In this document: positions 1 through 54,262 of the stretch, piece by piece
Position numbering within the stretch: position 1 is the stretch's first letter
How the letters are laid out: every line of letters starts with the position of its first letter
NCBI GenBank assembly: GCA_016206085.1
Contig: JACQSF010000002.1
Span: 1-54,262 of the forward strand
DNA length: 54,262 bases
Reading direction: 5' to 3'
Source of the DNA: Candidatus Uhrbacteria bacterium
Lineage (GTDB): Bacteria; Patescibacteriota; Patescibacteriia; UBA9934; GWF2-40-263
Notes under the pieces: model-generated
The model's database searches: none
The model's input: only the letters and a program-made list of their open reading frames with translations
Told to the model about the DNA's origin: nothing
Position numbers and translations under genes: made by a program

Positions 1-11
1 ACTGACGATCA

Positions 12-34
12 CGCAGGCTGAAGCCTGCGGCTAC
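12..34 (-). repeat. GTAG-tagged REP-like hairpin
   Basis: Minus strand reads GTAG-C-CGCAGGC-TTCA-GCCTGCG. Near-identical copy at 52334-52356; related doublet at 31428-31480. Confidence 0.7.
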
Positions 35-144
35 CTCAGCCTACAATCCACGCCATATTACATCTGACTCATCTCCCTCTTGAGGACATGGAGCTGAATA
101 ATTAATGGTGACAAGTTGCTGAATGACTACAGAAACGGGAGAAC

Positions 145-176
145 AAAAAAGACCGTCTGATGAGACCGTCTTTTTT
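145..176. terminator. Intrinsic terminator downstream of tRNA-Met
   Basis: AAAAAAGAC-c-GTCT-gatg-AGAC-c-GTCTTTTTT, a hairpin with A/T tracts on both sides, immediately 3' of the tRNA. Confidence 0.65.
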
Positions 177-252
177 GGTAGCTGGGGTGGGAGTTGAACC
201 CACGACCTCGGGCTTATGAGTCCCACGCTCTAACCAACTGAGCTACCCAGCC
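176..252 (-). tRNA. tRNA with CAT anticodon (elongator Met or Ile2)
   Basis: Minus strand GGCTGGGTAGCTCAGTTGGTTAGAGC...CT-CAT-AA...GGTTCAACTCC...CCCAGCTACCA; 77 nt with encoded CCA. Position 1:72 is G:U, so it is not initiator-like. Confidence 0.95.
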
Positions 253-266
253 ATGTGAAATTTGTA

Positions 267-371
267 AAATTGGCGAGCTGCTTGCTCTTCAGTCGGAAAC
301 TCGCTCGTCGTAGGATTTACCTACGTCTTGCGAGATTTCCGACCTCCAGAGCGGCGCATCTCATCCAATTT
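267..371. repeat. ~105-bp rod-like hairpin element, copy A (tRNA-Leu/tRNA-Met spacer)
   Basis: The first 24 nt (AAATTGGCGAGCTGCTTGCTCTTC) and last 28 nt (CTCCAGAGCGGCGCATCTCATCCAATTT) are identical to 46481-46583. The central 53 nt form a different hairpin. Confidence 0.9.
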
Positions 372-385
372 AACAAATTTCATTG

Positions 386-472
386 TGGTGCCGCGGGAGG
401 GAATCGAACCCTCACATGGTTGCCCATACAGGATTTTGAGTCCTGCGCGTCTACCAATTCCGCCACCGCGGC
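386..472 (-). tRNA. tRNA-Leu(CAA)
   Basis: Minus strand GCCGCGGTGGCGGAATTGGTAGACGCG-CAGGA-CT-CAA-AA-TCCTG, long variable arm, GGTTCGATTCC, CCGCGGCACCA. Confidence 0.96.
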
Positions 473-500
473 AAACCTCCTTCTATGAATGGGCGACGAA

Positions 501-529
501 ACAATATCAAAAACATCCTGGGCTGTCCA
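501..529 (-). promoter_or_regulatory. Putative sigma70 promoter of the tRNA-Leu/tRNA-Met unit
   Basis: Minus strand TGGACA-17 nt-TATTGT with a TGn extension. Confidence 0.5.
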
Positions 530-546
530 GCAATCGGTCTCTCGAA

Positions 547-837
547 TTATTCATTCTTCAACCCTGCGAAGCCGCCCAAAATAGCACCGACGAGGGTTCC
601 AAGACCCATGCCTAAAAATGGAGCAATGACTTGTGGACCCTCCTCAAACACATCCGGTAGGATGATGATCGAGATATATTTAATCGCGACTCCCAAGATG
701 AGACCCGCGATGAGACCGGCGATCGCGCCACCAACGGAGTCGCGAAGCATGTTAAGGAACGGACTAATTTGTTTTGCCATAAGGAACAAAGATAAGAGTA
801 TACAGACAGCATACTTCTTTCGATGTATTTTTTCCAT
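547..837 (-). CDS. Small Gly-rich membrane protein (hypothetical)
   Basis: 96-aa ORF with two hydrophobic GxxxG-rich helices. Start uncertain (783 is an alternative). Confidence 0.55.
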   Translation of the reverse strand: MEKIHRKKYAVCILLSLFLMAKQISPFLNMLRDSVGGAIAGLIAGLILGVAIKYISIIILPDVFEEGPQVIAPFLGMGLGTLVGAILGGFAGLKNE

Positions 838-864
838 GCATCAGGTATAATGATTCCACTCCTT

Positions 865-1638
865 ATGGCGCATATTATTTCCGTAGTTAATCAGAAAGGA
901 GGTGTGGGGAAAACAACGACGGCTTTGAATTTAGCCGCGTTTTTAGCTTCTGCGGGGAAGTTCATCTTGCTTGTCGATCTTGATCCTCAAGCCAATGCGA
1001 CGTCTGGTGTTGGTATTGATCACAAGACGTTACCCGCTGGTGTCTACGAGGGACTGGTTGGTTCTCATGCTTTGCGTAACTTGATTCATCCGACCGCGCA
1101 CGAAGGATTGAGTATCTTGCCAGCAACTCAGGCTCTTGCGGGAGCAAGTGTGGAATTGGTGAATGCGGAAGAACGCGAACACTTCTTACGCAAGGCGCTT
1201 CTAGAAGTCCGCAATGACTACGACTACATCTTCATCGATAACCCGCCCAGCCTTGGCATGCTGACCATCAACGGGCTTGTCGCGGCTGACTCGGTGCTTA
1301 TTCCGGTTCAGGCCGAGTATTTTGCCCTGGAAGGTCTCTCGCAATTACTCAACACCGTGAACCTCGTGCGCGACAACATCAAACCAGATTTGGACGTCAT
1401 GGGAGCCGTGATCACAATGTATGATGGTCGCACACGACTCTCCAAGGAAGTTCTCGAAGAACTCTACCGATACTTTCCTGATAAGATTTTCCGCTCCGTC
1501 ATCCCGCGTTCGGTTCGTCTGGCCGAAGCCCCGAGTTTTGGGAAAACCATTTTGGGTTATGACCCGGCGTCGAAAGCTGCCAAGGCGTACGAACGTCTCG
1601 CTCGAGAATTTTTGTTACGTGAAGAAGGTCGCATTTAG
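865..1638 (+). CDS. parA: Chromosome partitioning ATPase ParA/Soj
   Basis: Deviant Walker A QKGGVGKTT, DLDPQAN, DNPPSLG, IPRSVRLAEAPS. Start refined to MAHIISV. Confidence 0.96.
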   Translation: MAHIISVVNQKGGVGKTTTALNLAAFLASAGKFILLVDLDPQANATSGVGIDHKTLPAGVYEGLVGSHALRNLIHPTAHEGLSILPATQALAGASVELVNAEEREHFLRKALLEVRNDYDYIFIDNPPSLGMLTINGLVAADSVLIPVQAEYFALEGLSQLLNTVNLVRDNIKPDLDVMGAVITMYDGRTRLSKEVLEELYRYFPDKIFRSVIPRSVRLAEAPSFGKTILGYDPASKAAKAYERLAREFLLREEGRI

Positions 1639-1640
1639 CT

Positions 1641-2498
1641 ATGACACATTCTGCATTAGGAAGAGGGCTTGGTTCCCTGATTCCACAAAAGCAAAGCATC
1701 ACTGAACAGATCATTCCACAAGCTCGCACACAGGTTCTTGAAGTTGGCGTGAATGAGATCGTAGAAAATCCCCGTCAGCCTCGCCAACATTTTTCGCCGG
1801 CTGAGCTTGAGGATCTCATCGCCAGCATTAAAGAGCATGGCATTTTACAGCCGCTCATTGTGACGCGCGCAGACGGGAAGTACGAACTCATCGCGGGTGA
1901 ACGACGCCTTCGTGCCTCTCGAACCCTGGGACTCAAGTCGGTGCCTGTGATCGTGCGCGATGCGAATGAACAGCAGAAGCTCGAACTGGCTCTCATCGAA
2001 AATATCCAACGCCAAGATCTCAACGCGCTTGAAGAAGCGATCGCCTACAAGGCGCTCATGGACGAGTTCAATCTCACCCAAGACGAAGTCGGTAAGCGGG
2101 TAGGGAAGAGCCGCTCCAACGTGGCCAACATCTTGCGTCTTCTTGAACTCCCAGAAGAGATGCTTCACGCACTGCGCGACGGAAAGATCACGAAGTCGCA
2201 TGCTCGCACGCTCTTGGCTGAGTCCAATGAGGTGAAGCGTGAAGCGTTGTTTGGAGCTATGCTTCATGGTGGCGTAACCGTGCGTGAGGCAGAGGCTCGG
2301 GTCACGAGTGATCCTCGGAAGAGTTCATCGAAAGTCTCACGCAAAGATCCCAATCTCCTTGCTCACGAAAAACGTCTACGGGAGATTCTTGGAACAAAAG
2401 TTGAAATTAAGGAGGCGGGCGGCAAGGGAAGTATTTCAATCGCCTTTTACTCACGAGAAGAACTTATCGATCTTCTGGATCGACTGAGTGGATTTTAA
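1641..2498 (+). CDS. parB: ParB/Spo0J partition protein
   Basis: ALGRGLGSLI N-terminus, NPRQPR, IAGERRLRA, ENIQRQDLN, HTH; follows parA directly. Confidence 0.96.
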   Translation: MTHSALGRGLGSLIPQKQSITEQIIPQARTQVLEVGVNEIVENPRQPRQHFSPAELEDLIASIKEHGILQPLIVTRADGKYELIAGERRLRASRTLGLKSVPVIVRDANEQQKLELALIENIQRQDLNALEEAIAYKALMDEFNLTQDEVGKRVGKSRSNVANILRLLELPEEMLHALRDGKITKSHARTLLAESNEVKREALFGAMLHGGVTVREAEARVTSDPRKSSSKVSRKDPNLLAHEKRLREILGTKVEIKEAGGKGSISIAFYSREELIDLLDRLSGF

Positions 2499-2522
2499 AA
2501 CAGGTGAAAGCCTGTTTTTCCT

Positions 2523-3203
2523 ATGCGAACGTTTTCTTCATCCAAGTTCCTTCTCTGGATTATTCTCGTTCCAATGCTTCTGTTCCAGTTGTTGGGAGCG
2601 ACACTTTACTTCTTTGCTCTCCCAGGACTTGCAGAGGTGCTCTATCCTGCGACGAAGATTTTGATGATCGTCTGGCCGGTGCTGTGGTTTGCTGTAGGAT
2701 TCCGCCCGAAGACGTTTGCTGATCCCAAAAGCGGTCGCTGGTTGTTTGGACTTTCTTCTGGAGCTGCATTCTCTGTAGTCATTGCCCTCGTGTTCCTTCT
2801 CTTTAAGGATTATTTTGAATCCCTCGCACCGGCTCTTGAGGTAACCGTTCGAACGTTCGGAATTTGGGATTGGTACATTCCATTCGCTGTCATACTTTCG
2901 TTGGGCCATTCCTTGTTTGAGGAGGTCTATTGGCGTTGGTTCGTGTTTGGAGGCCTACGTCTACTCATGCCTGTAGGTGCGGCCATGGTTGTGAGTTCGC
3001 TCGCCTTTGCCAGTCATCATGTTCTTATTCTGTGGCTTTTTTTGCCTTGGCCACTCGCCATGTTCTTTGGTCTGTGTGTAGCGGTAGCCGGGATGTGCTG
3101 GTGCATGCTCTATCAAAAAACCAACTCGCTTATCACGAGTTGGTTGAGTCATATCTTGGTAGATGTGACGATCCTTGCGATTGGGTACGGCATTCTTTTC
3201 TAA
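2523..3203 (+). CDS. CPBP (Abi/CAAX protease-like) intramembrane glutamic metalloprotease
   Basis: Multi-TM protein with EEVYWR, FASHH and HxxxD motifs. Confidence 0.85.
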   Translation: MRTFSSSKFLLWIILVPMLLFQLLGATLYFFALPGLAEVLYPATKILMIVWPVLWFAVGFRPKTFADPKSGRWLFGLSSGAAFSVVIALVFLLFKDYFESLAPALEVTVRTFGIWDWYIPFAVILSLGHSLFEEVYWRWFVFGGLRLLMPVGAAMVVSSLAFASHHVLILWLFLPWPLAMFFGLCVAVAGMCWCMLYQKTNSLITSWLSHILVDVTILAIGYGILF

Positions 3204-3207
3204 GACA

Positions 3208-4707
3208 TCATTTCTTTGCCTTCTCTCGTCCTTTGAGAACCTCGGCGAACCATCCTTTGACGGTGTGACGTGTTGAATCTTTAATTTTGCTGCGCGCATG
3301 GCGAGTCTTGGCGAATTTGAGCCAGTCCGGGTTAGGACCGCGTCGGTTCTTGTCTGTGATGACCTCGACGATGTCGCCTGATTGCAAAGGAGTGTCGAGA
3401 TTGCGCATGACTTCGTTTACACGAGCCGCCGTACATTTGTTGCCGACTTCCGTGTGAATCGCATAGGCGAAGTCCACAGGCGTCGCTCCTTCAGGCAAGT
3501 CGATAACGTCTCCTTCTGGAGTGAAGACAAAAATGCGATCCTTAAATACATCAATCTTCATGACTTCCAGTTGTTCCATGAAGTCTTTTTTGCTTTGGAG
3601 TTCTTTTTGAATCTGAGCGAGTTCTTCCATCCAGCGGGTATTGCGCATGGGTTTACTGGATCCTTCCTTGTATCGCCAGTGTGAGGCCACACCGTACTCG
3701 GCCAGCTCATGCATTTCAAGTGTCCTGATTTGAAACTCCACGATTTCGCCGTTTTGTGTAAAGACCGTTGTATGGAGTGATTGATAGCCGTTGGGTTTGG
3801 GTTGGGCGATGTAGTCCTTGATACGCCCAGGAACCGGCCGCCAATGTTGATGCAACAACCCAAGAACCATGTAGCACTCCTCCACGTCTGAGACGATGAT
3901 TCGCACCGCAATGAGATCGTAGATTTTGCTTAAGTCTCCTTGATACTTGTTGAGCTTTTTGAAGAGGCTATACAAACGTTTAATGCGCCCGTGCACTTGA
4001 AAGTCCTCAATGCTGGTTGTGGTTAAAAGCTTTTCAACCGAATCAATAATGCGACTGGCATAGGCTCCTTTTTCACGAACCTTAATGTCCATGATGTTCT
4101 TCATTCGTTCAAACTCTTTGGGGTGGAGATAGGCGAAAGATCCATCCTCTAGCTCTCCCTTGAACTCGCTCATCCCCAGGCGTCCGGCGATCGGCGCATA
4201 AATTTCCAACGACTCACGCGCGATGCGTTCCTGTTTGTGCTTGGGTTGACCGTAGAGCGTTTCCAGGTTGTGGAGGCGATCGGCAAATTTCATAAACACG
4301 ACACGGACATCGCTTGCCATCGCTAAAAACATCTTACGCATGTTTTCCGCGTAGCGTTCCGCCCCGCGATACTTGATTCCGTGTTTGAGTTTCGTTACGG
4401 CCTCGACGAGACCCGCGATATCTTCCCCAAATTGGGTTTTAAGGTCCTCAATGGTGACAGGAGAATCTTCAACGACATCATGCAAAAGTCCCGCGACGAC
4501 CACATTGAGATGGAGTCCCATTTCTGCGAGGCGATACGAAACGGCAAGTGGATGCGTAATGACCGGATGTCCGGTGAGACGCACCTCACCCTTGTGCGCC
4601 TTGTCCGCCAACGCAAAAGCGCGTCGAAGCGTTTCGAGATCCGGATTCTTGTACGTTTTTTCAACGAGTCGTTCAAGCTCGCCGTAGGTGCGGACAATTT
4701 CACTCAT
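3208..4707 (-). CDS. rel: RelA/SpoT homologue (HD hydrolase + synthetase + TGS; lacks ZFD/ACT)
   Basis: LHDVVED, KFADRLHN, GRIKxLYS, NGYQSLH, EFQIRT and TGS motif VDFAYAIHTEVG; 499 aa. Confidence 0.93.
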   Translation of the reverse strand: MSEIVRTYGELERLVEKTYKNPDLETLRRAFALADKAHKGEVRLTGHPVITHPLAVSYRLAEMGLHLNVVVAGLLHDVVEDSPVTIEDLKTQFGEDIAGLVEAVTKLKHGIKYRGAERYAENMRKMFLAMASDVRVVFMKFADRLHNLETLYGQPKHKQERIARESLEIYAPIAGRLGMSEFKGELEDGSFAYLHPKEFERMKNIMDIKVREKGAYASRIIDSVEKLLTTTSIEDFQVHGRIKRLYSLFKKLNKYQGDLSKIYDLIAVRIIVSDVEECYMVLGLLHQHWRPVPGRIKDYIAQPKPNGYQSLHTTVFTQNGEIVEFQIRTLEMHELAEYGVASHWRYKEGSSKPMRNTRWMEELAQIQKELQSKKDFMEQLEVMKIDVFKDRIFVFTPEGDVIDLPEGATPVDFAYAIHTEVGNKCTAARVNEVMRNLDTPLQSGDIVEVITDKNRRGPNPDWLKFAKTRHARSKIKDSTRHTVKGWFAEVLKGREKAKK

Positions 4708-4755
4708 AAAATTGAGGATACCTTGTCAGAGGCTCCTCGTAAAGGGAAAATCCCG

Positions 4756-4784
4756 TTGACGGCGAAGAAATTTTCTGCTATATT
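4756..4784 (+). promoter_or_regulatory. Putative sigma70 promoter
   Basis: TTGACG-17 nt-TATATT with a TGn extension. Confidence 0.6.
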
Positions 4785-4807
4785 TGGAGCAATTCACTAG
4801 AATAGTT

Positions 4808-5587
4808 ATGGCAATAAAACCACGACGTCTCCCAGAGGGAGGATCAGATCGATCACCAGAGGAAGTCATTCCTTCTCGACGCGCAGAAGCAGAGGCTTCA
4901 CCTGGAGCAGCTCCATCATCTGAAACAAGAAGCTCGTCAGATGCTGTTGACCCTGTGGCGATTGAAGCGGCACGAGCCCGAGCAATGGCATCAGGATCAT
5001 CGCGCACAGAAGAACCAAAAGAAGACAAAAAAACATGGTTTGATTTTTCAAAGGATGTGGGGTCGCGAGCCGAAAAAGTCGGGAAGGGAGGACTTCAAGT
5101 GTTGGGAGGGTCTCTGGTGGTAGCCGGGTATCTTGGCTATCAGACCAGTCGTCCAGTGCTGTTTACAACCGCCCGCGCCCTGGATTGGATTGGACACAAG
5201 ATGAACAGCTTGGCAGACAGGCTCATCGACAAAAAATTTCCTCTATTGAGTTGGATCGTCAACCCGGCAGTCTCATTACTTGATTCGTTTGCCAAGTCGC
5301 TTGGGATCGATAAGGCCCTTGCTGAACATTTGAGAAAGAATAGGGAGGATCGCAGGAAGCTCGCGGAAAAGGTTCTGAAAGAATATCGAGCTTCTGAAAC
5401 AACGTGCGAGAAAAAAATCGACGATGCTGCCTCGAGAGCCAGACGTCGCAGAGTTATTGAGGAGAAACTTGGAAAAGATGTAGCGGATGCACTTGGTGAT
5501 GATGTCGATGCCGCAGCCACAGCTGCAGCCGCCGGTTCAAAAGCGACAGAAGCACCAAAACCTGTGGAAGCAGTGAAGACAACATAA
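4808..5587 (+). CDS. Hypothetical protein (disordered N-terminus, amphipathic middle, coiled-coil C-terminus)
   Basis: Long ORF between a promoter and a terminator. Start moved to the ATG at 4808, downstream of the predicted promoter. Confidence 0.75.
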   Translation: MAIKPRRLPEGGSDRSPEEVIPSRRAEAEASPGAAPSSETRSSSDAVDPVAIEAARARAMASGSSRTEEPKEDKKTWFDFSKDVGSRAEKVGKGGLQVLGGSLVVAGYLGYQTSRPVLFTTARALDWIGHKMNSLADRLIDKKFPLLSWIVNPAVSLLDSFAKSLGIDKALAEHLRKNREDRRKLAEKVLKEYRASETTCEKKIDDAASRARRRRVIEEKLGKDVADALGDDVDAAATAAAAGSKATEAPKPVEAVKTT

Positions 5588-5608
5588 AACGGGTAATGCC
5601 CGTTTTAT
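5584..5608. terminator. Bidirectional intrinsic terminator
   Basis: ATAAAACGGG-taatg-CCCGTTTTAT between convergent genes. Confidence 0.7.
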
Positions 5609-7890
5609 TTTTTGTGTGGTTTGAATTTTCCTTTCTTGGCCTCGAGTGCGCGTTTCTTTTCCAGGATCTCGATCGCGGACTCACGGGTGACTTCTGCCGG
5701 GTTACGTTTTTTGCCAAGTGACGCGTTCGTCGTTCCGTCGGTGAGGTAAGGACCGAAACGTCCGTGCTTGAGAATAATCTCACCACCGCTTGTTGGATCG
5801 GTTCCAAACTCGGCAATGGGTGTGAGCATCTTTTTCTTGAGCTCGGCAGATTCTTTCAGGATGATGCGCGCCGTTGCTTCGTCGATCGAGAGGGGATCAA
5901 GGGGTTCCTTGATGCTCGCGCTCACTTCGCCGGCTTTGAGGTAGGGACCGAAACGTCCCACAGCCGCGACAATTTTTTCACCACCTTCTGTCACGCCCAC
6001 ATCGCGCGGAAGAGAGAGACACGCAAGCGCTTGCTCAAACGTCACAGATTCAACGTTCATGCCCTTGAGGAGTGACGCGCTTTTTGGTTTAGGCTTTCCT
6101 TCTTTCTTGTCTTCCTTGCTGTATTCACCGATCTGCACAAAGCCCCCGAAGCGGCCGGTCTTCAGAATGACAGGGAGACCTGAGTCTGGATCTGTTCCCA
6201 GCACGCGGTCTGGCATGATGTCTGCGCGGTCAAGTTCCTTTGTTTTTGTTTCAAGGTTCTTGTGAAACGGTTCGTAGAACGCTTCGAGCGTGGGCACCCA
6301 TTCAACTTTTCCTTCCGCGATTTCGTCCAGTGTGTTTTCCATCGTCGCGGTGAACTCGTAATCGACGATCTGTGGGAAGTGGCCTACCAGCACATCGTTC
6401 ACGATCAAGGCGATGTCGGTGGGAGCAAGTTTCTTGTTGTCATCACGTTCCACGTAGCCGCGATCGATGATGGTTGAGATGGTTGGCGCGTACGTGGAAG
6501 GTCGGCCAATCCCGAATTCTTCGAGTGTCTTCACGAGGGTCGCGTCTGAATAGCGGGCTGGAGGTTCAGTAAAGTGCTGTGAGGGAAGGATCGATTTTGT
6601 GACGACCGCATCGCCCTGAGCGAGATCAGGGAGGATTTTTTCTTTTGCCGACTGGTAGACCTTCATGAAACCCTGGAAGGCGACGGAGGAGCCAGAGGCG
6701 CGGAAGAGGCAGTGCTTCGCCTGGATGTCGACGGTCGTTCGGTTGAGTTGCGCAGACGGGAGCTGTGAAGCAACCGTGCGGCTCCAGATAAGGCTATAGA
6801 GTTTCCACGCGCGTGGCTCAAGCGCGGAGCGGAGCGACTCAGGAGTTGCGGTGACTTCTGTTGGACGGATGGCTTCATGCGCTTCTTGGGCGCCTTTTTT
6901 GTTGGTTTTAAAACGTCGTGCACCTTCCGCATACTTCTCACCAAACGTCGTGCGGATATAGGTCTGGGCTTCATCGAGGAATTTTTCGGCCAAGTTCATC
7001 GAGTCCGTACGCATGTAGGTGATACGACCGGTCTCGTAGAGTTCTTGAGCTAGACGCATGGTCTGCTTGGAGCTAAATCCGAGTTTCGTGTTCGCATCGA
7101 TCTGCAACGTTGAAGTCGTGAGCGGCGTGGGAGCGGCTTTCTTTATGAGCTTCTTCTCGACCGCGGTGACACTCGCCGCAGCTCCAGAAAGACTCTCGAC
7201 GATTGTCTTCGTACGTTGTTCTGTTTTGAGATCGAGTTTGTCGATTTTTTTCCCGTCGACTTCCATCAGCTTTGCCGGAAAACTGATTTCTGACTTCTCG
7301 AATTCCGCGTCGATGGTCCAGTACTCTTCAATGTTGAAGGCTCGGCGTTCGCGTTCGCGTTCGACAATAAGACGCATCGCGACAGATTGCACGCGACCAG
7401 CGGAGAGACCGTAACGGATTTTCTGCCAGAGGAATGGTGAGAGTTCGTAGCCGACAAGACGATCCAGGATACGGCGCGTCTGCTGGGCGTTCACGAGGTT
7501 TTGGTCGATGGCTCGTGGATGGGCAACGGCTTCCTCCACGGCAGCGCGGGTTATTTCGTGAAACGTGATGCGGCGAGTGTTCTCGGGTTTGAGTTTGAGC
7601 GCCTCCATGATGTGCCAGGCGATAGCCTCTCCTTCGCGGTCTTCGTCCGTCGCCAGGTAGACCATGTCGGCATGTTTGACCGCGGCTTTGAGCTCGGTCA
7701 CGGCTTTCTTGCTTTTGGGTGGAATCGTGTACGTTGGCTCAAAATGATTCTCGAGGTCTACACCGAGTTTGCTTTTTGGAAGGTCACGGATGTGACCAAA
7801 AGAGGAAAGGACTTTGTAGTCCGAACCTAAGTATTTTGAAATGGTTTTTGCTTTCGTCGGGGACTCGACGATGAGTAGATGGTGCGACAT
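5605..7890 (-). CDS. topA: DNA topoisomerase I (type IA)
   Basis: LIVESPTKAK, ATDEDREGEAI, SAGRVQS, catalytic ITYMRTDS. C-terminal GRFG/GPY repeats in place of zinc ribbons. Confidence 0.97.
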   Translation of the reverse strand: MSHHLLIVESPTKAKTISKYLGSDYKVLSSFGHIRDLPKSKLGVDLENHFEPTYTIPPKSKKAVTELKAAVKHADMVYLATDEDREGEAIAWHIMEALKLKPENTRRITFHEITRAAVEEAVAHPRAIDQNLVNAQQTRRILDRLVGYELSPFLWQKIRYGLSAGRVQSVAMRLIVERERERRAFNIEEYWTIDAEFEKSEISFPAKLMEVDGKKIDKLDLKTEQRTKTIVESLSGAAASVTAVEKKLIKKAAPTPLTTSTLQIDANTKLGFSSKQTMRLAQELYETGRITYMRTDSMNLAEKFLDEAQTYIRTTFGEKYAEGARRFKTNKKGAQEAHEAIRPTEVTATPESLRSALEPRAWKLYSLIWSRTVASQLPSAQLNRTTVDIQAKHCLFRASGSSVAFQGFMKVYQSAKEKILPDLAQGDAVVTKSILPSQHFTEPPARYSDATLVKTLEEFGIGRPSTYAPTISTIIDRGYVERDDNKKLAPTDIALIVNDVLVGHFPQIVDYEFTATMENTLDEIAEGKVEWVPTLEAFYEPFHKNLETKTKELDRADIMPDRVLGTDPDSGLPVILKTGRFGGFVQIGEYSKEDKKEGKPKPKSASLLKGMNVESVTFEQALACLSLPRDVGVTEGGEKIVAAVGRFGPYLKAGEVSASIKEPLDPLSIDEATARIILKESAELKKKMLTPIAEFGTDPTSGGEIILKHGRFGPYLTDGTTNASLGKKRNPAEVTRESAIEILEKKRALEAKKGKFKPHKK

Positions 7891-7923
7891 GGCTTCCATT
7901 AGTAAGGGTTCTAAGAAAATTCG

Positions 7924-9006
7924 TCAAGCATGACGCGTATAAAATTGCCCGCCTTCGTGTGTGATTCCTCCCTTCATTTCCATGAGCGTGAGGGTGCTCA
8001 TGAGCTTGGAAGTGGGAAGTTGGGTGGAACGGATGAGTTCGTCTACATGCAGAGGCAGGCGTGAAAGTCGTGACCAGATGAGGGTCTCTTCTTCGTTTGC
8101 TGGTTGGTACGCGCTCACGGGCGCGGGCATCGGTTCGATCCCGAAGATGTCCTCGGGTTTGGTGACCGGTGTGGCGCCGTTTTTAATGAGTTCATGAGGG
8201 CCTTCCGAGAGAAGGGAATGGATGGGGCCGGGTACGGCGTACACGTCACGATTACTGTCCATGGCCGACCGTGCGGTGATGAGCGAACCAGACTTGATTC
8301 CCGCTTCCACAACCAAGGTGCCGTGACACAATCCTGCAATGATACGGTTACGCATGGGAAAGTGTTGCTTTAAGGGTGGGGTGCGTAACGGGAGTTCAGA
8401 GATCAAGGCTCCTCCCTGTGCGATGATGCGAGACGCGAGTGCTCGATTGTGCGAGGGATAAATACTTTCATGATCCACACCTGAGCCCAGGATCGCGAGC
8501 GTCGTGCCGTCTGCGCGTAGTGCCGCATCATGGGCGGTTGCATCGATGCCATACGCGAGTCCGCTTACGATCACGACGCCCGCGCGAGCAACGGGTTCGA
8601 TCAGCTCGTCTGTCACGCGCAGTCCATAGGGTGATGCGCTTCGTGAGCCGACAACAGCGAGATGTTTACGATTGGGATTAGGAAGTGCCCCACGTACAAA
8701 CAGCACGGCCGGAGGATCGTAAATCTGTTTGAGGAGCGGCGGGTAAATCTCGTCTTGAATCGTGATGGCTTGAACGCCATGGATCTCGAGTTCTCGGTAG
8801 AGCGAATCGGGATCGATGTGGAGACGTTCCTGCAGAAAGCGGCTCGCAATTTCAGGTTCGATTCCAGCCTCGGTGAGCGCGAGAGCACTTGCTCCAAAGG
8901 CATCCTCCATGGAGGGGAATCGTCGCGCGAGTCGTGAGATTCGCACTGCTCCAAATGGATGAAACGCGGTGAGTGCGACCCAGTAAGGACGATCAGACTC
9001 GGTCAT
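7924..9006 (-). CDS. dprA: DNA-processing protein DprA
   Basis: YPPLLKQIYDPP, AVVGSR, VSGLAYGIDA, FPMRNRIIAGL, SGSLITA; adjacent to topA. Confidence 0.96.
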   Translation of the reverse strand: MTESDRPYWVALTAFHPFGAVRISRLARRFPSMEDAFGASALALTEAGIEPEIASRFLQERLHIDPDSLYRELEIHGVQAITIQDEIYPPLLKQIYDPPAVLFVRGALPNPNRKHLAVVGSRSASPYGLRVTDELIEPVARAGVVIVSGLAYGIDATAHDAALRADGTTLAILGSGVDHESIYPSHNRALASRIIAQGGALISELPLRTPPLKQHFPMRNRIIAGLCHGTLVVEAGIKSGSLITARSAMDSNRDVYAVPGPIHSLLSEGPHELIKNGATPVTKPEDIFGIEPMPAPVSAYQPANEEETLIWSRLSRLPLHVDELIRSTQLPTSKLMSTLTLMEMKGGITHEGGQFYTRHA

Positions 9007-9599
9007 ACCTTACCTTTGTCATTGCGAGGAGACGAAGGCGACGAAGCAATCTTTCGAAGGATTGCTTCCCGCCACGCTTCGCTCGCGGCTTCGGCGGCGC
9101 TCGCAATGACACCAGCTAATGCCTTCTCTTCCGCCTCTGTCCATCTCCCCAATACGAATTCATCCAATGGAATGTCTGGATGCGTCGGTCGTCCAATGCC
9201 AACCCGAATGCGAGCCACGGCGGTTCCTTTCGGAAGAGATTCGATAATTGACTCCATACCACGGTGACCAGCACTGCTTCCACTTTCTTTGTAGCGAACA
9301 TTGCCAAAGGGGAGATCAGCGTCGTCATACACAACCAGGACATCGTTGATCGTGACCGGGTACTTGGACATTACAGCACCAAGTGATCGACCGCTGGCGT
9401 TCATGAATGTTTGCGGTTTCACAAGGAGCACTCGCTCTCCCTCGATCAATACTTCGGCGATGTCTGCCTCAAGTGAGCGTTTCGAGGAGAACGCACCTTC
9501 GTAGCGCTTGGCGAGTTCATCCAACACCAAAAAGCCCACGTTGTGACGTGTCTTTTCATACTCTTTGCCAGGATTCCCAAGGCCGAAGATGGCTTTCAT
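9003..9599 (-). CDS. pth: Peptidyl-tRNA hydrolase, with a palindromic element encoding most of its C-terminal tail
   Basis: GLGNPGKEYEKTRHNVGF, KPQTFMNASG, VVYDDADLP, SAGHRGM, RIRVGIGRP. Confidence 0.96.
   Translation of the reverse strand: MKAIFGLGNPGKEYEKTRHNVGFLVLDELAKRYEGAFSSKRSLEADIAEVLIEGERVLLVKPQTFMNASGRSLGAVMSKYPVTINDVLVVYDDADLPFGNVRYKESGSSAGHRGMESIIESLPKGTAVARIRVGIGRPTHPDIPLDEFVLGRWTEAEEKALAGVIASAAEAASEAWREAILRKIASSPSSPRNDKGKV
9018..9110. mobile_element. 93-bp RPE-like palindromic element inserted in frame in pth
   Basis: Terminal IR GTCATTGCGAG/CTCGCAATGAC, internal IR GAAGCAATC/GATTGCTTC; exactly 31 codons. Confidence 0.8.
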
Positions 9600-9600
9600 A

Positions 9601-10965
9601 CTATTTCGAGACGGATGAGGCAATGCGAATGTTGATCCGAAGTGGTGTGCCCACGAGGTTGAATTTTTCACGAAGTCGGTTTTCCAGGAAGCGGATATAG
9701 GCGATCGAGAGCGCGTCTGTACGCTTGGCTTTCATGATCAGATCGAATTCTGGTGGTTCACTGCGTGTCTGTTTGAATCCCAGGAGCTTGGGCACGCTCT
9801 GCCCCGCGCCTTTCATTGGCGCATGTTTCGTCTGGGCATCCTTCAGGAAGCCCGCGAGGTCTTGGTCGGAAATTTTCATGGAACGATTCGCGACCACGCG
9901 GTCGATTTCATCAAAGAGCGTTTGCACGCGCTGTTTTGTTTTGGCCGAAACGAATAACACCGGTGCCCAGGTAAGGAAGGGGATCGTGCCGGCGATGTAT
10001 TCGCGAAACCTGTTGATCGTGTTCGTTTTCTTGTCCTGGATGAGATCCCATTTATTGGCGACAACAATGACAGCCGACCCGGAGGTCTTCAAAAATCCGG
10101 CTAACGTTTTTTCTTGTGCACCTAGTGGCTCATTCGCGTCGACAACGAGAATCGTTACGTCGGCGATTTTCACAAGGTGTTCGTTGCGCCTAACCGCTTC
10201 TTTCTCCAGTCCACCCGCTTTGTTCACTTTCCCTTGCTTACGCATGCCGGCGGTGTCGATGAAGATGTAGCGTTTGTCACCGCGCGTGAGGAGCATGTCG
10301 TTTGGTTCGCGTGTCGTGTGGGCAACCGCAGAGGTAATGAATCGTTCCTCGCCAATGATCGCATTGAGGAGGGTTGATTTGCCGACATTTGGTTTGCCGA
10401 TGACCGCCACTTTAACGCCGACGGTTTCCTTTGGATCCGTTGCTGGCTTACCGGCCTCTGCCAGCTCGTCATAGACGCGATCGAGCAAATCCCCAACGCC
10501 CATACCGCGTATAGCCGAAATAGCAACGGGTTCAGAGAGACCCTGAAATCTCCATTCGGCATTTTCGACACTCAAGCGCTCGGCAACTTTTTCTGCCTTG
10601 TTGGCGACAACGATGACAGGCTTTCCGGACTTGCGCAGTCGTGAAGCGAGAATTTTTTCTTGGGGCATGGCACCGACTTTGGCATCGACAACAAACAAAA
10701 TGAGATCCGCGCGATCGATCGCGAATTCCGCTTGTTTCAAGATGTTCCGTTCGATCTCGTCCTGGAGGTTCACATCCATGCCGCCGGTGTCCACCAGTCG
10801 AATCACGCGTCCGCGCCACAGACAATCGCCCTCATTGCGATCGCGGGTAGTTCCAGCAACAGGCGAAACAAGCGCCTTCTGAGTTTCCAGAAGGCGGTTA
10901 AAAAGCGTTGATTTTCCGACATTGGTGCGTCCAACAAGCGCGACAACAGGTGGGTGTTCAGACAT
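9601..10965 (-). CDS. der: Ribosome biogenesis GTPase Der (EngA)
   Basis: Two G domains (GRTNVGKS/DTGG/NKAE and GKPNVGKS/DTAG/NKWD) plus a KH-like C-terminus. Start refined to MSEHPP. Confidence 0.96.
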   Translation of the reverse strand: MSEHPPVVALVGRTNVGKSTLFNRLLETQKALVSPVAGTTRDRNEGDCLWRGRVIRLVDTGGMDVNLQDEIERNILKQAEFAIDRADLILFVVDAKVGAMPQEKILASRLRKSGKPVIVVANKAEKVAERLSVENAEWRFQGLSEPVAISAIRGMGVGDLLDRVYDELAEAGKPATDPKETVGVKVAVIGKPNVGKSTLLNAIIGEERFITSAVAHTTREPNDMLLTRGDKRYIFIDTAGMRKQGKVNKAGGLEKEAVRRNEHLVKIADVTILVVDANEPLGAQEKTLAGFLKTSGSAVIVVANKWDLIQDKKTNTINRFREYIAGTIPFLTWAPVLFVSAKTKQRVQTLFDEIDRVVANRSMKISDQDLAGFLKDAQTKHAPMKGAGQSVPKLLGFKQTRSEPPEFDLIMKAKRTDALSIAYIRFLENRLREKFNLVGTPLRINIRIASSVSK

Positions 10966-10996
10966 GTGAGCCCATTGTACGGGAAAACTGGATAAA

Positions 10997-11025
10997 TTGA
11001 CAAAAAGGGAGTTTTGGCGCATTCT
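10997..11025 (+). promoter_or_regulatory. Putative sigma70 promoter
   Basis: TTGACA-17 nt-CATTCT upstream of the lipoprotein gene. Confidence 0.55.
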
Positions 11026-11091
11026 TGAGCGTCGATTCTTTGCCGAATCGTTCGACTCGACACCGAACCACTGTACCAAGGAGAAGAACCC

Positions 11092-11442
11092 ATGATCCGA
11101 CACGTCCTGTCCGCCATTGCCATCCTGACCCTCGCCGGCTGCGGCGGACCCATGTCGCTCGACGATGCCGAGGTCAACGAAGTCTGCCAGCATGTCAACG
11201 ACCAGAACTGGCACTCGCCGGTCTGGAACCACTCCGCACGGGAGGAGTGCGAGCAGTCGCACATGAACATCGCCGACGAGCAGGTCCCGTGTACCTTCGG
11301 CGGCCTCCCGGGCTGGTGTCGTCTCGATTCGAGCGGTTCGGCCATCGGCTACCACCGGGGCATCAGCACGAACTGGATGGACATCTCCCCCACGGAGAAG
11401 TCCCTCACCGACGGTCACCTCGTGATCCTCAGCGGGTGCTGA
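11092..11442 (+). CDS. Small Cys-rich predicted lipoprotein
   Basis: Signal peptide with LAGC lipobox, SD AAGGAG upstream, strongly C/G-ending codons. Confidence 0.8.
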   Translation: MIRHVLSAIAILTLAGCGGPMSLDDAEVNEVCQHVNDQNWHSPVWNHSAREECEQSHMNIADEQVPCTFGGLPGWCRLDSSGSAIGYHRGISTNWMDISPTEKSLTDGHLVILSGC

Positions 11443-11475
11443 GACGCTCCCTCCTGGGCTGAACAAGCCAAGCTG

Positions 11476-11539
11476 ACCCCGCGGTCGGCGAGAAACTTCC
11501 TCACTTGGAAGCTCGCTGACGGTGGGGTTGTTTCTTTTT
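11476..11539 (+). terminator. Long hairpin plus T-tract terminator
   Basis: Nested pairs ACCCCGC/GTGGGGT, GTCGGCGAG/CTCGCTGAC and CTTCC/GGAAG, followed by TTTCTTTTT. Confidence 0.6.
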
Positions 11540-11653
11540 AGGGATACTTTTTTTCGCAGGTGAGAAATTTTGTGACCTTTTTTGAACAGACACCTTCCTA
11601 GACCGCAAATTGCCCAGGTGAGCCATTTGTGTCACATCTAGATTTGAAAAAAA

Positions 11654-11690
11654 CCCGCCTTCGCTCCTGCGGAGCTACGGGCGGGCGGGT
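11654..11690. repeat. CCTTCGCT-[hairpin]-AGCTACGG palindromic repeat at the 3' end of the LCP gene
   Basis: Same frame sequence as 46011-46036 and the reverse complement of 51999-52036. Confidence 0.65.
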
Positions 11691-11707
11691 CGACCTTGCG
11701 GTCGATT

Positions 11708-13414
11708 TTATGGAATTTCCTCGGTTACCTCGGGTGACGCTCCGATGGCGAAGGAGCCGGCGGTTTCGCCTAGGATGATGAGGAAGTCGATATCATCTTG
11801 GGTTGTAAGATGCTCGTAGTCACTAGAGGAAAATGTGATTTCTTGTGGAACAACATCCCCGCTCAACATCCATCCGGTCGCAGAGAGCGTCACATCTGCC
11901 TGGAGATAATCACGCAGCGCCTTGAGCTCTTCGGAGCGTTGTCCGTTGGTGAGATCGTAAATGACCGTGTGTTCATACCCGCGACTCACCGCGTTGCCAA
12001 CCTTCACAACATCAAACCCTTGGCCATCCAAGAGCTGAGACGCGCGGAAGGCGAGTCCTGTAATGTTCGTCCCGTTTTGGATTTCGACTTTCACGAAGAG
12101 GGGTTTTTGTTCTGGTGCATCAGCGAACTGTGTATTGAGCTCTGAATCCGGAGTGAAAATGTTTTCGGCGATGCGTTGAAGAGCTGACCAATCATCGTTC
12201 TTTGGCAGGAGCACGTACGCGCCATTGAGAACGGTCGCATACAACGGAGAAGCGTCGGAGGCATCGATCACGTGGTGGACGATCTCCCCAGCACTGAGAT
12301 CCTTGAACTCTCCCGCGAGCCGTACGATCTCCCACACGTCGAGGTTGGTCGCGATGTTGTCTTTAAGTGTATCCATCATTTTGGAAATGCGTGATGGATT
12401 CAAAAAGGTGGACGCCGAAAGAACCTTATCTTTCACCGCGAGGATAATTTTCTGTTGGCGTTCGCTTCTTGCAAAGTCCGAACCTTCGCCGTTGTTTCCG
12501 TGCCTTGAGCGTGCAAACTTGAGCGCGGTCTGACCGTCCATATGTGTCCATCCTTCATAGAAGGTAATGGACTCAAAGCGACAGGAATAATCAGGGATCA
12601 CCTCTGGCTTGTTTTCTTCTTCAAGAGCCTCCTCCAAGATGCCTTGCTCTTCTTCTTGATCGATCGCGAGAATTTCCGCGAGCTCACTGGAAGTGTTGGC
12701 GACAGCTGGGCTGTTGGCGACAGAATCACTGCTGGTTTCTGACGACGTGTTCGTTTCTTCATACCCACATTCGTCGTACTCTTTTCCTTCGATCGGATAA
12801 TTTGAGTCCGTAAATGCATTCTCTATGTAAACGTCGACACCACCGATCGCATCGATAAATTCTGCAAACCCGGCGAAGTCCACACGCAAGTAGTAGTTGA
12901 TTTCTTCATCAAGCACATCCCCAATCACTTGTGAAGCAAGCTCAGGACCAGAACCCGGGTTGTCCATTTCACCGTAGGCATTGGCGTGATTCACTTTTCG
13001 GTATCCATAGTTAGGAATCGGCACGGTCATGTCACGCGGTAAAGACATCATGGCGACAGAACCATCAGATGGTTTGAAACTGGTGAAGATAATCGTATCG
13101 GTGAGTTGTGGACCGTCATGACCCTCTCCACCGATTCCAAGCAAAAGAAAATTCACACGGTCTTCCTCTTCTCCGTCGAGTGCTTTATCACCAGAGGAAA
13201 CAAGATGTCGGATTGTAGAAAAGAGAGAGATGGTAGGAAAGTTTCCAGAGCTTTCCGACGTTGTGCTGACTTGATAGGAGAAGATGATCCCGATGCTCGC
13301 GAGCGCGGCCAGAGTGATAAAAAGACGTCGTCCAAAAAAAAGCGCGGGCGATCGCTTTGTCGCTCGCGGGGTGTGATGGCGTTTGAGCAAATTGACGTGC
13401 GGTTTCTCAACCAT
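11708..13414 (-). CDS. LCP (LytR-CpsA-Psr) family cell-wall polymer ligase with C-terminal LytR_C domain
   Basis: N-terminal TM, LTDTI, SLPRD, KVNHANAYG, ALKFARSRH, SDFARSERQQ; VEIQNGT in the LytR_C domain. Confidence 0.92.
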   Translation of the reverse strand: MVEKPHVNLLKRHHTPRATKRSPALFFGRRLFITLAALASIGIIFSYQVSTTSESSGNFPTISLFSTIRHLVSSGDKALDGEEEDRVNFLLLGIGGEGHDGPQLTDTIIFTSFKPSDGSVAMMSLPRDMTVPIPNYGYRKVNHANAYGEMDNPGSGPELASQVIGDVLDEEINYYLRVDFAGFAEFIDAIGGVDVYIENAFTDSNYPIEGKEYDECGYEETNTSSETSSDSVANSPAVANTSSELAEILAIDQEEEQGILEEALEEENKPEVIPDYSCRFESITFYEGWTHMDGQTALKFARSRHGNNGEGSDFARSERQQKIILAVKDKVLSASTFLNPSRISKMMDTLKDNIATNLDVWEIVRLAGEFKDLSAGEIVHHVIDASDASPLYATVLNGAYVLLPKNDDWSALQRIAENIFTPDSELNTQFADAPEQKPLFVKVEIQNGTNITGLAFRASQLLDGQGFDVVKVGNAVSRGYEHTVIYDLTNGQRSEELKALRDYLQADVTLSATGWMLSGDVVPQEITFSSSDYEHLTTQDDIDFLIILGETAGSFAIGASPEVTEEIP

Positions 13415-13447
13415 AGTTCGCGTTCATTCTAGCGATTCTTCGCGCTC

Positions 13448-13476
13448 TTGAAAAGGGGATAGGAGCGTGATAACGT
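13448..13476 (+). promoter_or_regulatory. Putative sigma70 promoter driving GIY-YIG + tRNA-Val
   Basis: TTGAAA-17 nt-TAACGT with a TGn extension; only 7 nt separate the GIY-YIG stop from the tRNA. Confidence 0.55.
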
Positions 13477-13489
13477 TTCGCTCGCGGAT

Positions 13490-13738
13490 ATGTTCTTTGT
13501 CTACTTGTTACAAAGCGAGGTCGATGGAACGTACTACATCGGGAGAACCAACGATGTTTCTCGTAGACTCGACGACCATAATAGTGGTCAATCTTTTTAC
13601 ACAAAGAGAAAAAGACCCTGGAGGTTGGTCTACTACGAGGCTTACGATAATGAGGATCTCGCTAAGGAGAGGGAGAAGAAATTGAAGAAGAGAGGATCCA
13701 GTTACTACGGTCTTCTTGAAAGGTTGGGAAGAAAATAA
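13490..13738 (+). CDS. Stand-alone GIY-YIG nuclease (82 aa)
   Basis: FVYLLQS...YYIGRT...RRLDDHNSG...YTK..RPWRLVYYE...AKEREKKLK. Confidence 0.92.
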   Translation: MFFVYLLQSEVDGTYYIGRTNDVSRRLDDHNSGQSFYTKRKRPWRLVYYEAYDNEDLAKEREKKLKKRGSSYYGLLERLGRK

Positions 13739-13745
13739 AATAACA

Positions 13746-13822
13746 GGGCGTGTAGCTCAGTTGGTTAGAGCGCTGTCCTCACACGACAGAGGTCAGAGGT
13801 TCGAGCCCTCTCACGCCCACCA
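13746..13822 (+). tRNA. tRNA-Val(CAC)
   Basis: GGGCGTG acceptor, CTGTC-CT-CAC-AC-GACAG anticodon arm, AGAGG-TTCGAGC-CCTCT T arm, CACGCCCACCA. Confidence 0.96.
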
Positions 13823-13824
13823 AT

Positions 13825-13856
13825 AAAAGTATCTCAAAAATTGGGATATTTTTTTT
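13825..13856 (+). terminator. Putative terminator after tRNA-Val
   Basis: AAAAGTATCTC-loop-GGGATATTTTTTTT. Confidence 0.5.
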
Positions 13857-13877
13857 GGATAAGCTCAGTTGGTTAGA

Positions 13878-13901
13878 TCCCCCCGCTCGCGAGCGGGGGG
13901 A
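13878..13901. mobile_element. 24-bp perfect palindrome TCCCCCC-GCTCGCGAGC-GGGGGGA
   Basis: Flanked by a TAGA direct repeat (13874-13877 and 13902-13905) that occurs once at this site in the intact tRNA. Confidence 0.85.
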
Positions 13902-13931
13902 TAGAGCGCTGTCCTCACACGACAGAGGTCA

Positions 13932-13955
13932 TCCCCCCTTTCGCGAAAGGGGGGA
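13932..13955. mobile_element. 24-bp perfect palindrome TCCCCCC-TTTCGCGAAA-GGGGGGA
   Basis: Flanked by a TCA direct repeat (13929-13931 and 13956-13958) that occurs once at this site in the intact tRNA. Confidence 0.85.
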
Positions 13956-14071
13956 TCAGAGGTTCGAGCCCTCTCACGCCCACCAAACCAGACGCTTCCG
14001 GGCGCCTGTTTTGTTTGTCACCGCCGTCCCTTGCCCCATGTCCATTTTCTTGATACGCTTGGAACATCTTT

Positions 14072-14677
14072 ATGTCATTACGATTTTCCCAGTTTGAAGA
14101 GAGATTGTATGACCGGTTTGGACCGGTGGGTGGCGCGGTTGCTTCCTTTTTGCTTGAGATCATCCAGATCATCCTTATCTCAAGTGCGATCATCATTCCG
14201 ATTCGTTACTTCTTGATTCAGCCGTTTTATGTAAAAGGGGCGAGCATGGAACCCAACTTTTACGACCAGGAGTACCTTATTATCGATGAATTGACCTACC
14301 GGTTTCGTGAACCGTATCGAGGAGAGATTGTTGTATTCAAGTATCCTCGCGATCCCAGTCAGTACTTCATCAAGCGTGTGATCGGGTTGCCAGGGGAGAC
14401 GGTCGAAGTCACGGGGGGAAATGTCATCATCTATAACACCGAGCATCCAAATGGGGTCGTGGTTGAAGAAGATTACTTAGACGAATCCACGACCGGCAAA
14501 GTCCGTGTGACACTCGGAGAAGATGAGTACTATGTCTTCGGAGATAATCGTGATTCATCACTGGACTCCCGGAGCTTCGGTTCTATTACTCGTGATGATG
14601 TGATCGGACGTGTGTGGGTCCGCGGTCTCCCCCTCTCTCGTATTACAACGTTTGACCTTCCCACTTACAATCTCTAA
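14072..14677 (+). CDS. lepB: Signal peptidase I
   Basis: TM helix, VKGASMEPN (Ser), RGEIVVF, FIKRVIGLPGE (Lys), GDNRDSSLDSR. Confidence 0.95.
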   Translation: MSLRFSQFEERLYDRFGPVGGAVASFLLEIIQIILISSAIIIPIRYFLIQPFYVKGASMEPNFYDQEYLIIDELTYRFREPYRGEIVVFKYPRDPSQYFIKRVIGLPGETVEVTGGNVIIYNTEHPNGVVVEEDYLDESTTGKVRVTLGEDEYYVFGDNRDSSLDSRSFGSITRDDVIGRVWVRGLPLSRITTFDLPTYNL

Positions 14678-14685
14678 TTGATCCT

Positions 14686-16107
14686 ATGCCATTCAAGAGA
14701 AAAGCTCTAGCCAAAGAACCGGCTCCAAAAAAGGTTTTGAAAGAGGAGCCTAAAAAAGATCTCGATGAGGAGGGTGAGGGAAAATCCGGGAAGACATTTG
14801 AACTGCTTCGTGGATTTCGAGACATCTTGCCGGAGGATCAGGGCAGATGGAACCTTGTGCGTGATACGATTCGTTCAATTGCCGAATCCTACAGCTTCGA
14901 TCGTATCGATCTGCCGATTTTGGAGCGTTCGGATTTGTTTCAGCGAACCATCGGCAAAGGAACCGACATCGTCGAAAAAGAGATGTACGTCTTTACGGAT
15001 CCATCCAATCGTTCTGTGGCGTTGCGTCCGGAGGCGACCGCCAGCGCGGCTCGTGCCTATATCAGCCACGGCATGATTGAGCGGCCACAGCCGGTGAAGA
15101 TGTGGTATTTAGGTCCCATGTTTCGTCACGACCGTCCGCAGGCCGGCCGTTATCGCCAGTTTTATCAGGCGGGATTTGAGAGTTTTGGTGTGGCCGAACC
15201 GATTGTGGATGCCCAACTCATCGTGATTGGTCATCAGATTTTTAAGTCGCTTGGTTTGGACGTAAAAGTTGAGATTAACTCGATTGGCACCTCCGAGTGT
15301 CGCGCCGCGTATCTTACTGAACTTGTCGCGTACTTCCGCCAGCATCGCAATAAACTTTCCGAGGATGACAAGCGGAGACTGCAGAAAAATCCCTTGCGCA
15401 TGTTGGACAGCAAGGAAGAGGTAACCCGTGAGCTACTGCAAAGTGCTCCTCAAATTCTTGATTGGTTGGATGAGACGAGCAAGGAGCACTTCATGAAGGT
15501 GCTTGAGTTTTTGGAAGAGGTGGAGGTGTCCTACCAACTCAATCCCTACTTGGTTCGCGGGCTTGACTACTACTCACACACCGTTTTTGAGTTTACGCTT
15601 CAAGAAGACGTCGGCGACTTGTCGCAAAGTGCGTTGGGTGGCGGCGGACGATATGACGGGCTTGTGGAGATTCTTGGTGGTCGGCCGACACCGGCGTGCG
15701 GATTTGCCCTGGGAATTGAACGCATCGTTCGTGCGTTGGAAGCAAAAGGCGTCAATCCACCCGAGCGTCCACCCGCCCTGGTATTTTTTGCTCAGTTGGG
15801 TGATGCGGCTCGTCGTGTGGGACTGAAGTTGTTTGAGGAGTTTCGACAAGCGGGTGTTTCCGTTGCAGAAGCGTTTGGGAAGAATGCCCTCAAAGGCCAA
15901 CTGGAGGCCGCCAATAGGATGGGGGTAAGACTCACGCTCATTTTAGGTCAAAAGGAAGTGCTCGATGGGACGATTATTATTCGTGACATGGAGTCAGGGG
16001 CGCAGGAGATTGTCGACGTAAAAAAGGTTGTGGGACTTGTGAAAAAGAAGCTCCTCCATGAGGAGGGGGTGGCTCTCCAGAGTCAGACGCCGGTTGTGGA
16101 AGCTTAA
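14686..16107 (+). CDS. hisS: Histidyl-tRNA synthetase
   Basis: RGFRD, LRPEATA, FRHDRPQAGRYRQFYQ, LVRGLDYY, GGGGRYDGL, GFALGIER. Confidence 0.97.
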   Translation: MPFKRKALAKEPAPKKVLKEEPKKDLDEEGEGKSGKTFELLRGFRDILPEDQGRWNLVRDTIRSIAESYSFDRIDLPILERSDLFQRTIGKGTDIVEKEMYVFTDPSNRSVALRPEATASAARAYISHGMIERPQPVKMWYLGPMFRHDRPQAGRYRQFYQAGFESFGVAEPIVDAQLIVIGHQIFKSLGLDVKVEINSIGTSECRAAYLTELVAYFRQHRNKLSEDDKRRLQKNPLRMLDSKEEVTRELLQSAPQILDWLDETSKEHFMKVLEFLEEVEVSYQLNPYLVRGLDYYSHTVFEFTLQEDVGDLSQSALGGGGRYDGLVEILGGRPTPACGFALGIERIVRALEAKGVNPPERPPALVFFAQLGDAARRVGLKLFEEFRQAGVSVAEAFGKNALKGQLEAANRMGVRLTLILGQKEVLDGTIIIRDMESGAQEIVDVKKVVGLVKKKLLHEEGVALQSQTPVVEA

Positions 16108-16110
16108 AGC

Positions 16111-16139
16111 TTGACAAAGTTGGCTGTTTTGAGCACAAT
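16111..16139 (+). promoter_or_regulatory. Putative sigma70 promoter of rpsU-yqeY
   Basis: TTGACA-17 nt-CACAAT. Confidence 0.6.
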
Positions 16140-16182
16140 CTTTCCGCCCATTCTTAATTCGAATTTCTTATTTCAAAATCTT

Positions 16183-16431
16183 GTGGTTAATGTCAAACGT
16201 AAAAAAGGCGAGAGTTTTGAGAGTCTCTACCGACGCTTTTCTCGACGTGTCCAACAAAGCGGAAGCATGATTCAGATGAAGAGAACCCGCTTTCATGCAG
16301 ATACGCCCAATAAGACGAAGGTCAAGAAGAGTGCTCTGCGCCGACTGGTCGCGCGTACGCGACGTGAGTATCTCATTCGGGTTGGACAGCTTGATGAAAC
16401 CGTGCGTCCTTCGAGCGGTCCTCGCCGCTAA
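16183..16431 (+). CDS. rpsU: 30S ribosomal protein bS21
   Basis: VKRKKGESFESLYRRFSRRVQQSG; basic; upstream of yqeY. GTG start inferred. Confidence 0.88.
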   Translation: MVNVKRKKGESFESLYRRFSRRVQQSGSMIQMKRTRFHADTPNKTKVKKSALRRLVARTRREYLIRVGQLDETVRPSSGPRR

Positions 16432-16440
16432 ATTCACGAT

Positions 16441-17196
16441 ATGTCCCTGGCAGAGAAGATGACCGAAAACATGAAGGCTGCCATGAAAGCCAAAGACAGC
16501 GCAACGCTTTCCACGTTGCGTTTGTTGATTTCTGCGTTGAAGAATAAAAAGATCGATGTTCAGCACGAACTTTCCGAGACGGAGGTGATGGACGTGGTGA
16601 AGAGTCAGGTAAAGCAGTTGAAGGATTCGATTGAGTCGTTCAAGACAGGAGGACGTGAGGACTTGGCTCAAAGTGCACAGGTGGAAGTCACGGCGCTTGA
16701 GCAGTACCTCCCAACGCAGATGAGTGACGAAGAACTCGCCCAAGTTGTCCAAGAGGCCGTTGAGAAGAGTGGAGCCACCAGCCGCGCCGATATGGGCAAA
16801 GTGATGGGTGTGGCGATGGCAGCCGTTTCTGGACGTGCGGATGGATCACGCGTGAAAGAAATTGTCGGAACGCTCTTGTCTGCGTTTGTGCCCGTGGTGG
16901 TTGGTCTCGGACTTTTTACCTTAGACGCCCACGCAGCCGTTCCTCTCATCGATAATTTCACCACGGGAACATCGTACTTCGAGTTCATGCTACGGATCGT
17001 GCGAGTGCTCGTTTTGTGGATGGGGGTTGTGGCTATCACACTTATTTTAAGTGGAGGATTTCAGTATATGAAGGCCTCCAACAATGACAACGAACATGAA
17101 ATAGCGTTGGCAAAAATAGTTAAAGGTCTGTTTAGCACACTTGCCGTCGGAGGCATTTTTGCTTTTTGCACTATTTACTTGGAGCGACTCTACTAA
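16441..17196 (+). CDS. GatB/YqeY-domain protein fused to a C-terminal TrbC/VirB2-type pilin-like membrane domain
   Basis: About 145 aa of YqeY (MKAAMKAKD...LRLL...EQYLPTQMS...MGKVMG...ADGSRV), then a hydrophobic segment, AHA, and two TM helices around GGFQYM. Confidence 0.85.
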   Translation: MSLAEKMTENMKAAMKAKDSATLSTLRLLISALKNKKIDVQHELSETEVMDVVKSQVKQLKDSIESFKTGGREDLAQSAQVEVTALEQYLPTQMSDEELAQVVQEAVEKSGATSRADMGKVMGVAMAAVSGRADGSRVKEIVGTLLSAFVPVVVGLGLFTLDAHAAVPLIDNFTTGTSYFEFMLRIVRVLVLWMGVVAITLILSGGFQYMKASNNDNEHEIALAKIVKGLFSTLAVGGIFAFCTIYLERLY

Positions 17197-17310
17197 CTAC
17201 ACGGAGGATACTATAATGGGGTTTGGTTCACACCATCCTTTTTTATTAAAGAAAAGAAAAAGGCGACAAACAATATGTTCATCGCCGTCGTTGTCAGTAG
17301 CCACCACTAC

Positions 17311-18267
17311 CTACGGTGAACAATCCTTCTGAGGTTCGCAGCGACGGTCATAGTACGGTTGGCACTTGTCGGTCGGTGAGCAGTCCGGACGGCAGCTTCC
17401 GCGTGGTCTGCAGTCGGGTCCGCACTCTCCGTCAGTGGCGCGCTCCGGGTGCTCCACGTTGAGCCTTTCGAGGAAGCGCTGCATGGTGGCACCTTCGGCC
17501 AGGATGGAGAGGCCAGTGTTGACATTTCCCAGTTGTGTGAACTTGGAGAACACGCACGGGTAAACGTCCCCGTTGTAGTCGATGGCCATCTTGGTGTTGC
17601 CGCAGGCGCCGCAGAGCTCCTTGAAAGGATCGCGGATCGCGTCCAGGCTCACCACGCCGCGGCCGAAGCCACGCATGCGATCGGAGCCAACATTCTTCAC
17701 GCCCAGGGCGCGTATCTGCGCGATCGTCGCTTCGATGGTGTCGTCGTTGACGCCAGGGATCTCGATGACCCCGACACGAACCTGTAGTCCGAGCTCGACG
17801 GCTCGGATGATCGCGGCGCGTGTCTTCTGGTGGCTGCCCTGGCGGGTGGTCACGACGTCGTGGATCTCAGCTTTGGTCGCGTAGTAGGAGAAGGCCATAC
17901 GCACGTTGTTCTGGGCGAGCACATTCCACAGCTCGTTCTTGATGGTCGTCCCGTTGGTGTAGATGCCGACGTTGATCCCAAGCTCGGTGGCGGTCGCGAT
18001 GAGCAGGCCGATGTCCGGGTGGAGCGTGGGTTCACCGCCGATGAAGTCGACGAACTCGACACCAAGGTTGGCCGCTTCGGTCAGGACACGGATCCAGTCC
18101 TTCGTTGCCATGCTCCCTAGCAGGGGTAGACGAGGGTCCGATTCCTCGTAGCAGTGTGTGCACTCGAGGTTGCACTGACGAGTCAGCTCCAGCCACAGGA
18201 AGGTGAGCTTTGAGTGGTTTGTGTCCAGGTCGGTGATGTCTTGAATGGCGTTCGCGTCGACACGCAT
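17311..18267 (-). CDS. Radical SAM enzyme with Twitch/SPASM-like motif and a CxP-repeat tail
   Basis: CNLECTHC, IGGEPT, TNG, CGACG...IDYNGDVYPC; seven CxP motifs at the C-terminus; SD AAGGAG before ATG 18267. Confidence 0.92.
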   Translation of the reverse strand: MRVDANAIQDITDLDTNHSKLTFLWLELTRQCNLECTHCYEESDPRLPLLGSMATKDWIRVLTEAANLGVEFVDFIGGEPTLHPDIGLLIATATELGINVGIYTNGTTIKNELWNVLAQNNVRMAFSYYATKAEIHDVVTTRQGSHQKTRAAIIRAVELGLQVRVGVIEIPGVNDDTIEATIAQIRALGVKNVGSDRMRGFGRGVVSLDAIRDPFKELCGACGNTKMAIDYNGDVYPCVFSKFTQLGNVNTGLSILAEGATMQRFLERLNVEHPERATDGECGPDCRPRGSCRPDCSPTDKCQPYYDRRCEPQKDCSP

Positions 18268-18457
18268 GTCGACTCCTTGGGTTTGAGTATGGAGGTTGGC
18301 GATCTTCTGCCGATTTCTTAATAGCATAAGAGGTAATCGATGTCGAGAGATCCAGGTGTCTTCATCGATACCGCCTGTTCTTTTGTTTTGTCCACATCTT
18401 TTCGACGACCGTTGAACACAAATACGCTACAATAGAAGCACGCTGAGACGGACCCAC

Positions 18458-20341
18458 ATGCATCGACCTCTCACGCACCCAACCATAGAGTCTTTTGTAC
18501 GTGCGCTCATTCTTTTGATCGTGGCGTTTTGTGTTTTTGGTTTGCTGATGGCCGCTGTGCCAGCCTTGGCGCAAGAAACAGCCTTTGAGCAATTCGGTGA
18601 TGCTTCGACTCTTTCTCAAGACTCGATTGCGATTATTATCGCTCGAGTTATTCGTGTCGCGCTTACGCTTGTTGGGATTATCTTTACTTGTCTTATTATC
18701 TACGCAGGGTTTCTCTATCTGTTGGCTCGTGGAGAACCAGAACCGATCAAGAAGGCGAAGAATATTTTTCGACAGTCCATCATCGGTCTTATCATCATTT
18801 TTTCTGCATACTCGATTGCGACTTTTATCTTGAACCGATTGCTAGATGCGGCCTTTACTGGAACCTCTGAAGCGATTGCCGATGCCTACTCCGAACCGCT
18901 CTCCGGTTCTCTGGGTGGGGGGATCCTTGATGACCACTATCCTGAGCGTGACGCGGTCGACATCCCGCGCAACACGCGAATTTTTGTGAGCTTTAAGGAG
19001 CCAATCGATCCTAAGTCGATTATCAGTAATTATGACGAGGATACTGAGACGGCAGATTATTTGAATACGGACTCAATTATTATTTACCCAACTGCAGAGG
19101 GAGTGGGTTCGGCGCTGGGTGAGACAGAAGTCGTTGTGAGGTATGACGAGGACTTCGAGATTTTCGTCTTCGACCCTGTGGAATACCTTGGGAGTTCACA
19201 GGAAGACACAAACTACACCGTGACGCTCACGAAAAAAATTCAAAAGGCAACAGGCTCCGCTGCATTCTCGGGTATGTACGCCGACGGCTATTCGTGGACG
19301 TTTGAAGTGTCTACCGAGATTGATCTCACCCCTCCGTACGTCACAAGCATTGTTCCGGCTGCGGGCGCAGATGAGCCACGCAACGTGACCGTCGAGATTA
19401 ACTTCAGCGAGGCGATGGATCCCGTTGCAACGACGGGCTCCTACATTGAAGACGAAGACAGTTTCTTTACGAATATTCAAGTACTGGATTCGACTCTTGA
19501 AGTCGTCGAAGGAACATTTGAGATTAGCAACGGGTATCGCACGATCAGCTTCACCACGACAGACGCTTGTGGAGAGGATCCGTGTGGGGACACCATCTAT
19601 TGCTTGCCGACGAACCAACTTATTTCAGCCGTTGCCAAAGCTGCCACGCTTAATGAAGAGGAAATTCCTCAGGCGGAGCCAACGGGATACACGTTTGATG
19701 GGGTCGTGGATGCGGCCGCCAATTCGCTCGATGGGGACAATGATGGAAATGCCTGTGGATCTGAAACTGACACAATTGAGTGTGAAGACGGGGATGACAA
19801 TGACAACTACGAGTGGAGTTTTACGACCAATGATGAAATTGAGGACACCGTTCCGCAGATCATTGAGGGCGGACTAGACCCAGAGATCAAAGAAGACGAG
19901 ATTAGCACCAGCGCAGACGTGGAGGTGACGTTCAATACTTATCTGAAGTCTTCGACGGTCAAGACCAACAGCGTCTCGCTCTGGCCGGATCCGTATTATG
20001 AGTTCTGGTTTGCAATCCGCAAAGACAATGATGATGAGAATGAACGAACGACCGTCCTTATTGAGCATCCGTCCTTGGTGAGTACTGCTGAGGGTGGATG
20101 GGATTATTGGCCTGTCTTGAACAATGAGATCAAGAGCGCGTATCAGATTTGTATGTACCCAGCGATTGGTCCGGGAGCGAACTGCGTGGAAGGACGAGAC
20201 CAGGAGCGTCCTTACTGCTGTAACGGAATCGCCTCGGATCAAGCTTGTCAGACCCAGGTGCAAGAATCCATTGAGGAGTATCCGATTCCTGCCAGCATCT
20301 CGGATTACAACCTTCCAGATAACACCGAGACTGAATTATAA
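18458..20341 (+). CDS. Surface protein: T4SS-pilin-like N-terminal membrane domain plus Ig-like domains
   Basis: Signal-like segment ending ALA; IIARVIRVAL...YAGFLY...IKKAKNIF..SIIGLIII pilin-like hairpin; Ig-like repeats (IFVSFKEPIDP, VEINFSEAMDP, VEVTFNTYL); very acidic. Confidence 0.85.
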   Translation: MHRPLTHPTIESFVRALILLIVAFCVFGLLMAAVPALAQETAFEQFGDASTLSQDSIAIIIARVIRVALTLVGIIFTCLIIYAGFLYLLARGEPEPIKKAKNIFRQSIIGLIIIFSAYSIATFILNRLLDAAFTGTSEAIADAYSEPLSGSLGGGILDDHYPERDAVDIPRNTRIFVSFKEPIDPKSIISNYDEDTETADYLNTDSIIIYPTAEGVGSALGETEVVVRYDEDFEIFVFDPVEYLGSSQEDTNYTVTLTKKIQKATGSAAFSGMYADGYSWTFEVSTEIDLTPPYVTSIVPAAGADEPRNVTVEINFSEAMDPVATTGSYIEDEDSFFTNIQVLDSTLEVVEGTFEISNGYRTISFTTTDACGEDPCGDTIYCLPTNQLISAVAKAATLNEEEIPQAEPTGYTFDGVVDAAANSLDGDNDGNACGSETDTIECEDGDDNDNYEWSFTTNDEIEDTVPQIIEGGLDPEIKEDEISTSADVEVTFNTYLKSSTVKTNSVSLWPDPYYEFWFAIRKDNDDENERTTVLIEHPSLVSTAEGGWDYWPVLNNEIKSAYQICMYPAIGPGANCVEGRDQERPYCCNGIASDQACQTQVQESIEEYPIPASISDYNLPDNTETEL

Positions 20342-20347
20342 ATTTCA

Positions 20348-20426
20348 GGGGTCAGGTGCTACAGGGAAAAAATTTCTTGCTGGCAAAGCCGGGCCAATAA
20401 ATTTTTTCCCTGTAGCACCTGACCCC
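20348..20426. repeat. Perfect 28-bp inverted repeat with a 23-nt loop (MITE-like)
   Basis: GGGGTCAGGTGCTACAGGGAAAAAATTT (20348-20375) and its exact reverse complement (20399-20426). Confidence 0.9.
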
Positions 20427-20433
20427 AGCATTC

Positions 20434-23400
20434 ATGAGACGACGATCAACATTTTTTGCCCTTTTGCTTGCACTGATCCTCAGTGTCGGGATTTTTGTCG
20501 CTCTTCCGACGTATGCACAGGACGTCGACTTTGAATCATTCGCTGAAACAGCAGGATTTTCTACCACCGCCAGTATCACGGTCATTATCGCGCGACTCAT
20601 CCGCACCGCAATCACGCTCGTGGGTGTCGTGACGGTCGTATTCCTGGTGTATGGGGGGTTTGTGTGGATGACCTCAGGAGGAGATGCCACGCGACTGAAA
20701 AAGGCCAAAGACATTATTACCAACGCGATCATTGGTTTGCTTCTTGTATTTGCGAGCTTTGCGATCGTCTCGTTTGTGTTGAACGCGCTTGTAGGCGCGA
20801 CTGGTGGAGACATCTCCGGAAATAGTGACTCGGGCTCGGGTTCGTATTCCGATGGAGGCGGAGGATCCTCGTTTTATCTCAGCTCCGTGAATACCGAGTG
20901 TGCCGAGGCGCTACAGAATTTACAGCTACAGTTTATTTTTTCGAAAAAGGTTGATGCGGATACGATCGAGGAAGGAATCGTGATTGAGGACGCGGGGGGT
21001 GGAGTTGTCGAAGGAACGTTTTCCACCTCAAGTCGCACGGTTATCTTCACCCCTTTACAAACCTGCGACAGTCCATACGAAGACGAATTCTGCTTTGACG
21101 CGCTTGCGAGCTACACTATCGACGTCGATTCGACCATTATTGAATCATCGAGTGGCGCATCGCTCACCTGTACCACAACCTATCCTTGTAGCTTTAGCTT
21201 CACCACGGGTTCTGCGATCGACATCGACGACCCAACTGTTGAGATGGATGCCCCCGAAGATGGGGAGAGCCTCTATGTTGGTTCGATTGAACTTGTACAG
21301 GCGTTGACAGCAGACGATAGTGGTGTTTCTACTGTCGATTTTTACGTCGTTGTTGATGATGAGGCGATTTATTCTTCGGGCGTTGACTATTCCAGCGCGG
21401 GAACCCTTACGGGCGAGAATGTTGAGAACGCGTTTTTTACAGACACCGCAGAAGAATGGGACACGGAAGGCTATACCACCAACGAAGAATACGACATTTG
21501 GGCCACAGGATATGACTGTGCCGGTAACACGGATACGGCAAGTCGTGTCACGGTCGTGCTTCGAGCGGCAAACTGCAATAACGAAGTGCTTGATGAGGAC
21601 TTAGGAGAGACCGATGTTGATTGCGGCGGGGACTCAAGCAGTGCGTATTATTGCGGATCCTGTGACGGGGATTCGTGTACAGAGAATTCTCAATGTGCGA
21701 GCGGCCAGTGTGTGGATGGACAATGTGTCACGACCCCAAAGATCGAGGGCGTTTCGCCGGGAGATGGAGCCGTCGATAATCTCATCACGATTTCTGGAGA
21801 AGGTTTTGGGGGTGAAGAAGGCGTTCTTACATTTTTGGGAACTGAGTTAGGCGACGAGGTGGATGTGAGCGCCTATGAGTGTAACGCTGAAGTTCAGTGG
21901 TCAGATTCAGAGATTATCGTTCAGGTTCCAGGTGCCGCCATCGATGGTCCGATATCCGTGACAACGTCCGAGGATGAAACCGAACGGACAGATGATGACT
22001 ATGGTCCATCTATCGCCGACTTTGACGTGAACGCCATTGCGCGGCCGGGGATTTGTCTACTCGATCCAAGCGCAGACGATTATGGAAGTCCCATTGATGT
22101 GTATGGCAACAGTTTTGGTGAGGAACAGGGATCGTCGACATTCTATTTTACCAACTATGAGGCTTCCTCGTATGTATCCTGGCTGGATGACCAGTTAGAG
22201 GTGGTCGTGCCGAACGTAAACTCTGGATCATATCGGACACAGGTTTTCACGGGTGACTTTGTGTGTATCGACGCTGAGGGAAGTGCAACAGCCACGACCT
22301 GTTCCGACGATACCGACTGCGATACCGAAACGGGAGAGAGTTGTGCAACATCATGGTGCTCCGAGACACTCGATTATTGTGAGACCGATGATGACTGTGG
22401 AGATGAGGAGGGAAGTTGTGAATCGATTCGCGTTGGATCCAATGAAGTCTCCTTTACGGTTGCAGACGTCTCAAGTGATTCGACACCCATTATTTCCTCG
22501 ATCGACTCAGGATGGAAAGCCTGTTCTGACGACAACACGCATTGTGGAGACGATGACGACTGTTCCGAGGGGGCAACCTGTGATGACGCCCCCAACTGGG
22601 GACCACCAGGTCAGTACATAACCATTTACGGGACAGGATTTGGCACATCAACGGGGTCCATCTTTTTTGAAAATGAATCTCTTGGGTACACCGCGCTGGG
22701 TGACACGGATTTCCCCGATGCCTGTGGCGATGATTTTTGGCATGACACCTACGTAACCGTAAAGGTGCCGGAAACCTATCAAACAGAAAGTCTCGATGCG
22801 ATTGAAGCTATTGAACACGCCTTGACGCTTGAGCGCGCGGATGGTGTCGATTCTGCCTCCGTGGACTTTGTTGTGTTGGACGACACTCCAGGGCCAGCGA
22901 TTTGTGATGTTGATCCCTCCGCAGGGCCTGCGGATACGGAGGTGACGATTTATGGTGAAAATTTTGGAACTGACGATGGAACAGTGACGTTTTATAGCAT
23001 CCAAGAAGCTGACTATTCTTTGTGGGAGAATGATGAGATTTCCAGCGTTGTTGTGCCGGATGAGGCCGCAACAGGACCTGTGTATGTGGAAGAAGCGGAA
23101 AATGGGTACTCGTCCAATTCGATCACATTTACGGTCGGCGACTGTCGAGAAGAAGCAGAGTTATGTGATGCTGAGGAGGGGACGAGCTGTTGTTCGGATG
23201 GCTCGTGCTCATTTGATTGTGGTGAAAGAGATGAAGTGGAAGCGCATTATGCGTTCATGATTACGACCGGTATCACGCCCAACACGCCAAATGTCATTGT
23301 GTCTTGTACGGAGTCAGGAGTCTCGCCAACGCCGTGGGAAGGCTGGAGCCAACCGGAAGACGTCTGTGTGACCGCAAGCGTGGAGGCTGAGTTCGACATG

Positions 23401-26400
23401 GCCATGGATCAGGATACGATTACAACGTCGACGGTTATTGTGCGAGCCTGTACAGCGGAGTTTACCGCGGAGGAAGAAGAGGCTGAGGAGACGATCTGCT
23501 CTTTTACAGGTACATCTTGTGATGACGATGATGATTGTACACAGGAGGATGAGGAGTGTCTTGCTCCTAGAGAGGGTGAATGCAAAAACTGGGAGGCGGT
23601 GAGTGGAAGTGTTGCAACCGATGAAACGGGTTTTGCTTGGTCGCCGACAGATTCTTTTGAGACGTCCACGCTCTATCGCGTGACCCTCCAAGGAGAGGAT
23701 CAGATTGCCAGTGAGGACAGCGGATACATGGTAGAAGACTATACCTGGGAGTTTACGACCAGTTCCTCAGGAGCCCCCTGTGAGGTTGGTGATGTGAACG
23801 TGCGTCCAAGTGAATATACCGAAACAGAACAAACAGACGTTGACTACTCGGCGCAGCTCATTGCTGCTAATGATTTGTGTGTGGCCGTGAGCTGTACAGG
23901 CTATACGCTTAACTGGGAGTCTGATTTTGATGGCGCGACGATCGCCACGGCTGAACCTGGGGCAGGAATTTGTACGAATGAAGTTTCGGCGGTTGATGAG
24001 ACGCCTGCTAATGATCCAGCACGTATTACCGCAACGGTGACGAATGCGGAAAATGATCCGTCGGACGATGGCTACTTGACGATCAATTTCCTCGATCCAG
24101 AAATTGACGACTACTTTCCGCAATGTTCGACTGCCTGCGTGAATGCCCTGCCCTGGGGAGAGTTTAATACGGTCATGTCCGATACGACGATCAGTGCGAG
24201 CAGTGTGACGCTGTATGAATGTTTGAATTCCTTGTGTGAGACATCGGGTTTGGATGAAGTCGATTTTGTTGATTCGATCAGTTACAGCTCGACGACCCAG
24301 AAGTTTTATATCAATTTTGAAGATGAAGAGACGATGGATCCCAACACCTGGTATCGGGTCGTCGTCGATGGGGATGCTGTTCTTTCGTATACAGGTGTGG
24401 CCTTGTCAGAATCTGGATCAAACTACGGAACCGACGAGAACCGCTATTTTGAAGATGATTTTTCTTGGAGATTTAAAACGAAAGACAGTTCTGTAAGCTG
24501 CGCGATTGATTCCGTCACCCTAGACCCAGAACTCGCGACCATGACGTACATCGGGGAGCGAGCGGAATTTGACGCAACCGGACAGGGAGCTCCGGATGAT
24601 TGTTCTGCGGCCGGCCAAACGCTTCAGTCAGGTTCGTATGAGTGGGAAGCATGGACCGCAACAGACTCACCCAACAATGTGGGAGGTACGTCTGGTAGCG
24701 AGTCCGCGCAAGATGAGATCGTGGCATACATGATTTCGGATGGAGCCATTGGGCTCACGAGTTCGATTCCTACTTACTGTACGGCCGCGTGTCTCAATGC
24801 TGGTGCGCCTGTTACAACGGCGGAAGGCGTTTGCGGAAATGGAGACATTGAGGATTCAGAAGAATGTGATGACGGGGGAGTGGAGGATGATGATGGATGT
24901 TCGAGTGTTTGTTTGAATGAAGGATCGAACTCGACCTGTGGCGACGGGGACATCGACGATGGGGAAGATTGTGATGACAGCAATACCACAGGAGGCGATG
25001 GGTGTTCGTCGATCTGTTTGAACGAAGGTTCTCGATCCATTGGGGCAACTTGCGGAGATGGAACACAAGACTGGGTGGCGAATACAGGAGGAGAGGATTG
25101 TGATGACGGGAACTCAGCGGCGGGTGATGGATGTTCCAACAACTGTCTGCTTGAGGGATCTACATCCGAGGAAGATGTGTATGCGGTCTGTGGAGACGGT
25201 ACGGTTGACGACGGAGAGGATTGCGATCCGGGAGATTGGAGCGCAGAAGGAGATGGCTGTTCCGCAAGCTGTCTGTATGAAGGAACGAGTGCCTGTCCGA
25301 CGAGCGCGTCAACAAAGTGTTGTGGAAATGATGACGTAGAAACAGGCGAGGAATGTGATGGAGAGGAAGGATGTTCTTCAAGATGTTTGTGGGCGGGTTC
25401 GTCTTATTCCTATTCGACTTCTTCGTTTTGTGGAGATGGCGATGATACAGGGATAGGTGAGGAGTGCGATGCCCTTTCTACAGCCACGCTTTCTGTTGGG
25501 GATTACGGAGTCGGTCAGGTTGCCACTGGGGCACCGGAAGAAGTGAACGAGTCAACGGGATACGCCATCTCGACTGTGTCAGTAACCGTGGATGGAGATG
25601 TCACCGGAAAGGCAACGCTCCAGCTTCAGTGTGCCTGTACGACAGACGCGTCCTGTGGGGTGACCGGTATTGGATGTGGAGACAAGAATTGTTGCTATGA
25701 ACGGCCGACACTTGTGGATGGCCAAGTTTATCCAGCGGAAAATTCAGGCACCCTTGAGGCAGGTGGGGATGGCTATTGTCGCAACACGGCCATCTGGCTT
25801 GAGTTTTCGCAGATGATGGATGAGGCGACGTTTGATGAGACCGTCGATGATGATGGCGACGGCATTGATGAGACGACCGATGGCGATGGAATTATTCAAC
25901 AGAATGAGTTTGACGCGAATCTATATCTTGATCTTGTCTCGGTCGATTCCAACGGCGACGGAACCCAAGAAAAGATTGATGAGATTGCCGATTGTCCAAC
26001 CGGCTATGACGGGGCGTCCGTGAGTTCCGCAACCAGCGCTGGGGCACGATTCTGGCATTGGATCAAGTCGCTGGTGCTTGGGGTATTTGGACGCGAGGCC
26101 AGCGCAAGTGATACCTTCGCCTGCCATGTTCCTGTGACCTATGAGATTTCGCAGAATACTGATGGCAGTATGCGCGCCTACTTGCGGTACAGTACGCTCT
26201 TGGAAGAAAACGCGGTTTACCGACTTGTGGTCATTGGAGATGATAATGCGACAGACCTGATAAAAGATGGGGTCTTGAGTGAGGATGCCGTCACGCTGTG
26301 TTTAGGGGCGACGTGTGGAGACGATGTTTTTAATCAGAAGTTTGAAATTGGTGAAGACATCTGTGATTTGGATCGCGTCGTCGTGGAGGATCTTGGAGAT

Positions 26401-33901: not shown

Positions 33902-35161
33902 ATGTCTGAAGAAGTTTACACAGGGCTTGATGTAGGAACTTACGCGATTCGGGTCGCCGTAGGCAGACTCGTGCCCTCACCAGAAGGCGCCGAACAAATC
34001 CATATTATTGGTGCTGTTGAAGTTCCCTCGGCTGGAGTGAGCAAGGGGACGATTACGAATCTTGAAGACGCCGTTTCGTCAATCTCACGGGCACTGGAGC
34101 AGGCTGAGCGCATTACAGGAGTCCCCTTGAGCAAAGCCTGGGTAGGGATCAATGGGAGCCATATTCTTTCTCAGGAATCCCGAGGCGTGATTGGTGTTGG
34201 ACGTAGTGATGGAGAAATTCGGGACGAGGATGTGGAACGATCTATCGAAGCTGCTCGGACGGTCGCTACGCCAACCAATTATGAGATCATTCATGTCATC
34301 CCCAAGAGTTTTACTGTGGACGGGCAGCGTGGGGTGAAAGACCCTGTGGGGATGAATGGCATCCGTTTGGAGGTCGATGCGATTATTATTCAAGGGTTGG
34401 GTTCCCAGATTAAAAATCTCACCAAAGCAGTCTATCGTACAGGACTAGACATTGAAGATTTGGTATTCTCGATTCTGGCGACGGCAGAAGCGGTTGTTTC
34501 TGAGCGGCAAAAAGAGCTTGGAGTCTGCGTGGTAAATGTTGGAGCATCAACAACAAGCTTGGTTGTTTACGAAGAGGGAGATGTCTTACATACAGCCGTA
34601 TTACCGATCGGTTCTGATCATGTCACGTCGGACATTGCCATTGGGCTGCGGACTTCCATCGAGGTCGCAGAACAGGTCAAACTGCATTATGCAACCTGTC
34701 TTCCCGATGAGGTTCAGAAGAAAGAAGAAATCAATCTGGGAGAACTTGGGGCACTAGAAGAGGAGATGGTAGGTCGTCGATTTGTTGCGGACATTACCGA
34801 GGCGCGCATTCAGGAAATTTTTGAGCATGTCGACCGTGAACTCAAGAAGATCGATCGCTCAGGCATGCTGCCGGCTGGCATCATTCTCACCGGAGGTGGG
34901 GCAAAGCTTAGTGGAATTCTAGATGCCGCTAAGGCCGCATTGCGACTGCCTGTTTCACTGGGAACACCCATCGGTGTGACCAGTGTGATTGACCGGATGA
35001 ACGATCCAAGTATGAGTACGGCTATAGGGCTCGTGCTGTGGGGTCAGCACATACGTGGTTCAGGGGGACGTGGAGGAATGGGAGATTTGTTTTCTCACTT
35101 TGGAGACATGAATAAAATCTCTTCTAGAATCAGAAAAATTTTTCAGTCACTGAAACCCTAA
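33902..35161 (+). CDS. ftsA: Cell division protein FtsA
   Basis: GLDVGT, VDGQRGVKDPVGM, NVGASTT, GSDHVTSDIA, LTGGGAKL. Confidence 0.96.
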   Translation: MSEEVYTGLDVGTYAIRVAVGRLVPSPEGAEQIHIIGAVEVPSAGVSKGTITNLEDAVSSISRALEQAERITGVPLSKAWVGINGSHILSQESRGVIGVGRSDGEIRDEDVERSIEAARTVATPTNYEIIHVIPKSFTVDGQRGVKDPVGMNGIRLEVDAIIIQGLGSQIKNLTKAVYRTGLDIEDLVFSILATAEAVVSERQKELGVCVVNVGASTTSLVVYEEGDVLHTAVLPIGSDHVTSDIAIGLRTSIEVAEQVKLHYATCLPDEVQKKEEINLGELGALEEEMVGRRFVADITEARIQEIFEHVDRELKKIDRSGMLPAGIILTGGGAKLSGILDAAKAALRLPVSLGTPIGVTSVIDRMNDPSMSTAIGLVLWGQHIRGSGGRGGMGDLFSHFGDMNKISSRIRKIFQSLKP

Positions 35162-35184
35162 GGAGATAAGGGGGCTCGAAACGG

Positions 35185-35214
35185 AAAAAAGAGGTTGTGT
35201 ACAACTTCTTTTTT
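35185..35214. terminator. Putative terminator between ftsA and ftsZ
   Basis: AAAAAAGAGGTTG-tgta-CAACTTCTTTTTT. Confidence 0.6.
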
Positions 35215-35220
35215 GTTTTC

Positions 35221-35248
35221 TTGACACTCGAAGGCACGGTGTTAAAGT
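35221..35248 (+). promoter_or_regulatory. Putative ftsZ promoter
   Basis: TTGACA-16 nt-TAAAGT. Confidence 0.45.
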
Positions 35249-35323
35249 GTTGAATGATTTTTGTGCTCAGTGAAGCAAATTTTGAGCAAATTAATTGTTC
35301 AAGCACATAATAATCTTGTTCAT

Positions 35324-36538
35324 ATGGCGCAGGTAAAACCGGATATTGAGACCTTTGCCAAGATTAAAGTGGTTGGTATTGGAGGAGGAGGGGGTTCGGC
35401 GGTTAATCGCATGATCTCAGATAATATAAAAGGGGTTGAATTCATTGTCATAAACACGGATGTTCAGGCACTCAACCAGAACCTGGCTGTGCGCAAGATT
35501 CCGATTGGAAAAACGTTGACTCGGGGACTTGGAGCCGGAATGAACCCTGAAATTGGATCCCGTGCCGCGGAGGAGAACCAAAACGAAATCCGGGAAGCAT
35601 TGTCCGGTGCTGACATGGTGTTTCTTACCTGTGGCCTTGGGGGCGGTACTGGCACGGGAGCTATTCCAGAAGTGGCAAAGCTCGCCAAAGACATTGGTGC
35701 GCTCACCGTGGCCGTGGTGACCAAACCGTTTACGTTTGAAGGAGCTCAACGTCGACGCATAGCGGACGATGGGTTTGATCGTCTCTTACAACATGTCGAT
35801 GCCATTATTACCATTCCCAACGATCGTGTTCTCCAAATCATCGACAAGAAAACTTCCCTCATGGATGCCTTCAATGTGGTGGATGATGTATTGCGCCAAG
35901 GGGTGCAAGGCATCGCCGAACTTATTACCGTTCCAGGATTGATCAACGTTGATTACGCGGACGTCAAAGCAATTATGGAGAGTTCCGGCTCCGCGTTGAT
36001 GGGGATTGGACGCGCGACCGGGGAGAATCGAGCTGTGGAAGCAGCCAAGCAAGCAATTGCGAGTCCGCTTTTGGAACTTTCCATTGACGGCGCCAAGGGA
36101 ATTCTGTTTACGATTTCAGGTGGAGGTGACCTGGGGATGCATGAAGTTGCGGAGGCTGCCAAGGTTATTACCAGTTCCGCGGACGAAGATGCAAAGGTGA
36201 TTTTTGGAGCCACCATTGATGACGGGATGAATGAAGAAGTGCGTATTACGGTGGTCGCCACTGGATTTGATTCCCGCGAGCGTCGAACCAAAGCTCCGGG
36301 CACGGTCGAAGTTCAGGCGCAGAGCACATGGTCTGCCCCACAAAGCCAATACCTGCGTATGCGAGAGGAGGAACCAGCCTCCTTGCGACAAAAGGTTAAT
36401 TTTCAAGCTCCAGTTGAGCGACCAGCTCCCGTGAAAGTGGAAGCTCCACCAAAAGCTCGTCCTATTCCAACACCCATACAGACCAAGGAAGAAGACGAGA
36501 TTGAGATCCCGGCCTTTATTCGCAAGAAAATGATGTAA
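35324..36538 (+). CDS. ftsZ: Cell division protein FtsZ
   Basis: [24 protein letters not shown] tubulin motif, [10 protein letters not shown]-terminal IPAFIRKK. Confidence 0.98.
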
Positions 36539-36544
36539 GAAGAA

Positions 36545-36571
36545 GGCGACTCCGCACGCGGGGTCGTTTTT
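36545..36571 (+). terminator. Intrinsic terminator after ftsZ
   Basis: GCGACTCCGC-ac-GCGGGGTCGT followed by TTTT. Confidence 0.65.
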
Positions 36572-36614
36572 GGTATACTAGTGCAACTGAGAGCTATGTA
36601 TTTGCGATAGACTT

Positions 36615-37079
36615 ATGTATTGCGCTGTTTGTAACCATAAAGATACTAAAGTCGTTGATTCCCGTATTTCCACGGATGGCGCCTCTGTGCGTCGTCGGCG
36701 TGAGTGTGAAAAGTGCGATTTTCGATTTTCTACCCTTGAGGAGGTCGAGCTGTTGGATCTCACAGTGGTGAAGCGGGACGGTCGACGAGAGGCCTATTCT
36801 CGAGAGAAGATGACTCGTGGATTGGAAAAATCTTTGGAGAAACGACCGTACACCGATCAGGCATTCCAAAAACTCGTCCACAAGATCGAGCGTGACGTAC
36901 AGAAAAAGCGCCGTGGTCAGCTCACGACCCAGGAACTTGGGGAGATTCTTATGAAACATCTAAAAAATTTCGACAAAGTGGCCTATATCCGGTTTGCTTC
37001 TGTCTATCGTTCGTTTGAGGACGTGGGGGCATTTGAATCCGAACTTAAGAAACTCAAAAAGAAGACGAAATATGGATGA
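36615..37079 (+). CDS. nrdR: Transcriptional repressor NrdR
   Basis: CxxC...VVDSR...RRRRECxxC, ATP-cone, DKVAYIRFASVY. Confidence 0.96.
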   Translation: MYCAVCNHKDTKVVDSRISTDGASVRRRRECEKCDFRFSTLEEVELLDLTVVKRDGRREAYSREKMTRGLEKSLEKRPYTDQAFQKLVHKIERDVQKKRRGQLTTQELGEILMKHLKNFDKVAYIRFASVYRSFEDVGAFESELKKLKKKTKYG

Positions 37080-38292
37080 GTCAAAAAAATCCGTTACGCA
37101 AACCCTCTTTGTGATCGGGCTTGCGATTTCAGCGATCCTTGGTTCTGTTGCGGGATCTTTGACAACGTTTTTCTTGACCTCTCAGTTGGGATCGTTTGCC
37201 CTGTTTGATCCTTCTTCCACATTGAGTCCCGAAGCGGTTGAGTCCCGTATTGTGGAGTTGATCGAGGAAGAAAGTGCGACCATTGCCGTGGTAGAGCGTG
37301 TGACGCCGGCGGTCGTGAGTATTGTTGTGAAAAAGGAGCGGAGAGAGCTTCAAAGTGGGTCTTCGAGTTTTTTTGGGGGAGGATATTTTTTTACCGAACC
37401 GCTTGATAACTCGAGCGCGGCTGAGTTAGTTGAGATTAGTAGTGGAACGGGATTTTTTGTTACCCAGGATGGATATCTTCTTACCAATCGGCATGTGGTG
37501 GATGAAGAAGGGACTTCATTTTTTGTTGTGACCAATGATGGAGAGGAACTCCCAGCAACTCTTGTTGACGTCGATCCACTTCAGGACATCGCTATTTTGC
37601 GTGTTGAAGGCGACGCCTTTGCCACAGTCACTCTGGGGGACTCGGGTGACATTCGTATTGGTCAGACCGTCATCGCGATCGGGAACACGCTTTCTGAATT
37701 TCGAAATACCGTAACAAAAGGAGTCGTTTCAGGGATCAATCGTCGGGTGACTGCTGGGGACTCATACAATGCCGAGGTGATCGATCAAGCCATTCAAACA
37801 GATGCAGCGATTAACCCAGGAAACTCAGGAGGTCCGCTCATCAATTTGTTAGGCGAGGTGATTGGGATAAACACCGCGGTAAGCTTTCAAGGTGAGTCAG
37901 TAGCATTTGCGATTCCGATCAACGAGGCAAAACGTGCGGTGGAGGACGTACAAACCTATGGTCGGATTATTCGTCCCTGGCTTGGTGTGCGCTATGTGCT
38001 TGTCACACCAGAGGTGGAACGCGACGTTGAAGGGACGTATGAGGTCGGAGCTCTTATTGTCTCAGGTGGGCAACCTGGAGAGGTTGGAGTTTTTGAAGGA
38101 TCCCCCGCCGACTTAGCAGGACTGAAGGAGGAGGATGTGATTTTGGCGATTGATGGGGAGGAATTGACTCAGGATCAAGCCCTGGCGGAACGTATTTCTG
38201 ATTACCGGCCTGGAGATAGGGTAGTGCTTACGGTCTTGCGTGGAACAGAAATCATGGAAGTGGAAGTTCTATTAGCCGAGTACGGCGAATAA
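37072..38292 (+). CDS. htrA: HtrA/DegP-family serine protease with one PDZ domain
   Basis: N-terminal [10 protein letters not shown] (His), DIAIL (Asp), [10 protein letters not shown] (Ser), PDZ. Confidence 0.93.
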
Positions 38293-38294
38293 TT

Positions 38295-39356
38295 ATGACG
38301 AGACGAACGCATATCGTGTGTACGATCGGCCCTGCAAGTGAAAAGCCGATCATGCTGAAAAAAATGATACGTGCAGGAATGGACGTGGCTCGACTCAATT
38401 TTTCACACGCGACACAGATGGATCATGCACGACTTATTCGATCGATACGTGTGGCAGCAAAAAAGGCTAAGAAGCATGTGCCCATTATTGGTGATCTTCA
38501 AGGTTCAAAAGTTCGTCTTGGAAAGCTTCCAAACACAGGGGTTCCCCTTGCGCAGGGAGCATCTGTGACCTTTACGACCGCAACAGAGGCATATGCCGTT
38601 GGAAGGCTCCCCGTCACCTACAAATCGTTGCACAAGGATGTGAAAAAGGGTGAGAGGGTTTTCATTGATGACGGAATGTTCGAGCTTGTTGTAACACGCG
38701 TCATGGGTCGAGATATTCTGACCAAGGTCGTGAATGGTGGAAGGGTGACTTCCTTTATGGGGATGAATTTTCCTGATTCGACTCTCAAGATTTCAGCCAT
38801 CACCGTAAAGGACAAAACAGATGCCGTATTTGGGATAAAAAAGGGAGTGGATTGGATTGCTCTTTCGTTTGTGACCAGTGCTGCTCCGCTGCGCACGCTT
38901 AGGCAACTCATCAAGAAACACACTCCCAAGGGAAAGCCGCTGGCACGAGTCATTGTAAAAATTGAGAAACAACAAGCCATTGAGCATTTTGAGGAGATTC
39001 TGAACGTGACTGATGGGATCATGATCGCTCGCGGTGATCTTGGAGTAGAGATCGACCAAGAAGAGGTGCCTATTCGACAAAAGGAGTTGATTCACGCATG
39101 TCGGCATGCGAATAAGCCTGTTATTATTGCCACCCAGATGCTAGATTCCATGATGTATCATCTACAACCAACTCGCGCGGAAGTCTCTGATGTGGCAAAC
39201 GCGGTGTTTGATTGTGCAAGTGCCGTGATGCTTTCGGGAGAATCAGCCACAGGATCGTATCCGCTGCAGGCCGTGAAGATGATGGCGAAGATTGTGGAAG
39301 AAGCTGAAGCGTCATGTTACGATGATCAATGTGAACATCAAACGGTTGAATTTTAA
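38295..39356 (+). CDS. pyk: Pyruvate kinase, short form (353 aa)
   Basis: [49 protein letters not shown]. Ends shortly after the barrel. Confidence 0.95.
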
Positions 39357-39410
39357 AATCCACCGTTTCATGATGTGAGGACTATCATTGACCGATCTCT
39401 GGGGGATGAT

Positions 39411-39848
39411 CTAAAGATCCTCAATGGAACGGTCAACCGTTGTTCCGCCATATTCATCTTGGGAAATGTACCAGGCTTCGCAGCGTGGATCCAAACAGGC
39501 TTGGAGGGCAAAGACGTATTGCTTTCCGGGTTCCAGTCCGTCCAGATCCAAACTCAGGCGGTCGTGCTCTCCAGATTCTTTACGTAGGAGCGTTCCATCT
39601 GCGTTGCTGATTGTGATGACAAAATGGTTGTATGGTTTTTCTGGTGCGTGCCAACGAAACGTGAGAGTAGTTGAAGGGGAACGTTCAAATGGAAGGATCT
39701 GTATTTGAGGATCCCAGGTATCAGAGGCTTTCTCGTACAGATCCATGTGAATTTTCCCAGTTGAATTGATCTGGGGTTGGGAGAACCACCACGCATAGCC
39801 GGAGATTCCGGCAGTCAACACGATCGCTAAAACAATGAGATATTTCAT
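39411..39848 (-). CDS. Membrane-anchored fibronectin type III-like domain protein
   Basis: N-terminal hydrophobic helix; LTFRWHAP...Y..F.I...LDGLEPGKQYVFALQAC is an FN3-like pattern. Confidence 0.75.
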   Translation of the reverse strand: MKYLIVLAIVLTAGISGYAWWFSQPQINSTGKIHMDLYEKASDTWDPQIQILPFERSPSTTLTFRWHAPEKPYNHFVITISNADGTLLRKESGEHDRLSLDLDGLEPGKQYVFALQACLDPRCEAWYISQDEYGGTTVDRSIEDL

Positions 39849-40344
39849 ACAGGGAAATGTTAGCACTAGATTCTTGTAAAAGAAAACCCTCCTGGTTCAC
39901 GAGAGTCAGGGAGGGTCGTGAGAAGGAGTCCGTGGTGGGGTAGATTGGCGTACCACACCAGTGCGTGCATGGGTCGATTCCCATTACTTGTTTGCCCAAG
40001 GGGGGAGAACGCTGATCCCCAAGGCCATCGCAAACGCTCCAAAGGTCACCTCTGTGTCACGATCGAACAACACAAGGGGTTACGGTTATGGTGCATCCTT
40101 GCGGACGCTCCAAACCGTGCCAGCAACGATGGAGCAACAGAACTCTGGTTCTTAGGAAGAGTTTGGCTACAGCCATGGCCGTGTTTTGGAATAGAGTGGG
40201 AGATTGGCAAGCTCTGGCTGCTCGCGCTACACTCCACACGGTCGTGACCACCACACACACGTTGAGGTTTCCCCCAACCGGACAGCAACGGCAGGGTAAA
40301 CAAAAGGACAAAAAAAAGCAAGGTGGTTCTGGTCGACGGGTTCC

Positions 40345-40373
40345 TTGCAGCGCTTTTTGGGCTATGCTATTCT
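40345..40373 (+). promoter_or_regulatory. Putative tRNA-Asp promoter
   Basis: TTGCAG-17 nt-TATTCT with a TGn extension. Confidence 0.55.
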
Positions 40374-40391
40374 TTTGTCGTTGTTAATGAT

Positions 40392-40469
40392 GGATCGGTG
40401 GTGTAGCCCGGTTAACACGTCTCCCTGTCACGGAGAAGATCGAGGGTTCGAATCCCTTCCGATCCGCCA
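40392..40469 (+). tRNA. tRNA-Asp(GTC)
   Basis: GGATCGG acceptor, TCTCC-CT-GTC-AC-GGAGA anticodon arm, GAGGG-TTCGAAT-CCCTT T arm, CCGATCCGCCA. Confidence 0.96.
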
Positions 40470-40549
40470 GAAAAACACTTCTTCTTTGTAAGAGGTGTTT
40501 TTCTTTTTGGTTGTGTGAAATTTTCGAGTTCCAACCAAAGGTGCTTAGG

Positions 40550-41221
40550 TTATCTTGAGAATATTTTTTTCAAATCACGAACTTCTTTTTCCGTGAGATG
40601 TCGAAAGTTTCCTTCTGGATAGGTTGTAGGCATTTTAAGTGTCCCGATGCGAGTACGCATGAATTCTAGCACGCGATACCCCAACTCTTCACAGGCCTGA
40701 TGGATTTCTCGCTGGTGGTTCTCCCTGACCACGATCGCACATCGGCTCGGGGAGAGGAGCCGTGTTTTCCCGATCTTCCCAAGTCGACCGACATCCACGG
40801 GACGCAGGGATGGCTCAACGTCAACGACGTATTCCTGTTCAATTTGATATTTGGGGTTGATCAGACGACTCGCCAGTGTGCCGTCATTGGTAAGTAAAAG
40901 TAAACCCGTCGTTTGCGGATTCAATCGACCAACAGGAAACACACGTTCAGGAACATCGATGAGCTCCATGACGTTTCGTTCAACCCCACTCTTGGTCGTA
41001 TACCCGATGGGCTTGTGCAGGAGGATGTATAGATTTTTTTTGTGGACTTTTTTATCACGTCCTAGCACGCGCACGTCATCATTTTCGTTCACCACATCAC
41101 CAAGATGTGCCTGTGCTTCGTTAATAAAAACCTTCCCAGCCTTTATCAATCGATCCGCTTCTCGGCGAGAGCAGTAACCATTTTCGGCCAGGTATTTATT
41201 GATGCGTGTGGTTTGAGACAT
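40550..41221 (-). CDS. RsuA/RluB/RluF-family pseudouridine synthase homologue with catalytic Asp replaced by Asn
   Basis: S4 domain RINKYLAENGYCSRREAD, LLHKPIGY, FPVGRLNPQTTGLLLLTNDG. Confidence 0.9.
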   Translation of the reverse strand: MSQTTRINKYLAENGYCSRREADRLIKAGKVFINEAQAHLGDVVNENDDVRVLGRDKKVHKKNLYILLHKPIGYTTKSGVERNVMELIDVPERVFPVGRLNPQTTGLLLLTNDGTLASRLINPKYQIEQEYVVDVEPSLRPVDVGRLGKIGKTRLLSPSRCAIVVRENHQREIHQACEELGYRVLEFMRTRIGTLKMPTTYPEGNFRHLTEKEVRDLKKIFSR

Positions 41222-41310
41222 ATCGGACGAATTGTAGCACACATGAAAATCTATCTCCGTGAACTTCTTGTGATATCATAGGTGCCTATTCATAGTGAGC
41301 CTGTCGAACT

Positions 41311-41661
41311 ATGCCAAGCCTTGAAGACATTTATCATCGCCTTGAGAAGAATAAAAAACGTCGGAAAGAGATAAACAAGATGCTCAAAGATGAGCTGTCA
41401 CACGCTTCTCGCTATCAGGAAATCGTCGACGAGATCAAGACCCTGCGCGAGGAAAAGAAGGGGATCGAGCAGGATGTGCGAGCCGGGAACTCAGACATTG
41501 CCGAGCTTGAGGAGTTGAAGGTGGAGATCGAAACAGATCAAGAACTTCTCGCCGATCAAGCACTGAACATGTACGTCAAAAACGAAACGGTTGAGATTAA
41601 AGATGAATACGACCAGACTTGGTACCCTGTGTTCAAGGTGAATTTTAAGAAGTCAAATTAA
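41311..41661 (+). CDS. Hypothetical coiled-coil protein
   Basis: 116-aa charged helical ORF filling the intergenic space. Confidence 0.75.
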   Translation: MPSLEDIYHRLEKNKKRRKEINKMLKDELSHASRYQEIVDEIKTLREEKKGIEQDVRAGNSDIAELEELKVEIETDQELLADQALNMYVKNETVEIKDEYDQTWYPVFKVNFKKSN

Positions 41662-41701
41662 ATACCACCCTGCGTTGGGTGGTTCGTGGACCTCGTGGAG
41701 G

Positions 41702-42106
41702 TCACTTGGGCTCGGGGTGTTCCTCGAACGCGGACCACACGAAGTGGTCGACCGTGTAGGTGCCGGTGGCGAGGTACTCGCCCTCGTCACAGCGAAGGAT
41801 GTACTTCTCGCCGACCTTCGGCCTGTTGCCGTTCAGGAAGGTGCAGCCGGTGGGGTCGGCCGTGCTGGCTGCGGGTGCCTCGGCTGCGGGAGCGGGCGGT
41901 GCGGCGTCGGCCCCGGGCTCCTTGCTCGCCTCGGCTGTGGGAGCGCCCGGCTCGGCTGTGGACGTGGCGCTGGCCATCTGGGTCTGGTTGTGGCTGTTCT
42001 GCCACCAACCGGCGAAGGCCAACGCGGCGATGAGGAGGAATGCCATTGCACCCATGATCATGGGAATCCAGCTTCCGCTGGAATTGGTCTCGGTCGGGTC
42101 AGACAC
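41702..42106 (-). CDS. Membrane-anchored protein with Pro/Ala linker and a small two-Cys domain
   Basis: SD AAGGAG plus GTG at 42106, one TM, PAPAAEAP linker, GC3-rich codons. Confidence 0.75.
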   Translation of the reverse strand: MSDPTETNSSGSWIPMIMGAMAFLLIAALAFAGWWQNSHNQTQMASATSTAEPGAPTAEASKEPGADAAPPAPAAEAPAASTADPTGCTFLNGNRPKVGEKYILRCDEGEYLATGTYTVDHFVWSAFEEHPEPK

Positions 42107-42176
42107 TTTTCTCTCCTTTTTTTTCGCCTCTTGTTGAGGCGTGGCTGGGGTAAACTCGATATGGAATCGAGCGGTG

Positions 42177-42205
42177 AGACTATCAAAAGTCCCATTTCTT
42201 GTCAA
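42177..42205 (-). promoter_or_regulatory. Putative sigma70 promoter
   Basis: TTGACA-17 nt-TAGTCT with a TGn extension, just after the rplT terminator hairpin AAAACGCC-tccg-GGCGTTTT. Confidence 0.65.
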
Positions 42206-42240
42206 AGGACGTGTGGAACGTAAAAACGCCCGGAGGCGTT

Positions 42241-42585
42241 TTACTTTGTTTTCTCAACGATATTCTTGAACACGACTTCGTGACTTTGCGCAATCTGCGA
42301 GAGGACCTTTCTATCCAGGGTTATGCCGGCTTTCTTGAGACCATCCATGAATCTAGAGTAGCTGGTTCCAAGAGGTCGAAGGGCAGCGTTGAGACGAACT
42401 TGCCAAAGACGGCGATTGATTCGTTTCTTATTGCGGCGGTCGCGGAAGGCGTTGACGCCGGCCTTGAGCATGGCTGGACGGGCGAGACGGATCTTGGACT
42501 TGCGTCCCCACATCATGCCCTTGGTCTTTTCCATCAAGCTCTTGCGACGCTTGACATGCTGTGTTCCACGTTTGACTCGAGGCAT
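42241..42585 (-). CDS. rplT: 50S ribosomal protein bL20
   Basis: MPRVKRG...FRDRRNKKR..RRLW..RLNAA...YSRFM.GLKKAGI.LDRKVL. Confidence 0.97.
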   Translation of the reverse strand: MPRVKRGTQHVKRRKSLMEKTKGMMWGRKSKIRLARPAMLKAGVNAFRDRRNKKRINRRLWQVRLNAALRPLGTSYSRFMDGLKKAGITLDRKVLSQIAQSHEVVFKNIVEKTK

Positions 42586-42586
42586 A

Positions 42587-42787
42587 TTATTGGCTGTTTG
42601 GCATCAGTGTCTTAATCGCTCGTCGGTGGGCGCTGGAGAATGTCTTGTCCTGGCGCTTGCTGCGAGTGGTCTTTCCTGATTCTCGTCCGTTGAAGTGATC
42701 CTGTCCGGCTGTGCGCTTGAGCACTTTGCCAGTCCCAGTGATTTTTACGCGGGAAGAGAAAGCTTTGTGAGTTTTTTGTTTGGCCAT
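42587..42787 (-). CDS. rpmI: 50S ribosomal protein bL35
   Basis: KQKTHKAFSSRVKITGTGKV...AGQDH; lies between infC and rplT. Confidence 0.93.
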   Translation of the reverse strand: MAKQKTHKAFSSRVKITGTGKVLKRTAGQDHFNGRESGKTTRSKRQDKTFSSAHRRAIKTLMPNSQ

Positions 42788-42835
42788 AAGAGGTTTCAAA
42801 ATGCGGCGAAAGTGTATCGATAAGGTGGCTTTGTG

Positions 42836-43387
42836 TCAAGCGCGGGCGACGATCATGGTGAATCGGCCAGCCAGGTACTTTGCCTCTTGCTCGATGCGCA
42901 CAGGATACGTCTCCTTTACCTTTGCAAGGAATTGATCCATGACCTGCTGCGCGACATCGCGGTGAGCTTTCTCTCGTCCGCGCAGGGGGAGCTCCACACG
43001 GATCTTGTCACCTTGTTCAAGAAACTTGAGCGCCTGGTTGAGACGAACTTGGAGATCGCCCACGCCGATACGGACAGAAAGGCGGATGCCCTTGATATCG
43101 ACTTCGGCAGATTGTGCCTTGCGCTTTTTCGCTTCTTTTTCCTTCTGGTACTTGAACTGACCGTAGTCGAGGATTTTACACACAGGTGGCTCAGCCTTTG
43201 GGGAAACTTCAACAAGGTCCATTTCTTTGGCCTCAGCAAGTTTAATAGCTTCCTCCGTGGGGAGAACACCCAAGGCTTCACCCTCGGCCCCGATCAGGCG
43301 GACTTCAGGGGATTTAATCTTCTGGTTCACCCGATATTGGGGGACATCCAGGGTGGGTCTTCGGATCCGATGGCGATGAATACGCAT
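42836..43387 (-). CDS. infC: Translation initiation factor IF-3
   Basis: RVNQKIKSPEVRLIG, DLVEVSP...PPVCKILDYGQFKY, RGRE. Confidence 0.96.
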   Translation of the reverse strand: MRIHRHRIRRPTLDVPQYRVNQKIKSPEVRLIGAEGEALGVLPTEEAIKLAEAKEMDLVEVSPKAEPPVCKILDYGQFKYQKEKEAKKRKAQSAEVDIKGIRLSVRIGVGDLQVRLNQALKFLEQGDKIRVELPLRGREKAHRDVAQQVMDQFLAKVKETYPVRIEQEAKYLAGRFTMIVARA

Positions 43388-43398
43388 AGATGTGGAAG

Positions 43399-43427
43399 AG
43401 TATAAGAAAAAAGATGGAAAATATCAA
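43399..43427 (-). promoter_or_regulatory. Putative infC operon promoter
   Basis: TTGATA-17 nt-TATACT; predicts a very short leader. Confidence 0.55.
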
Positions 43428-43461
43428 GCAATCGACTATACTGATATTCGTTCACATTCAA

Positions 43462-43558
43462 GAGCTGACAGACAAGATTTGTGAACGACGGTGGAGGGGA
43501 GGTCACTTTTTAGCCCGACCCGGCTCCGCCGTCGAGAACAAATTTTGTCTGTCAGCTC
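43462..43558. repeat. ~97-nt imperfect inverted repeat upstream of smpB
   Basis: Arms GAGCTGACAGACAAGATTTGTGAACGACGGTGGAG and CTCCGCCGTCGAGAACAAATTTTGTCTGTCAGCTC. Confidence 0.8.
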
Positions 43559-43573
43559 GAGCGGATTACGTTT

Positions 43574-44020
43574 ATGCCCACACTCGCTATCAACAAAAAA
43601 GCCCGATTCGACTATGAAATCCTTGATACGCTTGAGGGTGGGTTGAAATTGACGGGCGCAGAGGTGAAGAGTGTGAAGGCGGGACACACGCAGCTTAAAG
43701 GGGCGTTCTTGCATATCCAGGGCGGGGAGCTTTGGCTCAAGGGAGCTTTTATCGCTGCGTACAAACCGGCGGGGAAGCAAGAAGACTACGACGCGAACCG
43801 CGACAGGAAGGTGCTTGTTCATCGCCGTGAGTTGAGTCGACTGGTTGGGAAAAAGGGTCAAGAGGGGCTCACACTTGTGCCATTATCGATTTATACAAAA
43901 GGGGATTTGGTGAAACTCGAATTCGCGGTTGCTCGAGGAAAGAAACAGTACGAGAAACGTGAGGCTATTAAGAAGCGAGATATTCAGCGAGATATTCGCG
44001 AGAAACTCAAGGGGAATTGA
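43574..44020 (+). CDS. smpB: SsrA-binding protein SmpB
   Basis: NKKARFDYEI, G.EVKSVKAG, RDRKVLVHRREL, GLTLVPL, ARGKKQYEKRE. Confidence 0.97.
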   Translation: MPTLAINKKARFDYEILDTLEGGLKLTGAEVKSVKAGHTQLKGAFLHIQGGELWLKGAFIAAYKPAGKQEDYDANRDRKVLVHRRELSRLVGKKGQEGLTLVPLSIYTKGDLVKLEFAVARGKKQYEKREAIKKRDIQRDIREKLKGN

Positions 44021-44074
44021 ATGAACCCTTGATTTTTTTGCGAAAAAGGAGTATTCTCACGCTCGGAGGTAATT

Positions 44075-44266
44075 ATGAATCGTGTCTTTCTGGGAGGTAC
44101 GTTGGTCTGTGGGGTCTTTGTTGGGCGTTTTGTCCTTCTCCCTGAGTCTTCCATCCTGGGTCTCGTCCTGACCCAGGGGACGGTGCTCGCCTTCCTGGCA
44201 CTTTGTGCCAGCTGGGAGTTCACCAGGGGCAGCGTCGAGGCGCGCTGTCCCAACGACATCGAGTAG
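44075..44266 (+). CDS. Small two-TM membrane protein (hypothetical)
   Basis: Own promoter-like TTGATT-17-TATTCT (44029-44057), SD GGAGGT, and three hairpins downstream. Confidence 0.65.
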   Translation: MNRVFLGGTLVCGVFVGRFVLLPESSILGLVLTQGTVLAFLALCASWEFTRGSVEARCPNDIE

Positions 44267-44375
44267 GCTGCACTGCGGCCACGCGACCGGCGGAGGGCAA
44301 TCGTGCCCCCGCCAACGGCTCAGTCAACGACTGAGCAAAACAAAAATCCACCACGTTTCTGTGGCGGATTTTTGT

Positions 44376-44849
44376 TTATGCTTCTCCCATATCGGTTGAG
44401 CCTGGAGACCAAAGTGGGTGAGTTCGTGTTGAGTAGGTCTTTCCAGCATCCGCGCCCGTAAGGACTTCGTACGTCTGGTCGCCCATCTCGGCAGAAGCTT
44501 CTCCCTCCGAGAAATCAATTTCAAGTTCCGTGCCCTTGATCGCAACGAGGTTCCCCTGACGATCCAGAGCGAGACCTCCATTGTGGACTTTATCAAACAG
44601 ATTCTTTCCTCCAGAGACAAGTGCCAAGCTTCGGACGAGTTCTATAAGGGCATGCTTGAATCGTTTTGGGTCCTTGAGGGCAAAGGAAAGAGCATCTTCC
44701 ATAAATGCTTCTTTTCCAGCCGTCCGGTCGATTTCCATTCGTTCGTCTTCACCAAGTCCGTCGAAAATGTGCTGGGCAAAATCGTATATATGAGCAGACC
44801 AAACTTCTCGGTTACGCTTTTCGGGTGGGGGATGTTGTCCTTCATGCAT
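44376..44849 (-). CDS. Hypothetical protein
   Basis: 157-aa ORF with typical soluble composition, downstream of the PRTase gene. Confidence 0.7.
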   Translation of the reverse strand: MHEGQHPPPEKRNREVWSAHIYDFAQHIFDGLGEDERMEIDRTAGKEAFMEDALSFALKDPKRFKHALIELVRSLALVSGGKNLFDKVHNGGLALDRQGNLVAIKGTELEIDFSEGEASAEMGDQTYEVLTGADAGKTYSTRTHPLWSPGSTDMGEA

Positions 44850-44909
44850 AGTCCATCCAGTATACCAGGCAAAATGAAAAGAGACTGCTTGGCAGTCTCG
44901 GCGTAGGGA

Positions 44910-45608
44910 TCAGCCGGTGAGCTCGACCCAGTTGTGCTTGGGGCGCACACGTGGAGAGCCCGCGGCACACAGTGGACACTCTTCCGGCGCCCAAGTCTGG
45001 ATGTCGAAGTGGATCAGGCTCACGATGGGCGAACCTTCGAATTCGTGCGTGGGAGCACGGTGCACGAGGCAGGCCACCACCGGGGCGAACTGGACCTCGT
45101 GGTCGTGTGCCCGACGCAGTCCGTCGCGAACGGCCTGGAGCGTTCCGGTTGTGGTGACGAGCTCTTCGACCTGCAACACGACTTCGTCACGCCCGATCTC
45201 GAACCGTTTCCAGAGCTGGATCTTGTCCGAGCCCTTCTCCGTGAAGTCGTGTTGCGCACCGTTGAAGCTCGCGACCGCGAAGGACAGCGTGGCGGCGGCG
45301 TGGTCGGATCCTACGACCCAGTCGACACGCCCGCGATAGGCGTCGTCGATTTTCACGGCGAGTTGTCTTCCCAGGAGTTCGCACAGGTTCGCGTAGCGCA
45401 GCACGCGCAGAACGTCGACAAACCCGTTGCTGCAGCGACCCGAGGTGAGCTCGGCGTGCGGACGGGTCATATCGCCCGAGTGCAGCCAGAGTGCGCTGCA
45501 GGTCTCGAAGATGTGACGGATCTCCTCCGGGGTGAGCCGGCTACTCTGCGTCCGGCGGAGACGCCTCAGGGCAGCGAGGTCCATGTCGAGAATCGGTTGC
45601 TGGGTCAT
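44910..45608 (-). CDS. Type I phosphoribosyltransferase, PyrE (orotate PRTase)-like
   Basis: HAELTSGRCSNGFVD, PRPP loop VLQVEELVTTTGT, C-terminal EECPLCAAGSPRVRP; SD AAGGAG. Confidence 0.8.
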   Translation of the reverse strand: MTQQPILDMDLAALRRLRRTQSSRLTPEEIRHIFETCSALWLHSGDMTRPHAELTSGRCSNGFVDVLRVLRYANLCELLGRQLAVKIDDAYRGRVDWVVGSDHAAATLSFAVASFNGAQHDFTEKGSDKIQLWKRFEIGRDEVVLQVEELVTTTGTLQAVRDGLRRAHDHEVQFAPVVACLVHRAPTHEFEGSPIVSLIHFDIQTWAPEECPLCAAGSPRVRPKHNWVELTG

Positions 45609-45684
45609 GAATTGATCTCCTTGTGAAGAGCTAAATGCAGCCTAATCAAAAACCCGCCCCTGCACAAGTTCGGGATGGGTTTGT

Positions 45685-45933
45685 CTACTTCTGGATCAGG
45701 TGTTTTCTCATGAAGGCAATTCCAGAAGCTGTTTTTAGATATTTTTCAAATTGTGCTGCTTGCTGTTGTGATATGAAAGCAGAGTACCAGATGACTGACC
45801 AGAGTTTGAACTTTGAAGTATGTGGTACTTGTCCAGCGTTATGTTGTTCAAGTCGGTTCCGGAGGTTTGATGTCGAACCTTTATAGATTTGATTTGGGAG
45901 GTTCTTGCTTCTCAGGATGTAGACGTAGTGCAT
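45685..45933 (-). CDS. Stand-alone GIY-YIG nuclease (82 aa)
   Basis: MHYVYILRS...IYKGSTSNLRNRLEQHNAG..PHTSK...WSVIWY.AF...AAQFEKYLKTASG. Confidence 0.9.
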   Translation of the reverse strand: MHYVYILRSKNLPNQIYKGSTSNLRNRLEQHNAGQVPHTSKFKLWSVIWYSAFISQQQAAQFEKYLKTASGIAFMRKHLIQK

Positions 45934-45973
45934 ATCGAGTTGGCCTGTCTCTATATGAAGACGAGCATGGCCT

Positions 45974-46080
45974 GCCATCCGTAGCTCCAGCACAGGACAT
46001 AGTTATACGCCCTTCTTCGCTAAAGCTACGGAGGGCATCCTTCGCCCCAGCAACAAAAAATACTGCTGGAGCGAAGGATG
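45974..46080. repeat. Cluster of CCGTAGCT/CCTTCGC palindromic repeats between the tmRNA 3' end and GIY-YIG
   Basis: GCCATCCGTAGCT...AGCTACGGAGGGC and CATCCTTCGC...GCGAAGGATG hairpins; the latter overlaps the tmRNA CCA. Confidence 0.75.
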
Positions 46081-46471
46081 GTGGAGCTGGGGAGAATCGA
46101 ACTCCCGTGCGGTAAGGTTTCTCATCTTGATGTTTCCAAGCTCATTCACGCCTCATACCTCGTCACGCTCAAGGCGTGAAGCAATACATGACGAGGAACC
46201 GATCGCAACTCTTACATGTGAGAGATCGGTGACCTCACACGCGAAGCTCGATAATATAACACCCGACTGCTGGCTATCGAGCATGACCAGCGCGGATGGT
46301 TCTGACGCTTACGCGAGAACAGGGGCGAATGAAGGAACGCGCAAAGCGTTCTTGATCATTGCCATGACGTTGTTTGCAGTTGTCGTCTTGCATGGGGAAT
46401 ATTTGCGTGCGACCCATGCTCGCACGACTTGATCAAGATGGAAGAGACTCCCGTCGAAGCCTGTCAGCCCC
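46079..46471 (-). ncRNA. ssrA: tmRNA (one-piece)
   Basis: 5' GGGGCTGACAGGCTTCGAC, 3' GGGAGTTCGATTCTCCCCAGCTCCACCA (G:U Ala identity); tag ORF ANNVMAMIKNALRVPSFAPVLA*; smpB about 2 kb away. Confidence 0.95.
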
Positions 46472-46480
46472 GATCTGTCG

Positions 46481-46583
46481 AAATTGGCGAGCTGCTTGCT
46501 CTTCGCCATGAAAACACCTCACCGACCGTTTTAGGTCGCCTCGGTGTTTTCATGTCTCCAGAGCGGCGCATCTCATCCAATTT
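46481..46583. repeat. ~103-bp rod-like hairpin element, copy B (tmRNA 5' leader)
   Basis: Same 24-nt and 28-nt feet as 267-371; central 51-nt hairpin CATGAAAACACC...GGTGTTTTCATG. Confidence 0.9.
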
Positions 46584-46611
46584 CACCAGATCGTGACTCT
46601 TCCATCGCCAA

Positions 46612-46640
46612 AGACTAGTCAAAAAAAGAGGTTTTGTCAA
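46612..46640 (-). promoter_or_regulatory. Putative ssrA promoter
   Basis: TTGACA-17 nt-TAGTCT. Confidence 0.65.
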
Positions 46641-46667
46641 TGCATCTGTGCTATAATTTTTTTGTCT

Positions 46668-47693
46668 ATGCAGCCGCCACAATCGATCAGCATCTCCACT
46701 GCGACTTTCATCAAGGCTGTGCTTATTGTATTGGGACTTTGGTTTTTATGGTTCATTCGAGACATCGTCGCGATTTTTGTTGCCTCGATTTTATTGGCGG
46801 CACTTATTGAGCCGTTTGCTTCTTGGTTTGCCGCCCGTCGTATCCCACGCGGACTTGCGGTTTTGATCGTGTACACGTGTTTGCTTTCGCTCACGGCAAT
46901 TTTTGTCCTGTTGTTTGTTCCGATTCTTGCTCACCAGGGAGGACAACTGGTCGCCAATTTTTCCAACTCCTATGCACAGACGATGGAATCGCTTGGTCAG
47001 GTGAGACAATTTTCTGCTGACTATGGATTTGCCGATAATCTGACCAATTCATTAGCTGCCATCCAACAAAGCATTACCGACTCCTTTGGTTCATTTTTTT
47101 CAACCGTCTGGGGCGTGGTTGGGAGTGTGGCTGCGCTATTCATCGTTCTGGTTCTCTCATTTTATATGGTCGTAGAAGAAGAGAGGATGCGCAAATACTT
47201 CCGTTCGTTGGCGCCCATTGAGTATCAACCGTATGTAGCACACGTAATGAAGAAAATGTCGCGCAAGATGGGGGAATGGCTTCGTGGTCAGATTATTTTA
47301 GGAGTGATTGTCGGGTTAGCCGTGTACATTGGGTTGACTCTTTTGGGAGTAAAATACGCGCTCGTGCTCGCACTCATTGCTGGACTTCTGGAAGTCGTGC
47401 CGTACGTGGGACCCATCATCTCACTGGTTCCAGCTCTCATCGTCGGCCTCGCACAGTCTGCGCTCATTGGTTTGGCTGTGACGATTCTCTATCTCATTAT
47501 CCAACAACTCGAGAACAATATTCTCGTGCCAAAGGTTATGCAAAAGGTCACGGGACTCAATCCCATCATCAGTATTCTTGCACTCCTTGTCGGCCTCAAA
47601 GCTGGGGGGCTGGCGGGTGCTGTTCTGTCGATTCCCTTGGCCATGATGGGGGTGGTGATCCTCGAGGATTTATTCCGTGATGTAACTGAATAA
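46668..47693 (+). CDS. AI-2E (PerM/UPF0118) family transporter
   Basis: Multi-TM; IPRGLAVL, WLRGQ, EVVPYVGP, QQLENNILVPKVM...GLNP. Confidence 0.92.
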   Translation: MQPPQSISISTATFIKAVLIVLGLWFLWFIRDIVAIFVASILLAALIEPFASWFAARRIPRGLAVLIVYTCLLSLTAIFVLLFVPILAHQGGQLVANFSNSYAQTMESLGQVRQFSADYGFADNLTNSLAAIQQSITDSFGSFFSTVWGVVGSVAALFIVLVLSFYMVVEEERMRKYFRSLAPIEYQPYVAHVMKKMSRKMGEWLRGQIILGVIVGLAVYIGLTLLGVKYALVLALIAGLLEVVPYVGPIISLVPALIVGLAQSALIGLAVTILYLIIQQLENNILVPKVMQKVTGLNPIISILALLVGLKAGGLAGAVLSIPLAMMGVVILEDLFRDVTE

Positions 47694-47695
47694 GT

Positions 47696-48118
47696 ATGCC
47701 ATCGTTTCATCGCCACTCATGGTTTCCATTCATTGTCATCCTTTTGTCACTCGCGCTGGGAGGATTGATTTATTGGTCGGCACAAGGACAATCATCATCT
47801 CCCTCTTTGATCTCTCTCCAGGAGGATCAACCTCTTGACGCCGATGCGTATCGCTTCGATTTGGCTGAAATCATACAGACATTTGAAAAGCAGATGGCGG
47901 CGGCTGAGGATGATGCACAGAAACTTCAGATCGTGCGCAGTGCCCTGACCAGTCAGCTTGCCCTGCGTGTTCCAGCAGAGTTTAAGGATCTGCATCTGGC
48001 GTTGGCTGTTGCCTTGAGCGAGATGGAGCATACATTGCAAACAGATGGTCAGGGGATTGATGAGTCTTTGGCGCGTCTGCAAGAGCTCAAACAAGCCTAT
48101 CCATGGCTCGCTCGTTAA
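47696..48118 (+). CDS. Hypothetical membrane-anchored helical protein
   Basis: N-terminal TM; operonic spacing. Confidence 0.7.
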   Translation: MPSFHRHSWFPFIVILLSLALGGLIYWSAQGQSSSPSLISLQEDQPLDADAYRFDLAEIIQTFEKQMAAAEDDAQKLQIVRSALTSQLALRVPAEFKDLHLALAVALSEMEHTLQTDGQGIDESLARLQELKQAYPWLAR

Positions 48119-48124
48119 TTGTGT

Positions 48125-48880
48125 ATGACTCGTGTTGAAAAGAATGCCGCGATGGAACAGCGGCTTGATGACATGCAAGGGGAGATCGTCGGGGAAGTGA
48201 AGCGACGGACGCGAAAATCACGGCCGTGGTTTAGCTGTACGTTGATCCTGTTGATCGCTCTTTTAGGTGTGAGTGTATGGGCACTATGGAATCTGGCGGC
48301 TACGGGATTTTGGCGTATTCCGCTGTTTACCACACTCGCCTATGACCCCCCCTCGCCTACACGGGAGGTGACGCCTGGAGTTCCTGCCCAGACTATTGTC
48401 GAAGAAACGTTTTCGACCACACTCACCCGTCGGCTCTACGAAGGCGGTGGCACACTTACAGATCGATCGATGGAGGTCACTCTTTCAGAAGCTTCTCTCA
48501 CCGCGTCCCTGCGTTCATTTTTGGAAGAAGCGGATCTTGAGTGGATCGATGTATCACATACGCAACTTGTTGTGGATCCAAAGGTTGGGATGGAGTTGTT
48601 CGTGCCTTTTATGGATAGCGAATTGGAAACCGCTGCCACACTTTGGTTTGCGATCGAGGTTTCAGAAGGCCACGTTGTTGTGACCCCAAAAGAAGTGCGC
48701 GTGGGTTCTGCCAAGATTCCAGGATTTTTGATCGCCGCGTTCCTCAAGCCATTTTTGGAAGCCGAGCTTGCCAAGCTCAATGGAACAATGGTTGGATACG
48801 CCACGATTTCAACGATGGAGATTCTCCCGCGCGAATTGGTGATTGTGGGAGAACTTGCTGTGAAAGTTGAAGCTTTATGA
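48125..48880 (+). CDS. Hypothetical single-pass membrane protein
   Basis: One TM followed by an alpha/beta domain; overlaps the next start codon (ATGA). Confidence 0.7.
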   Translation: MTRVEKNAAMEQRLDDMQGEIVGEVKRRTRKSRPWFSCTLILLIALLGVSVWALWNLAATGFWRIPLFTTLAYDPPSPTREVTPGVPAQTIVEETFSTTLTRRLYEGGGTLTDRSMEVTLSEASLTASLRSFLEEADLEWIDVSHTQLVVDPKVGMELFVPFMDSELETAATLWFAIEVSEGHVVVTPKEVRVGSAKIPGFLIAAFLKPFLEAELAKLNGTMVGYATISTMEILPRELVIVGELAVKVEAL

Positions 48881-49641
48881 TTCTTGTTTATCGTCTCTCA
48901 TCATTTTTCGTTGCAAGCGTGGCTGTCGTCGGGTTTTTGGCTTTGTTGTTCACGCGGGTGCATCCATTTGCGATCATGGTGTTGACATCCCTGGTTTGCG
49001 CTCTGGCACTGGCACGACTTCTGGGGTGGCACATTGGCACATTTCAATTTTGGCATCTTTTAGGAACGCCTCTCCTCCTGCTTGTCTCAAGTTTCGGTCC
49101 ATTTCTTCTGTTGGAAAATCAATTTTCTAAATTTGGGCTGGCTGTTCTGGTGGTAGTTTTTCTTTTCCTTTTTGTCGAACACGTCTTTAGTTTCATCCAC
49201 CTGCCGATGGCGTACCAGCCGTTTACCCTTGAATACCTCTCTGGTCTTTTGCATATTATTTCCGTGTTCTTTCTCTCCGTTTTAGGGTTTGGACTCTCGT
49301 TGTTTTTGCAAACGCCGTTGTGGATGCTTTCCCTCGTGTTTTTTTTGATTCTGTTCTTTATCGTGTACGGAACCCTCTGGGCGGGGAAAGTGGATCCTTC
49401 TCGAGCTCGTCCCTACGCTTTTGCTGGAGCCGTGCTCACAACAGAGCTTTTTGCGGCGCTCACGTTTTTGCCAACAGGATTTTATACAAACGCCGCGTTG
49501 CTCGCTCTGGGAGTGTATGTTTTTCTTGGTCTCTCTCGTGCGCATGCGTTACATAAACTTTCTAAGGAAGTATTACGTCGGTACCTGATCGTATTTATTG
49601 TTCTGACACTTGTTATCACTTTGACTTCTCAATGGGTTTGA
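48877..49641 (+). CDS. Polytopic membrane protein (hypothetical)
   Basis: About 8-9 hydrophobic helices. Confidence 0.8.
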   Translation: MILVYRLSSFFVASVAVVGFLALLFTRVHPFAIMVLTSLVCALALARLLGWHIGTFQFWHLLGTPLLLLVSSFGPFLLLENQFSKFGLAVLVVVFLFLFVEHVFSFIHLPMAYQPFTLEYLSGLLHIISVFFLSVLGFGLSLFLQTPLWMLSLVFFLILFFIVYGTLWAGKVDPSRARPYAFAGAVLTTELFAALTFLPTGFYTNAALLALGVYVFLGLSRAHALHKLSKEVLRRYLIVFIVLTLVITLTSQWV

Positions 49642-50732
49642 TGCCCTCACGCTCTATGTCCAATCACTCCTGGTCGCACACCATTCGCATGATCTTTTTT
49701 TCTTGCCTCCTGGGAGGGGTGGCGGGAGTTTTAGGTGCCGCTCTTACCACAGCGTATCTTTCTGATTATGCGATAGGGCTTGGGAATGTGAGTCAGAATT
49801 TGGGACTTTCACAACCGCGGCCACGTATGATTCCTGAAACCTATGCTCAAGCGCTTGATGTTCTGCAGGAGCGCGCGCTTCCAGCAATAGGATCGTTGTT
49901 TTCGGCCTCGAGTATTTCCGAGACTGGAATAACCATCGCACAAGCACAGGCCAGCGTGATGGCGCTCACAAGTGACGGGTGGGTGCTTTCTCAGACTGGA
50001 CGGCTAGGCGATAAAATCGCCTTTGCGAGTCAGACATGCGAAGTCGATGACGCGCTCTTTGAACCTTTGTTCGGTTTTGTATTTTTGCACTGTGCATCAA
50101 GCGATCGACTCGTGGTTGATTTTGCCCCCGGCTATGATATTGAGGCAGGGGACCAGCTGTTTGTGGTCAACGACGGTGAAGTCGTGTTTACACAAGCCCG
50201 AGCGGTTGTTTGGGGGGACGCGGTTCGATCAAGCGATATTCCATCGCGTCGGATTCTGTTGACCAATGACGCGGCTGTACGCAAAGGCGCAGCTGTGTTC
50301 AATGTCTTTGGTGAGTTTGTCGGGGTTGTGCATGAGGGTGACGAGGGAATAGAGGTAGTTCCCTTTGAACAGCTCGCCGGAGCGTTTCGACAAGTGCTCG
50401 AATCGGTCGACACGATTACGTATCCCAGTTTAGGTGTGCGTGGCATTGATCTTGCTCGAACCGTTGGGGTGTCAGAGGACGTTTCGCAAGGGCGTCATGT
50501 CGGATTTGTTCTGTACGGTCCGCGAGCCGTCCCTTTTGGTTCTGCCGCACAAAAGGCTGGACTGCAAGTTGGAGACATTCTGCTTTCTGTAGAAGGTGTC
50601 ACGATCAATGGAACGTACGCGCTTGATGATCTTCTTACGTCATATTCCGCGGGACAGGAGATTCGTGTGGAGATTGAACGCGATGGTTCTCAACAAGAAG
50701 TCATCGTGACATTGGGAGAGTTGGAGATATAA
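49632..50732 (+). CDS. HtrA/S1C-like protein with PDZ domain and degenerate catalytic triad
   Basis: TM, ALTSDGWVL, AAVFNVFGEFVGV and a PDZ (SAAQKAGLQVGDILLSVEG); no His, Asp or GxSGG at the expected positions. Confidence 0.8.
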   Translation: MGLMPSRSMSNHSWSHTIRMIFFSCLLGGVAGVLGAALTTAYLSDYAIGLGNVSQNLGLSQPRPRMIPETYAQALDVLQERALPAIGSLFSASSISETGITIAQAQASVMALTSDGWVLSQTGRLGDKIAFASQTCEVDDALFEPLFGFVFLHCASSDRLVVDFAPGYDIEAGDQLFVVNDGEVVFTQARAVVWGDAVRSSDIPSRRILLTNDAAVRKGAAVFNVFGEFVGVVHEGDEGIEVVPFEQLAGAFRQVLESVDTITYPSLGVRGIDLARTVGVSEDVSQGRHVGFVLYGPRAVPFGSAAQKAGLQVGDILLSVEGVTINGTYALDDLLTSYSAGQEIRVEIERDGSQQEVIVTLGELEI

Positions 50733-50742
50733 CGTATAATAC

Positions 50743-50809
50743 AGAGCGCTGGGGGTTAGAGCGTTGGGGGTTAGTACTAATGCTCTAACGCTCAAATCCC
50801 TAAAGCTCT
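50743..50809. repeat. Inverted AGAGCGTT/TTAGGGA short-repeat arms with no enclosed gene (empty site)
   Basis: AGAGCG(C/T)TGGGGGTT x2 joined at AGTACT to an arm whose reverse complement matches the start of 51458-51491 at 29 of 33 positions. Confidence 0.8.
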
Positions 50810-50814
50810 CCCCT

Positions 50815-51459
50815 ATGCCTCAACCCAATTATCTACGCGACATTGTTCACAACTGGCACACGGTAGCGATGTTTGGATTGTTGGGTCTTGTGCTCGCGCT
50901 CATCATCTCGTTTATTCAACCCCTGAAGTATTCTTCCACCGCACGACTTCTGATTTTGCAAGATGTTGGAACAGGGACGGATGCCTACACCGCTTCTCGC
51001 TCAGAAGAGCGCATCGCGGATAATCTTTCCACGCTCATTTACACAAGCACGTTTTTTGACCAGGTGATGGATGCGGGGTTTTCGATTGAAGAGTCAATTT
51101 TTTCAAATGACCCGTCCAAGCAGCGCAAAGAATGGGGGAGAACGGTGAAAGCCACGGTGGCACGAGGATCAGGGCTTCTGACCGTGACGGCCTATCATCG
51201 CGATGTAGACCAGGCCGAGCAGCTTGTGCGAGCGATATCATTTGTTCTCACCGATCGAGTCGCGGAATACACCTCCGGAGGGGATGTGTCGGCGCGGCTT
51301 GTGGATGAACCCCTGAATTCGCGCTGGCCTGTAAAGCCTAATGTGATTGTGAATGTTCTTTCCGGGTTCGTTCTAGGTGGCTTTGTCGGTATTGCCTTTA
51401 CTATTTTGCAAGTAGAACGCGTCAGACGCAGACATCAGCTGGTGCACGAGGACGTGTAG
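50815..51459 (+). CDS. Wzz/CapA-like polysaccharide chain-length regulator
   Basis: Two terminal TMs, P.KYSSTA.LLI after the first, P.PVKPN...N before the second. Confidence 0.8.
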   Translation: MPQPNYLRDIVHNWHTVAMFGLLGLVLALIISFIQPLKYSSTARLLILQDVGTGTDAYTASRSEERIADNLSTLIYTSTFFDQVMDAGFSIEESIFSNDPSKQRKEWGRTVKATVARGSGLLTVTAYHRDVDQAEQLVRAISFVLTDRVAEYTSGGDVSARLVDEPLNSRWPVKPNVIVNVLSGFVLGGFVGIAFTILQVERVRRRHQLVHEDV

Positions 51460-51491
51460 AGCGTTAGGGATTGGAGCGTTAGAGCGTTGGG
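51458..51491. repeat. Left short-repeat arm of the four-helix-bundle module
   Basis: AGAGCGTTAGGGATTGGAGCGTTAGAGCGTTGGG. Confidence 0.8.
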
Positions 51492-51492
51492 T

Positions 51493-51867
51493 ATGGCATA
51501 TTTGAGCTATCGGCAACTGGAAGTTTGGCAAAGATCGATGGATCTTGTTGATGGGATCTATAAACTCACAAAAGTTCTTCCAGGTGAGGAACGCTATGGT
51601 CTTGTATCACAAATGAGACGATGTGCCGTTTCTATTCCATCGAATATTGCTGAAGGTAAAGCAAGAGGGACGACAAAGGAATACAGGCATTTTGTTCAGA
51701 ACGCCTATGGATCTGGAGCGGAATTAGAGACTCAATTGGAAATTTGTGTACGTCAGAATTTTGTTTCAAGTGAACAAGCAAAAGAAGTTTTTGCGCTTTT
51801 AGACCAAGTCGTGAGGATGTTAAATAGGCTTATTCAGAAGCTTTCCCCCCAACGCTCCAACCCCTAA
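51493..51867 (+). CDS. Four helix bundle protein (23S rRNA IVS-protein/bAvd-like family)
   Basis: YRQLEVWQRSM, P.EERYGLVSQMRR.AVSIPSNIAEG..R.T.KEYRHF...AYGS.AELETQL. Confidence 0.93.
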   Translation: MAYLSYRQLEVWQRSMDLVDGIYKLTKVLPGEERYGLVSQMRRCAVSIPSNIAEGKARGTTKEYRHFVQNAYGSGAELETQLEICVRQNFVSSEQAKEVFALLDQVVRMLNRLIQKLSPQRSNP

Positions 51868-51881
51868 TCCCTAACGCTCAA
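51846..51881. repeat. Right (inverted) short-repeat arm, overlapping the gene's stop
   Basis: CCCCCAACGCTCCAACCCCTAATCCCTAACGCTCAA; shares GAGCGTTAGGGATT with the left arm in inverted orientation. Confidence 0.8.
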
Positions 51882-51998
51882 TTAAAAAGCCCATTGTGAG
51901 AACCTTCTCACTGGCATATCAACACGAGGAGGAGGCGCGTTGATCGCTGCAAGAAGGCCCTCAAAATGGGCTCTTTTCGTTTTCACGAAGTGGAAACG

Positions 51999-52036
51999 AC
52001 CCTTCCGTAGCTCGGCTGAGCCGAGCGAAGGAGGGT
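51999..52036. repeat. CCGTAGCT-[hairpin]-AGCGAAGG palindromic repeat
   Basis: ACCCTT-CCGTAG-CTCGGC-TGA-GCCGAG-CGAAGG-AGGGT. Confidence 0.7.
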
Positions 52037-52125
52037 GTGGAATTCGTTACAAATTCAACGGCAATAGGGTACCAAACTGGCCGTTTCGCGTCAACGGACG
52101 ACAACAGAATCTTTGCCAGGTTCCC

Positions 52126-52154
52126 TTGACAAAAAGTGCCTTCCATGATATCTT
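52126..52154 (+). promoter_or_regulatory. Putative sigma70 promoter
   Basis: TTGACA-17 nt-TATCTT with a TGn extension, about 320 nt upstream of the next CDS. Confidence 0.6.
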
Positions 52155-52333
52155 GCTCCGTTCACAATTACCTTGAGTTCCATTCATTTCAAGTCTATAT
52201 CTGTGTCCTGAAGCGGTTTGATGGCCACGTCGCAACACCTCCTCCTTGTTGTGATGCTGATCATCGAACCACTCCAGTACATGGCTATGCCCATGACTGT
52301 TTGTTCCCTACAACAAGTCTAGGTTAGAGAACG

Positions 52334-52356
52334 GTAGCCGCAGGCTTTAGCCTGCG
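52334..52356 (+). repeat. GTAG-tagged REP-like hairpin
   Basis: GTAG-C-CGCAGGC-TTTA-GCCTGCG. Confidence 0.7.

Positions 52357-54262: not shown

Follow-up and report, generated by a model that had tools for sequence, protein, structure and literature searches.

Correia elements of Neisseria, ERIC/IRU sequences of enterobacteria and RPE of Rickettsia are hairpin-forming, MITE-like imperfect palindromes of about 100-150 bp found in compact genomes. They are frequently transcribed along with neighbouring genes, form RNA hairpins and sometimes lie in or beside RNA genes, and we know of no report of a fixed polarity toward tRNA gene ends for any of them. Position- and orientation-specific integration on both sides of tRNA genes is known from the Dictyostelium TRE5/TRE3 elements and from yeast Ty3. 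The autonomous IS3-family elements IS1397 and ISKpn1 use a sequence-defined REP target, in the loops of palindromic units.

We analyzed a 54,262-nucleotide stretch of DNA from a Candidatus Uhrbacteria bacterium (the window), which carries two copies, A and B, of a hairpin element that we call the rod. Both are, probably, resident copies of a non-autonomous hairpin MITE family present in Candidatus Uhrbacteria and in neighbouring Patescibacteria lineages. Members of the family are small, non-coding and dispersed, they have terminal inverted repeats and target duplications, and they are present or absent at orthologous sites. An autonomous insertion sequence with the same repeats was seen for one subfamily (type 2), and none was found for the type-1 termini of the window copies, whose own mobility is deduced from family membership only. 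Throughout, G000 designates the source genome (877-kb assembly) and G001 onward are labels for related genomes, G002 being the closest relative.

Two rods next to tRNA and tmRNA genes

The model strand of the element is the minus strand of the window. Rod A is a complete hairpin of 127 nt (256..382, minus strand; covariance-model match at 255-383, 128.3 bits) located between tRNA-Leu (CAA; 386..472, minus strand), the CCA end of which is 3 nt ahead of the rod 5' end, and tRNA-Met (CAT; 176..252, minus strand), the 5' end of which comes 3 nt after the rod 3' end, both tRNAs being detected by ARAGORN and Rfam. Rod B is a complete hairpin of 121 nt (46472..46592, minus strand; covariance-model match at 46469-46595, 123.2 bits), and its last base touches the first base, a G, of the tmRNA (46079..46471, minus strand; Rfam RF00023 at 116 bits, also called by ARAGORN). 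All of these neighbours lie on the minus strand, and read on that strand each copy stands ahead of an RNase P substrate; the contact of rod A with the tRNA-Leu 3' end comes in addition to what the preliminary description had reported. RNase P RNA is present and normal in G000. Directly downstream of the tmRNA 3' end lies an ORF with a GIY-YIG nuclease domain (45685-45993, minus strand; 102-aa frame; PF01541, E-value 1.5e-15). ARAGORN also called a permuted "tmRNA*" at 13890-14694 (plus strand), beside a tRNA-Val, which Rfam does not confirm; given the real tmRNA at 46079-46471, this call is probably false and falls on a repeat-rich stretch.

The two copies share a 24-nt foot, AAATTGGCGAGCTGCTTGCTCTTC, at 267-290 and 46481-46504, and a 28-nt foot, CTCCAGAGCGGCGCATCTCATCCAATTT, at 344-371 and 46556-46583. 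A search of the window tolerating up to 3 mismatches located each foot exactly twice, against 0 times in 100 shuffles, and reproduced in full the identity of the feet first noted for this DNA. On the model strand, the 5' foot reads AAAUUGGAUGAGAUGCGCCGCUCUGGAG (344..371 in copy A and 46556..46583 in copy B, minus strand), includes the GAUGAGAU box and is the most conserved block of the family alignment, and the 3' foot reads GAAGAGCAAGCAGCUCGCCAAUUU (267..290 in copy A and 46481..46504 in copy B, minus strand) and includes an AG(A/C)UCGC box. The feet end 14 and 9 nt ahead of the mature 5' ends of tRNA-Met and tmRNA, as had been described. The extent of the element had been put at about 105 bp, which is correct for the feet and what they enclose, but their flanks pair as well, giving rods of 121-127 nt (256-382 and 46472-46592); because the helix extends beyond the feet, only 3 and 0 nt remain between the rods and tRNA-Met and tmRNA, respectively. 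Rod A folds at -68 to -71 kcal/mol (z about -11), and the values for the two window rods lie between about -62 and -75 kcal/mol (z -9.3 to -11.3).

The 53- and 51-nt centres had been taken for unrelated hairpins. They do differ and each does fold as a hairpin, but they have in common a family-wide GAR...CG-stem-loop-CG.UGAR motif, which forms a semi-conserved internal loop (GAR..CG-stem-loop-CG.UGAR) in the variable upper hairpin (291..343 in copy A, minus strand). An exchange of apical hairpins between copies, also proposed, is not what we see: the tops differ by divergence with compensatory changes and retain the shared motif. The feet of copies A and B correspond to the family consensus save for one recurrent A-to-C variant common to both, so their 100% identity requires no exchange of tops. 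Both window copies are of type 1; copy A has the termini ATGAAATTTGTTAAATTG and the termini of copy B are unique. No conserved terminal sequence was seen in the two copies, reading the flanks of both revealed no recognisable target duplication, and the element contains no ORF.

Upstream of rod B we read a putative tmRNA promoter, TTGACA-N17-TAGTCT (46612..46640, minus strand), which a simple promoter consensus scan did not call. The same box is found upstream of the tmRNA in G002, G005 and G007, whether a rod is present or not, and rod B should therefore belong to the pre-tmRNA leader, of which it would make up most of a roughly 140-nt length. A promoter-like site, TGGACA-17-TATTGT (501..529, minus strand), precedes tRNA-Leu as a consensus match only; if it is real, tRNA-Leu, rod A and tRNA-Met would form one transcript, rod A being co-transcribed between the two tRNAs. 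RNase P would then cut both rods off as by-products, the rods not being needed for processing, and the pre-tRNA and pre-tmRNA would bear large hairpins for RNase P to clear. Promoter scans revealed no promoter inside the rod.

Family distribution and structure

Sequences matching the feet with few mismatches were found in two further contigs of the same assembly, with compensatory differences between them (AAATTGG/CCAATTT, AAACTGG/CCAGTTT and CATTTGG/CCAAATG; GCTCT/AGAGC and GTGCT/AGCAC). From these copies and the two of the window, four in all and each of type 1, we built a covariance model, R1 (127 positions, 43 pairs). In G000, R1 yielded 14 good matches which, with one copy behind a 5S rRNA and a few more retrieved by BLAST, bring the genome to about 15-18 rod copies. 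The model detected the family in 36 of 60 related genomes, with 1-26 copies each and a patchy distribution: all eight genomes of the source genus carry rods and many genera of the same family have none. When 401 genomes were sampled evenly across the phylum, only 7 had rods. Elements are 117-131 nt long, apart from a long variant of 184 nt. R1 finds type-2 copies at E-values of 1e-6 to 1e-11, and since it was built from type 1 only, types 1 and 2 are one family.

Over 48 aligned matches, 91.4% of cells were paired versus 65% after shuffling, 41 of the 43 pairs showed changes on both sides, and the covariation score was 0.68, compared with 0.19 after shuffling and no more than 0.14 with slid partners. 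Helix 1, the outer stem, was paired in 96.9% of cases, and its repeat sequence varies between subfamilies. The internal loops are conserved and read, on the window minus strand, GGAUGAGAUGC-GCC/GAA-GNNCUGGAG ... GAR..CG-stem-loop-CG.UGAR ... C-GA-AGNNC-AA/GA-GCAGAUCGCC. The inner loops are nearly invariant and each of the four Watson-Crick pair types occurs at almost all positions of the termini, so that conservation is the reverse of that of an ordinary MITE, with a fixed interior and free ends. What is conserved is an inner module of asymmetric build, GAUGAGAU / AGAUCGC. For an element of about 127 nt we propose an anatomy in which a terminal inverted repeat of about 18 nt on each side would form the outer stem, followed by the asymmetric conserved inner module (5' GAUGAGAU... 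/ ...AGAUCGC 3') with a GA-rich internal loop and then by the variable upper hairpin.

Searching the window and the rod loci against Rfam 15 gave no rod match at the gathering threshold, and only chance-level matches at E-values up to 10, in agreement with the earlier impression that the element belongs to no named family. We found no description of MITEs in bacteria of the candidate phyla radiation (CPR) in the literature searched. A phage origin was rejected, there being no match among INPHARED phages, and 21 IMG/VR contigs sharing a 17-mer are chance matches because the covariance model finds no rod in them. Integron attC sites (RYYYAAC / GTTRRRY) were also rejected, as rod ends are variable and lack AAC/GTT cores, and so were integron cassette arrays, as the rod clusters are tRNA arrays. 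A short motif scan for solo feet was too unspecific for use.

Rods often lie 40-400 nt from contig ends (G035:C31:72-200, G006:C47:262-387, G033:C29:38-164 and, in G000, C2:263-386, C29:254-379 and C32:255-383), which suggests that they, or the adjacent tRNA and rRNA genes, break these assemblies. For annotation, the family implies that rods in CPR genomes should be masked as repeats, and not entered as sRNA genes, leaders or riboswitch-like elements.

Mobility, termini and polarity

One filled and empty pair involves a terminator. G001 has an intact bidirectional terminator without a rod, AAAACCGAGC-CGGA-GCTCGGTTTT, and at the orthologous site of G000 (C27:28571-28699) a 129-nt rod occupies the loop, flanked by TGCT on both sides. 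Beside this C27 rod, a GC-rich gene of about 230 aa extends over two frames with an apparent frameshift (G000 C27 21082-21775; L001 about 5108-5801), and the terminator of this split gene is located at L001 5066-5090. At the tmRNA 5' end, which we compared across eight genomes, type-1 rods are present in G000 and G003 and a type-2-like rod in G007, and G005 is empty, with a 9-nt leader; the rod is also absent from the relatives G011 and G012. G002 (L143, G002:C12) has, upstream of its tmRNA, a stub consisting of the outer stem around a 10-nt loop, GCTTTGGAAAAATGG-TCCAGCCCGG-CATTTTTACAGAGC, which looks like an internal deletion of the conserved module. In G038, an order-level relative, tRNA-Leu and tRNA-Met are separated by a 4-nt spacer (tRNA-Leu-AAAT-tRNA-Met) and no rod. 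Next to tRNA-Lys, which is followed by the same PaaX-like gene in both genomes, the rod is on the 3' side in G000 and on the 5' side in G001. The rod A locus is filled in G002 also, by a counterpart with 84% identity, the fold kept and four both-sided compensatory changes.

We counted flanking direct repeats with element ends set 17-19 nt outside the two boxes. Repeats of at least 4 nt flank 13 of 58 distinct copies, versus 2.3 expected (maximum of 7 in 200 shuffles); examples are CTTA (twice), GTGA, TGAT, TGCT, TGGT, CACAA, ATAAA, TAAAT and ATTAA, to which a separate inspection added AGATG, TAGG, TATG, TATT and TATCA. One copy duplicates GGTGC, the complement of the 3' terminal GCACC of a tRNA, which shows how an insertion can abut a gene flush without damage. 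Two G000 copies, on C12 and C33, are 100% identical, and in G028 three 184-nt copies are 100% identical and one 99.5%, indicating recent activity of the family. The preliminary description had offered, as one option, a mobile element aimed at tRNA 5' flanks; mobility is supported for the family, and its targets are wider, as both flanks of tRNAs are used and terminator loops and stop codons as well.

The same comparisons disfavour the other option, in which the rod would serve stable RNAs as a structured leader or in their processing. An element dedicated to processing would be expected to keep both its position and its sense, and rods keep neither: beyond the tmRNA sites that are rodless (G005, G011, G012) or reduced to a stub (G002) and the rodless tRNA pair of G038, about half of the copies are away from stable RNA genes, and those at tRNA and 23S 3' ends are antisense. 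We conclude that a leader role is unsupported.

Type-2 copies, of which there are many in the source genus, start with GAGACCTCTGCAAAACTC|GATGAGAT. Over 18 nt, their ends agree with the terminal inverted repeats of an IS5-family insertion sequence, and both have 4-5-bp duplications. Such insertion sequences, with the terminal repeats GAGACCTCTG(C/A)AAAA(CTC), are present in G015, G021 and one Saccharibacteria MAG; that of G015 is 1215 bp long with the duplication AATA, and that of G021 is 1314 bp long with the duplication TGAGA. They encode a transposase matching NF033581 at 265 bits and also DDE_Tnp_1, and in G015 this transposase lies at L135 1471-2475. The Saccharibacteria copy (contig CAYJMK010000154.1, 316-1520; L156) has GAGACCTCTGCAAAA as terminal repeats, and its transposase and the Uhrbacteria one share 70% identity; with the same ends in this MAG, the partner insertion sequence spans deep CPR lineages. 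In the contig search, the transposase had one close relative besides the query. The inner module was not found in the partner insertion sequences, and no insertion sequence with type-1 termini was found. Across the 60 genomes, DDE_Tnp_1 (present in 13) does not track rods and is absent from G000 and from the copy-rich G012, G033, G035 and G048; it was this search that led to the insertion sequence with matching ends. G000 has no multi-copy ORFs or IS-like paralogues. A recurrent neighbour gene was considered and rejected, as the only recurring one, a PaaX_M/Cas2-like ORF, is explained by synteny with tRNA-Lys. Judging from the shared ends and the shared duplication length, a DDE transposase of the IS5 kind may move type-2 copies in trans. 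The type-1 copies of the window, which have other termini and no recognisable duplication, would be older insertions, the stems of which have since drifted with compensatory changes.

The inner module is joined to at least four kinds of terminus (GAGACC..., GTAAAAC..., TAGGAC... and a TA-flanked TAGTCATCACA... long form). In the 184-nt long variant (L128-L130 and L027; G028), the rod lies inside a further conserved palindrome (CTATAGTCATCACA...) that is apparently TA-flanked, without 4-5-bp repeats. Another enzyme may move this variant, which could be a MITE of nested or chimeric make-up. One long-variant copy is also present in G000 (C9:38715-38881).

To describe placement, we used 67 rods from more than 30 genomes; the loci are non-random, some having been fetched via tRNA homology or rod clustering, which inflates the tRNA-adjacent share and leaves the polarity unaffected. 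A tRNA or tmRNA lies within 8 nt of the AGAUCGC-box end in 32 of the 67 rods. In 20 of these 32, rod and tRNA share a strand, with the rod ahead of the tRNA 5' end (sense), and in the other 12 they are on opposite strands, with the rod against the tRNA 3' end (antisense). The other rod end is within 8 nt of a tRNA in a single rod, copy A, which has a tRNA close by on either side. There are also several tRNAs with a rod on each flank, both rods pointing at the tRNA; the five tRNA-adjacent rods and the tmRNA copy among the type-2 copies of G007 obey the polarity, as do five tight stop-codon contacts. Flanking A+T over 10 nt is 69% at the other end versus 53% at the gene-facing end. Orientation relative to neighbour transcription is otherwise about even, and about half of the 67 rods adjoin protein genes, stop codons or terminators. 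The copy in the 23S-5S spacer is antisense to the rRNA, and a rod at the 23S 3' end is found in two genera, the second case being G011 (L023). On contig C29 of G000 (L002/L006), positions 1-740 comprise a 23S 3' end (1-249), an antisense rod (254-379), a 5S rRNA (443-551) and a type-2-like rod (610-740). Neither a promoter nor a polar terminator is supported as the source of the polarity. For the terminator, the 5' flank is rich in A+T (A 36%, T 33%) without being A-rich in particular, and the outer arms are alike in both orientations.

For the hairpin MITE that we propose, insertions would survive at, or be aimed at, exact gene boundaries, where the duplicated target bases would restore the gene end. 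Ultra-small Patescibacteria genomes, which have almost no spare DNA, could in this manner tolerate dozens of 127-nt insertions. The symmetric terminal repeats of a DDE element do not predict the observed 32-to-1 polarity. We put forward, tentatively and as the less likely case, that the operative part of the element is its inner module and not the terminal repeats. The module would be a structure-specific device teamed with several termini, which either steers oriented insertion to the margins of genic or folded DNA, such as tRNA ends, terminator loops and stop codons, or is retained by the host next to stable RNA genes, where it would work as a polar insulator or roadblock. If true, a bacterial DNA transposon would be selecting its target and orientation in a new way, and the tRNA-flank targeting of eukaryotic retroelements would have a bacterial counterpart; should the polarity rule prove mechanistic, bacterial transposition would have a so far unknown means of selecting target and orientation.

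Alternative readings and comparison with described systems

A role in RNA is the likeliest of the rival readings, and we consider it improbable. Copies beside stable RNA genes, whatever they came from, would have been exapted and would act in the transcript as a protective or insulating leader or trailer hairpin or as a binding site for a processing factor, with the inner loops as the recognition site. It agrees with the inner loops being far more conserved than the stems, with the 32 of 67 rods set 0-8 nt off mature ends, with the recurrence at the 23S 3' end in two genera and with the place of rod B within the inferred tmRNA transcription unit. Compensatory change also keeps the fold at the same locus across species, with the 4 both-sided changes between G000 and G002 and 13 for the 23S rods of G000 and G011, the orthology of the latter being uncertain; such changes at one locus indicate that something beyond transposase binding maintains the fold. 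However, close relatives have no rod, or a deleted one, at the same tmRNA and tRNA sites, and about half of the copies adjoin protein genes or occupy terminator loops. Transcripts, moreover, would hold the sense rod at 5' ends and the antisense rod at 3' ends, two roles that a single RNA motif cannot fill. Outside one invariant U-G pair, G-U and A-C pairs on the model strand number 72 and 45; this excess is weak and independent of context, so that one strand acting as RNA cannot be claimed.

It is very improbable that rods are an independent family of sRNA genes, in which a model-strand rod sRNA would receive its 3' end by an RNase P cut, either at the tRNA that follows or at a tRNA-like fold in antisense. 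The model-strand rod does always stand directly 5' of a cloverleaf-forming sequence (a sense or mirror tRNA), and the model strand out-folds its complement in every copy, but this advantage comes mainly from the conserved loops and the invariant U-G pair, not from the variable stems. No promoter was found ahead of the rods, their orientation to neighbour genes is random, half of the copies have no downstream tRNA, and target duplications and empty sites show insertion at the DNA level.

Least credible is a REPIN-type element moved on a folded single strand by a RAYT (Y1 HUH) transposase, for despite the hairpin-doublet shape of about 100-130 nt and the presence of Y1_Tnp genes in G000, Y1_Tnp occurs in 26 of 36 rod-positive versus 14 of 24 rod-negative genomes and is absent from the copy-rich G030, G033, G035 and G048, and 4-5-bp duplications with termini common to an IS5-family DDE element do not fit HUH transposition.

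As a hairpin MITE family, rods resemble the IS5-derived bacterial MITEs in being ORF-less, about 130 bp long and dispersed, with terminal inverted repeats, 4-5-bp duplications and filled and empty sites, and type-2 rods have exactly the termini that an autonomous IS5-family element carries as its terminal repeats (GAGACCTCTGCAAAA). They differ in that the interior is a conserved structured module absent from the insertion sequence and not a deleted insertion sequence, and in that one module is combined with several terminal sequences, type 1 having no known cognate insertion sequence. Correia, ERIC and RPE elements keep their termini and vary inside, whereas rods covary at the termini around fixed asymmetric inner loops. 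With REPIN-RAYT systems rods share the hairpin doublet, conserved "feet", a spacer paired by compensatory change and tens of copies per genome, but not the co-distribution with a Y1 transposase; they also have target duplications, and their feet are not inverted copies of one REP. The rod in the terminator loop recalls IS1397 and ISKpn1, which likewise insert in a DNA hairpin loop with a short duplication, but the sites that rods use are tRNA ends, terminators and stop codons. For the polarity rule, the nearest parallel is provided by TRE5/TRE3 and Ty3. Those retroelements are guided by RNA polymerase III factors, and to our knowledge bacteria have no RNA polymerase III transcription factors; the rod, in contrast, is a DNA element placed 0-8 nt off the gene end.

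What the first reader, a model, noticed from the sequence alone, without database searches (positions are those of the whole stretch)
9018..9110. Palindromic RPE-like element has become the C-terminal helix of peptidyl-tRNA hydrolase
Seen: a 93-bp (31-codon) element with terminal IR GTCATTGCGAG/CTCGCAATGAC and internal IR GAAGCAATC/GATTGCTTC is read in frame as VIASAAEAASEAWREAILRKIASSPSSPRND at the end of pth. The pth-dprA overlap (9003-9006) is preserved. Established: Rickettsia palindromic elements insert in frame in housekeeping genes, and one such family starts GTCATTGCGAG as I recall it. Inference: the element replaced the native last helix. Its first half (VIASAAEAA) resembles the usual Pth pattern, so this may be exaptation of selfish DNA in an essential enzyme.
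Basis: partly seen in the sequence, partly recalled or inferred. Interest (0 to 1): 0.75.

Follow-up and report, generated by a model that had tools for sequence, protein, structure and literature searches.

The report
Selfish hairpin repeat forms Pth's tail
A 93-base palindromic repeat of a known, widespread kind (the hairpin repeats that go with small Ssn/GIY-YIG nucleases) sits in frame at the end of the essential peptidyl-tRNA hydrolase gene of a Candidatus Uhrbacteria genome, where it encodes the last two-thirds of the enzyme's final helix in place of the native residues.

Summary
Window 9018-9110 is a nested palindrome with 11-12-bp outer arms and 9-bp inner arms. It is read in frame as codons 164-194 of pth, and the ATGA overlap with dprA is kept.

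It is not a coincidence. The 11-mer occurs 37 times in this 877-kb genome against about 0.4 expected, forming 16 paired elements. One of these encloses a 96-aa GIY-YIG gene. Homologues of that gene in more than 10 phyla carry the same flanking motifs. This is the published Ssn nuclease/SRM hairpin pairing (Chenal 2025), which matches the CGTC-tagged REP superfamily (Di Nocera 2013) that includes Rickettsia RPE-4 and RPE-6.

Seven congeners and 109 of 120 Pth homologues have a native tail (LPxIIDSAIEKIL...). Six other Uhrbacteria alleles carry the element at the same codon. AlphaFold models the element peptide as a continuation of the last helix.

Synonymous sites inside the element are far more conserved than in the rest of pth. 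Tail type is scattered on the Pth tree, which indicates recombination.

Verdict: a new member of a known kind, with a useful natural series of alleles. That the new tail works is inferred, not shown.

The parts
9018..9110 (-). Head-to-head dimer of CGTC-tagged hairpin repeats (Ssn-related motifs), translated in frame as Pth residues 164-194
   Evidence: The sequence and inverted repeats are shown. It is one of 16 paired copies in the genome. It is absent from pth in 7 congeners. It is present at the same codon in 5 other sequenced alleles.
9060..9110 (-). First arm in coding direction: GTCATTGCGAG + 31-nt variable part + GAAGCAATC. It encodes VIASAAEAASEAWREAI, the helix-forming part.
   Evidence: The arm subtype is shared with C8:42318R and C27:29618R and with a solo arm in G004:C23. 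It is 100% identical over 60 nt to the allele P0003. AlphaFold models a helix over 155-186 with pLDDT 97/91/80 for residues 161-190.
9052..9059 (-). Central loop of the palindrome (CTTCGAAA on the coding strand); with the neighbouring bases it encodes L-R-K
9018..9051 (-). Second arm in coding direction: GATTGCTTC + 14 nt + CTCGCAATGAC. It encodes (K)IASSPSSPRND, which is modelled as the end of the helix followed by a disordered tail.
   Evidence: The arm subtype GAG(A/C)CGAAGGCGAC is shared with C2 and C7. pLDDT is 80 then 64 over 181-198.
9003..9017 (-). Four native codons (KGKV) plus the TGA stop. They carry a Shine-Dalgarno-like AAGGTAAGG for dprA and the ATGA stop/start overlap.
   Evidence: All element-bearing alleles keep exactly four codons and the ATGA overlap after the element. 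That these codons serve as the dprA ribosome site is my inference.
9003..9599 (-). pth (peptidyl-tRNA hydrolase, Pth1 family), 198 aa
   Evidence: Pfam PF01195, E = 1.4e-57, residues 4-179. Foldseek matches solved Pth structures with TM about 0.8 over 172-193 aligned columns. It is the only pth match in the genome.
7924..9006 (-). dprA, whose start overlaps the pth stop
   Evidence: Pfam PF02481 and PF17782. The same gene order is found in relatives.

Best explanation
The 93 bp are a head-to-head pair of hairpin repeats of the CGTC-tagged REP / Ssn-related-motif kind. This is one of at least 16 such pairs in this Candidatus Uhrbacteria genome. The family's candidate partner nuclease is a 96-aa single-domain GIY-YIG protein, encoded inside one pair on another contig (C7:6370-6749).

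These repeats normally lodge just after genes. pth and dprA overlap, so there is no spacer between them. The pair therefore sits inside the last codons of pth, just upstream of the four codons that carry the dprA ribosome site. It removed at least six native codons (the MIDSAI-type core of the last helix).

It survives because it is a multiple of three bases, has no stop codon in this frame, and belongs to a particular arm subtype. In this frame that subtype encodes an Ala/Glu-rich amphipathic stretch (VIASA.EA.L) that mimics the native I-I-D-S-A-I-E-K-I-L helix. Ribosomes therefore read through it. The enzyme keeps a longer C-terminal helix plus a floppy 12-residue end, and still terminates at the ATGA overlap.

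The allele arose in Uhrbacteria and has moved among lineages by homologous recombination. The DNA of the element is kept, or refreshed, at the nucleotide level.

Shown here: repeat family, partner gene, absence in relatives, same-site alleles, excess synonymous conservation, recombinant alleles.

Inferred: the mobilising enzyme, that the new helix functions, and the order of events.
For: Repeat family:
- 37 exact copies of the 11-mer give 16 pairs of 67-380 bp. Most are intergenic and lie 6-20 nt from gene ends.
- The arm motif is patchy among relatives: 35 in this genome, 26 and 72 in two congeners, 0 in three others. The reversed control gives 0.

Partner gene:
- The GIY-YIG ORF lies in the loop of the C7 copy.
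- Of 80 homologues (55-67% identity, more than 10 phyla), 54 have both outer motifs within 200 nt.
- The literature describes Ssn nucleases as about 94-aa GIY-YIG proteins flanked by their hairpin repeats. It reports that GTC before the palindrome and C after it matter for cleavage and binding (PMC11893778).
- CGTC REPs form head-to-head dimers, lie near 3' ends of genes, are sometimes intragenic and encode 20-30 aa, and include RPE-4 and RPE-6 (PMC3733652).

Native state:
- Seven congeners and 109 of 120 homologues have LPxIIDSAIEKIL-type tails.

Same-site alleles:
- P0002, P0003, P0004, P0019 and P0021 carry the element at the same codon. DNA read for four of them (none available for P0021) shows the palindrome, then four codons and ATGA.

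Protein fit:
- Against a profile of native tails, element tails score +5 to +10.6 bits, where natives score 8.5-28. Shuffle p is 1e-4 and 1.5e-3.
- Other frames and arms of the genome's copies score -32 to +1, apart from one arm of the same subtype.

Models:
- The helix spans 155-186 here and 155-172 in a native allele. Both are high confidence through residue 180. Foldseek aligns up to 184-193 columns to solved Pth structures.

Evolution:
- Third-position identity in codons with the same amino acid is 47-62% in the pth core. Inside the element it is 17/17, 20/20, 25/27 and 18/20 (P = 3.6e-6 to 5.5e-3).
- Tail type is scattered on the core tree, and at least 3 changes are forced by well-supported branches. 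P0007 and P0008 have identical cores with different tails, and P0004 and P0010 are identical over their first ~104 residues.
Against: - No activity data exist for this Pth or for the nuclease.
- The AlphaFold alignments contain native helices in the same columns, which may favour a helix.
- The Pth C-terminal region is variable among bacteria (PMC11202043), and a T. thermophilus mutant lacking its C-terminal 16 residues has a solved structure (8x5u). The tail may therefore be merely tolerated.
- The arms do not fit the published SRM search pattern, and single arms fold only weakly.
- CDD cd10448 membership of the GIY-YIG protein could not be tested.
- A single origin followed by recombination cannot be told apart from repeated installation at one site.
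- No Ssn family member has been shown to mobilise its repeats.
Confidence: 0.8

Rival explanations
1. Neutral passenger. The repeat landed in a dispensable tail, and the encoded peptide is tolerated but does nothing for Pth. Only frame and the absence of stop codons matter, because translation must reach the dprA overlap.
For: - The C-terminal region of Pth is variable and flexible among species (PMC11202043).
- A C-terminal 16-residue deletion mutant of T. thermophilus Pth has a solved structure (8x5u).
- In allele P0003 the second arm has decayed while the frame is kept.
- Other unrelated small palindromes also occupy the pth-dprA junction in G001 and G002.
Against: - None of the full-length homologues lacks a helix-length tail after L161; P0046 (167 aa), with only 5 residues there, may be a fragment.
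- The resident arms are among the very few arm/frame combinations that score positive against the native helix profile.
- In the E. coli Pth complex with the tRNA acceptor-TΨC domain, helix alpha-6 contacts the TΨC minor groove (review PMC11202043).
Confidence: 0.3
2. Repeated site-specific installation. The element is inserted again and again at this exact codon by a homing-like or gene-conversion process, and was not inherited from one event.
For: - The same junction is found in lineages whose Pth is only 68-83% identical.
- Synonymous sites in the element are nearly invariant while the gene is close to saturation.
- Different dimers occupy the site: short arm versus long arm.
- The long arm subtype exists elsewhere.
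uvrA carries a copy here too.
Against: - The same loss of the native helix codons in all alleles is more simply explained by one event plus allele exchange.
- Recombinant pth alleles are directly visible.
- P0031 shows that an independent insertion landed at a different position, after the helix.
- No mechanism for site-specific insertion is known for this family.
Confidence: 0.15
3. Assembly or binning artefact. The repeat was wrongly joined into pth in a metagenome-assembled genome.
For: The genome is a 34-contig draft, 83% complete. Repeats often break or misjoin assemblies.
Against: - The element lies deep inside a 54-kb contig, with an intact reading frame on both sides.
- Element-bearing pth alleles occur in independent NCBI, ENA, JGI and Logan assemblies.
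Confidence: 0.02

Closest known systems
Ssn nucleases with NTS/SRM hairpin repeats (Chenal et al., Nat Commun 2025, PMC11893778)
   Same: - A single-domain GIY-YIG protein of about 95 aa is encoded between two inverted hairpin repeats that are also scattered through the genome.
- The repeats carry GTC just before the palindrome and C just after it.
- The palindrome starts with AT.
- The system is found across many phyla.
   Different: - The arms here read ATTGC...GCAAT with a 6-60-nt variable, often self-pairing insert, not an 8-bp ATTCCCGC stem. They fail the published SRM search pattern.
- The pairs form one long nested palindrome.
- CDD family membership and single-strand cutting are untested.
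- The paper does not describe in-frame copies that replace part of a protein.
CGTC-tagged REP superfamily, including Rickettsia conorii RPE-4 and RPE-6 (Di Nocera, De Gregorio and Rocco 2013, PMC3733652)
   Same: - A (C/T)GTC tag at one end.
- Head-to-head dimers lying close to the 3' ends of genes.
- A minority lie inside genes, encode 20-30 aa and are enriched in replication and repair genes. Here those genes are dnaX and uvrA as well as pth.
   Different: - The host is a Patescibacteria lineage, which is not among the five phyla listed for CGTC repeats.
- Stem and loop dimensions differ from families CGTC-1 to CGTC-4.
- pth is not in the paper's list of interrupted genes.
- The paper found no dedicated enzyme for these repeats.
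Rickettsia palindromic elements in protein-coding genes (Ogata et al. 2000 and 2002; Claverie and Ogata 2003; cited from memory and through PMC3733652)
   Same: Selfish palindromic DNA is inserted in frame in housekeeping genes and translated as part of the protein.
   Different: As I recall, RPE-1 insertions add extra surface segments. Here the element takes over native helix positions at a C-terminus and occurs as a polymorphic allele. I could not test sequence relatedness to RPE-1.
REP/RAYT 'REPtrons' (Nunvar 2010; Ton-Hoang 2012; cited in both papers above)
   Same: A dispersed hairpin repeat with a single-copy nuclease or transposase gene bracketed by inverted copies.
   Different: The enzyme class differs: a Y1 transposase with GTAG-tagged repeats there, a GIY-YIG nuclease with CGTC-tagged repeats here.

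Membership tests
Ssn / SRM system | Small single-domain GIY-YIG gene flanked on both sides by inverted copies of the genome's hairpin repeat | tested here: met
   At C7:6370-6749 the 96-aa ORF (Pfam PF01541, E = 1.2e-13) lies between GTCATTGCGAG..GAAGCAATC and GATTGCTTC..CTCGCAATGAC. 54 of 80 homologues in other phyla have both outer motifs.
Ssn / SRM system | GTC immediately 5' of the palindrome and C immediately 3' of it (needed for cleavage and binding in N. meningitidis SsnA) | tested here: met
   All 32 arms read GTC-ATTGC...GCAAT-C apart from one GGAAT arm. The requirement is taken from PMC11893778.
Ssn / SRM system | Fits the published degenerate SRM pattern HGTCWYN(0-2)YYVSBRHN(0-5)WNVSBRGN(0-2)RNCYNB | tested here: not met
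   Checked by eye against the pattern. After GTCAT the arms have TGCGAG, and G falls where the pattern requires Y-Y. The variable part (6-60 nt) exceeds the allowed loop.
Ssn / SRM system | Protein belongs to CDD cd10448 (GIY-YIG_unchar_3) | not testable with these tools
   No CDD models are available. NCBIfam gave only a sub-threshold hit.
Ssn / SRM system | Sequence-specific cutting of single-stranded DNA next to the hairpin | not testable with these tools
   This needs a biochemical assay.
CGTC-tagged REP superfamily | Short palindromic unit tagged at one end by CGTC (or TGTC/CCTC) | tested here: met
   In the window the tag is TGTC on both strands (9017-9020 and 9111-9108). CGTC and TGTC tags are seen in other copies and other phyla.
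CGTC-tagged REP superfamily | Stem of 8-9 bp starting with A-T pairs, loop of 4-5 nt, short unpaired tail | tested here: inconclusive
   The stem starts with AT, but only ATTGC/GCAAT (5 bp) is constant. The interior is variable, and single arms fold weakly (-1.6 to -9.8 kcal/mol, not better than shuffles).
CGTC-tagged REP superfamily | Many dispersed copies, mostly head-to-head dimers, mostly just downstream of genes | tested here: met
   There are 16 dimers plus about 5 solo ends. 12 of the 16 are intergenic and 6-20 nt from gene ends.
Rickettsia palindromic elements (RPE) | Palindromic repeat inserted in frame in protein-coding genes | tested here: met
   In-frame copies are found in pth, dnaX, uvrA and a reverse-transcriptase-like ORF.
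Rickettsia palindromic elements (RPE) | Sequence relatedness to a named RPE family | not testable with these tools
The only link is the published equation of RPE-4 and RPE-6 with CGTC REPs.
Pth1 peptidyl-tRNA hydrolase | Pfam PF01195 above the cut-off and the Pth fold | tested here: met
   194.9 bits against a cut-off of 27. Foldseek TM is 0.8 to more than 40 solved Pth chains. The invariant His19, Asp92 and Asn67 columns are present.

The most novel reading that the evidence does not exclude
The palindrome at the pth-dprA junction may not be a decaying passenger. It may be a DNA or RNA element kept under its own nucleotide-level selection. Possible roles are a single-strand recognition site for the Ssn-type nuclease that marks a recombination boundary next to the transformation gene dprA, or a hairpin that tunes dprA translation. 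Under this reading its arms are periodically overwritten from other genomic copies. Pth has meanwhile come to depend on the encoded peptide as the outer part of its tRNA-binding helix. The same bases would then serve a selfish element, a neighbouring gene and an essential enzyme.
Probability: 0.15. Interest if true: 0.75.

Novelty: new member of a known kind. Interest (0 to 1): 0.45.

Why it matters
Whether palindromic repeats translated inside proteins are junk or raw material for protein evolution has been debated since the Rickettsia RPE papers. Here a small, essential, easily assayed enzyme exists in nature in four forms:
- native tail
- short-element tail
- long-element tail
- native helix plus element

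This ready-made series could test by complementation and enzymology whether a selfish hairpin repeat can supply a working structural helix.

The finding also extends Ssn/SRM-type repeats, including in-frame copies in pth, dnaX and uvrA, to the ultra-small Patescibacteria. These genomes have overlapping genes and little intergenic space, which may push such repeats into coding sequence.

Tried and rejected
- **Rfam scan of 8800-9350.** It returned only chance microRNA hits.
- **Literature search by sequence strings and peptide motifs.** It found only unrelated primer matches. Searches for GIY-YIG with palindromic/RAYT terms gave mostly fungal mitochondrial papers.
- **Adaptive indels.** I considered that four single-base deletions relative to the C8 arm were changes made in pth to create a helical reading. 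I rejected this because the same long-arm subtype occurs outside pth in G004:C23.
- **Common descent with the native helix.** I considered that the element's first arm descends from, or was targeted by homology to, the native helix DNA. I rejected this because nucleotide identity is only about 50%. In the native sequences read, serine is coded TCN (TCC, TCT, TCG), whereas the element has AGC. The arm in P0004 is also identical over 27/27 nt to the C2 copy.
- **Strict SRM pattern.** The arms do not match it.
- **Rho-independent terminator.** None is predicted at the element.
- **Ogata 2002 RPE paper.** It is not held.
- **A second repeat type in the G004 dnaX linker.** No GTCATT[GC]C match was found, so I dropped it.

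Full report
**Observation**

On the + strand the window reads:
- GTCATTGCGAG (9018-9028)
- 14-nt variable part
- GAAGCAATC (9043-9051)
- TTTCGAAG
- GATTGCTTC (9060-9068)
- 31-nt variable part
- CTCGCAATGAC (9100-9110)

This is 93 nt. The outer inverted repeat is perfect over 12 bp.

On the minus strand it is codons 164-194 of pth (CDS 9003-9599, 198 aa from MKAIFGLGNPG). The encoded peptide is VIASAAEAASEAWREAILRKIASSPSSPRND, followed by KGKV and TGA. The stop overlaps the dprA start as ATGA at 9003-9006.

Pfam places the protein in PF01195 and the downstream gene in DprA.

**Not chance: a repeat family**

The 11-mer occurs 37 times in the 877-kb, 34-contig genome, where length alone predicts about 0.4. 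The hits pair up into 16 elements of 67-380 bp, plus about five solo ends. All have the same plan: outer 11-mer, variable part, inner 9-mer, loop, then the mirror image.

Most copies are intergenic and lie 6-20 nt from a gene end. Splitting the elements into arms shows a small set of arm subtypes that recur in different combinations.

- The arm that encodes the helix-forming half of the pth tail is of the same subtype as arms at C8:42318 and C27:29618. It also matches, with one substitution and one indel, a solo arm in a congener (G004:C23) that has a native pth.
- The other arm is of the C2/C7 subtype.

The whole 93 bp is therefore element DNA and not diverged native pth.

Among 40 relatives the arm motif is patchy: 35 copies here, 26 and 72 in two congeners, 0-2 in the other five congeners. 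The reversed-pattern control gives 0. In longer arms the variable part is usually self-complementary, with different sequences in different copies.

**What the family is**

The 380-bp copy (C7:6370-6749) carries a 96-aa ORF in its loop with a GIY-YIG domain. A scan of one genome per species found hundreds of relatives. The best 80 are 55-67% identical. They come from Cyanobacteria, Bacteroidota, Planctomycetota, Chloroflexota, Omnitrophota, Patescibacteria, Proteobacteria and others. In 54 of these 80, GTCATTGCGAG (at most 1 mismatch) lies upstream and CTCGCAATGAC downstream within 200 nt.

This arrangement is published in two papers.

- Chenal et al. 2025 (PMC11893778) describe the Ssn family. 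These are about 94-aa single-domain GIY-YIG proteins that cut single-stranded DNA a few bases upstream of a hairpin repeat (NTS/SRM, CGTCATTCCCGCG..GCGGGAATC). Their genes are typically flanked by those repeats. The bases just before the palindrome and the C just after it matter most.
- Di Nocera et al. 2013 (PMC3733652) earlier defined the same repeats as the CGTC-tagged REP superfamily. They noted head-to-head dimers, a position near 3' gene ends, and occasional in-frame intragenic copies encoding 20-30 aa. Such copies are frequent in replication and repair genes, and slightly more than 10% lie at ORF ends. They also equated R. conorii RPE-4 and RPE-6 with CGTC families.

The arms here have the TGTC/CGTC tag, an AT-initiated palindrome (ATTGC...GCAAT) and the trailing C. 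They do not fit the published SRM search pattern, and on their own they fold weakly. The full element folds strongly (z about -5). Rfam has no matching family. Earlier notes of this scan reached the same Ssn/SRM assignment for similar units elsewhere. I treat those as leads only.

**What happened at pth**

Names attached to the closest Pth homologues place the genome in Candidatus Uhrbacteria. All seven congeners in the genome collection lack the element in pth. Their tails read, for example...EEKALPATINSAIEKVLESLGRG and ...QIPSAIDSAIEKLV. In five of the seven the same ATGA overlap with dprA is present.

Of 120 homologues, 109 have a native tail with consensus L-P-x-I-I-D-x-A-I-E-K-I.

Compared with the shortest native type (LPAMIDSAIGKLV*, allele P0012), the element stands where six codons (MIDSAI) should be. 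The last four codons and the overlap remain. Those four codons contain a purine-rich stretch (AAGGTAAGG here, GAGGAG or AAGGA in other alleles) at the right distance to be the dprA ribosome site. That reading is my inference.

**The element-bearing form is an allele, not unique to this genome**

Five other Pth proteins, 68-83% identical, carry the element at the same codon and in the same frame:
- P0004: ...LPL|VIASASEAILRKIASSPSASRND|EESL
- P0002, P0019 and P0021, which are similar
- P0003, which has the same long first arm as this genome

DNA read for four of them shows the palindrome, then four codons, then ATGA. No DNA was available for P0021. In P0003 the second arm has decayed but the frame is kept.

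A sixth protein (P0031) keeps the native helix (VIMDSAIQILL) and carries a different dimer after it, read in another frame. This shows that independent insertions at this junction do occur. Other small palindromes occupy the junction in G001 and G002.

**Does the peptide stand in for the helix?**

A position-specific profile of the 109 native tails (13 positions after L-P) gives natives 8.5-28 bits. The element tails score +5.1 to +10.6, with shuffle p = 1e-4 for this genome and 1.5e-3 for P0004. The other reading frames and arm subtypes of the 15 short (non-ORF) genomic copies score -32 to +1. The one exception is an arm of the same subtype.

The resemblance is not by descent. Nucleotide identity is about 50%. 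The serine is coded TCN in the native sequences read and AGC in the element.

AlphaFold2 with 120 homologues gives mean pLDDT 93 and one continuous helix over 155-186. Block pLDDT is 97, 91 and 80 for residues 161-190, followed by a low-confidence end. A native allele modelled the same way has the helix at 155-172, running to one residue from its C-terminus. Foldseek aligns the model to solved Pth structures with TM about 0.8 over up to 184-193 columns.

In the E. coli Pth complex with the tRNA acceptor-TΨC domain, helix alpha-6 contacts the TΨC minor groove. The C-terminal region is otherwise variable among bacteria (PMC11202043).

Residues 155-163 of the helix are native. The element supplies the remainder and lengthens it by about 14 residues. 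The alignments used for modelling contain native helices in the same columns, so the models are supportive but not decisive.

**Evolutionary behaviour**

On a tree of the Pth core (residues 1-152), the six element-bearing rows need six changes, and well-supported branches force at least three. P0007 and P0008 have identical cores with different tails. P0004 and P0010 are identical over their first ~104 residues and differ after that. Homologous recombination within and next to pth is thus directly visible, and it can spread the allele.

Synonymous sites tell a second story. In codons with the same amino acid, third-position identity between this genome and the other alleles is 47-62% in the core. 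Inside the element it is 25/27, 20/20, 18/20 and 17/17 (binomial P = 7.6e-7 to 5.5e-3). A 60-nt stretch is identical to P0003 against 70-80% identity in the flanks.

The element's DNA is therefore either constrained at the nucleotide level, homogenised by conversion from other copies, or recently re-installed. I cannot separate these three.

**Other in-frame copies in this genome**

- dnaX residues 357-380 (VIASHAKQSTDLEIASVAELPRND). The copy lies in a hypervariable linker, where relatives have unrelated sequence of similar length.
- uvrA (SLRAPAKQSSKIASSPSAPRND).
- A reverse-transcriptase-like ORF.

All four intragenic copies are read so that the last arm gives ...IAS..PRND. One of the three frames at that end contains TGA.

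**Assessment**

The element belongs to a known family, and in-frame REP/RPE copies are a known phenomenon. Three things are particular here:
- The host is an ultra-small Patescibacteria genome with overlapping genes.
- The element substitutes for native helix residues at the C-terminus of an essential enzyme.
- A natural allelic series exists, with excess nucleotide conservation in the element.

Function of the new tail, the role of the GIY-YIG protein in spreading the repeats, and single versus repeated origin remain untested.

Noticed in passing
G000:C27:53619-53690 (within L122): A 72-bp copy of the same element is read in frame inside dnaX (residues 357-380, VIASHAKQSTDLEIASVAELPRND). It lies in a hypervariable linker, where six congeners have unrelated sequence of similar length.
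   Followed up: partly
G000:C2:10097-10163: A 67-bp copy lies in frame in uvrA (SLRAPAKQSSKIASSPSAPRND), 72 nt from a contig end.
   Followed up: partly
G000:C34:1355-1430: A 76-bp copy is read through inside a 358-aa reverse-transcriptase-like ORF (SSLRGGHRPTKQSSKIASVASLPRND). The ORF stays open although 76 is not a multiple of three.
   Followed up: no
L002:2030-2090 and L003:452-515 (pth-dprA junction of G001 and G002); also L118:1420-1680: Other, unrelated small palindromes sit at the same junction: GCAGGCTAAAGCCTGC giving the tail ...AAGFSPRPNAG, and GGGGCTAAAGCCCC giving ...GRG. They end pth early and open a spacer before dprA. The junction looks like a hot spot for palindrome insertion.
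   Followed up: partly
Proteins P0004/P0010 and P0007/P0008: Pairs of Pth proteins are identical over the N-terminal ~100-150 residues and then switch to different C-terminal halves or tails. These are mosaic alleles that indicate frequent homologous recombination in Uhrbacteria populations.
   Followed up: partly
window 9261-9263 (Pth residue R113): In the conserved G-H-N-G motif of Pth, the asparagine is replaced by arginine (AGHRGMES) in this protein and in the consensus of its 120 closest homologues. As I recall, this is E. coli N114, an active-site residue. It aligns to HNG in E. faecium Pth.
   Followed up: no
L121:1500-1560 (G004:C23) and G000:C23:41557-41628: The outer repeat CTCGCAATGAC contains ATG. 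In at least two places a long ORF can start at that ATG, so the repeat end may donate start codons or 5' extensions to downstream genes.
   Followed up: no
Loci L031-L110: The GIY-YIG protein has relatives of 55-67% identity in more than 10 phyla, with nearly the same flanking 11-mers. Many loci show extra empty hairpin pairs right next to the gene. This suggests wide horizontal spread.
   Followed up: partly
window 13448-14016: A second, distantly related small GIY-YIG ORF lies in this window (tblastn E = 8.6e-5 to the C7 protein). Earlier notes (e1-5229875, e1-5229876) describe it as lodged beside a tRNA gene with its own 24-bp palindromes.
   Followed up: no

What the first reader, a model, noticed from the sequence alone, without database searches (positions are those of the whole stretch)
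13448..14016. GIY-YIG nuclease gene inserted between a tRNA promoter and its tRNA, followed by a damaged tRNA duplicate
Seen: promoter (13448-13476), an 82-aa GIY-YIG gene, 7 nt, intact tRNA-Val, a terminator, a 5'-truncated tRNA-Val with palindrome insertions, and a second terminator. A second 82-aa GIY-YIG gene abuts tmRNA (45685-46080). Established: stand-alone GIY-YIG proteins include structure-specific (SLX1/YhbQ-like) nucleases; REP palindromes are usually mobilised by RAYT, and no RAYT is in this window. Inference: a minimal selfish system in which a GIY-YIG nuclease uses stable-RNA transcription units and cuts or spreads short palindromes at tRNA/tmRNA loci. This is my best candidate for an undescribed system.
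Basis: partly seen in the sequence, partly recalled or inferred. Interest (0 to 1): 0.85.

Follow-up and report, generated by a model that had tools for sequence, protein, structure and literature searches.

The report
Selfish mini-nuclease genes riding tRNA genes
A tiny nuclease gene has inserted itself between a tRNA gene and that gene's own promoter, and a second copy sits just after the tmRNA gene; comparison with relatives shows these are mobile, selfish insertions that recur at stable-RNA genes and travel with short perfect DNA palindromes, an arrangement I could not find described for cellular genomes.

Summary
An intact 82-aa GIY-YIG gene (13490-13738) lies between a conserved promoter and tRNA-Val(CAC). 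A terminator follows, then a tRNA-Val copy that lacks positions 1-8 and carries two perfect 24-nt palindromes.

- **tRNA-Val site.** Relatives G002, G004 and G005 have the same promoter, leader and tRNA without the gene. In G000 the gene is a 252-bp insertion 4 nt upstream of the tRNA.
- **tmRNA site.** The second gene plus a 145-nt hairpin module is a precise 394-bp insertion between the tmRNA CCA end and its terminator. Six same-genus genomes lack it.
- **Association.** In 30 related genomes, 41 of 84 small GIY-YIG genes lie within 300 nt of a tRNA or tmRNA, all on the same strand (about 2% expected). Further copies sit beside RNase P RNA and rRNA genes. Close relatives sit at different tRNAs, and several copies are pseudogenes.
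- **Palindromes.** They are discrete insertions with 3-4-bp target duplications. One is in-frame in the PNPase gene (pnp).

My reading is a homing-endonuclease-like selfish gene of the Slx1/UPF0213 type that uses stable-RNA transcription units. Whether the nuclease itself moves the palindromes is inferred, not shown. The closest published parallel is phage SegB.

The parts
13448..13476 (+). tRNA-Val promoter: -35 TTGAAA, 17-nt spacer, -10 TAACGT. It now also drives the GIY-YIG gene.
   Evidence: The same -35, spacing and -10 stand directly in front of tRNA-Val in G002, G004, G005 and G007. The consensus scan did not call it.
13490..13741 (+). 252-bp insertion relative to G002. It consists of the 82-aa Slx1/UPF0213-type GIY-YIG ORF (13490-13738 including the stop) plus 3 nt.
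   Evidence: PF01541, E=9e-19. G000/G002 alignment, GAT|AAC-GGG versus GAT[ATG...TAAAAT]AACA-GGG. PDB sequence match to 1ZG2 at 8e-14 and to SLX1 at 4e-9; pLDDT 87.5; SLX1 TM 0.69.
13746..13822 (+). Intact resident tRNA-Val(CAC).
   Evidence: It is orthologous to the tRNA-Val of G002 and G004, with the same leader and terminator.
13825..13858 (+). Terminator of the resident tRNA-Val.
   Evidence: -10.2 kcal/mol, z=-5.5, followed by T8. It aligns with the G002 terminator.
13862..13985 (+). Broken tRNA-Val copy lacking positions 1-8. It is older than the GIY insertion and is shared with G002.
   Evidence: blocks 9-24, 21-50 and 48-77, 100% identical. (orthologous copy in G002).
13878..13901 (.). 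Palindrome 1, a 24-nt perfect palindrome inserted at the D-loop/D-stem edge. The target duplication TAGA lies at 13874-13877 and 13902-13905.
   Evidence: G002 has an asymmetric copy at the same site.
13932..13955 (.). Palindrome 2, a 24-nt perfect palindrome inserted at the variable-loop edge. The target duplication TCA lies at 13929-13931 and 13956-13958.
   Evidence: It is absent from the orthologous G002 copy, which is the empty site.
13989..14016 (+). Weak hairpin plus T-rich tract, the likely old tRNA-Val terminator behind the broken copy.
   Evidence: z=-0.26. It occupies the same position as the terminators in relatives.
46079..46471 (-). tmRNA gene.
   Evidence: (RF00023, 116 bits).
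45934..46078 (-). 145-nt three-hairpin module that starts immediately after the tmRNA CCA end. It forms the left part of the 394-bp cassette.
   Evidence: -81 kcal/mol, z=-9.3. The same module type follows tmRNA or tRNA CCA ends in G016, G023, G027 and G001, with remnants in G009 and G028.
45685..45933 (-). Second 82-aa GIY-YIG gene, the right part of the cassette.
   Evidence: PF01541, E=8.6e-16. It falls in a well-supported tree clade with other genes found 3' of tmRNA or tRNA.
45647..45684 (-). Original tmRNA terminator (ACAAACCC...GGGTTTTTG), now displaced behind the cassette.
   Evidence: in G002-G007 the CCA end is followed directly by a terminator. It is ACAAAA-type in G002 and G004 and differs in sequence in the others.

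Best explanation
**Claim.** Both 82-aa genes are intact, minimal Slx1/UPF0213-type GIY-YIG nuclease genes. They behave as free-standing, homing-endonuclease-like selfish genes specialised on stable-RNA genes.

**Shown**

- At tRNA-Val the ORF alone (252 bp) was inserted 4 nt upstream of the resident tRNA, behind the tRNA's own promoter.
- At the tmRNA a 394-bp cassette (hairpin module plus ORF) was inserted exactly between the CCA end and the terminator.
- Relatives have the empty sites.
- The same kinds of cassette sit on the same strand next to about 20 different tRNAs, tmRNA, RNase P RNA and rRNA in related genomes.
- Close nuclease relatives sit at different RNA genes.
- Each nuclease lineage travels with its own type of GC-rich hairpin or palindrome.
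- The 24-nt palindromes are discrete insertions with 3-4-bp target duplications.

**Inferred**

- The gene is transcribed as the leader or trailer of the stable-RNA precursor and is freed by RNase P or 3' processing.
- The nuclease makes staggered cuts in tRNA-gene DNA, probably at positions that are unpaired when the DNA extrudes tRNA-like hairpins.
- Repair from a filled allele copies the gene in (homing). Occasionally repair duplicates or truncates the tRNA gene, which leaves the broken copy.
- The palindromes are the nuclease's cognate DNA partner, inserted at such staggered cuts. They survive only in the redundant copy or at other tolerant sites.
For: **Protein**

- PF01541 at E=9e-19 and 8.6e-16.
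- Catalytic Y5, Y16, G18, R26, H30 and E62 are invariant in homologues.
- Nearest solved relatives are UPF0213 proteins 1ZG2 and 1YWL and the SLX1 nuclease domain. The model has pLDDT 87.5.

**Filled and empty sites**

- tRNA-Val leader: G000 versus G002, G004 and G005.
- tmRNA 3' end: G000 versus G002-G007.

**Association**

- 41 of 84 small GIY-YIG hits in 30 genomes lie within 300 nt of a tRNA or tmRNA, all on the same strand. The expected same-strand share is 1.9%, giving binomial P=2e-47.
- Rfam adds 2 more copies beside tmRNA, 2 beside RNase P RNA, 2 beside group I introns and 1 beside a tRNA.
- A separate clade of 23 copies has no RNA-gene neighbour. In the other clades 48 of 61 copies do.
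- In 48 loci from many phyla, 15 copies lie next to tRNAs on the same strand, 4 lie in or next to rRNA genes, and 1 lies beside a tRNA fragment.

**Mobility**

- One clade sits after tRNA-Ser, tRNA-Asp and tRNA-Met (twice) with the same spacer module.
- tRNA-Ser(CGA) is occupied by three different lineages.
- Several copies are pseudogenes, and many lie at contig ends.

**Palindromes**

- The nearest homologues of gene 1 (L088, L104, L106, L107) each carry the same kind of 24-nt palindrome in a broken tRNA copy.
- Palindrome 2 and the pnp copy are absent from the closest relatives.
- The pattern gives 39 sites against 1 for the reversed control, mostly perfect palindromes with 3-4-nt duplications.
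- 12 of 15 mapped insertion points touch unpaired tRNA positions, against a 51% background (P=0.02).

**Published parallel**

- Phage SegB cuts inside tRNA genes, is enriched near them and drives their tandem amplification (PMC13096335).
Against: - No activity, expression or population data were available.
- The protein has no DNA-binding domain, so how an 82-aa nuclease would find its target is unknown.
- G002 has the broken copy and a palindrome but no small GIY-YIG gene at all. The order of events (gain in G000 or loss in G002) is therefore open, and the palindromes do not need a resident nuclease to persist.
- G008 likewise has a palindrome copy and no small GIY-YIG gene.
- G013 has 9 palindromes, but none of its GIY genes falls in the gene-1 clade of a poorly resolved tree.
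- The genome holds two Y1 transposase-like genes that could be considered for the palindromes.
- The loop preference is only modestly significant.
Confidence: 0.7

Rival explanations
1. The palindromes are an independent miniature transposable element family moved by some other enzyme, such as a DDE transposase or the Y1/HUH genes on contigs C27 and C28. They land in the broken tRNA only because it is a neutral, hairpin-rich site. On this reading the GIY-YIG gene is a separate selfish gene with no role in their movement.
For: - G002 and G008 lack small GIY-YIG genes but hold copies.
- Copies are dispersed in intergenic hairpins, terminators and ORFs far from GIY genes, for example 9 in G013.
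- Two PF01797 genes are present in G000.
Against: - HUH/RAYT elements insert without target duplications. Here 3-4-nt duplications are common.
- No such palindrome lies near the Y1 genes.
- Two of the three G000 copies lie within 250 nt of gene 1.
- The single G017 copy and the copies in L104, L106 and L107 all lie beside gene-1 homologues.
- Copies in GIY-free genomes are mostly imperfect.
- GC-rich perfect palindromes are about 25-fold enriched near homologues in other phyla.
Confidence: 0.3
2. The small GIY-YIG proteins are host factors for stable-RNA genes or RNAs. They might resolve structures or R-loops at highly transcribed tRNA genes, or act in tRNA metabolism. On this reading they are co-transcribed with their clients for regulatory reasons.
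For: - Strict same-strand placement inside the RNA transcription unit.
- Intact catalytic residues.
- The 2006 superfamily survey noted fusions or neighbourhood of prokaryotic Slx1-like domains with a TrmH-type tRNA methyltransferase and with COG4123, and suggested a link to RNA metabolism (PMC1564403).
Against: - Presence and absence vary among same-genus genomes at both sites.
- Different tRNAs are occupied in each genome.
- Pseudogenes, contig-end enrichment and broken tRNA copies are common.
- G002 and G008 have no small GIY-YIG gene at all.
Confidence: 0.08
3. The GIY-YIG genes are left-over cargo of integrase-type genomic islands that used tRNA and tmRNA genes as attachment sites.
For: - tRNA and tmRNA genes are classical island integration sites.
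- Islands of 0.8-1.3 kb lie between intact and broken tRNA-Val copies in G002 and G004.
Against: - The insertions are only 252 and 394 bp, and their ends coincide with the ORF or module boundaries.
- No integrase is present.
- Insertions occur 5' of the tRNA as well as 3'.
Confidence: 0.03

Closest known systems
SegB and other free-standing GIY-YIG homing endonucleases of T4-like phages
   Same: - A GIY-YIG nuclease gene with no intron.
- It lies among tRNA genes and cuts within them.
- It is statistically enriched within 1 kb of tRNAs of many isotypes.
- It drives tandem duplication of a tRNA-plus-nuclease unit (PMC13096335).
   Different: - SegB is about 220 aa with a DNA-binding part and is a phage gene of the I-TevI/UvrC branch.
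- The genes here are 80-aa domain-only proteins of the Slx1/UPF0213 branch in cellular genomes.
- They are inserted within a few nucleotides of the mature RNA ends and use the RNA gene's promoter and terminator.
- They are accompanied by palindromes.
UPF0213 / YhbQ-type bacterial stand-alone GIY-YIG proteins (PDB 1ZG2, 1YWL) and the Slx1 nuclease domain
   Same: - Best sequence and fold matches.
- Minimal domain with the same catalytic residues.
- Slx1 is a structure-specific nuclease, which fits cutting at hairpin-forming DNA.
   Different: - In these genomes the YhbQ-like copies form their own clade of 23 with no RNA-gene neighbours.
- The RNA-gene-associated clades are mobile.
- No RING domain or Slx4 partner is present.
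Mobile GIY-YIG ORFs of fungal mitochondria (for example Allomyces atp6), which bring a replacement piece of the target gene
   Same: An endonuclease ORF is inserted at the end of a conserved gene, with an intact gene beside a displaced broken copy. This comparison rests on my own knowledge and was not checked in a paper here.
   Different: - Those targets are protein-coding genes and the ORFs are fused in frame.
- Here the targets are stable-RNA genes.
- In G000 the ORF alone is the inserted unit.
Homing-endonuclease-bearing insertions in CPR rRNA genes
   Same: - The same bacterial group and the same nuclease family.
- Four homologues of gene 1 lie in or beside 16S or 23S genes of Saccharibacteria.
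   Different: - Those insertions interrupt the rRNA and must be removed from it.
- The cassettes here sit just outside the mature RNA and leave it intact.
REP/RAYT systems and miniature inverted-repeat elements (MITEs)
   Same: Short, GC-rich, dispersed palindromes that depend on an enzyme supplied in trans. They have target duplications like MITEs.
   Different: - No RAYT is flanked by them.
- RAYT/HUH insertion leaves no duplication.
- At 24 bp they consist of two abutting 12-bp arms with nothing between, far smaller than described MITEs.
- Their arms stay perfectly symmetric across diverged copies.

Membership tests
GIY-YIG nuclease superfamily (PF01541) | Profile match above the curated cut-off, with the GIY/YIG tyrosines, Arg, His and catalytic Glu present. 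| tested here: met
   Scores are 68 and 58.5 bits against a cut-off of 22.6. Y5, Y16, G18, R26, H30 and E62 are invariant.
Slx1 / UPF0213 (YhbQ-like) branch | Closest in sequence and fold to UPF0213 and the Slx1 nuclease domain. Minimal domain with no auxiliary domains. | tested here: met
   1ZG2 at E=8e-14, 1YWL at 2e-10 and SLX1 7CQ2 at 4e-9. Foldseek: 1ZG2 at 8e-5; SLX1 6SEI at TM 0.69 and rmsd 1.8. The protein is 82 aa in total.
Slx1 / UPF0213 (YhbQ-like) branch | Orthology with the housekeeping YhbQ-type copy of the same genomes. | tested here: not met
   The YhbQ-like copies, including G000 C7:6426-6644, form a separate supported clade of 23 with no RNA-gene neighbours.
Free-standing homing endonuclease gene | Presence/absence polymorphism of the gene at an otherwise conserved site. 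| tested here: met
   tRNA-Val leader. tmRNA 3' end.
Free-standing homing endonuclease gene | Site-specific cleavage of the empty allele and gene conversion from the filled allele. | not testable with these tools
   This needs biochemistry or a homing assay. Read data were unavailable.
Free-standing homing endonuclease gene | A DNA-binding or specificity domain attached to the nuclease domain, as in I-TevI and the Seg proteins. | tested here: not met
   The GIY-YIG domain covers residues 1-70 of 82. The NCBIfam group I intron endonuclease model scores 17.5 bits against a cut-off of 56.
REP/RAYT system | A Y1 (HUH) transposase gene flanked by the repeats it mobilises, with insertion leaving no target duplication. 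| tested here: not met
   The Y1_Tnp genes on C27 and C28 have no such palindromes nearby. Duplications of 3-4 nt are present.
MITE-like non-autonomous element (the 24-nt palindromes) | Terminal inverted repeats, target-site duplication, multiple dispersed copies, and filled/empty sites. | tested here: met
   The pattern gives 39 sites against 1 for the control. Duplications were seen in about half of the copies. Empty sites were found for palindrome 2 and for the pnp copy. The size of 24 bp lies outside the usual MITE range.
Integrase-type island at tRNA/tmRNA | An integrase gene and att direct repeats made from the 3' part of the RNA gene. | tested here: not met
   The inserts are 252 and 394 bp and hold only the ORF or the module.

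The most novel reading that the evidence does not exclude
The minimal GIY-YIG nuclease and its cognate palindrome may form a previously unrecognised two-part class of mobile DNA. On this reading:

- A structure-specific, Slx1-like nuclease would do the job of a transposase. HUH, DDE and recombinase enzymes would not be involved.
- It would make cuts staggered by 3-4 nt at the unpaired tips of hairpin-forming DNA, such as the loops of tRNA genes, terminator loops and the centres of other palindromes.
- It would install a 24-bp element made only of two 12-bp arms.
- The perfect symmetry of those arms would be regenerated by copying one arm from the other.
- The same cuts would drive homing of the nuclease gene and break and duplicate tRNA genes.
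Probability: 0.25. Interest if true: 0.9.

Novelty: new variant of a known kind. Interest (0 to 1): 0.74.

Why it matters
**Selfish DNA in reduced genomes.** If this reading holds, one of the commonest unnamed small genes in bacterial genomes includes a large population of selfish genes. This family has about 9,600 clusters at 50% identity. These genes live on tRNA, tmRNA, RNase P RNA and rRNA genes, including in the most reduced genomes known.

**Genome features it would explain.** It would account for broken and duplicated tRNA genes. It would also explain assembly breaks at tRNA loci and GC-rich palindromes inside genes.

**A possible tool.** It offers an 80-residue nuclease whose targeting may rest on DNA structure or on a companion hairpin. 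That would be of interest for nuclease mechanism and as a tool.

**Wider relevance.** It also extends to cellular genomes the recent finding that a phage GIY-YIG endonuclease reshapes tRNA gene arrays.

Tried and rejected

- The search for related loci with a 15-sequence alignment failed because no stretch was conserved enough.
- The Rfam tRNA listing over 30 genomes was cut at 150 rows, so I fetched flanks and used ARAGORN instead.
I therefore made no read-level test for filled and empty alleles or for co-transcription.
- The promoter/terminator consensus scan missed the promoter and both terminators. I relied on conservation and folding instead.
- Seven literature queries found no description of the cellular arrangement.

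**Ideas I dropped**

- I first thought the cassette brought its own tRNA-Val and that the broken copy was the resident gene. The G002 alignment shows the intact tRNA, its leader and its terminator are resident, and only the ORF was inserted.
- An integrase island does not fit the 252-bp and 394-bp insert sizes.
- A REP/RAYT origin of the palindromes does not fit the target duplications or the Y1 gene contexts.

**Tests that were inconclusive**

- Linking the palindrome family to a single GIY clade across 30 genomes failed because the 82-column tree is poorly resolved.
- ARAGORN under-calls tmRNA and odd tRNAs. Rfam searches added 7 more associated loci.
Full report
**1. Observation**

The window is contig C32 of an 877-kb, 34-contig genome. 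Earlier notes of this scan call it Candidatus Uhrbacteria.

- **Gene and tRNA.** An 82-aa ORF (13490-13738) matches Pfam GIY-YIG at E=9e-19. Seven nucleotides later comes tRNA-Val(CAC) at 13746-13822.
- **Terminator.** A good terminator hairpin with T8 follows at 13825-13858 (z=-5.5).
- **Broken copy.** A second tRNA-Val copy (13862-13985) lacks positions 1-8. It is otherwise identical to the intact gene but is interrupted by two perfect 24-nt palindromes at 13878-13901 and 13932-13955.
- **Target duplications.** Each palindrome is flanked by a short direct duplication of tRNA sequence, TAGA for the first and TCA for the second.
- **Second gene.** Another 82-aa GIY-YIG gene (45685-45933, minus strand) lies 145 nt downstream of the tmRNA gene (46079-46471) on the same strand.

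**2. The two loci compared with relatives**

I located the same regions in same-genus genomes through lepB, through the tRNA-Val sequence and through the tmRNA model.

*tRNA-Val locus*

- G002, G004 and G005 have the LCP-family gene, the same promoter (TTGAAA, 17 nt, TAnnnT), a short leader, tRNA-Val and a terminator, with no GIY-YIG gene. G007 has the same promoter and leader, but with the footprint described below.
- The G000/G002 alignment runs unbroken through promoter and leader to ...TCGC(G/A)GAT.
- G000 then has 252 extra bases, the ORF from ATG to TAA plus AAT. Both genomes then continue AAC(A)-GGG... into the tRNA and a homologous terminator.
- The intact tRNA is therefore the resident gene, and the inserted unit is the ORF alone, 4 nt before the mature 5' end.
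- With the -10 box at 13471-13476, the ORF would be read from a very short leader of the tRNA precursor. This is inference.

*Broken copy*

- It is older than the insertion. G002 has the orthologous copy with one palindrome at the same site and the same TAGA duplication.
- That G002 palindrome is asymmetric (TCCCCCTGCTCG|CGAAAGGGGGGA).
- G002 lacks palindrome 2, so it shows the empty site GGGGTCAGAGG.

*Other states of this tRNA gene*

- G007 carries a different footprint: positions 1-22, a 47-nt hairpin, 7 more tRNA bases, 40 nt, then the intact gene, with no GIY.
- That hairpin resembles the one beside a different GIY lineage at tRNA-Arg in G013.
- The same tRNA gene has therefore been hit more than once.

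*tmRNA locus*

- In G002-G007 the CCA end is followed directly by a terminator, which is ACAAAA-type in G002 and G004.
- G000 has CCA, then a 145-nt three-hairpin module (z=-9.3), the ORF, its stop codon and then ACAAACCC...GGGTTTTTG. This is a precise 394-bp insertion.
- G001 begins the same module before its contig ends.
- G016, G018 and G027 are filled, and G023 holds a pseudogene.
- G009 and G028 keep module remnants.

**3. Association with stable-RNA genes**

- **Counts in relatives.** The Pfam model found 84 small hits in 30 genomes of the order, besides UvrC. With 1.5-kb flanks and ARAGORN, 41 lie within 300 nt of a tRNA or tmRNA, all on the same strand.
- **Placement.** Of these, 24 lie directly 5' of the RNA gene. 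The other 17 lie 46-288 nt past the CCA end.
- **Expectation.** From 1,292 RNA genes in 30.2 Mb the same-strand expectation is 1.9%, giving P=2e-47.
- **Extra cases from Rfam.** These add two more next to tmRNA, two directly 5' of the RNase P RNA gene, two next to group I introns and one next to a tRNA.
- **Tree.** A supported clade of 23 copies, including the fourth G000 copy on contig C7, has no RNA-gene neighbour. This looks like the ordinary YhbQ-type gene. In the remaining clades 48 of 61 copies are associated, and several of the rest lie at contig ends.
- **Mobility between tRNAs.** Close relatives sit at different RNA genes. One clade shares both protein and spacer module but follows tRNA-Ser (G000 contig C19), tRNA-Asp and tRNA-Met twice.
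- **Recurrent targets.** tRNA-Ser(CGA) is followed by three different lineages in three genomes.
- **Decay.** Several copies carry stop codons.
- **Other phyla.** In 48 homologous loci from Patescibacteria, Bacteroidota, Gammaproteobacteria, Thermotogota and others, 15 copies are next to a tRNA on the same strand. Four more lie in or beside rRNA genes of Saccharibacteria, and one lies beside a tRNA fragment.
- **Family size.** The family is very large, with 9,649 clusters at E<=1e-3.

**4. Hairpins and palindromes**

*Usual layout when the gene lies 5' of the tRNA*

The order is promoter, then a 5' fragment of the same tRNA interrupted by a GC-rich hairpin module, a few more tRNA bases, the ORF and the intact tRNA.

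*Module type follows the nuclease lineage*

- The nearest homologues of gene 1 are L088 in G017 and three metagenomic or MAG loci, all at tRNA-Trp.
- Each has a broken tRNA copy carrying a perfect 24-nt palindrome of the G000 type:
  - CCCCGCCCTTCGCGAAGGGCGGGG
  - TCCCTCCCTCGGCCGAGGGAGGGA
  - CCCCGCCTCTCGCGAGAGGCGGGG
  - CCCAGCCTTTCGCGAAAGGCTGGG
- Where the flanks can be read, they show 3-4-nt duplications.
- One of these loci has the G000 order: gene, intact tRNA, broken copy.

*Where the insertions fall on the tRNA*

- Of 15 insertion points mapped automatically onto the tRNA, 12 touch unpaired positions, mainly the D-loop and anticodon loop. The background is 51%, so P=0.02.

*The third palindrome in G000*

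- It lies on contig C7 at 1653-1676. It is a 27-nt in-frame insertion (24 nt plus a 3-nt duplication) in the Gly/Arg-rich tail of PNPase.
- It is absent from G004, G002, G003 and G006.

*Distribution in the order*

- A loose pattern for this palindrome type finds 39 sites in 14 of 30 genomes, against 1 for the reversed control.
- About 30 are perfect palindromes even though the inner positions were left free.
- About half show 3-4-nt direct duplications.
- Several others sit at the exact centre of a larger hairpin or terminator, or inside another copy.
- GC-rich perfect palindromes are about 25 times denser around homologues in other phyla than in the G000 genome at large.

**5. The protein**

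- The GIY and YIG tyrosines, Arg26, His30 and Glu62 are invariant among homologues.
- By sequence the nearest solved structures are the UPF0213 proteins BH0048 and EF2693, then the Slx1 nuclease domain.
- An AlphaFold model (pLDDT 87.5) matches the same proteins and, more weakly, the I-TevI catalytic domain.
- The protein has no second domain.

**6. Interpretation**

*Shown*

- Both genes are discrete insertions placed inside stable-RNA transcription units.
- The family is mobile among stable-RNA genes.
- Each lineage travels with its own hairpin or palindrome type.
- The palindromes are small insertions with target duplications.

*Inferred*

- **Expression.** The genes are expressed as part of the RNA precursor.
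- **Target.** The nuclease cuts tRNA-gene DNA, possibly where it extrudes tRNA-like hairpins, as expected for a relative of the structure-specific Slx1.
- **Spread.** The gene spreads by repair of such breaks.
- **By-product.** The broken and duplicated tRNA copy is a side effect of that repair.

*Published parallel*

- Phage SegB gives an experimental precedent. It cuts inside tRNA genes, is enriched within 1 kb of tRNAs of many isotypes and drives tandem amplification of a tRNA-segB unit (PMC13096335).

*The weakest step: that the nuclease also installs the palindromes*

- In favour:
  - the co-location of palindromes and gene-1 homologues in six independent loci;
  - two insertions specific to G000;
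  - perfect copies where the gene is present and an asymmetric copy in GIY-free G002.
- Against:
  - copies persist in G002 and G008, which lack small GIY-YIG genes;
  - G013 has many dispersed copies;
  - G000 holds two Y1 transposase-like genes, although these have other repeats nearby and HUH enzymes leave no duplications.

**7. Comparison and novelty**

- The 2006 survey of the superfamily examined neighbourhoods of prokaryotic Slx1-like genes. It reported methyltransferase partners but no link to tRNA genes (PMC1564403).
- Seven full-text searches found no description of small GIY-YIG cassettes at bacterial tRNA, tmRNA or RNase P RNA genes, or of 24-bp palindromic insertions.
- Other agents of this scan have noted similar cassettes in other genomes. 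I treated those notes as leads and re-derived the pattern from my own data.
- I class this as a new variant of a known kind: a free-standing, homing-type GIY-YIG gene.
- The nuclease-plus-palindrome pairing is a possible new class of mobile DNA, with odds of about 1 in 4.

**8. Limits**

- I had no expression, population or biochemical data.
- All the genomes are metagenome assemblies.
- The GIY tree rests on 82 columns.
- The loop preference and the link between perfect palindromes and nuclease presence rest on small numbers.

Noticed in passing
G000 contig C7:1653-1676 (outside the window): A third 24-nt palindrome forms a 27-nt in-frame insertion (24 nt plus a 3-nt duplication). It adds SPHSRVGGG to the Gly/Arg-rich C-terminal tail of PNPase. 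It is absent from G004, G002, G003 and G006.
   Followed up: yes
window 13890-14694: ARAGORN reports a permuted 'tmRNA*' here. It is a false call seeded by the 3' half of the broken tRNA-Val and runs through the lepB gene. Rfam finds nothing there.
   Followed up: yes
L051 (G013:C20) and L067 (G015:C24): Sister GIY-YIG genes lie 46 and 87 nt upstream of the RNase P RNA gene on the same strand. RNase P RNA is thus another stable-RNA target.
   Followed up: partly
L072 (G014:C9) and L089 (G018:C4): Group I introns start just after the GIY-YIG ORFs, probably inside tRNA genes that ARAGORN cannot call.
   Followed up: no
G000 contigs C27:47140-47463 (-) and C28:36658-36975 (+): Two Y1_Tnp (PF01797) transposase-like genes of 190-290 aa. 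GGGGTCAGGTC-containing repeats lie upstream, and none of the C-rich palindromes is nearby.
   Followed up: partly
G000 contigs C8:18131 and 50883, C23:29867, C30:2062 and 2285: A second, unrelated family of perfect palindromes built on ATTATGTCCGATCGGACATAAT, 26-36 nt long.
   Followed up: no
L201/L206 (G002:C16) and L198/L205 (G004:C1): Islands of 0.8-1.3 kb with reverse-strand ORFs lie between the intact and the broken tRNA-Val copies. In G004 the broken copy starts exactly at the palindrome-1 site.
   Followed up: partly
L211 (G023:C1:138721-138742): A palindrome is inserted with a CCCG duplication into the 5' acceptor strand of tRNA-Ala. Its G-rich end rebuilds the GGG start, so the tRNA stays intact.
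   Followed up: partly
L149 versus L150 and L151: An identical 26-nt palindrome, GCCACGTCGTTCGCGAACGACGTGGC, lies next to GIY homologues in two Uhrbacteria MAGs and in a MAG labelled Gammaproteobacteria. This suggests either mis-binning or recent transfer.
   Followed up: no

What the first reader, a model, noticed from the sequence alone, without database searches (positions are those of the whole stretch)
13862..13985. Two 24-bp perfect palindromes with target-site duplications inserted into loops of a tRNA copy
Seen: TCCCCCC-GCTCGCGAGC-GGGGGGA (TAGA duplicated) sits in the D-loop and TCCCCCC-TTTCGCGAAA-GGGGGGA (TCA duplicated) sits at the variable loop. They have the same arms, the same length and a shared TCGCGA centre, but different cores. 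Removing them restores the exact tRNA sequence. Both leave the D, anticodon and T stems able to pair. Inference: an extremely small mobile palindrome recorded twice, possibly targeting looped regions. The truncated copy could be a decoy or target remnant, or a tRNA-like ncRNA with extra arms.
Basis: seen in the sequence. Interest (0 to 1): 0.85.

Follow-up and report, generated by a model that had tools for sequence, protein, structure and literature searches.

The report
Tiny mobile palindromes in a dead tRNA copy
Two 24-base DNA palindromes sitting in a broken spare copy of a tRNA gene are real copies of a very small, apparently undescribed insertion element of ultra-small bacteria, and it travels together with miniature GIY-YIG nuclease genes that lodge beside tRNA genes.

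Summary
Two perfect palindromes, TCCCCCC-NN-TCGCGA-NN-GGGGGGA, lie at 13878-13901 and 13932-13955. They sit in a copy of tRNA-Val(CAC) that lacks its first 8 bases. Removing each palindrome plus one flank repeat (TAGA, TCA) restores tRNA positions 9-77 exactly (69/69).

They are not local slippage. The same 24-bp element occurs elsewhere in this 0.88-Mb genome, in relatives and in metagenomes. 16 of 27 sites have 3-4 bp direct repeats, against about 2% expected by chance. A relative carries an exact 27-bp filled site where this genome has the empty site. About half the copies lie in frame inside proteins.

A wider family with the same centre occurs in 29 of 161 genomes of the order. Its arms vary but stay complementary in 46 of 51 copies.

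These palindromes recur beside 82-aa SLX1/UPF0213-like GIY-YIG nuclease genes that sit against tRNA genes, as here at 13490-13738. Arm type follows nuclease clade.

Best reading: a tiny mobile hairpin element whose likely partner is that nuclease, comparable to Ssn nucleases and their hairpin motifs. The mobilising enzyme is inferred, not shown, and one relative has palindromes but no such nuclease.

The parts
13448..13489 (+). Conserved tRNA-Val upstream block (TTGAAA ... TCGCTCGCGGAT). In relatives it runs straight into tRNA-Val. Here it runs into the GIY-YIG start codon.
   Evidence: the same block precedes tRNA-Val in G002 and G004. The consensus promoter scan did not call it.
13490..13738 (+). 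82-aa single-domain GIY-YIG nuclease gene. It is a bare-ORF insertion between the promoter block and tRNA-Val.
   Evidence: Pfam GIY-YIG, E = 9e-19. Nearest solved structures are the UPF0213 proteins 1zg2 and 1ywl, then SLX1. Family-invariant residues Y5, Y16, G18, R26, H30, E50, R61 and E62 are present. The gene is absent from the same spot in G002, G004 and G005.
13746..13822 (+). Intact tRNA-Val(CAC) with encoded CCA.
   Evidence: ARAGORN. Rfam tRNA 70.7 bits.
13823..13861 (+). 39-nt spacer with a small hairpin followed by a run of eight T (terminator-like).
   Evidence: Read directly from the sequence. Not called by the consensus scan.
13862..13985 (+). 5'-truncated copy of tRNA-Val (positions 9-77) carrying the two palindromes. 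Non-functional as a tRNA.
   Evidence: 69/69 identity after removing the inserts. Rfam partial match to model positions 9-63.
13874..13877 (.). Left copy of the TAGA flank repeat of palindrome 1. The right copy is at 13902-13905.
   Evidence: The intact tRNA has a single TAGA in its D loop.
13878..13901 (.). Palindrome 1, TCCCCCC-GC-TCGCGA-GC-GGGGGGA, in the D loop.
   Evidence: G002 has a palindrome at the same site of its own truncated tRNA-Val copy.
13902..13905 (.). Right copy of TAGA.
13929..13931 (.). Left copy of the TCA flank repeat of palindrome 2. The right copy is at 13956-13958.
13932..13955 (.). Palindrome 2, TCCCCCC-TT-TCGCGA-AA-GGGGGGA, in the variable loop.
   Evidence: The identical 24-mer occurs in G068 and in many metagenome contigs.
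13956..13958 (.). Right copy of TCA.

Best explanation
Palindromes 1 and 2 are two copies of a 24-bp palindromic insertion element, TCCCCCC-NN-TCGCGA-NN-GGGGGGA. It belongs to a wider family of 24-26 bp GC-armed, TCGCGA-centred palindromes concentrated in one order of ultra-small bacteria. The lineage looks like Patescibacteria/CPR, judged from genome sizes only.

Shown:
- The element is inserted DNA, because matching empty sites exist.
- It usually carries a 3-4 bp duplication of a TN(N)A-like target.
- It is dispersed: it lands in a dead tRNA copy, in intergenic DNA and in frame in disordered parts of proteins.
- Its two arms stay complementary while their sequence changes.
- Related palindromes sit beside homologues of the neighbouring 82-aa GIY-YIG nuclease at tRNA genes, and arm type follows nuclease clade.

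Inferred:
- The hairpin or cruciform form of the palindrome is the recognition site of that SLX1/UPF0213-like nuclease, in the way Ssn nucleases recognise their hairpin motifs.
- Nuclease cuts at the feet of the hairpin and at exposed single-stranded target sites move or copy the element. Such targets would include the loops of a tRNA gene folded as single-stranded DNA.
- Repair of staggered cuts produces the short duplications.
- The truncated tRNA-Val copy is a harmless landing pad. It may itself be a by-product of breaks and recombination at this tRNA, which is an insertion hot spot in the genus. Hits in the working tRNA would be lethal and are not seen.

My odds: about 0.85 that it is a real mobile palindrome family, and about 0.45 that the GIY-YIG nuclease is the enzyme that moves it.
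For: Insertion and duplication:
- Removing each palindrome plus one flank repeat restores the tRNA, 69/69.
- G002:C53 carries an exact 27-bp insert (24 bp plus ACA) where G000:C19 has the empty site.
- The PNPase tail is filled in G000 and empty in G002 and G004.
- Direct repeats of 3 bp or more flank 16 of 27 independent sites of this family, binomial tail 1e-20. In the wider family the figure is 12 of 29, tail 2e-13.

Dispersal:
- Four perfect copies and one worn copy in G000.
- Copies in G001, G002, G054, G065 and G068.
- 29 metagenome contigs.
- 36 of 69 copies lie inside long open frames, among them PNPase; a copy in G001 sits in the N-terminal tail of ribosomal protein S5.

Palindromy is maintained:
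- 46 of 51 copies of CCCNCCN-TTCGCGAA-NGGNGGG are complementary at both free pairs, with at least 8 arm variants. Chance would give 1 in 16.
- Nine diverged homologues of one protein gene keep the 24-mer letter for letter.

Link to the nuclease:
- Homologues of the window's GIY-YIG occur in 146 of 161 genomes of the order, mostly right beside a tRNA (often directly upstream of it).
- 17 of 30 such loci carry TCGCGA-centred 24-26 bp palindromes, many inside tRNA fragments.
- Palindrome arm type maps onto nuclease clades: one change on the tree, 90/90 and 90/95 support, 0 of 500 shuffles as low.
- The closest homologue (62% identity, another family of the order) has a tRNA-Trp fragment followed by TCCCCCCTCTCGCGAGA.

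Precedents:
- Ssn GIY-YIG nucleases bind hairpin repeats that flank their genes and cut single-stranded DNA beside them (PMC11893778).
- The GIY-YIG nuclease SegB associates with tRNA genes and drives segmental duplication there (PMC13096335).
Against: - G002 is rated 100% complete and has three palindrome copies, one of which its orthologue in G000 lacks. Yet it has no homologue of this nuclease at E <= 1e-5.
- Most dispersed copies are not near a GIY-YIG gene: 23 of 29 sampled loci of the wider family.
- The link between arm type and nuclease clade could reflect simple physical linkage within an inherited cassette.
- Flank repeats vary from 2 to 4 bp and are absent at about 40% of sites. That is untidy for a single enzymatic mechanism.
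- At the PNPase site G002 has TCCTCC, so that insert may be 24 bp with no duplication.
- In this window the nuclease ORF was inserted upstream of the tRNA, as an event separate from the fragment. G002 has the fragment with its palindrome but no nuclease.
- No biochemical activity is known for this nuclease clade.
- Neither the palindromes nor the genome's other hairpins fit the published SRM search motif.
- Reads were not available.
Confidence: 0.6

Rival explanations
1. The palindromes are mobile, but some other enzyme moves them. Candidates are one of the two IS200/RAYT-type Y1 transposases of this genome, or a DDE transposase acting in trans as for a miniature inverted-repeat element. On this view the palindromes sit near GIY-YIG genes only because both kinds of selfish DNA accumulate in the same tolerated places, namely dead tRNA copies.
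For: - G000 has two Y1_Tnp genes.
- TNA and TNNA duplications of 3-4 bp are typical of IS5/Harbinger-type DDE elements (from my own knowledge).
- Longer inserts with similar inverted ends exist: about 100 nt between ATCCAGCCC and GGCGGGAT in L069, and a similar one in L072.
- G002 has palindromes but no GIY-YIG homologue.
Against: - The Y1 genes are flanked by GGGGTCAGG-type repeats, not by these palindromes.
- REP/IS200-type insertion makes no target duplication, and the GTAG or CGTC tag is missing (PMC3733652).
- There is no DDE_Tnp_1 match in the genome, while controls were positive.
- No longer element bounded by these arms exists in G000.
- This reading leaves unexplained why arm type follows GIY-YIG clade.
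Confidence: 0.22
2. The palindromes are not independently mobile. They are functional hairpins or protein-binding sites, for example cis-sites of the nuclease cassette or RNA structure modules. They are kept by selection and copied to new places only occasionally, through recombination or microhomology-mediated repair, which also leaves the short repeats.
For: - The 24-mer is conserved letter for letter at one site of nine diverged gene copies.
- The same sites are occupied in different genera: G002:C45 with G065:C16, and the tRNA-Val D loop in G000 and G002.
- Compensatory arm changes are seen.
- Copy number is low, 1 to 5 per genome.
Against: - Exact filled and empty alleles exist between species.
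- Insertions occur in unrelated genes and lineages, with duplications far above chance.
- In-frame copies in disordered protein tails have no obvious function.
- Two copies lie 30 bp apart in a dead gene fragment.
Confidence: 0.13
3. The two palindromes are an assembly or amplification artefact, or a product of local replication slippage, and belong to no family.
For: - Reads could not be inspected.
- Palindromes are known to break short-read assemblies, and Logan contigs stop at palindrome 2.
Against: - The same element is found in independent genomes and metagenomes, with flank repeats and in reading frame.
- A homologous D-loop insertion occurs in another species.
Confidence: 0.02

Closest known systems
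Ssn single-stranded-DNA nucleases and their hairpin motifs (SsnA with NTS/dRS3 and SRM repeats; Chenal et al. 2025, PMC11893778)
   Same: Both involve a very small single-domain GIY-YIG nuclease gene with 20-50 nt hairpin-forming repeats next to it and dispersed in the genome. Repeat sequence differs between nuclease lineages. dRS3 has the same layout as this element: fixed arms around a variable core.
   Different: - The nuclease here is nearest to UPF0213/SLX1 proteins. Membership of the cd10448 clade was not testable.
- The palindromes are perfect and carry no oriented upstream tag.
- They do not fit the SRM search motif.
- They carry target duplications.
- About half sit inside genes, against 2% for NTS.
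- Copy number is 1 to 5 per genome, not hundreds.
- The nuclease genes are lodged at tRNA and tmRNA genes.
REP/REPIN elements and RAYT (Y1) transposases (Di Nocera et al. 2013, PMC3733652)
   Same: Both are 20-40 bp palindromic repeats. Intragenic copies occur in both. Paired units can fold into a larger hairpin, as palindromes 1 and 2 do.
   Different: There is no GTAG or CGTC tag. Target duplications are present. The genome's Y1 transposase genes are flanked by other repeats.
Rickettsia palindromic elements (RPE; Ogata et al. 2000, from my own knowledge)
   Same: [quoted passage not shown]
   Different: RPEs are about 100-150 bp, with no known nuclease partner. The element here is 24 bp.
GC clusters of yeast mitochondrial DNA (from my own knowledge)
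   Same: Both are short GC-rich palindromes that spread within a genome and are flanked by short duplications such as TAG.
   Different: GC clusters are organellar, 30-50 bp, and unrelated in sequence. I did not test this comparison.
Free-standing GIY-YIG homing endonucleases at tRNA genes (T-even phage SegB; PMC13096335)
   Same: A GIY-YIG gene sits beside tRNA genes. It is present in one genome and absent from the same spot in relatives. Partial or segmental tRNA duplications lie nearby.
   Different: SegB-type enzymes have an added DNA-binding domain, and no palindromic repeat family is attached to them. The protein here is 82 aa and consists of one domain.

Membership tests
Ssn nuclease / SRM hairpin pair | Single-domain GIY-YIG nuclease of the cd10448 clade | not testable with these tools
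   No CDD was available. Pfam gives only GIY-YIG. The nearest solved structures are UPF0213 proteins and SLX1. A different GIY-YIG gene of this genome, C7:6426-6700, looks more Ssn-like.
Ssn nuclease / SRM hairpin pair | Hairpin repeats lie in the regions flanking the nuclease gene | tested here: met
   Both palindromes lie 140-220 bp downstream of the gene. 17 of 30 homologue loci carry related palindromes within about 450 bp.
Ssn nuclease / SRM hairpin pair | Repeats fit the SRM degenerate motif, with its oriented GTC-containing 5' tag | tested here: not met
   No match in the fragment on either strand. There is 1 match in the whole genome, against 5-12 in shuffles.
Ssn nuclease / SRM hairpin pair | Cleavage specific to single-stranded DNA, next to the hairpin | not testable with these tools
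   This needs purified protein.
REP/REPIN with RAYT | GTAG or CGTC tag at one end of the palindrome | tested here: not met
   The element ends in TCCCCCC and GGGGGGA, and its flanks vary.
REP/REPIN with RAYT | The RAYT gene is flanked by its own repeats | tested here: not met
   The two Y1_Tnp genes are flanked by GGGGTCAGG-type repeats.
REP/REPIN with RAYT | Insertion without target duplication | tested here: not met
   16 of 27 sites have duplications of 3-4 bp.
Miniature inverted-repeat transposable element (DDE type) | Terminal inverted repeats plus a target duplication of a fixed length | tested here: inconclusive
   The palindrome amounts to two abutting 12-bp inverted repeats. Duplications are 2, 3 or 4 bp, mostly TNA or TNNA.
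Miniature inverted-repeat transposable element (DDE type) | A parent insertion sequence with the same ends and a transposase gene | tested here: not met
   No DDE_Tnp_1 match in G000. No pair of half-sites at insertion-sequence distance. Only one DDE family was searched.
Rickettsia palindromic elements | In-frame insertion into protein-coding genes | tested here: met
   PNPase tail, the rpsE tail, a 91-aa protein and a 449-aa protein. 36 of 69 copies lie in long open frames.
Rickettsia palindromic elements | Element of about 100-150 bp, homologous to RPE families | tested here: not met
   The element is 24 bp. Rfam found nothing at the loci.
Free-standing GIY-YIG homing endonuclease | The gene is present or absent at one fixed intergenic spot among relatives | tested here: met
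   The ORF is inserted between GAT and AAC of the tRNA-Val leader. G002, G004 and G005 have the uninterrupted leader.
Free-standing GIY-YIG homing endonuclease | Nuclease domain joined to a DNA-binding domain | tested here: not met
   The protein is 82 aa, and the GIY-YIG domain covers residues 1-70.

The most novel reading that the evidence does not exclude
A new class of prokaryotic transposable element. On this reading a 24-bp palindrome would be the smallest mobile DNA with target duplications known to me. It would be moved by a stand-alone 82-aa GIY-YIG nuclease, with no DDE, HUH, serine or tyrosine enzyme involved. The nuclease would recognise the extruded hairpin and insert it into single-stranded loops of folded DNA such as tRNA genes. 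Nuclease and hairpin would co-evolve as matched pairs.
Probability: 0.3. Interest if true: 0.9.

Novelty: new variant of a known kind. Interest (0 to 1): 0.74.

Why it matters
If the pairing is real, it gives a function to a large and unexplained group of tiny GIY-YIG proteins in ultra-small bacteria. It also extends the recently found Ssn principle, a minimal nuclease plus its own DNA hairpin, to a different clade. Finally, it offers something the Ssn work lacks: clean filled and empty sites with target duplications, which show that such hairpins actually move.

There are practical consequences too. These 24-bp inserts break assemblies. They add nine residues to essential proteins. They also create false tmRNA and tRNA calls, as at 13890-14694 in this window.

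A nuclease specific for a defined 24-nt hairpin would be of interest as a tool for single-stranded DNA.

Tried and rejected
- Wrong spacing. I searched genome contigs with a 12-base spacer (NNN-TCGCGA-NNN) instead of 10.
I therefore made no read-level check and no test for transcripts.
- Rfam found nothing at the other palindrome loci. It also found nothing at the loci where GIY-YIG genes sit in what looks like the start of RNase P RNA.
- There is no integrase or GIY-YIG gene in the material inserted at tRNA-Val in G002 and G004. I found only unknown ORFs, a nucleotidyltransferase and an AAA ATPase. I could not show that the truncated copy is the att remnant of an integrase-borne element.
- The riboflavin-synthase end (G000:C26) could not be aligned well enough with relatives to define an empty site.
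- The published SRM motif does not match.
- No DDE_Tnp_1 match. The RAYT flanks carry other repeats.
- The 24-mer family is absent from viral contigs. The wider family has 2 hits there.
- TCGCGA is neither avoided nor enriched genome-wide: 403 found against 409 expected. A link to restriction-modification is therefore not indicated.
- The exact GIY-YIG protein is not on record in other assemblies.
- The consensus promoter/terminator scan called neither the leader block nor the spacer hairpin.

Full report
**1. What is in the window.**
tRNA-Val(CAC) lies at 13746-13822. After a 39-nt spacer with a small hairpin and a T-run, a second copy starts at tRNA position 9 (13862) and runs to the CCA (13985). 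It is interrupted by TCCCCCCGCTCGCGAGCGGGGGGA (13878-13901) in the D loop and by TCCCCCCTTTCGCGAAAGGGGGGA (13932-13955) in the variable loop.

Both are perfect palindromes, and both reach 26 bp with the adjoining A and T. TAGA and TCA flank them as direct repeats. Removing each insert plus one repeat copy gives 69 of 69 identity to the intact gene. The pattern is expected 0.07 times in the window and occurs twice. The copy lacks the 5' acceptor strand and cannot be a tRNA.

Predicted folds, as DNA or RNA, do not give two extra arms. The shared arms of the two palindromes pair with each other and enclose the anticodon arm in one long hairpin.

**2. It is a family, not a local accident.**
The genome holding the window has 877 kb in 34 contigs at 51% GC, and the phylum's genomes are 0.4-2 Mb. 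It therefore looks like Patescibacteria/CPR, an inference from size only. It holds further copies:
- C7:1653, TCCCCCCACTCGCGAGTGGGGGGA with TCC on both sides. It lies in frame in the Gly/Arg-rich C-terminal tail of polynucleotide phosphorylase.
- C26:9612, with centre TCACGA and TTGA on both sides, at the end of a riboflavin-synthase-like ORF.
- C19:12068, a worn copy.

Relatives carry it as well:
- G001: in the N-terminal tail of ribosomal protein S5, in a conserved 449-aa protein, and at a third site.
- G002: three copies.
- G054, G065 and G068.

A scan of metagenome contigs found 29 more loci. Among 27 independent sites, 16 have flank repeats of 3-4 bp where about 2% is expected (binomial tail 1e-20). 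The repeats seen are TAGA, TCA, TCC, TTGA, TCAA, TGA, ACA, TAG and CTA. Each can be read as starting with T on one strand. The element can equally be described as 26 bp (A...T) with 1-2 bp repeats. The data cannot separate the two descriptions.

**3. Empty sites.**
- G002:C53 has gaACA-[24 bp]-ACAatt where the orthologous gene in G000:C19 has gaACAatt. This is an exact 27-bp, nine-codon insertion.
- At the PNPase site, G002 reads TCCTCC (a 24-bp gap) and G004 lacks 27 bp. The insert there is either 24 bp without duplication, or G002 carries a footprint. I cannot tell which.
- The rpsE tail of G000 lacks the insert present in G001.

About half of all copies (36 of 69) lie within long open frames. 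No frame of the element contains a stop codon.

**4. The palindrome is actively kept.**
A wider family, CCCNCCN-TTCGCGAA-NGGNGGG, occurs in 29 of 161 genomes of the order, with 1-5 copies each. The reversed-pattern control gave zero matches. With a slightly looser pattern, it occurs in only 3 of the roughly 400 other genomes sampled across the phylum.

The two free positions in each arm vary, giving at least eight arm types. They are complementary in 46 of 51 copies, where chance would give 1 in 16. Nine homologues of one protein gene differ by 20-30% around the element but keep the 24-mer letter for letter.

So either the hairpin is under selection, or one arm is copied from the other.

**5. 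The neighbour.**
At 13490-13738, ending 8 bp before tRNA-Val, lies an 82-aa single-domain GIY-YIG protein (Pfam E = 9e-19). Its nearest solved relatives are UPF0213 proteins and SLX1. Its family-invariant residues are intact.

Relatives have the same upstream block running directly into tRNA-Val. Here the bare ORF sits between GAT and AAC of that leader. The gene is therefore itself an insertion.

After earlier notes of this scan pointed to GIY-YIG links, I tested the link within the order.
- Homologues occur in 146 of 161 genomes, often several per genome. In the 30 best loci they nearly always sit right beside a tRNA, mostly Trp and usually directly upstream of it.
- 17 of 30 loci carry 24-26 bp TCGCGA-centred palindromes.
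- The usual layout is a 5' or 3' tRNA fragment, split by a palindrome in the anticodon loop (TCCA duplicated), the D loop or the T loop, lying next to the nuclease gene and an intact tRNA.
- On a maximum-likelihood tree of 35 nuclease sequences, C-run palindromes (AYCCC...TTCGCGAA) and GCCACGTCG palindromes each map to one clade. Support is 90/95 and 90/90, and 0 of 500 label shuffles are as clustered.
- Inside the C-run clade, the subclade holding the window's protein has AT-CCC arms and its sister subclade has AC-CCC arms.
- The closest homologue (62% identity, G054, a different family of the order) has a tRNA-Trp 5' fragment followed by TCCCCCCTCTCGCGAGA, fused to a truncated nuclease ORF.

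G000 has four small GIY-YIG genes:
- beside tRNA-Val;
- beside the tmRNA (window 45685-45933, minus strand);
- beside tRNA-Ser (C19);
- one Ssn-like gene flanked by GTCATTGCGAGG...GAAGCAATC hairpins.

**6. The tRNA-Val locus in the genus.**
- G002 has tRNA-Val, then an 830-bp stretch with an unknown 231-aa ORF, then a truncated copy starting at about position 10. That copy carries TCCCCCTGCTCGCGAAAGGGGGGA at the same D-loop spot, flanked by TAGA.
- G004 has a truncated copy that begins at GTTAGAGC.
- G007 has a 5' fragment broken at the same D-loop spot by a 47-nt hairpin.
- G005 has the plain arrangement.

The D loop of this tRNA gene is thus a repeated breakpoint. Palindrome 1 is either older than the split of G000 and G002, with each fragment kept identical to its working gene by gene conversion, or the site has been hit repeatedly.

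Every hairpin insertion I saw in tRNA-derived DNA lies at a position that is unpaired in the cloverleaf. That fits insertion into folded single-stranded DNA. The events are partly homologous, however, and selection could also shape this pattern.

**7. Mechanism.**
Section 2 to 6 establish the following: inserted DNA, short target duplications, dispersal, maintained palindromy, and co-variation with nuclease clade.

The rest is inferred. The nuclease recognises the hairpin or cruciform and cuts at its feet and at exposed TN(N)A sites. Repair of staggered cuts then gives the duplications.

Three precedents bear on this:
- Ssn GIY-YIG nucleases bind hairpin repeats that flank their own genes and cut single-stranded DNA next to them (PMC11893778).
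- GIY-YIG enzymes leave short staggered ends (from my own knowledge of I-TevI, Eco29kI and Hpy188I).
- SegB, a GIY-YIG nuclease associated with tRNA genes, drives segmental duplication through breaks and microhomology (PMC13096335). That offers a route to the partial tRNA copies.

**8. Caveats.**
- G002 has palindromes, one of which its orthologue in G000 lacks, but no homologue of the nuclease.
- Most dispersed copies are far from any GIY-YIG gene.
- The clade-to-arm link may reflect physical linkage alone.
- The published SRM motif does not match.
- Alternative enzymes are not excluded. Two Y1 transposases exist but are flanked by other repeats. No DDE_Tnp_1 was found.
- Reads were unavailable.

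**9. Novelty.**
Four full-text searches found no description of such palindromes, or of tRNA-lodged GIY-YIG genes with them, in these bacteria. The closest described systems are Ssn/SRM pairs, REP/RAYT elements, Rickettsia palindromic elements and yeast mitochondrial GC clusters. The element fails tested defining features of the first three.

I rate it a new variant of a known kind (hairpin repeat plus small nuclease). I give about a 30% chance that it is a distinct class of transposable element.

Noticed in passing
window 45685-46080 (minus strand): A second 82-aa GIY-YIG gene lies directly downstream of the tmRNA 3' end (46079). It is separated from it by stacked hairpins that are unrelated to the C-run palindromes.
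   Followed up: partly
window 13890-14694: ARAGORN calls a false permuted 'tmRNA*' here. The truncated tRNA copy seeds the call, which runs through the signal-peptidase gene.
   Followed up: no
G000 C7:6355-6755: A 96-aa Ssn-like GIY-YIG gene is flanked on both sides by GTCATTGCGAGG...CGACGAAGCAATC hairpins. The 11-mer CTCGCAATGAC occurs 37 times in the genome. This looks like a CGTC-tagged REP family as in PMC3733652, but it does not fit the published SRM motif.
   Followed up: partly
G000 C8:50883, C30:2062, C30:2285, C23:29867, C8:18131: A separate family of 26-36 bp perfect palindromes centred on ATGTCCGATCGGACAT, containing GATC sites. This is far more than shuffles predict.
   Followed up: no
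L068, L071, L072, L074, L083, L084, L087, L095: GCCACGTCGGTCGCGACCGACGTGGC palindromes start in the CCA end of tRNA genes. Each is followed by a repeat of CTGCCA and tied to a second GIY-YIG clade.
   Followed up: partly
L073, L076, L080, L081, L082: A third GIY-YIG clade sits inside a hairpin (CCCCGCACCTTT...AAAGGTGCGGGG) directly before GGAGGAAAGTCCGAAC. This looks like the 5' end of RNase P RNA. Rfam at gathering threshold called nothing there.
   Followed up: partly
L059 1523-1600 (G007): A 22-nt 5' copy of tRNA-Val runs into a 47-nt hairpin (CCCGCCCGACTGAACGACG...CGTTCGGGCGGG) at the D loop, 40 nt upstream of the intact gene.
   Followed up: partly
L069 and L072, upstream of the GIY-YIG genes: Inserts of about 90-100 nt in tRNA-Trp fragments. 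Their ends (ATCCAGCCC...GGCGGGAT and ACCCAGCCGGTGGT...ACCACCAGCTGGGT) resemble the arms of the short palindromes. These may be longer versions of the same element carrying an internal segment.
   Followed up: no
G000 C27:47140-47463 and C28:36658-36975: Two IS200/RAYT-type Y1 transposase genes, flanked by GGGGTCAGGTCTCCGG-type repeats.
   Followed up: partly
L096 (G002 PNPase tail) against L004: At the empty PNPase site G002 reads TCCTCC, which is both copies of the flank repeat without the 24-mer. This could be an excision footprint, or just a natural Gly-Gly codon pair.
   Followed up: no
L014, L035, L040 (metagenome protein family): The same protein gene that keeps the 24-mer also carries, in some copies, a further insert of about 75 nt made of other GC hairpins. 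It also has second palindromes (CCCTCCCGTCGCGACGGGAGGG) at other sites.
   Followed up: no
L057 (G004:C1) and L058 (G002:C16): tRNA-Val(CAC) is an insertion hot spot in the genus. Up to about 6 kb of unknown ORFs, a nucleotidyltransferase and an AAA ATPase lie between tRNA copies, with no integrase detected.
   Followed up: partly

What the first reader, a model, noticed from the sequence alone, without database searches (positions are those of the whole stretch)
17311..18267. Orphan radical SAM enzyme with a seven-fold CxP tail, possibly a fused RiPP substrate
Seen: CxxxCxxC and a Twitch-like CxxC...PC motif, then ECGPDCRPRGSCRPDCSPTDKCQPYYDRRCEPQKDCSP* (17314-17424), where every Cys is followed by x-Pro. 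No separate precursor, protease or transporter gene is adjacent. The gene is GC3-rich and inserted antisense into the pilin cluster. Established: SPASM/Twitch rSAM enzymes form Cys-thioether crosslinks in sactipeptides and ranthipeptides. Inference: the tail is either an in-cis precursor or a non-canonical auxiliary Fe-S/metal site. Either is notable in a metabolically reduced bacterium.
Basis: partly seen in the sequence, partly recalled or inferred. Interest (0 to 1): 0.75.

Follow-up and report, generated by a model that had tools for sequence, protein, structure and literature searches.

The report
Radical SAM enzyme carrying its own substrate
A single horizontally acquired gene encodes a radical SAM enzyme whose disordered Cys-x-Pro repeat tail matches the separate precursor peptides of its sister enzymes, so enzyme and peptide substrate appear to be fused in one protein, an arrangement I found no description of.

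Summary
ORF 17314-18267(-) encodes a 318-aa radical SAM enzyme with CxxxCxxC, a Twitch-like C219-x2-C222-x15-C238, and a 38-residue tail in which all 7 Cys are C-x-Pro (0 of 10^6 shuffles).

It is not a one-off. More than 440 clusters at 50% identity, mostly Actinomycetota, share the tail. 96.8% of 1,822 tail Cys are C-x-P, with 3-26 Cys per tail, unconserved spacing and AF2 pLDDT below 50. No neighbouring gene is conserved.

The sister lineages have an extra ~100-aa N-terminal domain, probably for leader binding, and a full SPASM domain. They sit beside small same-strand genes encoding a leader plus C-x-P-[D/E] repeats: 14 of 18 loci against 2 of 57 other SPASM loci (p = 6e-10). One example is in Blautia wexlerae. 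On the tree the fused proteins form one clade (support 100), and fused plus split form one clade (100).

The tail is therefore most likely a fused substrate, as in fused versus split borosins, probably cross-linked by thioethers. The chemistry is untested. A role as a non-canonical Fe-S site is not excluded.

In this ~0.9-Mb genome the gene is a one-gene insertion (GC3 0.80 against ~0.54). Four same-genus genomes have the empty site.

The parts
17314..18267 (-). CDS of the 318-aa radical SAM/Twitch enzyme with a fused C-x-P tail (stop codon 17311-17313)
   Evidence: Searches give the ORF. Pfam Radical_SAM scores 1.6e-23 and SPASM gives a partial match at 4.5e-6. An identical 318-aa protein is called in the public collection (P0001).
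18273..18278 (-). Ribosome-binding site AAGGAG, 5 nt upstream of the ATG at 18265-18267
   Evidence: Read directly from the sequence.
18151..18174 (-). Radical SAM cluster motif C32-x3-C36-x2-C39 (CNLECTHC)
   Evidence: These three Cys are invariant in 147 of 147 aligned homologues.
17554..17613 (-). Twitch / first-half SPASM motif C219-x2-C222-x10-G233-x4-C238. It is the likely three-Cys ligand set of one auxiliary [4Fe-4S] cluster.
   Evidence: C219, C222 and C238 are invariant in 147 of 147 homologues. C219 is absent from the split-type relatives. The Pfam SPASM match covers only profile positions 2-53 of 67.
17314..17427 (-). Disordered C-terminal tail (residues 281-318) with seven C-x-P units; candidate fused core peptide
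   Evidence: No shuffle of 10^6 reaches 7 C-x-P. AF2 pLDDT is below 50 for residues 286-314. Across the family, 96.8% of tail Cys are C-x-P.
17262..17286 (-). Intrinsic terminator of the rSAM gene: an 11-bp stem followed by TTTTTCTTTT
17197..18350 (.). Inserted one-gene cassette of about 1.15 kb. It lies between the YqeY stop codon and the displaced YqeY terminator / pilin-gene promoter region.
   Evidence: Four same-genus genomes have only 115-155 nt between the YqeY and pilin genes. Homology to their spacer resumes at about 18355-18400. GC is 0.60-0.61 against 0.48-0.52 in the flanks. No flanking repeats were found.

Best explanation
The gene encodes a stand-alone, self-contained peptide-modification module. 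Its N-terminal 280 residues are a radical SAM enzyme with one Twitch-type auxiliary Fe-S cluster. That cluster is probably ligated by C219, C222 and C238, leaving one iron free.

The last ~38 residues are a flexible tail of seven C-x-P units. The tail is the covalently attached equivalent of the separate C-x-P-repeat precursor peptides modified by the sister group of enzymes.

Because the substrate is tethered, the enzyme no longer needs a leader peptide or a leader-binding domain. The tail threads into the active site, of the same chain or of a partner subunit as in OphMA.

The most likely chemistry follows thioether-forming rSAM enzymes. A tail Cys binds the open iron of the auxiliary cluster. 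The 5'-deoxyadenosyl radical abstracts a hydrogen from a nearby residue. A thioether cross-link then forms, of the Cys-x-x-Asp/Glu/Gln type (ranthionine) or to an alpha carbon (sactionine).

The product would be a multiply cross-linked Cys/Pro-rich C-terminal peptide. It either stays on the protein or is released by a housekeeping protease.

The gene reached this small genome by horizontal transfer as a one-gene cassette with its own ribosome-binding site and terminator.

Shown here: the anatomy, the family-wide tail rule, the absence of conserved partner genes, the split relatives with C-x-P precursors, the phylogeny and the insertion. Inferred: that the tail is modified, the type of chemistry, and the fate and role of the product.
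For: 1. The tail rule holds across the family. 1,764 of 1,822 tail Cys (96.8%) in 246 homologues are C-x-P, and the +3 position is mostly D, E, S, N or T. The median is 6 C-x-P in the last 70 residues.

2. The tail behaves like a repeat array and not like a cluster site. Tails carry 3-26 Cys. The spacing of the first four is not conserved, and the commonest patterns are 8,8,8 and 3,3,3. The canonical Cx2Cx5Cx3C occurs in 3 of 239. AF2 models the core at pLDDT above 95 and the tail below 50.

3. Split relatives carry separate C-x-P precursors. These enzymes have a ~100-aa N-terminal extension and match the full SPASM profile (1-67 of 67). Adjacent same-strand small genes encode a leader of the form (F/L)E(C/L)LT followed by C-x-P repeats. 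Such a gene is present at 14 of 18 split loci against 2 of 57 other SPASM rSAM loci (Fisher p = 5.8e-10). In these cores 67 of 76 Cys are C-x-P, and the +3 residue is D or E in 32 of 66.

4. Some split loci hold other peptide-modification genes. L085 has an MbnB/TglH/ChrH enzyme (3.9e-75). L087 has a methyltransferase and a second weak radical SAM protein. L185 has a second rSAM.

5. On the tree the fused proteins are one clade (SH-aLRT 100). Fused plus split form one clade (100), apart from 33 of the 34 other SPASM rSAMs; the 34th, L089, groups with the split lineages.

6. The fused clade has lost the N-terminal domain and gained the invariant C219. This keeps three protein ligands for one auxiliary cluster without using the tail.

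7. No partner gene is conserved. The commonest neighbour family occurs in 15 of 80 loci. No other C-x-P-rich ORF exists in this genome.

8. The nearest solved structure is the Twitch thioether synthase SkfB, by sequence profile (3.8e-26) and by fold (8e-16).

9. A C-X-X-Q/D motif is reported as indicative of rSAM thioether formation, and CAVD and PCAGD were sites modified by CrpC (PMC13692751).

10. Fused and split enzyme-substrate architectures are both documented for borosins (bioRxiv 10.1101/2021.12.24.474128; PMC8429565).
Against: - No biochemical data exist for any fused or split member, so modification of the tail is inferred from gene architecture alone.
- The tail starts 39-53 residues after the Twitch Cys, where the second SPASM Cys motif lies. 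MAFFT aligns its first four Cys with Cx2Cx5Cx2-3C of the split enzymes, whose motif itself ends in C-R-P. The tail could have grown out of the cluster-binding motif, and its first Cys could still bind a second cluster.
- A fused substrate implies at most one tail per enzyme molecule, which is wasteful.
- Acidic residues at +3 are less dominant in fused tails (30%) than in split precursors (48%). In the window protein only 2 of 7 units are C-x-P-D.
- No protease or exporter is nearby, so there is no evidence for a released product.
- Tail columns may have inflated the support for the fused clade in the tree.
Confidence: 0.55

Rival explanations
1. The C-x-P tail is a degenerate, expanded second half of the SPASM domain. 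Its cysteines bind one or more additional Fe-S clusters or another metal. They would serve electron transfer, cluster storage or repair, or metal sensing. The true substrate would then be an unidentified small molecule or another protein.
For: The tail occupies the position of the SPASM Cx2Cx5Cx3C motif, with its first Cys 39-53 residues after the Twitch Cys. MAFFT aligns C282, C286, C292 and C296 with the four SPASM Cys of the split enzymes, whose motif ends in C-R-P. Three of 239 family members keep the exact Cx2Cx5Cx3C spacing. No separate substrate gene is conserved nearby. Several fold neighbours, namely MoaA, BlsE and viperin, act on small molecules.
Against: The number of tail Cys ranges from 3 to 26 and no spacing is conserved. 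A Pro follows 96.8% of tail Cys at +2, a constraint that canonical SPASM motifs lack. The Pfam SPASM match ends at profile position 53 of 67. AF2 gives the tail no structure while the core scores above 95. The same repeat occurs in separate leader-bearing small genes next to the sister enzymes, which already have a complete SPASM domain of their own. The invariant C219 already completes a three-Cys site for one auxiliary cluster.
Confidence: 0.25
2. The tail is a substrate, but the chemistry resembles that of anaerobic sulfatase-maturing enzymes. Cys in C-x-P, the minimal part of the C-x-P-x-R sulfatase motif, would be oxidised to formylglycine, or undergo some other non-cross-linking change such as epimerisation. 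The tail would become reactive or altered but not thioether-bridged.
For: C-x-P is the invariant part of the formylglycine motif (established knowledge of FGE and anSME substrates). anSMEcpe is a clear fold neighbour (E about 1e-10, TM 0.60). The epimerase EpeE is also among the fold hits.
Against: Arg at +4 occurs in only 8% of units. NCBIfam anSME (TIGR03942) is not among the top 25 hits of the window protein. It scores 53 bits against a cut-off of 349 for a split relative. The fused family lacks the second auxiliary cluster that anSME has. The best sequence and fold match is the thioether synthase SkfB.
Confidence: 0.1
3. The protein is a single-gene anti-phage defence enzyme. It would be a viperin-like radical SAM enzyme making a modified nucleotide or another toxic small molecule, with the tail as a regulatory or sensing element.
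For: Some homologues lie in defence-island or mobile contexts. L004 sits among NERD-kinase, AAA_15, GmrSD and MmeI-type methylase genes. L003 lies beside a DNA methylase, an SNF2 helicase and a dynamin-like gene. L001 lies beside an integrase and a transposase. An HD_3 (YfbR-like) plus HTH protein is a neighbour in 10 of 80 loci. The gene moves as a one-gene cassette into an intergenic hotspot. PADLOC pVip models give weak hits (1e-17).
Against: The pVip hits cover only the generic N-terminal radical SAM core (residues 27-149 of 318). NCBIfam viperin scores 56 bits against a cut-off of 180. Other contexts are unrelated to defence, including Dyella, Terriglobales and SecDF neighbours. This reading gives no account of the C-x-P rule or of the split precursor genes.
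Confidence: 0.07

Closest known systems
Thioether-forming rSAM maturases of sactipeptides and ranthipeptides (SkfB, CteB, AlbA, PapB; QhpD and CrpC for protein substrates)
   Same: They share the radical SAM core plus a SPASM or Twitch auxiliary-cluster domain. SkfB, a Twitch enzyme, is the best sequence hit (3.8e-26) and the best fold hit (8e-16). Their substrates are Cys-rich repeats. C-x-x-D/Q units are reported ranthionine sites (PMC13692751).
   Different: The window protein has no leader-binding domain and no separate precursor gene, because the Cys repeat is part of the enzyme itself. It scores below every curated NCBIfam cut-off: StsB 73 against 625, AlbA 65 against 850, SkfB 64 against 300, PapB 59 against 340. 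The strict Pro at +2 is not a feature of those substrates.
Split C-x-P-peptide rSAM/SPASM clusters (unnamed), e.g. Blautia wexlerae GCA_045864985.1, Lentisphaeria L084, Methanothrix L083
   Same: They are the closest lineages on the tree (joint clade support 100). They share the CNLxCxHCY and QFIGGEPT motifs. Their substrates use the same C-x-P repeat.
   Different: They have a ~100-aa N-terminal domain, a full SPASM domain (profile 1-67 of 67) and a separate leader-bearing precursor gene. They often have extra tailoring enzymes. They lack C219. Identity to the window protein is only 27-33%. No source gives them a specific name.
Borosins (OphMA-type fused and split N-methyltransferase systems)
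   Same: The architectural logic is the same. A modifying enzyme carries its core peptide at its own C-terminus, and related systems keep enzyme and precursor as separate genes (bioRxiv 10.1101/2021.12.24.474128; PMC8429565).
   Different: The enzyme class is unrelated (SAM methyltransferase against radical SAM) and so is the chemistry (backbone N-methylation). There is no sequence relationship.
Anaerobic sulfatase-maturing enzyme (anSME)
   Same: It is an rSAM/SPASM fold neighbour. Its substrate motif C/S-x-P/A-x-R contains C-x-P.
   Different: It has two auxiliary clusters, acts on separate sulfatase proteins and needs Arg at +4. The NCBIfam model TIGR03942 is not met.

Membership tests
Radical SAM superfamily (PF04055) | CxxxCxxC motif binding the SAM-cleaving [4Fe-4S] cluster, within a partial TIM barrel | tested here: met
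   C32-x3-C36-x2-C39 is invariant in 147 of 147 homologues. Pfam scores 84 bits against a cut-off of 29.5. The AF2 core has pLDDT above 95 with alternating strands and helices.
SPASM domain (PF13186) | First half: CX9-15GX4C | tested here: met
   C222-x10-G233-x4-C238. Both Cys are invariant and G233 is nearly invariant.
SPASM domain (PF13186) | Second half: CX2CX5CX3C plus a distal Cys, ligating a second auxiliary cluster | tested here: not met
   The Pfam match stops at profile position 53 of 67. The window tail has Cx3Cx5Cx3C. Across the family the canonical spacing occurs in 3 of 239, and the spacing is not conserved.
Twitch-domain rSAM enzymes (SkfB, BtrN, MoaA type) | A truncated SPASM domain carrying a single auxiliary cluster | tested here: inconclusive
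   Three invariant Cys (C219, C222, C238) and the beta-hairpin 226-236 fit this type. SkfB is the top hit. Cluster number cannot be determined from sequence.
Leader-dependent RiPP rSAM maturases (sacti-/ranthipeptide synthases) | An N-terminal leader-binding domain (RiPP recognition element) on the enzyme | tested here: not met
   Only about 20 residues precede the radical SAM core. The split relatives have about 100 extra N-terminal residues that the fused clade lacks.
Leader-dependent RiPP rSAM maturases (sacti-/ranthipeptide synthases) | A separate precursor peptide gene next to the enzyme gene | tested here: not met
   None lies beside the gene. No other C-x-P-rich ORF exists in the 877-kb genome. 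No neighbour is conserved across 80 loci.
Curated NCBIfam equivalogs (MoaA, StsB, AlbA, SkfB, PapB, PqqE, MftC, NirJ, anSME, viperin) | Whole-protein score above the curated cut-off | tested here: not met
   The best hit is MoaA at 77 bits against a cut-off of 325. All 25 listed families fall far below their cut-offs.
Prokaryotic viperin (pVip) defence enzymes | Full-length match to pVip models, including the C-terminal nucleotide-binding part | tested here: not met
   PADLOC pVip hits cover residues 27-149 only, matching profile positions 5-121 of 257. NCBIfam viperin scores 56 against 180.
Enzyme-substrate fusion RiPP architecture (borosin-like logic) | Core peptide at the enzyme's own C-terminus, with homologous split systems in which the same core motif is a separate gene | tested here: met
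   The fused tail and the split precursors share the C-x-P repeat. The enzymes form one clade. Whether the tail is actually modified cannot be tested with these tools.

The most novel reading that the evidence does not exclude
A whole clade of radical SAM enzymes, with more than 440 clusters at 50% identity and hundreds of species, would be single-gene 'auto-RiPP' modules. The enzyme would have swallowed its precursor, lost the leader-binding domain and the second SPASM cluster, and now cross-link its own C-x-P tail. Because enzyme and substrate travel as one gene, the module spreads horizontally as a minimal cassette, repeatedly even into ultra-small candidate-phyla-radiation (CPR) genomes. 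The sister split systems, some in human gut Blautia and rumen bacteria, would define an undescribed C-x-P class of modified peptides.
Probability: 0.45. Interest if true: 0.8.

Novelty: new variant of a known kind. Interest (0 to 1): 0.7.

Why it matters
If the tail is the substrate, this would be, as far as I could find, the first radical SAM counterpart of the borosin architecture. Catalyst and core peptide would sit in one polypeptide with no leader and no recognition domain.

That would give a minimal one-gene system for studying how thioether-forming or related rSAM enzymes engage substrates. It would also provide a natural scaffold for making cross-linked Cys/Pro peptides.

The finding also points to a large uncharacterised family. 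I found more than 570 loci in species-representative genomes, mostly Streptomyces and other actinomycetes. Its sister family of C-x-P precursor clusters occurs in gut and rumen bacteria. Neither carries a specific name in Pfam, NCBIfam or PADLOC, and I found no paper on either.

The case also shows that a very small, metabolically reduced genome can acquire and keep a complete peptide-modification module, because the module is a single gene.

Tried and rejected
- Named families. Searches of Pfam, NCBIfam, PADLOC and PHROGs returned only generic radical SAM and SPASM hits.

- Defence-island reading. Three of the first nine contexts looked defence-like. The others did not. Clustering the neighbours of 80 loci gave no family in more than 15 loci. 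PADLOC gave only N-terminal pVip similarity. I kept this as a minor rival.

- Conserved downstream partner. The genes immediately downstream differ from locus to locus: an amidohydrolase in Dyella, a weak 2OG-Fe(II) oxygenase-like gene in Nocardia, and unknown genes elsewhere. Rejected.

- Sulfatase-type C-x-P-x-R motif. Arg at +4 occurs in only 8% of units. Downgraded.

- Tail as canonical SPASM second half. Spacing statistics reject a fixed motif.

- Flanking repeats or a target-site duplication around the insertion. None found.

- Literature. Eight full-text searches found no description of the fused family or of C-x-P precursor peptides. They found only analogies, namely CrpC/CrpA and the borosins.

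- Not done: I did not look at transcription or sequencing-read evidence for the window gene.

Full report
**The object**

The ORF at 17314-18267 on the minus strand is real (stop codon 17311-17313). The start at 18267 has a canonical AAGGAG site 5 nt upstream. The alternative upstream ATG at 18327 has none. Public gene calls give the same 318-aa protein (P0001).

Pfam finds Radical_SAM (1.6e-23). It also finds a partial SPASM match (4.5e-6) that covers only profile positions 2-53 of 67.

The protein has three parts:
- the radical SAM cluster motif C32-x3-C36-x2-C39;
- a Twitch-like motif C219-x2-C222-x10-G233-x4-C238;
- a 38-residue tail, ECGPDCRPRGSCRPDCSPTDKCQPYYDRRCEPQKDCSP.

In the tail all 7 Cys and all 7 Pro sit in C-x-P units. 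None of 10^6 shuffles of the tail reproduces this.

The gene has GC3 of 0.80 against 0.49-0.58 in its neighbours. It carries its own intrinsic terminator at 17286-17262.

**Context and origin**

The genome is 877 kb in 34 contigs with 51% GC. The gene is antisense to its neighbours. It lies between a YqeY-domain gene (16441-17196) and two genes with T4SS_pilin domains (18458-20341 and 20434-30600).

Four same-genus genomes keep the order HisRS, S21, YqeY, pilin. They have only 115-155 nt between the YqeY and pilin genes, where the window has 1,262 nt.

Homology to the relatives' spacer resumes at about 18355-18400. That stretch includes the hairpin that follows YqeY in the relatives. The rSAM is therefore a one-gene insertion of about 1.15 kb, between the YqeY stop codon and its terminator. 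No flanking repeats were found.

None of 7 same-genus genomes has the gene. Of 39 relatives searched, one has a family member, at 44% identity and also with a C-x-P tail.

In other low-GC hosts the gene is again much richer in GC than its flanks. Examples are Parcubacteria (0.46 against 0.28), Lloydbacteria (0.64 against 0.49) and L090 (0.51 against 0.35). In actinomycetes it matches its flanks. This points to repeated horizontal transfer from GC-rich donors.

**The family**

The protein is not an orphan in the sense of lacking relatives. There are 442 representative clusters at 50% identity with E below 1e-30. At least 574 loci occur in species-representative genomes. Most are Streptomyces and other Actinomycetota. 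Others are Acidobacteriota, Dormibacterota, Eremiobacterota, Dyella, Hyphomicrobium and two members of the candidate phyla radiation (CPR).

Sources name these proteins only generically. No NCBIfam model reaches its cut-off.

The tail is the hallmark of the family:
- 96.8% of 1,822 tail Cys in 246 homologues are C-x-P;
- Pro makes up 17.5% and Cys 10.7% of tail residues;
- the +3 position is D 19%, E 11%, S 10%, N 10% and T 8%.

The only invariant Cys are C32, C36, C39, C219, C222 and C238.

**Is the tail a cluster site?**

It starts where the second SPASM motif would lie, 39-53 residues after C238. MAFFT aligns its first four Cys with the SPASM Cys of distant relatives.

Several observations argue against a fixed site:
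- The number of tail Cys ranges from 3 to 26.
- No spacing is conserved, and the commonest patterns for the first four Cys are 8,8,8 and 3,3,3.
- The canonical Cx2Cx5Cx3C occurs in 3 of 239 members.
- AlphaFold2, run with 147 sequences, models residues 20-275 at pLDDT above 90 and leaves residues 286-314 below 50.

These are the properties of a disordered repeat array and not of a defined Fe-S site. The invariant C219 is absent from the distant relatives. It gives three protein ligands for a single auxiliary cluster without using the tail.

**The decisive comparison**

The most distant hits of the genome-contig scan are at 27-33% identity. They have an extra N-terminal domain of about 100 residues and a complete SPASM domain (Pfam profile 1-67 of 67). 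Immediately beside them on the same strand are small ORFs. These encode a leader of the form (F/L)E(C/L)LT followed by C-x-P repeats.

Lentisphaeria L084 is one example: MIFKCLTKNEILVADKGCCPNDECRPYDECYPADCDCHPGDDSWCRPELGDECAP.

A metagenome scan seeded with four such enzymes gave more loci with the same arrangement. One has three tandem precursors (L095) and one has 12 C-x-P units (L102).

Overall, 14 of 18 split-type loci have such an ORF. Only 2 of 57 more distant SPASM rSAM loci do, and both of those are weak hits (Fisher p = 5.8e-10). In the split precursors 67 of 76 core Cys are C-x-P, and the +3 residue is D or E in 32 of 66.

Some split loci carry further tailoring genes:
- an MbnB/TglH/ChrH enzyme in L085 (3.9e-75);
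- a methyltransferase and a second, weakly matching radical SAM protein in L087;
- a second rSAM in L185.

A cultured example is Blautia wexlerae GCA_045864985.1. Its precursor is MYAYECLTSGKVHCEECSPFSGACYPEVEGVCGPDCSPEGGCSPDCGPWDVDCGPKVDFL. The split family is also large, with at least 577 proteins at E up to 1e-20, and it too is only generically named.

**Phylogeny**

I built a maximum-likelihood tree of 36 fused, 18 split and 34 other SPASM enzymes. The fused proteins form one clade (SH-aLRT 100). Fused plus split lineages form one clade (100), separate from 33 of the other 34 enzymes. The exception, L089, groups with the split lineages.

The simplest history is this. An enzyme that used a leader-binding domain to modify C-x-P peptides became fused to its core peptide. 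It then lost the leader-binding domain and the second SPASM cluster, and gained C219.

**Mechanism**

The best sequence and fold match is SkfB, a Twitch-type thioether synthase. Other fold neighbours are SuiB, MoaA, BlsE, PqqE, EpeE, anSME and CteB.

Thioether-forming rSAM enzymes typically have an auxiliary cluster with an open iron that binds the substrate Cys. This statement rests on established knowledge of CteB and related enzymes.

C-X-X-Q/D units are reported as a signature of rSAM thioether formation. CAVD and PCAGD were sites modified by CrpC in the protein CrpA (PMC13692751).

I therefore propose intramolecular or inter-subunit thioether formation at C-x-P-(D/E/N/S/T/Q) units of the enzyme's own tail. 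The chemistry is inferred. Formylglycine formation or another change at Cys is possible.

Enzyme-substrate fusion with split relatives has a documented precedent in borosins (bioRxiv 10.1101/2021.12.24.474128; PMC8429565). I found no such case described for a radical SAM enzyme, and no paper on either family, in eight full-text searches.

**Rivals**

An Fe-S or metal-binding tail remains possible (about 0.25), mainly because of where the tail sits.

A defence role is suggested by some contexts and by the cassette-like mobility. It is not supported by PADLOC or by most neighbourhoods.

**Verdict**

The gene is a horizontally acquired member of a large, unnamed clade of radical SAM enzymes that most likely carry their own C-x-P substrate. 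This is a new variant of a known kind of system. It needs the simple MS experiment described under the next steps.

Noticed in passing
L183:384-1501 (same-genus genome G003), equivalent to window 17197-18457: The same YqeY-pilin intergenic site holds a different ~1.1-kb insert in G003, with a 269-aa ORF (591-1400, minus strand) of unknown function. The spacer therefore looks like a hotspot for single-gene cargo.
   Followed up: partly
L185:1739-6114 (Blautia wexlerae GCA_045864985.1, BTHI01000029.1): The split C-x-P precursor, its rSAM/SPASM and a second rSAM lie directly after a phage holin and an endolysin (Glucosaminidase/CHAP/CW_7). The peptide-modification cluster may be carried by a prophage.
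   Followed up: no
L085:7836-11035 (Gammaproteobacteria MAG): A C-x-P peptide is followed by an MbnB/TglH/ChrH-family enzyme (3.9e-75), an unknown 263-aa partner and then the rSAM/SPASM. Two different Cys-modifying enzyme types share one C-x-P precursor.
   Followed up: no
L006:9118-9534 and L007:1340-1927 (Nocardia sp. JW2): The gene just downstream of the fused rSAM shows weak similarity to 2OG-Fe(II) oxygenases of the prolyl-hydroxylase type (PF13640, 2e-4 to 4e-4, below the cut-off). It might act on the Pro-rich tail.
   Followed up: no
window 16441-17196 and 18355-18372: The YqeY domain (residues 5-145) continues into about 100 residues without a Pfam match that look hydrophobic. The hairpin that follows YqeY in relatives now lies about 1.16 kb away, on the far side of the rSAM insertion.
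   Followed up: partly
window 18458-20341 and 20434-30600: Two proteins begin with a T4SS_pilin/TrbC-like domain followed by Big_5 domains. The second also has TIG and VWA domains and is 3,388 aa long. Three proteins with TSP3 repeats follow at 30602-33150.
   Followed up: no
L102:1699-2097, L105:529-924, L106:3419-3940: In some split loci the C-x-P repeats sit at the end of longer proteins (131-173 aa) instead of short peptides.
   Followed up: no

What the first reader, a model, noticed from the sequence alone, without database searches (positions are those of the whole stretch)
40550..41221. Pseudouridine synthase homologue with the catalytic Asp replaced by Asn
Seen: motif II reads GRLN (codon AAT at 40919-40921) instead of GRLD, and the EGRNRQIRRM-type motif has decayed to RENHQREIHQA. 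The S4 domain and the reading frame are intact. Established: this Asp is essential for catalysis in pseudouridine synthases. Inference: a pseudo-enzyme retained as an rRNA chaperone or assembly factor.
Basis: partly seen in the sequence, partly recalled or inferred. Interest (0 to 1): 0.6.

Follow-up and report, generated by a model that had tools for sequence, protein, structure and literature searches.

The report
Dead rRNA pseudouridine synthase paralogue, conserved
This ultra-small groundwater bacterium (Candidatus Uhrbacteria) carries an intact, strongly conserved copy of an rRNA pseudouridine synthase that has lost its catalytic aspartate and the rest of its active-site lining; it most likely now only binds RNA, and it is a natural case for asking whether such enzymes matter for their chemistry or for their grip on RNA.

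Summary
The minus-strand ORF 40550-41221 encodes a 223-aa S4 + RsuA/RluF-type pseudouridine synthase. Motif II reads GRLN (AAT, 40919-40921) and motif III is decayed.

It is neither a sequencing error nor decay:
- All 24 closest homologues (65-82% identity) carry N, S or H at this site.
- Pairs within this Asp-less clade give dN/dS of about 0.04-0.12.
- dN is only 1.1-1.3 times that of the canonical paralogue in the same genomes.
- Relaxed sites lie in motif II, the HEKEY block and motif III. The S4 domain, the base-flipping Arg, the active-site Tyr and the fold (AF2 pLDDT 92; best match the RluF-RNA complex) are kept.

The gene (paralogue A) lies in one shared gene neighbourhood across the family. 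Asp was lost at least 4 times. All 13 Asp-less copies in genomes that could be scored coexist with a canonical paralogue B, and 11 of 13 A-only genomes keep a canonical A. Paralogue B was not found in this 83%-complete assembly, whose B neighbourhood is also missing.

My reading is a non-catalytic RNA-binding paralogue, probably acting on 23S rRNA or pre-50S particles. That function is inferred. Human RPUSD3 and TruB D48N are precedents. Earlier notes of this scan report dead RsuA-type proteins on other DNA.

The parts
40550..41221 (-). Gene for the 223-aa Asp-less RluF-like protein (paralogue A), stop codon included
   Evidence: AF2 model pLDDT 92. Best fold match is RluF-RNA 3dh3, E 2.9e-23.
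41072..41206 (-). S4 RNA-binding domain (residues 6-50), invariant between Asp-less and canonical relatives
   Evidence: Pfam PF01479, 32.4 bits. 25 of the 58 shared invariant positions lie in residues 6-55.
40883..40930 (-). Motif II, GRLNPQTTGLLLLTND (residues 98-113). The base-flipping Arg99 is kept and the catalytic Asp is replaced by Asn101 (AAT, 40919-40921)
   Evidence: RluB R108 and D110 are the equivalent residues (PMC3919597).
40826..40846 (-). QIEQEYV block (residues 126-132). The active-site Tyr131 is kept, and the His-Glu-Lys of the canonical HEKEY has changed to I-E-Q
   Evidence: H127 relaxed, K129Q switch, Y131 shared.
40772..40777 (-). Junction (K149|I150) of an 11-residue deletion that removes the GVxLxDGxTLPAKV hairpin of canonical relatives
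   Evidence: Alignment. Asp-less clade members average 225 aa against 245 aa for canonical ones.
40694..40726 (-). Decayed motif III, RENHQREIHQA (residues 166-176). The central Arg171 is kept and the flanking R/N/Q/R/R/M are lost
41231..41239 (-). TGCTACAAT, an extended -10-like element 9 nt upstream of the ATG. It implies a leaderless or nearly leaderless mRNA (inference)
   Evidence: the same element sits within about 20 nt upstream of the start (6-18 nt as printed, the longer distances where my called ATG is probably too far downstream) in Asp-less and canonical orthologues of 9 of 14 loci. The consensus scan found no full -35/-10 promoter.
40392..40469 (+). Convergent tRNA-Asp(GTC), a conserved neighbour used as a synteny marker and not a functional part
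   Evidence: The same tRNA lies in 12 of 26 relative loci of about 2-7 kb, next to the gene where checked.

Best explanation
The gene encodes a catalytically dead descendant of an RluF/RluB-type 23S rRNA pseudouridine synthase, and selection maintains it as a non-catalytic RNA-binding protein. Shown here: the catalytic Asp and most residues that line the uridine pocket are gone; the reading frame, the S4 domain, the fold, the base-flipping Arg and the active-site Tyr are kept under strong purifying selection; and the loss happened in place, several times, in lineages that also carry a canonical paralogue. Inferred: the protein still docks on an RNA stem-loop through S4 and the motif II groove. 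The most economical target is the ancestral one, the 23S stem-loop that carries U2604/U2605 next to the peptidyl-transferase centre, and the protein may still flip a base out with Arg99. It would hold or remodel that RNA during 50S assembly without isomerising it, while paralogue B supplies the pseudouridine. On this reading the two jobs of a pseudouridine synthase, chemistry and RNA chaperoning, have been divided between two paralogues.
For: (1) Dead site. N101 replaces the Asp. In TruB the same D-to-N change (D48N) is catalytically inactive yet binds substrate tRNA with a Kd of 1.4 uM (PMC7430675). Mutating this Asp abolishes activity in TruA, TruB, RluA and RsuA (PMC3919597). (2) Retention. 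The 24 closest homologues all have N/S/H. Among 21 pairs within the Asp-less clade, pN is 0.06-0.20 against pS 0.50-0.80, Fisher p is at most 6e-24, and omega is 0.04-0.12; the least saturated pairs give dN/dS of 0.064/0.83 and 0.124/1.0. dN of A is only 1.1-1.3 times that of canonical B for the same genome pairs. (3) Site pattern. The 13 positions that are invariant in canonical relatives but relaxed here include D101, V102, E126, H127, R169, Q172-M176. The 58 shared invariant positions include the S4 core, R99, Y131, GLLLLTNDG and RTR. (4) Fold. AF2 gives pLDDT 92 and pTM 0.73. Foldseek's top hit is RluF-RNA 3dh3 (E 2.9e-23), and the catalytic domain matches 2gml with TM 0.81. (5) In-place origin. 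The context IF3-L35-L20 ... orf116 ... A ... tRNA-Asp is shared by canonical and degenerate A copies in several genera. (6) Recurrence. At least 4 losses of Asp are forced by well-supported branches. An independent clade (genus g4, GEMS/GNMN) has omega 0.05-0.085 for its less saturated pairs (0.012-0.085 overall). (7) Pairing with B. 13 of 13 Asp-less A copies in scorable genomes coexist with B. 28 of 30 A+B genomes have a degenerate A, and 11 of 13 A-only genomes have a canonical A. (8) The putative target GAGACAGUUCGGUC is unchanged in 23S of G002, G004, G007 and G010. (9) Precedent. The PDB holds a cryo-EM particle titled 'with RluB bound' (9cl9). Inactive RlmB and RlmL variants still promote 50S assembly (PMC11194073).
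Against: No experiment or expression data exist for this protein. RNA binding, the target and ribosome association are all inferred. The hairpin deletion, the loss of the basic C-terminal tail, 7 clade-specific switched residues and 18 newly constrained ones could mean a changed RNA partner rather than the ancestral one. In the E. coli delta-10 strain, re-expressing RluB or RluF had no significant growth effect, and RluC D144A did not help assembly (PMC11194073), so a chaperone role is not general for this family. 21 of 72 family genomes had no match to this protein, so the whole function looks dispensable in this family. The link with paralogue B rests on few independent events (3-5 contrasts; the sign test has no power), and B was not found in this genome itself. 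dS is saturated for most pairs, so omega values are approximate.
Confidence: 0.6

Rival explanations
1. It was neofunctionalised to a different partner. The dead scaffold binds another RNA (tRNA, mRNA leader, another rRNA site), or it acts as a competitor or regulator that shields the target stem-loop from paralogue B.
For: 7 positions switched to a new invariant residue (H69, K77, T104, N122, Q129, E136, Q170) and 18 positions became newly constrained. There is an 11-residue hairpin deletion and the basic C-tail is lost. The protein scores below the TIGR00093 subfamily cut-off (76.1 against 109.3), whereas canonical A and B score 158-164.
Against: The S4 domain and the motif II groove elements that contact the substrate stem-loop in RluB and RluF are unchanged. 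Other independent Asp-less lineages (g4) keep the hairpin and the tail, so these changes are not required for the non-catalytic state. No candidate alternative RNA was identified.
Confidence: 0.25
2. It is a redundant duplicate in slow decay: a gene made superfluous by paralogue B that has not yet been disrupted.
For: Degeneration is seen almost only where B is present. A evolves somewhat faster than B and much faster than its neighbours: 71-74% identity within the genus, against 88-92% for L20 and orf116. Many family members have lost both genes.
Against: Frames are intact in every one of more than 25 Asp-less cluster representatives and in 4 or more independent lineages. Omega is 0.04-0.12 over dS above 0.8. 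Relaxation is confined to the pocket, and 58 positions stay invariant. A conserved promoter-like element is present.
Confidence: 0.07
3. It is still an active pseudouridine synthase (or another RNA-modifying enzyme) that uses a different nucleophile or a trans-acting residue.
For: The base-flipping Arg99, Tyr131 and the central Arg171 of motif III are kept. The site is restricted to N/S/H rather than varying freely.
Against: The residue varies among N, S and H between close relatives, and among E, A and G in other lineages, which does not fit one conserved alternative nucleophile. Every tested Asp substitution in this superfamily abolishes activity (PMC3919597; PMC7430675). The pocket walls (V102, H127, R169, Q172-M176) are relaxed together with the Asp.
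Confidence: 0.05
4. It is a sequencing or assembly error at one base (GAT read as AAT).
For: A single transition separates AAT from GAT, and reads could not be inspected.
Against: Independent assemblies share AAT, AAC or AGT/AGC at this codon. Eleven further linked changes (motif III, HEKEY, the deletion) are shared by the clade.
Confidence: 0.01

Closest known systems
E. coli RluF (23S pseudouridine-2604 synthase; PDB 3dh3, 2gml) and RluB (pseudouridine-2605; 4lgt, 4lab, 9cl9), RsuA family
   Same: The same two-domain architecture (S4 + PseudoU_synth_2). It is the best sequence hit (E 1.5e-35) and the best fold hit. The base-flipping Arg, the active-site Tyr, the GLLLLTNDG strand and the RTR motif are conserved.
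   Different: The catalytic Asp is Asn, motif III is decayed, the HEKEY His is lost, an 11-residue hairpin is deleted, and there is no C-terminal basic tail. It scores 138 bits against the RluF equivalog cut-off of 318, and 76 against the TIGR00093 cut-off of 109.
Human mitochondrial RPUSD3 (RluA family)
   Same: A pseudouridine synthase homologue without the conserved catalytic Asp. It is regarded as a pseudoenzyme that acts in mitochondrial 16S rRNA/mitoribosome function next to active paralogues (PMC12710931).
   Different: It belongs to a different family (RluA, not RsuA) and is eukaryotic and organellar. The present case is bacterial, and the loss is recurrent and traceable within one bacterial family.
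Trypanosoma brucei mt-LAF3 (RluA-type mitoribosome assembly factor)
   Same: A pseudouridine synthase fold that serves as an rRNA-binding assembly factor. Catalysis is dispensable: D211A fully complements (bioRxiv 10.1101/2023.02.23.529727).
   Different: mt-LAF3 keeps the Asp and has lost the flipping Arg (HNLD). The window protein does the reverse: Arg kept, Asp lost.
E. coli TruB D48N and the TruB tRNA-chaperone activity
   Same: The identical Asp-to-Asn substitution gives an inactive protein that still binds substrate RNA (Kd 1.4 uM). TruB folds tRNA independently of modification (PMC7430675, citing Keffer-Wilkes 2016).
   Different: That is a laboratory mutant of a tRNA enzyme of the TruB family, whereas here the substitution is natural and fixed.
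Catalysis-independent roles of rRNA modification enzymes in 50S assembly (RlmB E198A, RlmL N309A in the E. coli delta-10 strain)
   Same: Inactive variants still promote large-subunit assembly (PMC11194073).
   Different: Those are methyltransferases. In the same study RluB and RluF had no significant growth effect and RluC D144A did not rescue.

Membership tests
RsuA family of pseudouridine synthases (S4 + PseudoU_synth_2) | Pfam PF01479 (S4) and PF00849 domains above their gathering scores | tested here: met
   32.4 against 22.8 bits and 45.1 against 26.8 bits. The PF00849 match covers only profile positions 2-84 of 152.
RsuA family of pseudouridine synthases (S4 + PseudoU_synth_2) | Pseudouridine synthase alpha/beta fold with a central bifurcated sheet | tested here: met
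   AF2 pLDDT 92. Foldseek gives 3dh3 at E 2.9e-23, and 2gml at TM 0.81 with rmsd 2.9.
RsuA family of pseudouridine synthases (S4 + PseudoU_synth_2) | Universally conserved catalytic Asp in motif II (GRLD) | tested here: not met
   Asn101, codon AAT at 40919-40921. The site is N, S or H in the 24 closest homologues.
RsuA family of pseudouridine synthases (S4 + PseudoU_synth_2) | Base-flipping Arg two residues before the Asp (RluB R108) | tested here: met
   R99 is invariant in the clade. Its role is taken from PMC3919597.
RsuA family of pseudouridine synthases (S4 + PseudoU_synth_2) | Active-site Tyr (RluB Y140, EKEY) | tested here: met
   Y131 is invariant, but the preceding His and Lys have changed.
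RsuA family of pseudouridine synthases (S4 + PseudoU_synth_2) | Motif III, EG(R/K)N(R/K)Q(I/V)RRM | tested here: not met
   It reads ENHQREIHQA. Only the central Arg171 and Ile173 match, and 6 positions are relaxed in the clade.
NCBIfam TIGR00093 (pseudouridine synthase subfamily) and NF007784 (RluF equivalog) | Score above the curated cut-off | tested here: not met
   76.1 against 109.3, and 138.3 against 318. Canonical A and B relatives score 158-164 on TIGR00093 but also fall below the RluF equivalog cut-off.
RluF or RluB function (pseudouridine 2604/2605 in 23S rRNA) | Formation of pseudouridine at the target uridine | not testable with these tools
   The target sequence is intact in 23S of four relatives. 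23S is not assembled in this genome.
Pseudoenzyme (inactive homologue retained by selection) | Clear homology to an enzyme family, with the essential catalytic residue missing | tested here: met
Pseudoenzyme (inactive homologue retained by selection) | Purifying selection after the loss | tested here: met
   Omega is 0.04-0.12 among Asp-less sequences, with Fisher p at most 6e-24. dS is near saturation for many pairs.
Pseudoenzyme (inactive homologue retained by selection) | Experimentally shown lack of activity, plus a non-catalytic function | not testable with these tools
   Supported by inference only, from D-to-N mutants of other family members.

The most novel reading that the evidence does not exclude
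Uhrbacteria repeatedly split the two roles of an rRNA pseudouridine synthase between paralogues. Whenever a second canonical copy (B) is present, the copy at the conserved locus (A) loses its chemistry by different routes (GRLN/S/H, GLLE, GRLE, GEMS, GQHA). It is nevertheless kept under nearly the same constraint as the active enzyme, because its RNA-holding (chaperone or assembly) role is itself under selection. That would be natural genetic evidence, in bacteria, for the long-debated 'second function' of rRNA modification enzymes.
Probability: 0.35. Interest if true: 0.7.

Novelty: new variant of a known kind. Interest (0 to 1): 0.52.

Why it matters
A long-standing question about rRNA modification is whether cells keep these enzymes for the modified nucleotide or for a chaperone role of the protein. 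So far it has been addressed mostly with engineered point mutants, such as RluD, TruB D48N and RlmB E198A. Here the equivalent of the D-to-N mutant occurs naturally. It has been fixed in a tiny genome that has shed many other genes, and it has been kept under strong purifying selection. It recurs in sister lineages by different substitutions, usually beside an intact paralogue.

If the protein binds pre-50S RNA, it shows that the non-catalytic role alone can be worth a gene in a roughly 1-Mb genome. It also supplies matched active and inactive pairs for biochemistry. There is a practical consequence as well: public annotations label these proteins 'rRNA pseudouridine synthase' or '23S rRNA pseudouridine2604 synthase', which overstates what they can do. 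In the open literature I searched, Asp-less pseudouridine synthase pseudoenzymes are described for mitochondria (RPUSD3) and not for the bacterial RsuA family.

Tried and rejected
DNA of the closest homologues (80-91% identity pairs, P0002-P0005) could not be fetched, so dN/dS had to use more diverged pairs with dS of about 0.8 to above 2.
- The YN00 estimator failed on saturated pairs. I used NG86 counts with Fisher tests, and the GY94 ML estimate.
- 23S rRNA is not in this assembly. The target site could only be checked in relatives.
- Paralogue B was not found in G000. The synteny check shows that the whole B neighbourhood of four sister genomes has no orthologues in this 83%-complete assembly. 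Absence of B is therefore not shown, and I rejected the reading that this genome has only the dead copy.
- The phylogenetically independent contrast test of 'B present versus A degenerate' has only 3-5 contrasts and no power. The raw 28/2 against 2/11 table must not be read as a statistical proof.
- The sigma-70 consensus scan found no promoter. The conserved extended -10 was found by aligning upstream regions.
- Model coordinates are not exposed, so switched or relaxed residues could not be mapped onto the RNA interface of 3dh3.
- TruB (PF01509) and TruA (PF01416) searches of the genome were negative. The only other PF00849 protein is an RluD-like gene with an intact HRLD, so no other RsuA-type enzyme hides in the assembled part.
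- Literature searches for a described bacterial Asp-less RsuA-family protein found none. The library is not exhaustive.

Full report
**1. What is in the sequence**

The minus strand of 40550-41221 carries an uninterrupted ORF of 223 codons.
- Pfam finds an N-terminal S4 domain (residues 6-50) and a PseudoU_synth_2 domain.
- NCBIfam ranks RluF first (138 bits), then RsuA and RluB. All are far below their equivalog cut-offs, and the protein also falls below the generic TIGR00093 subfamily cut-off (76 against 109 bits).
- The best solved relative is E. coli RluF in complex with RNA (3dh3, E 1.5e-35). In that alignment the GRLD aspartate of RluF faces Asn101 of the query.
- Motif III reads RENHQREIHQA, where relatives read EGRNRQIRRM.

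Two things can be added. The His and Lys of the canonical HEKEY block are replaced (IEQEY). An 11-residue hairpin (GVxLxDGxTLPAKV) and the basic C-terminal tail are missing.

**2. Organism and gene inventory**

Homologues are named Candidatus Uhrbacteria or Patescibacteria. The assembly has 877 kb in 34 contigs and is 83% complete.
- It holds only one other PF00849 gene, an RluD-like protein with an intact HRLD.
- No TruB or TruA was detected.
- 23S rRNA is not assembled.

**3. Not an error, not an orphan**

Of the 120 best database hits, the 24 closest (65-82% identity) all have N, S or H at the Asp position, and all have a decayed motif III. Most hits at 57% identity or less have GRLD and a perfect EGRNRQIRRM. 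The codons are:
- AAT in this genome and in genome G004.
- AAC in one metagenome contig.
- AGT or AGC in the Ser forms.
- GAT or GAC in canonical relatives.

Among 150 diverse representatives of 50%-identity clusters, 144 keep Asp. The loss is therefore rare in the family as a whole and concentrated in this lineage.

**4. Two paralogues**

I searched 60 relatives and then all 72 genomes of the family and built trees. Two clades appear.
- Paralogue A is the window type. It is found only in this family (SH-aLRT 96-97).
- Paralogue B is canonical (GRLDVASSGL, EGRNRQIRRM) and about 40% identical to the window protein.
- Both score best as RluF-like.
- A sits in one shared gene neighbourhood across genera, whether it is canonical or degenerate: IF3-L35-L20 ... 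a conserved 116-aa gene ... A ... tRNA-Asp .... The dead versions therefore arose in place from an active enzyme.
- The tree needs 5 changes of the Asp state, and well-supported branches force at least 4. The routes differ between lineages: GRLN/S/H and GLLE in this genus, GRLE in g6, GEMS/GNMN in g4, and GRLE/GQHA in g23/g16. Further lineages keep Asp but lose the flipping Arg or motif III (GHLD, GQLD, GRFD).

**5. Selection**

Within the Asp-less clade:
- All 21 pairs show pN 0.06-0.20 against pS 0.50-0.80 (Fisher p at most 6e-24).
- ML omega is 0.02-0.12 across the pairs, and 0.04-0.12 for the pairs that are not extremely saturated.
- The least saturated pairs give dN/dS of 0.064/0.83 and 0.124/1.0.
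- The independent g4 clade gives 0.05-0.085 for its less saturated pairs, similar to canonical B in the same genus.
- For the same genome pairs, dN of A is only 1.1-1.3 times dN of B.

dS is near saturation for many pairs, so the numbers are approximate. The direction is not in doubt. Simple decay is rejected.

**6. Where constraint was lost and where it was kept**

Thirteen positions are invariant in 51 canonical relatives but relaxed in the 25 Asp-less sequences. They are D101, V102, N118, E126, H127, P150, R169, Q172, I173, R174, R175, M176 and L187. Most lie in motif II, the HEKEY block and motif III, the elements that form the active-site cleft.

Fifty-eight positions stay invariant in both groups:
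- the S4 core
- R99, the Arg that displaces the target base in RluB and RluF (R108A leaves 0.6% activity)
- Y131 (RluB Y140)
- GLLLLTNDG
- RTR (PMC3919597)

Seven positions switched to a new invariant residue, and 18 became newly constrained. The AF2 model is confident (pLDDT 92, pTM 0.73). It matches RluF-RNA best (E 2.9e-23), and its catalytic domain superposes on 2gml with TM 0.81.

**7. Relation to paralogue B**

- All 13 Asp-less A copies from genomes that could be scored coexist with B.
- 28 of 30 A+B genomes have a degenerate A (motif II or III).
- 11 of 13 A-only genomes have a canonical A. The two exceptions are G016, where the central Arg is Gln, and G095.

The pattern is striking, but relatives are not independent. 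Only 3-5 independent contrasts exist, and the sign test has no power. I treat the pattern as suggestive.

In this genome B was not found. However, the genes flanking B in four sister genomes also lack orthologues here. That region is simply unassembled, and B's absence is not shown. Twenty-one of the 72 family genomes gave no match to this protein (E <= 1e-10), so the whole function is dispensable in some lineages.

**8. Mechanism**

What is shown is a dead active site in a conserved RNA-binding scaffold that is under purifying selection. What is inferred is that the protein still binds an RNA stem-loop through S4 and the motif II groove, possibly flipping a base with R99, and that it does so without catalysis.

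The ancestral target sequence GAGACAGUUCGGUC (U2604/U2605 by my own numbering of E. coli 23S) is unchanged in four relatives. Several precedents make the reading plausible:
- TruB D48N is inactive but binds tRNA (Kd 1.4 uM), and TruB is a modification-independent tRNA chaperone (PMC7430675).
- Inactive RlmB and RlmL variants promote 50S assembly (PMC11194073).
- The PDB holds a cryo-EM particle titled 'with RluB bound' (9cl9).
- Human RPUSD3 lacks the Asp and is regarded as a pseudoenzyme acting on mitochondrial rRNA (PMC12710931).
- T. brucei mt-LAF3 works without its Asp.

Against a generic chaperone role: RluB and RluF had no significant growth effect in the E. coli delta-10 strain, and RluC D144A did not rescue. 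The deletion and the switched residues leave room for a changed RNA partner.

**9. Expression hint**

An extended -10-like TGCTACAAT lies 9 nt upstream of the ATG. A similar element lies within about 20 nt upstream of the start in 9 of 14 orthologous loci, both dead and canonical, and there is no Shine-Dalgarno sequence. This suggests a leaderless transcript and a maintained promoter. It is an inference, and the consensus scan found no full promoter.

**10. Novelty**

The concept of a pseudo-pseudouridine synthase is known from mitochondria. I found no description of an Asp-less RsuA-family protein in bacteria in the searchable literature. A recent survey of ribosome biogenesis factors in CPR bacteria does not mention one (PMC12641178).

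Earlier notes of this scan report dead RsuA/RluB-type proteins on other DNA: Kapaibacteria, another bacterium with an RGG tail, and a trypanosome mitochondrial protein. These are unchecked AI notes and I did not test them. What is added here is the family-scale picture: origin in place, recurrent loss by different routes, coexistence with a canonical paralogue, and near-equal constraint on the dead and the live copy. I class it as a new variant of a known kind.

Noticed in passing
window 41222-41242 (-), and upstream regions of L004, L007, L008, L015, L066, L067 and L069: A conserved extended -10-like TGCTACAAT lies 9 nt before the start codon here, and a similar element within about 20 nt in 9 of 14 orthologous loci, with no Shine-Dalgarno sequence. 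The gene family appears to be expressed from leaderless or nearly leaderless mRNAs.
   Followed up: partly
whole genome G000 (34 contigs, 83% complete): No TruB (PF01509) or TruA (PF01416) homologue was detected. The only pseudouridine synthase with an intact catalytic motif in the assembled part is an RluD-like gene on contig C9 (L001, 1309-2451, minus strand). It has a roughly 75-residue N-terminal extension if the TTG start is real.
   Followed up: partly
family-wide search: 21 of 72 genomes of the same family, many of them 95-100% complete, had no match to this RsuA-type protein (E <= 1e-10). Both paralogues are dispensable in some lineages.
   Followed up: no
window 41311-41661 (+): A 116-aa Lys/Glu-rich, probably coiled-coil protein is transcribed divergently from the dead synthase gene. 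It is 90-92% identical in same-genus genomes, far more conserved than the synthase (71-74%), and it keeps this position across genera. Its function is unknown.
   Followed up: no
P0028, P0096, P0111, P0118: A 10-11-residue deletion of the same GVxLxDGxTLPAKV hairpin appears in other degenerate lineages (g6 GRLE, g16 GQHA) that do not group with the window clade in the tree. This is either a recurrent deletion or unresolved phylogeny.
   Followed up: no
L118-L121 (23S rRNA of G002, G004, G007, G010): The stretch next to the peptidyl-transferase centre reads GGGUUCAG where E. coli has GGGUUUAG (U2586C by my own numbering). The U2604/U2605 stem is otherwise identical.
   Followed up: no
window 13890-14694 (+): ARAGORN reports a second, permuted 'tmRNA*' of 805 nt with an implausible hydrophobic tag, in addition to the normal tmRNA at 46079-46471. 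It is probably a false call in the region that other notes describe as a tRNA with an inserted nuclease gene.
   Followed up: no
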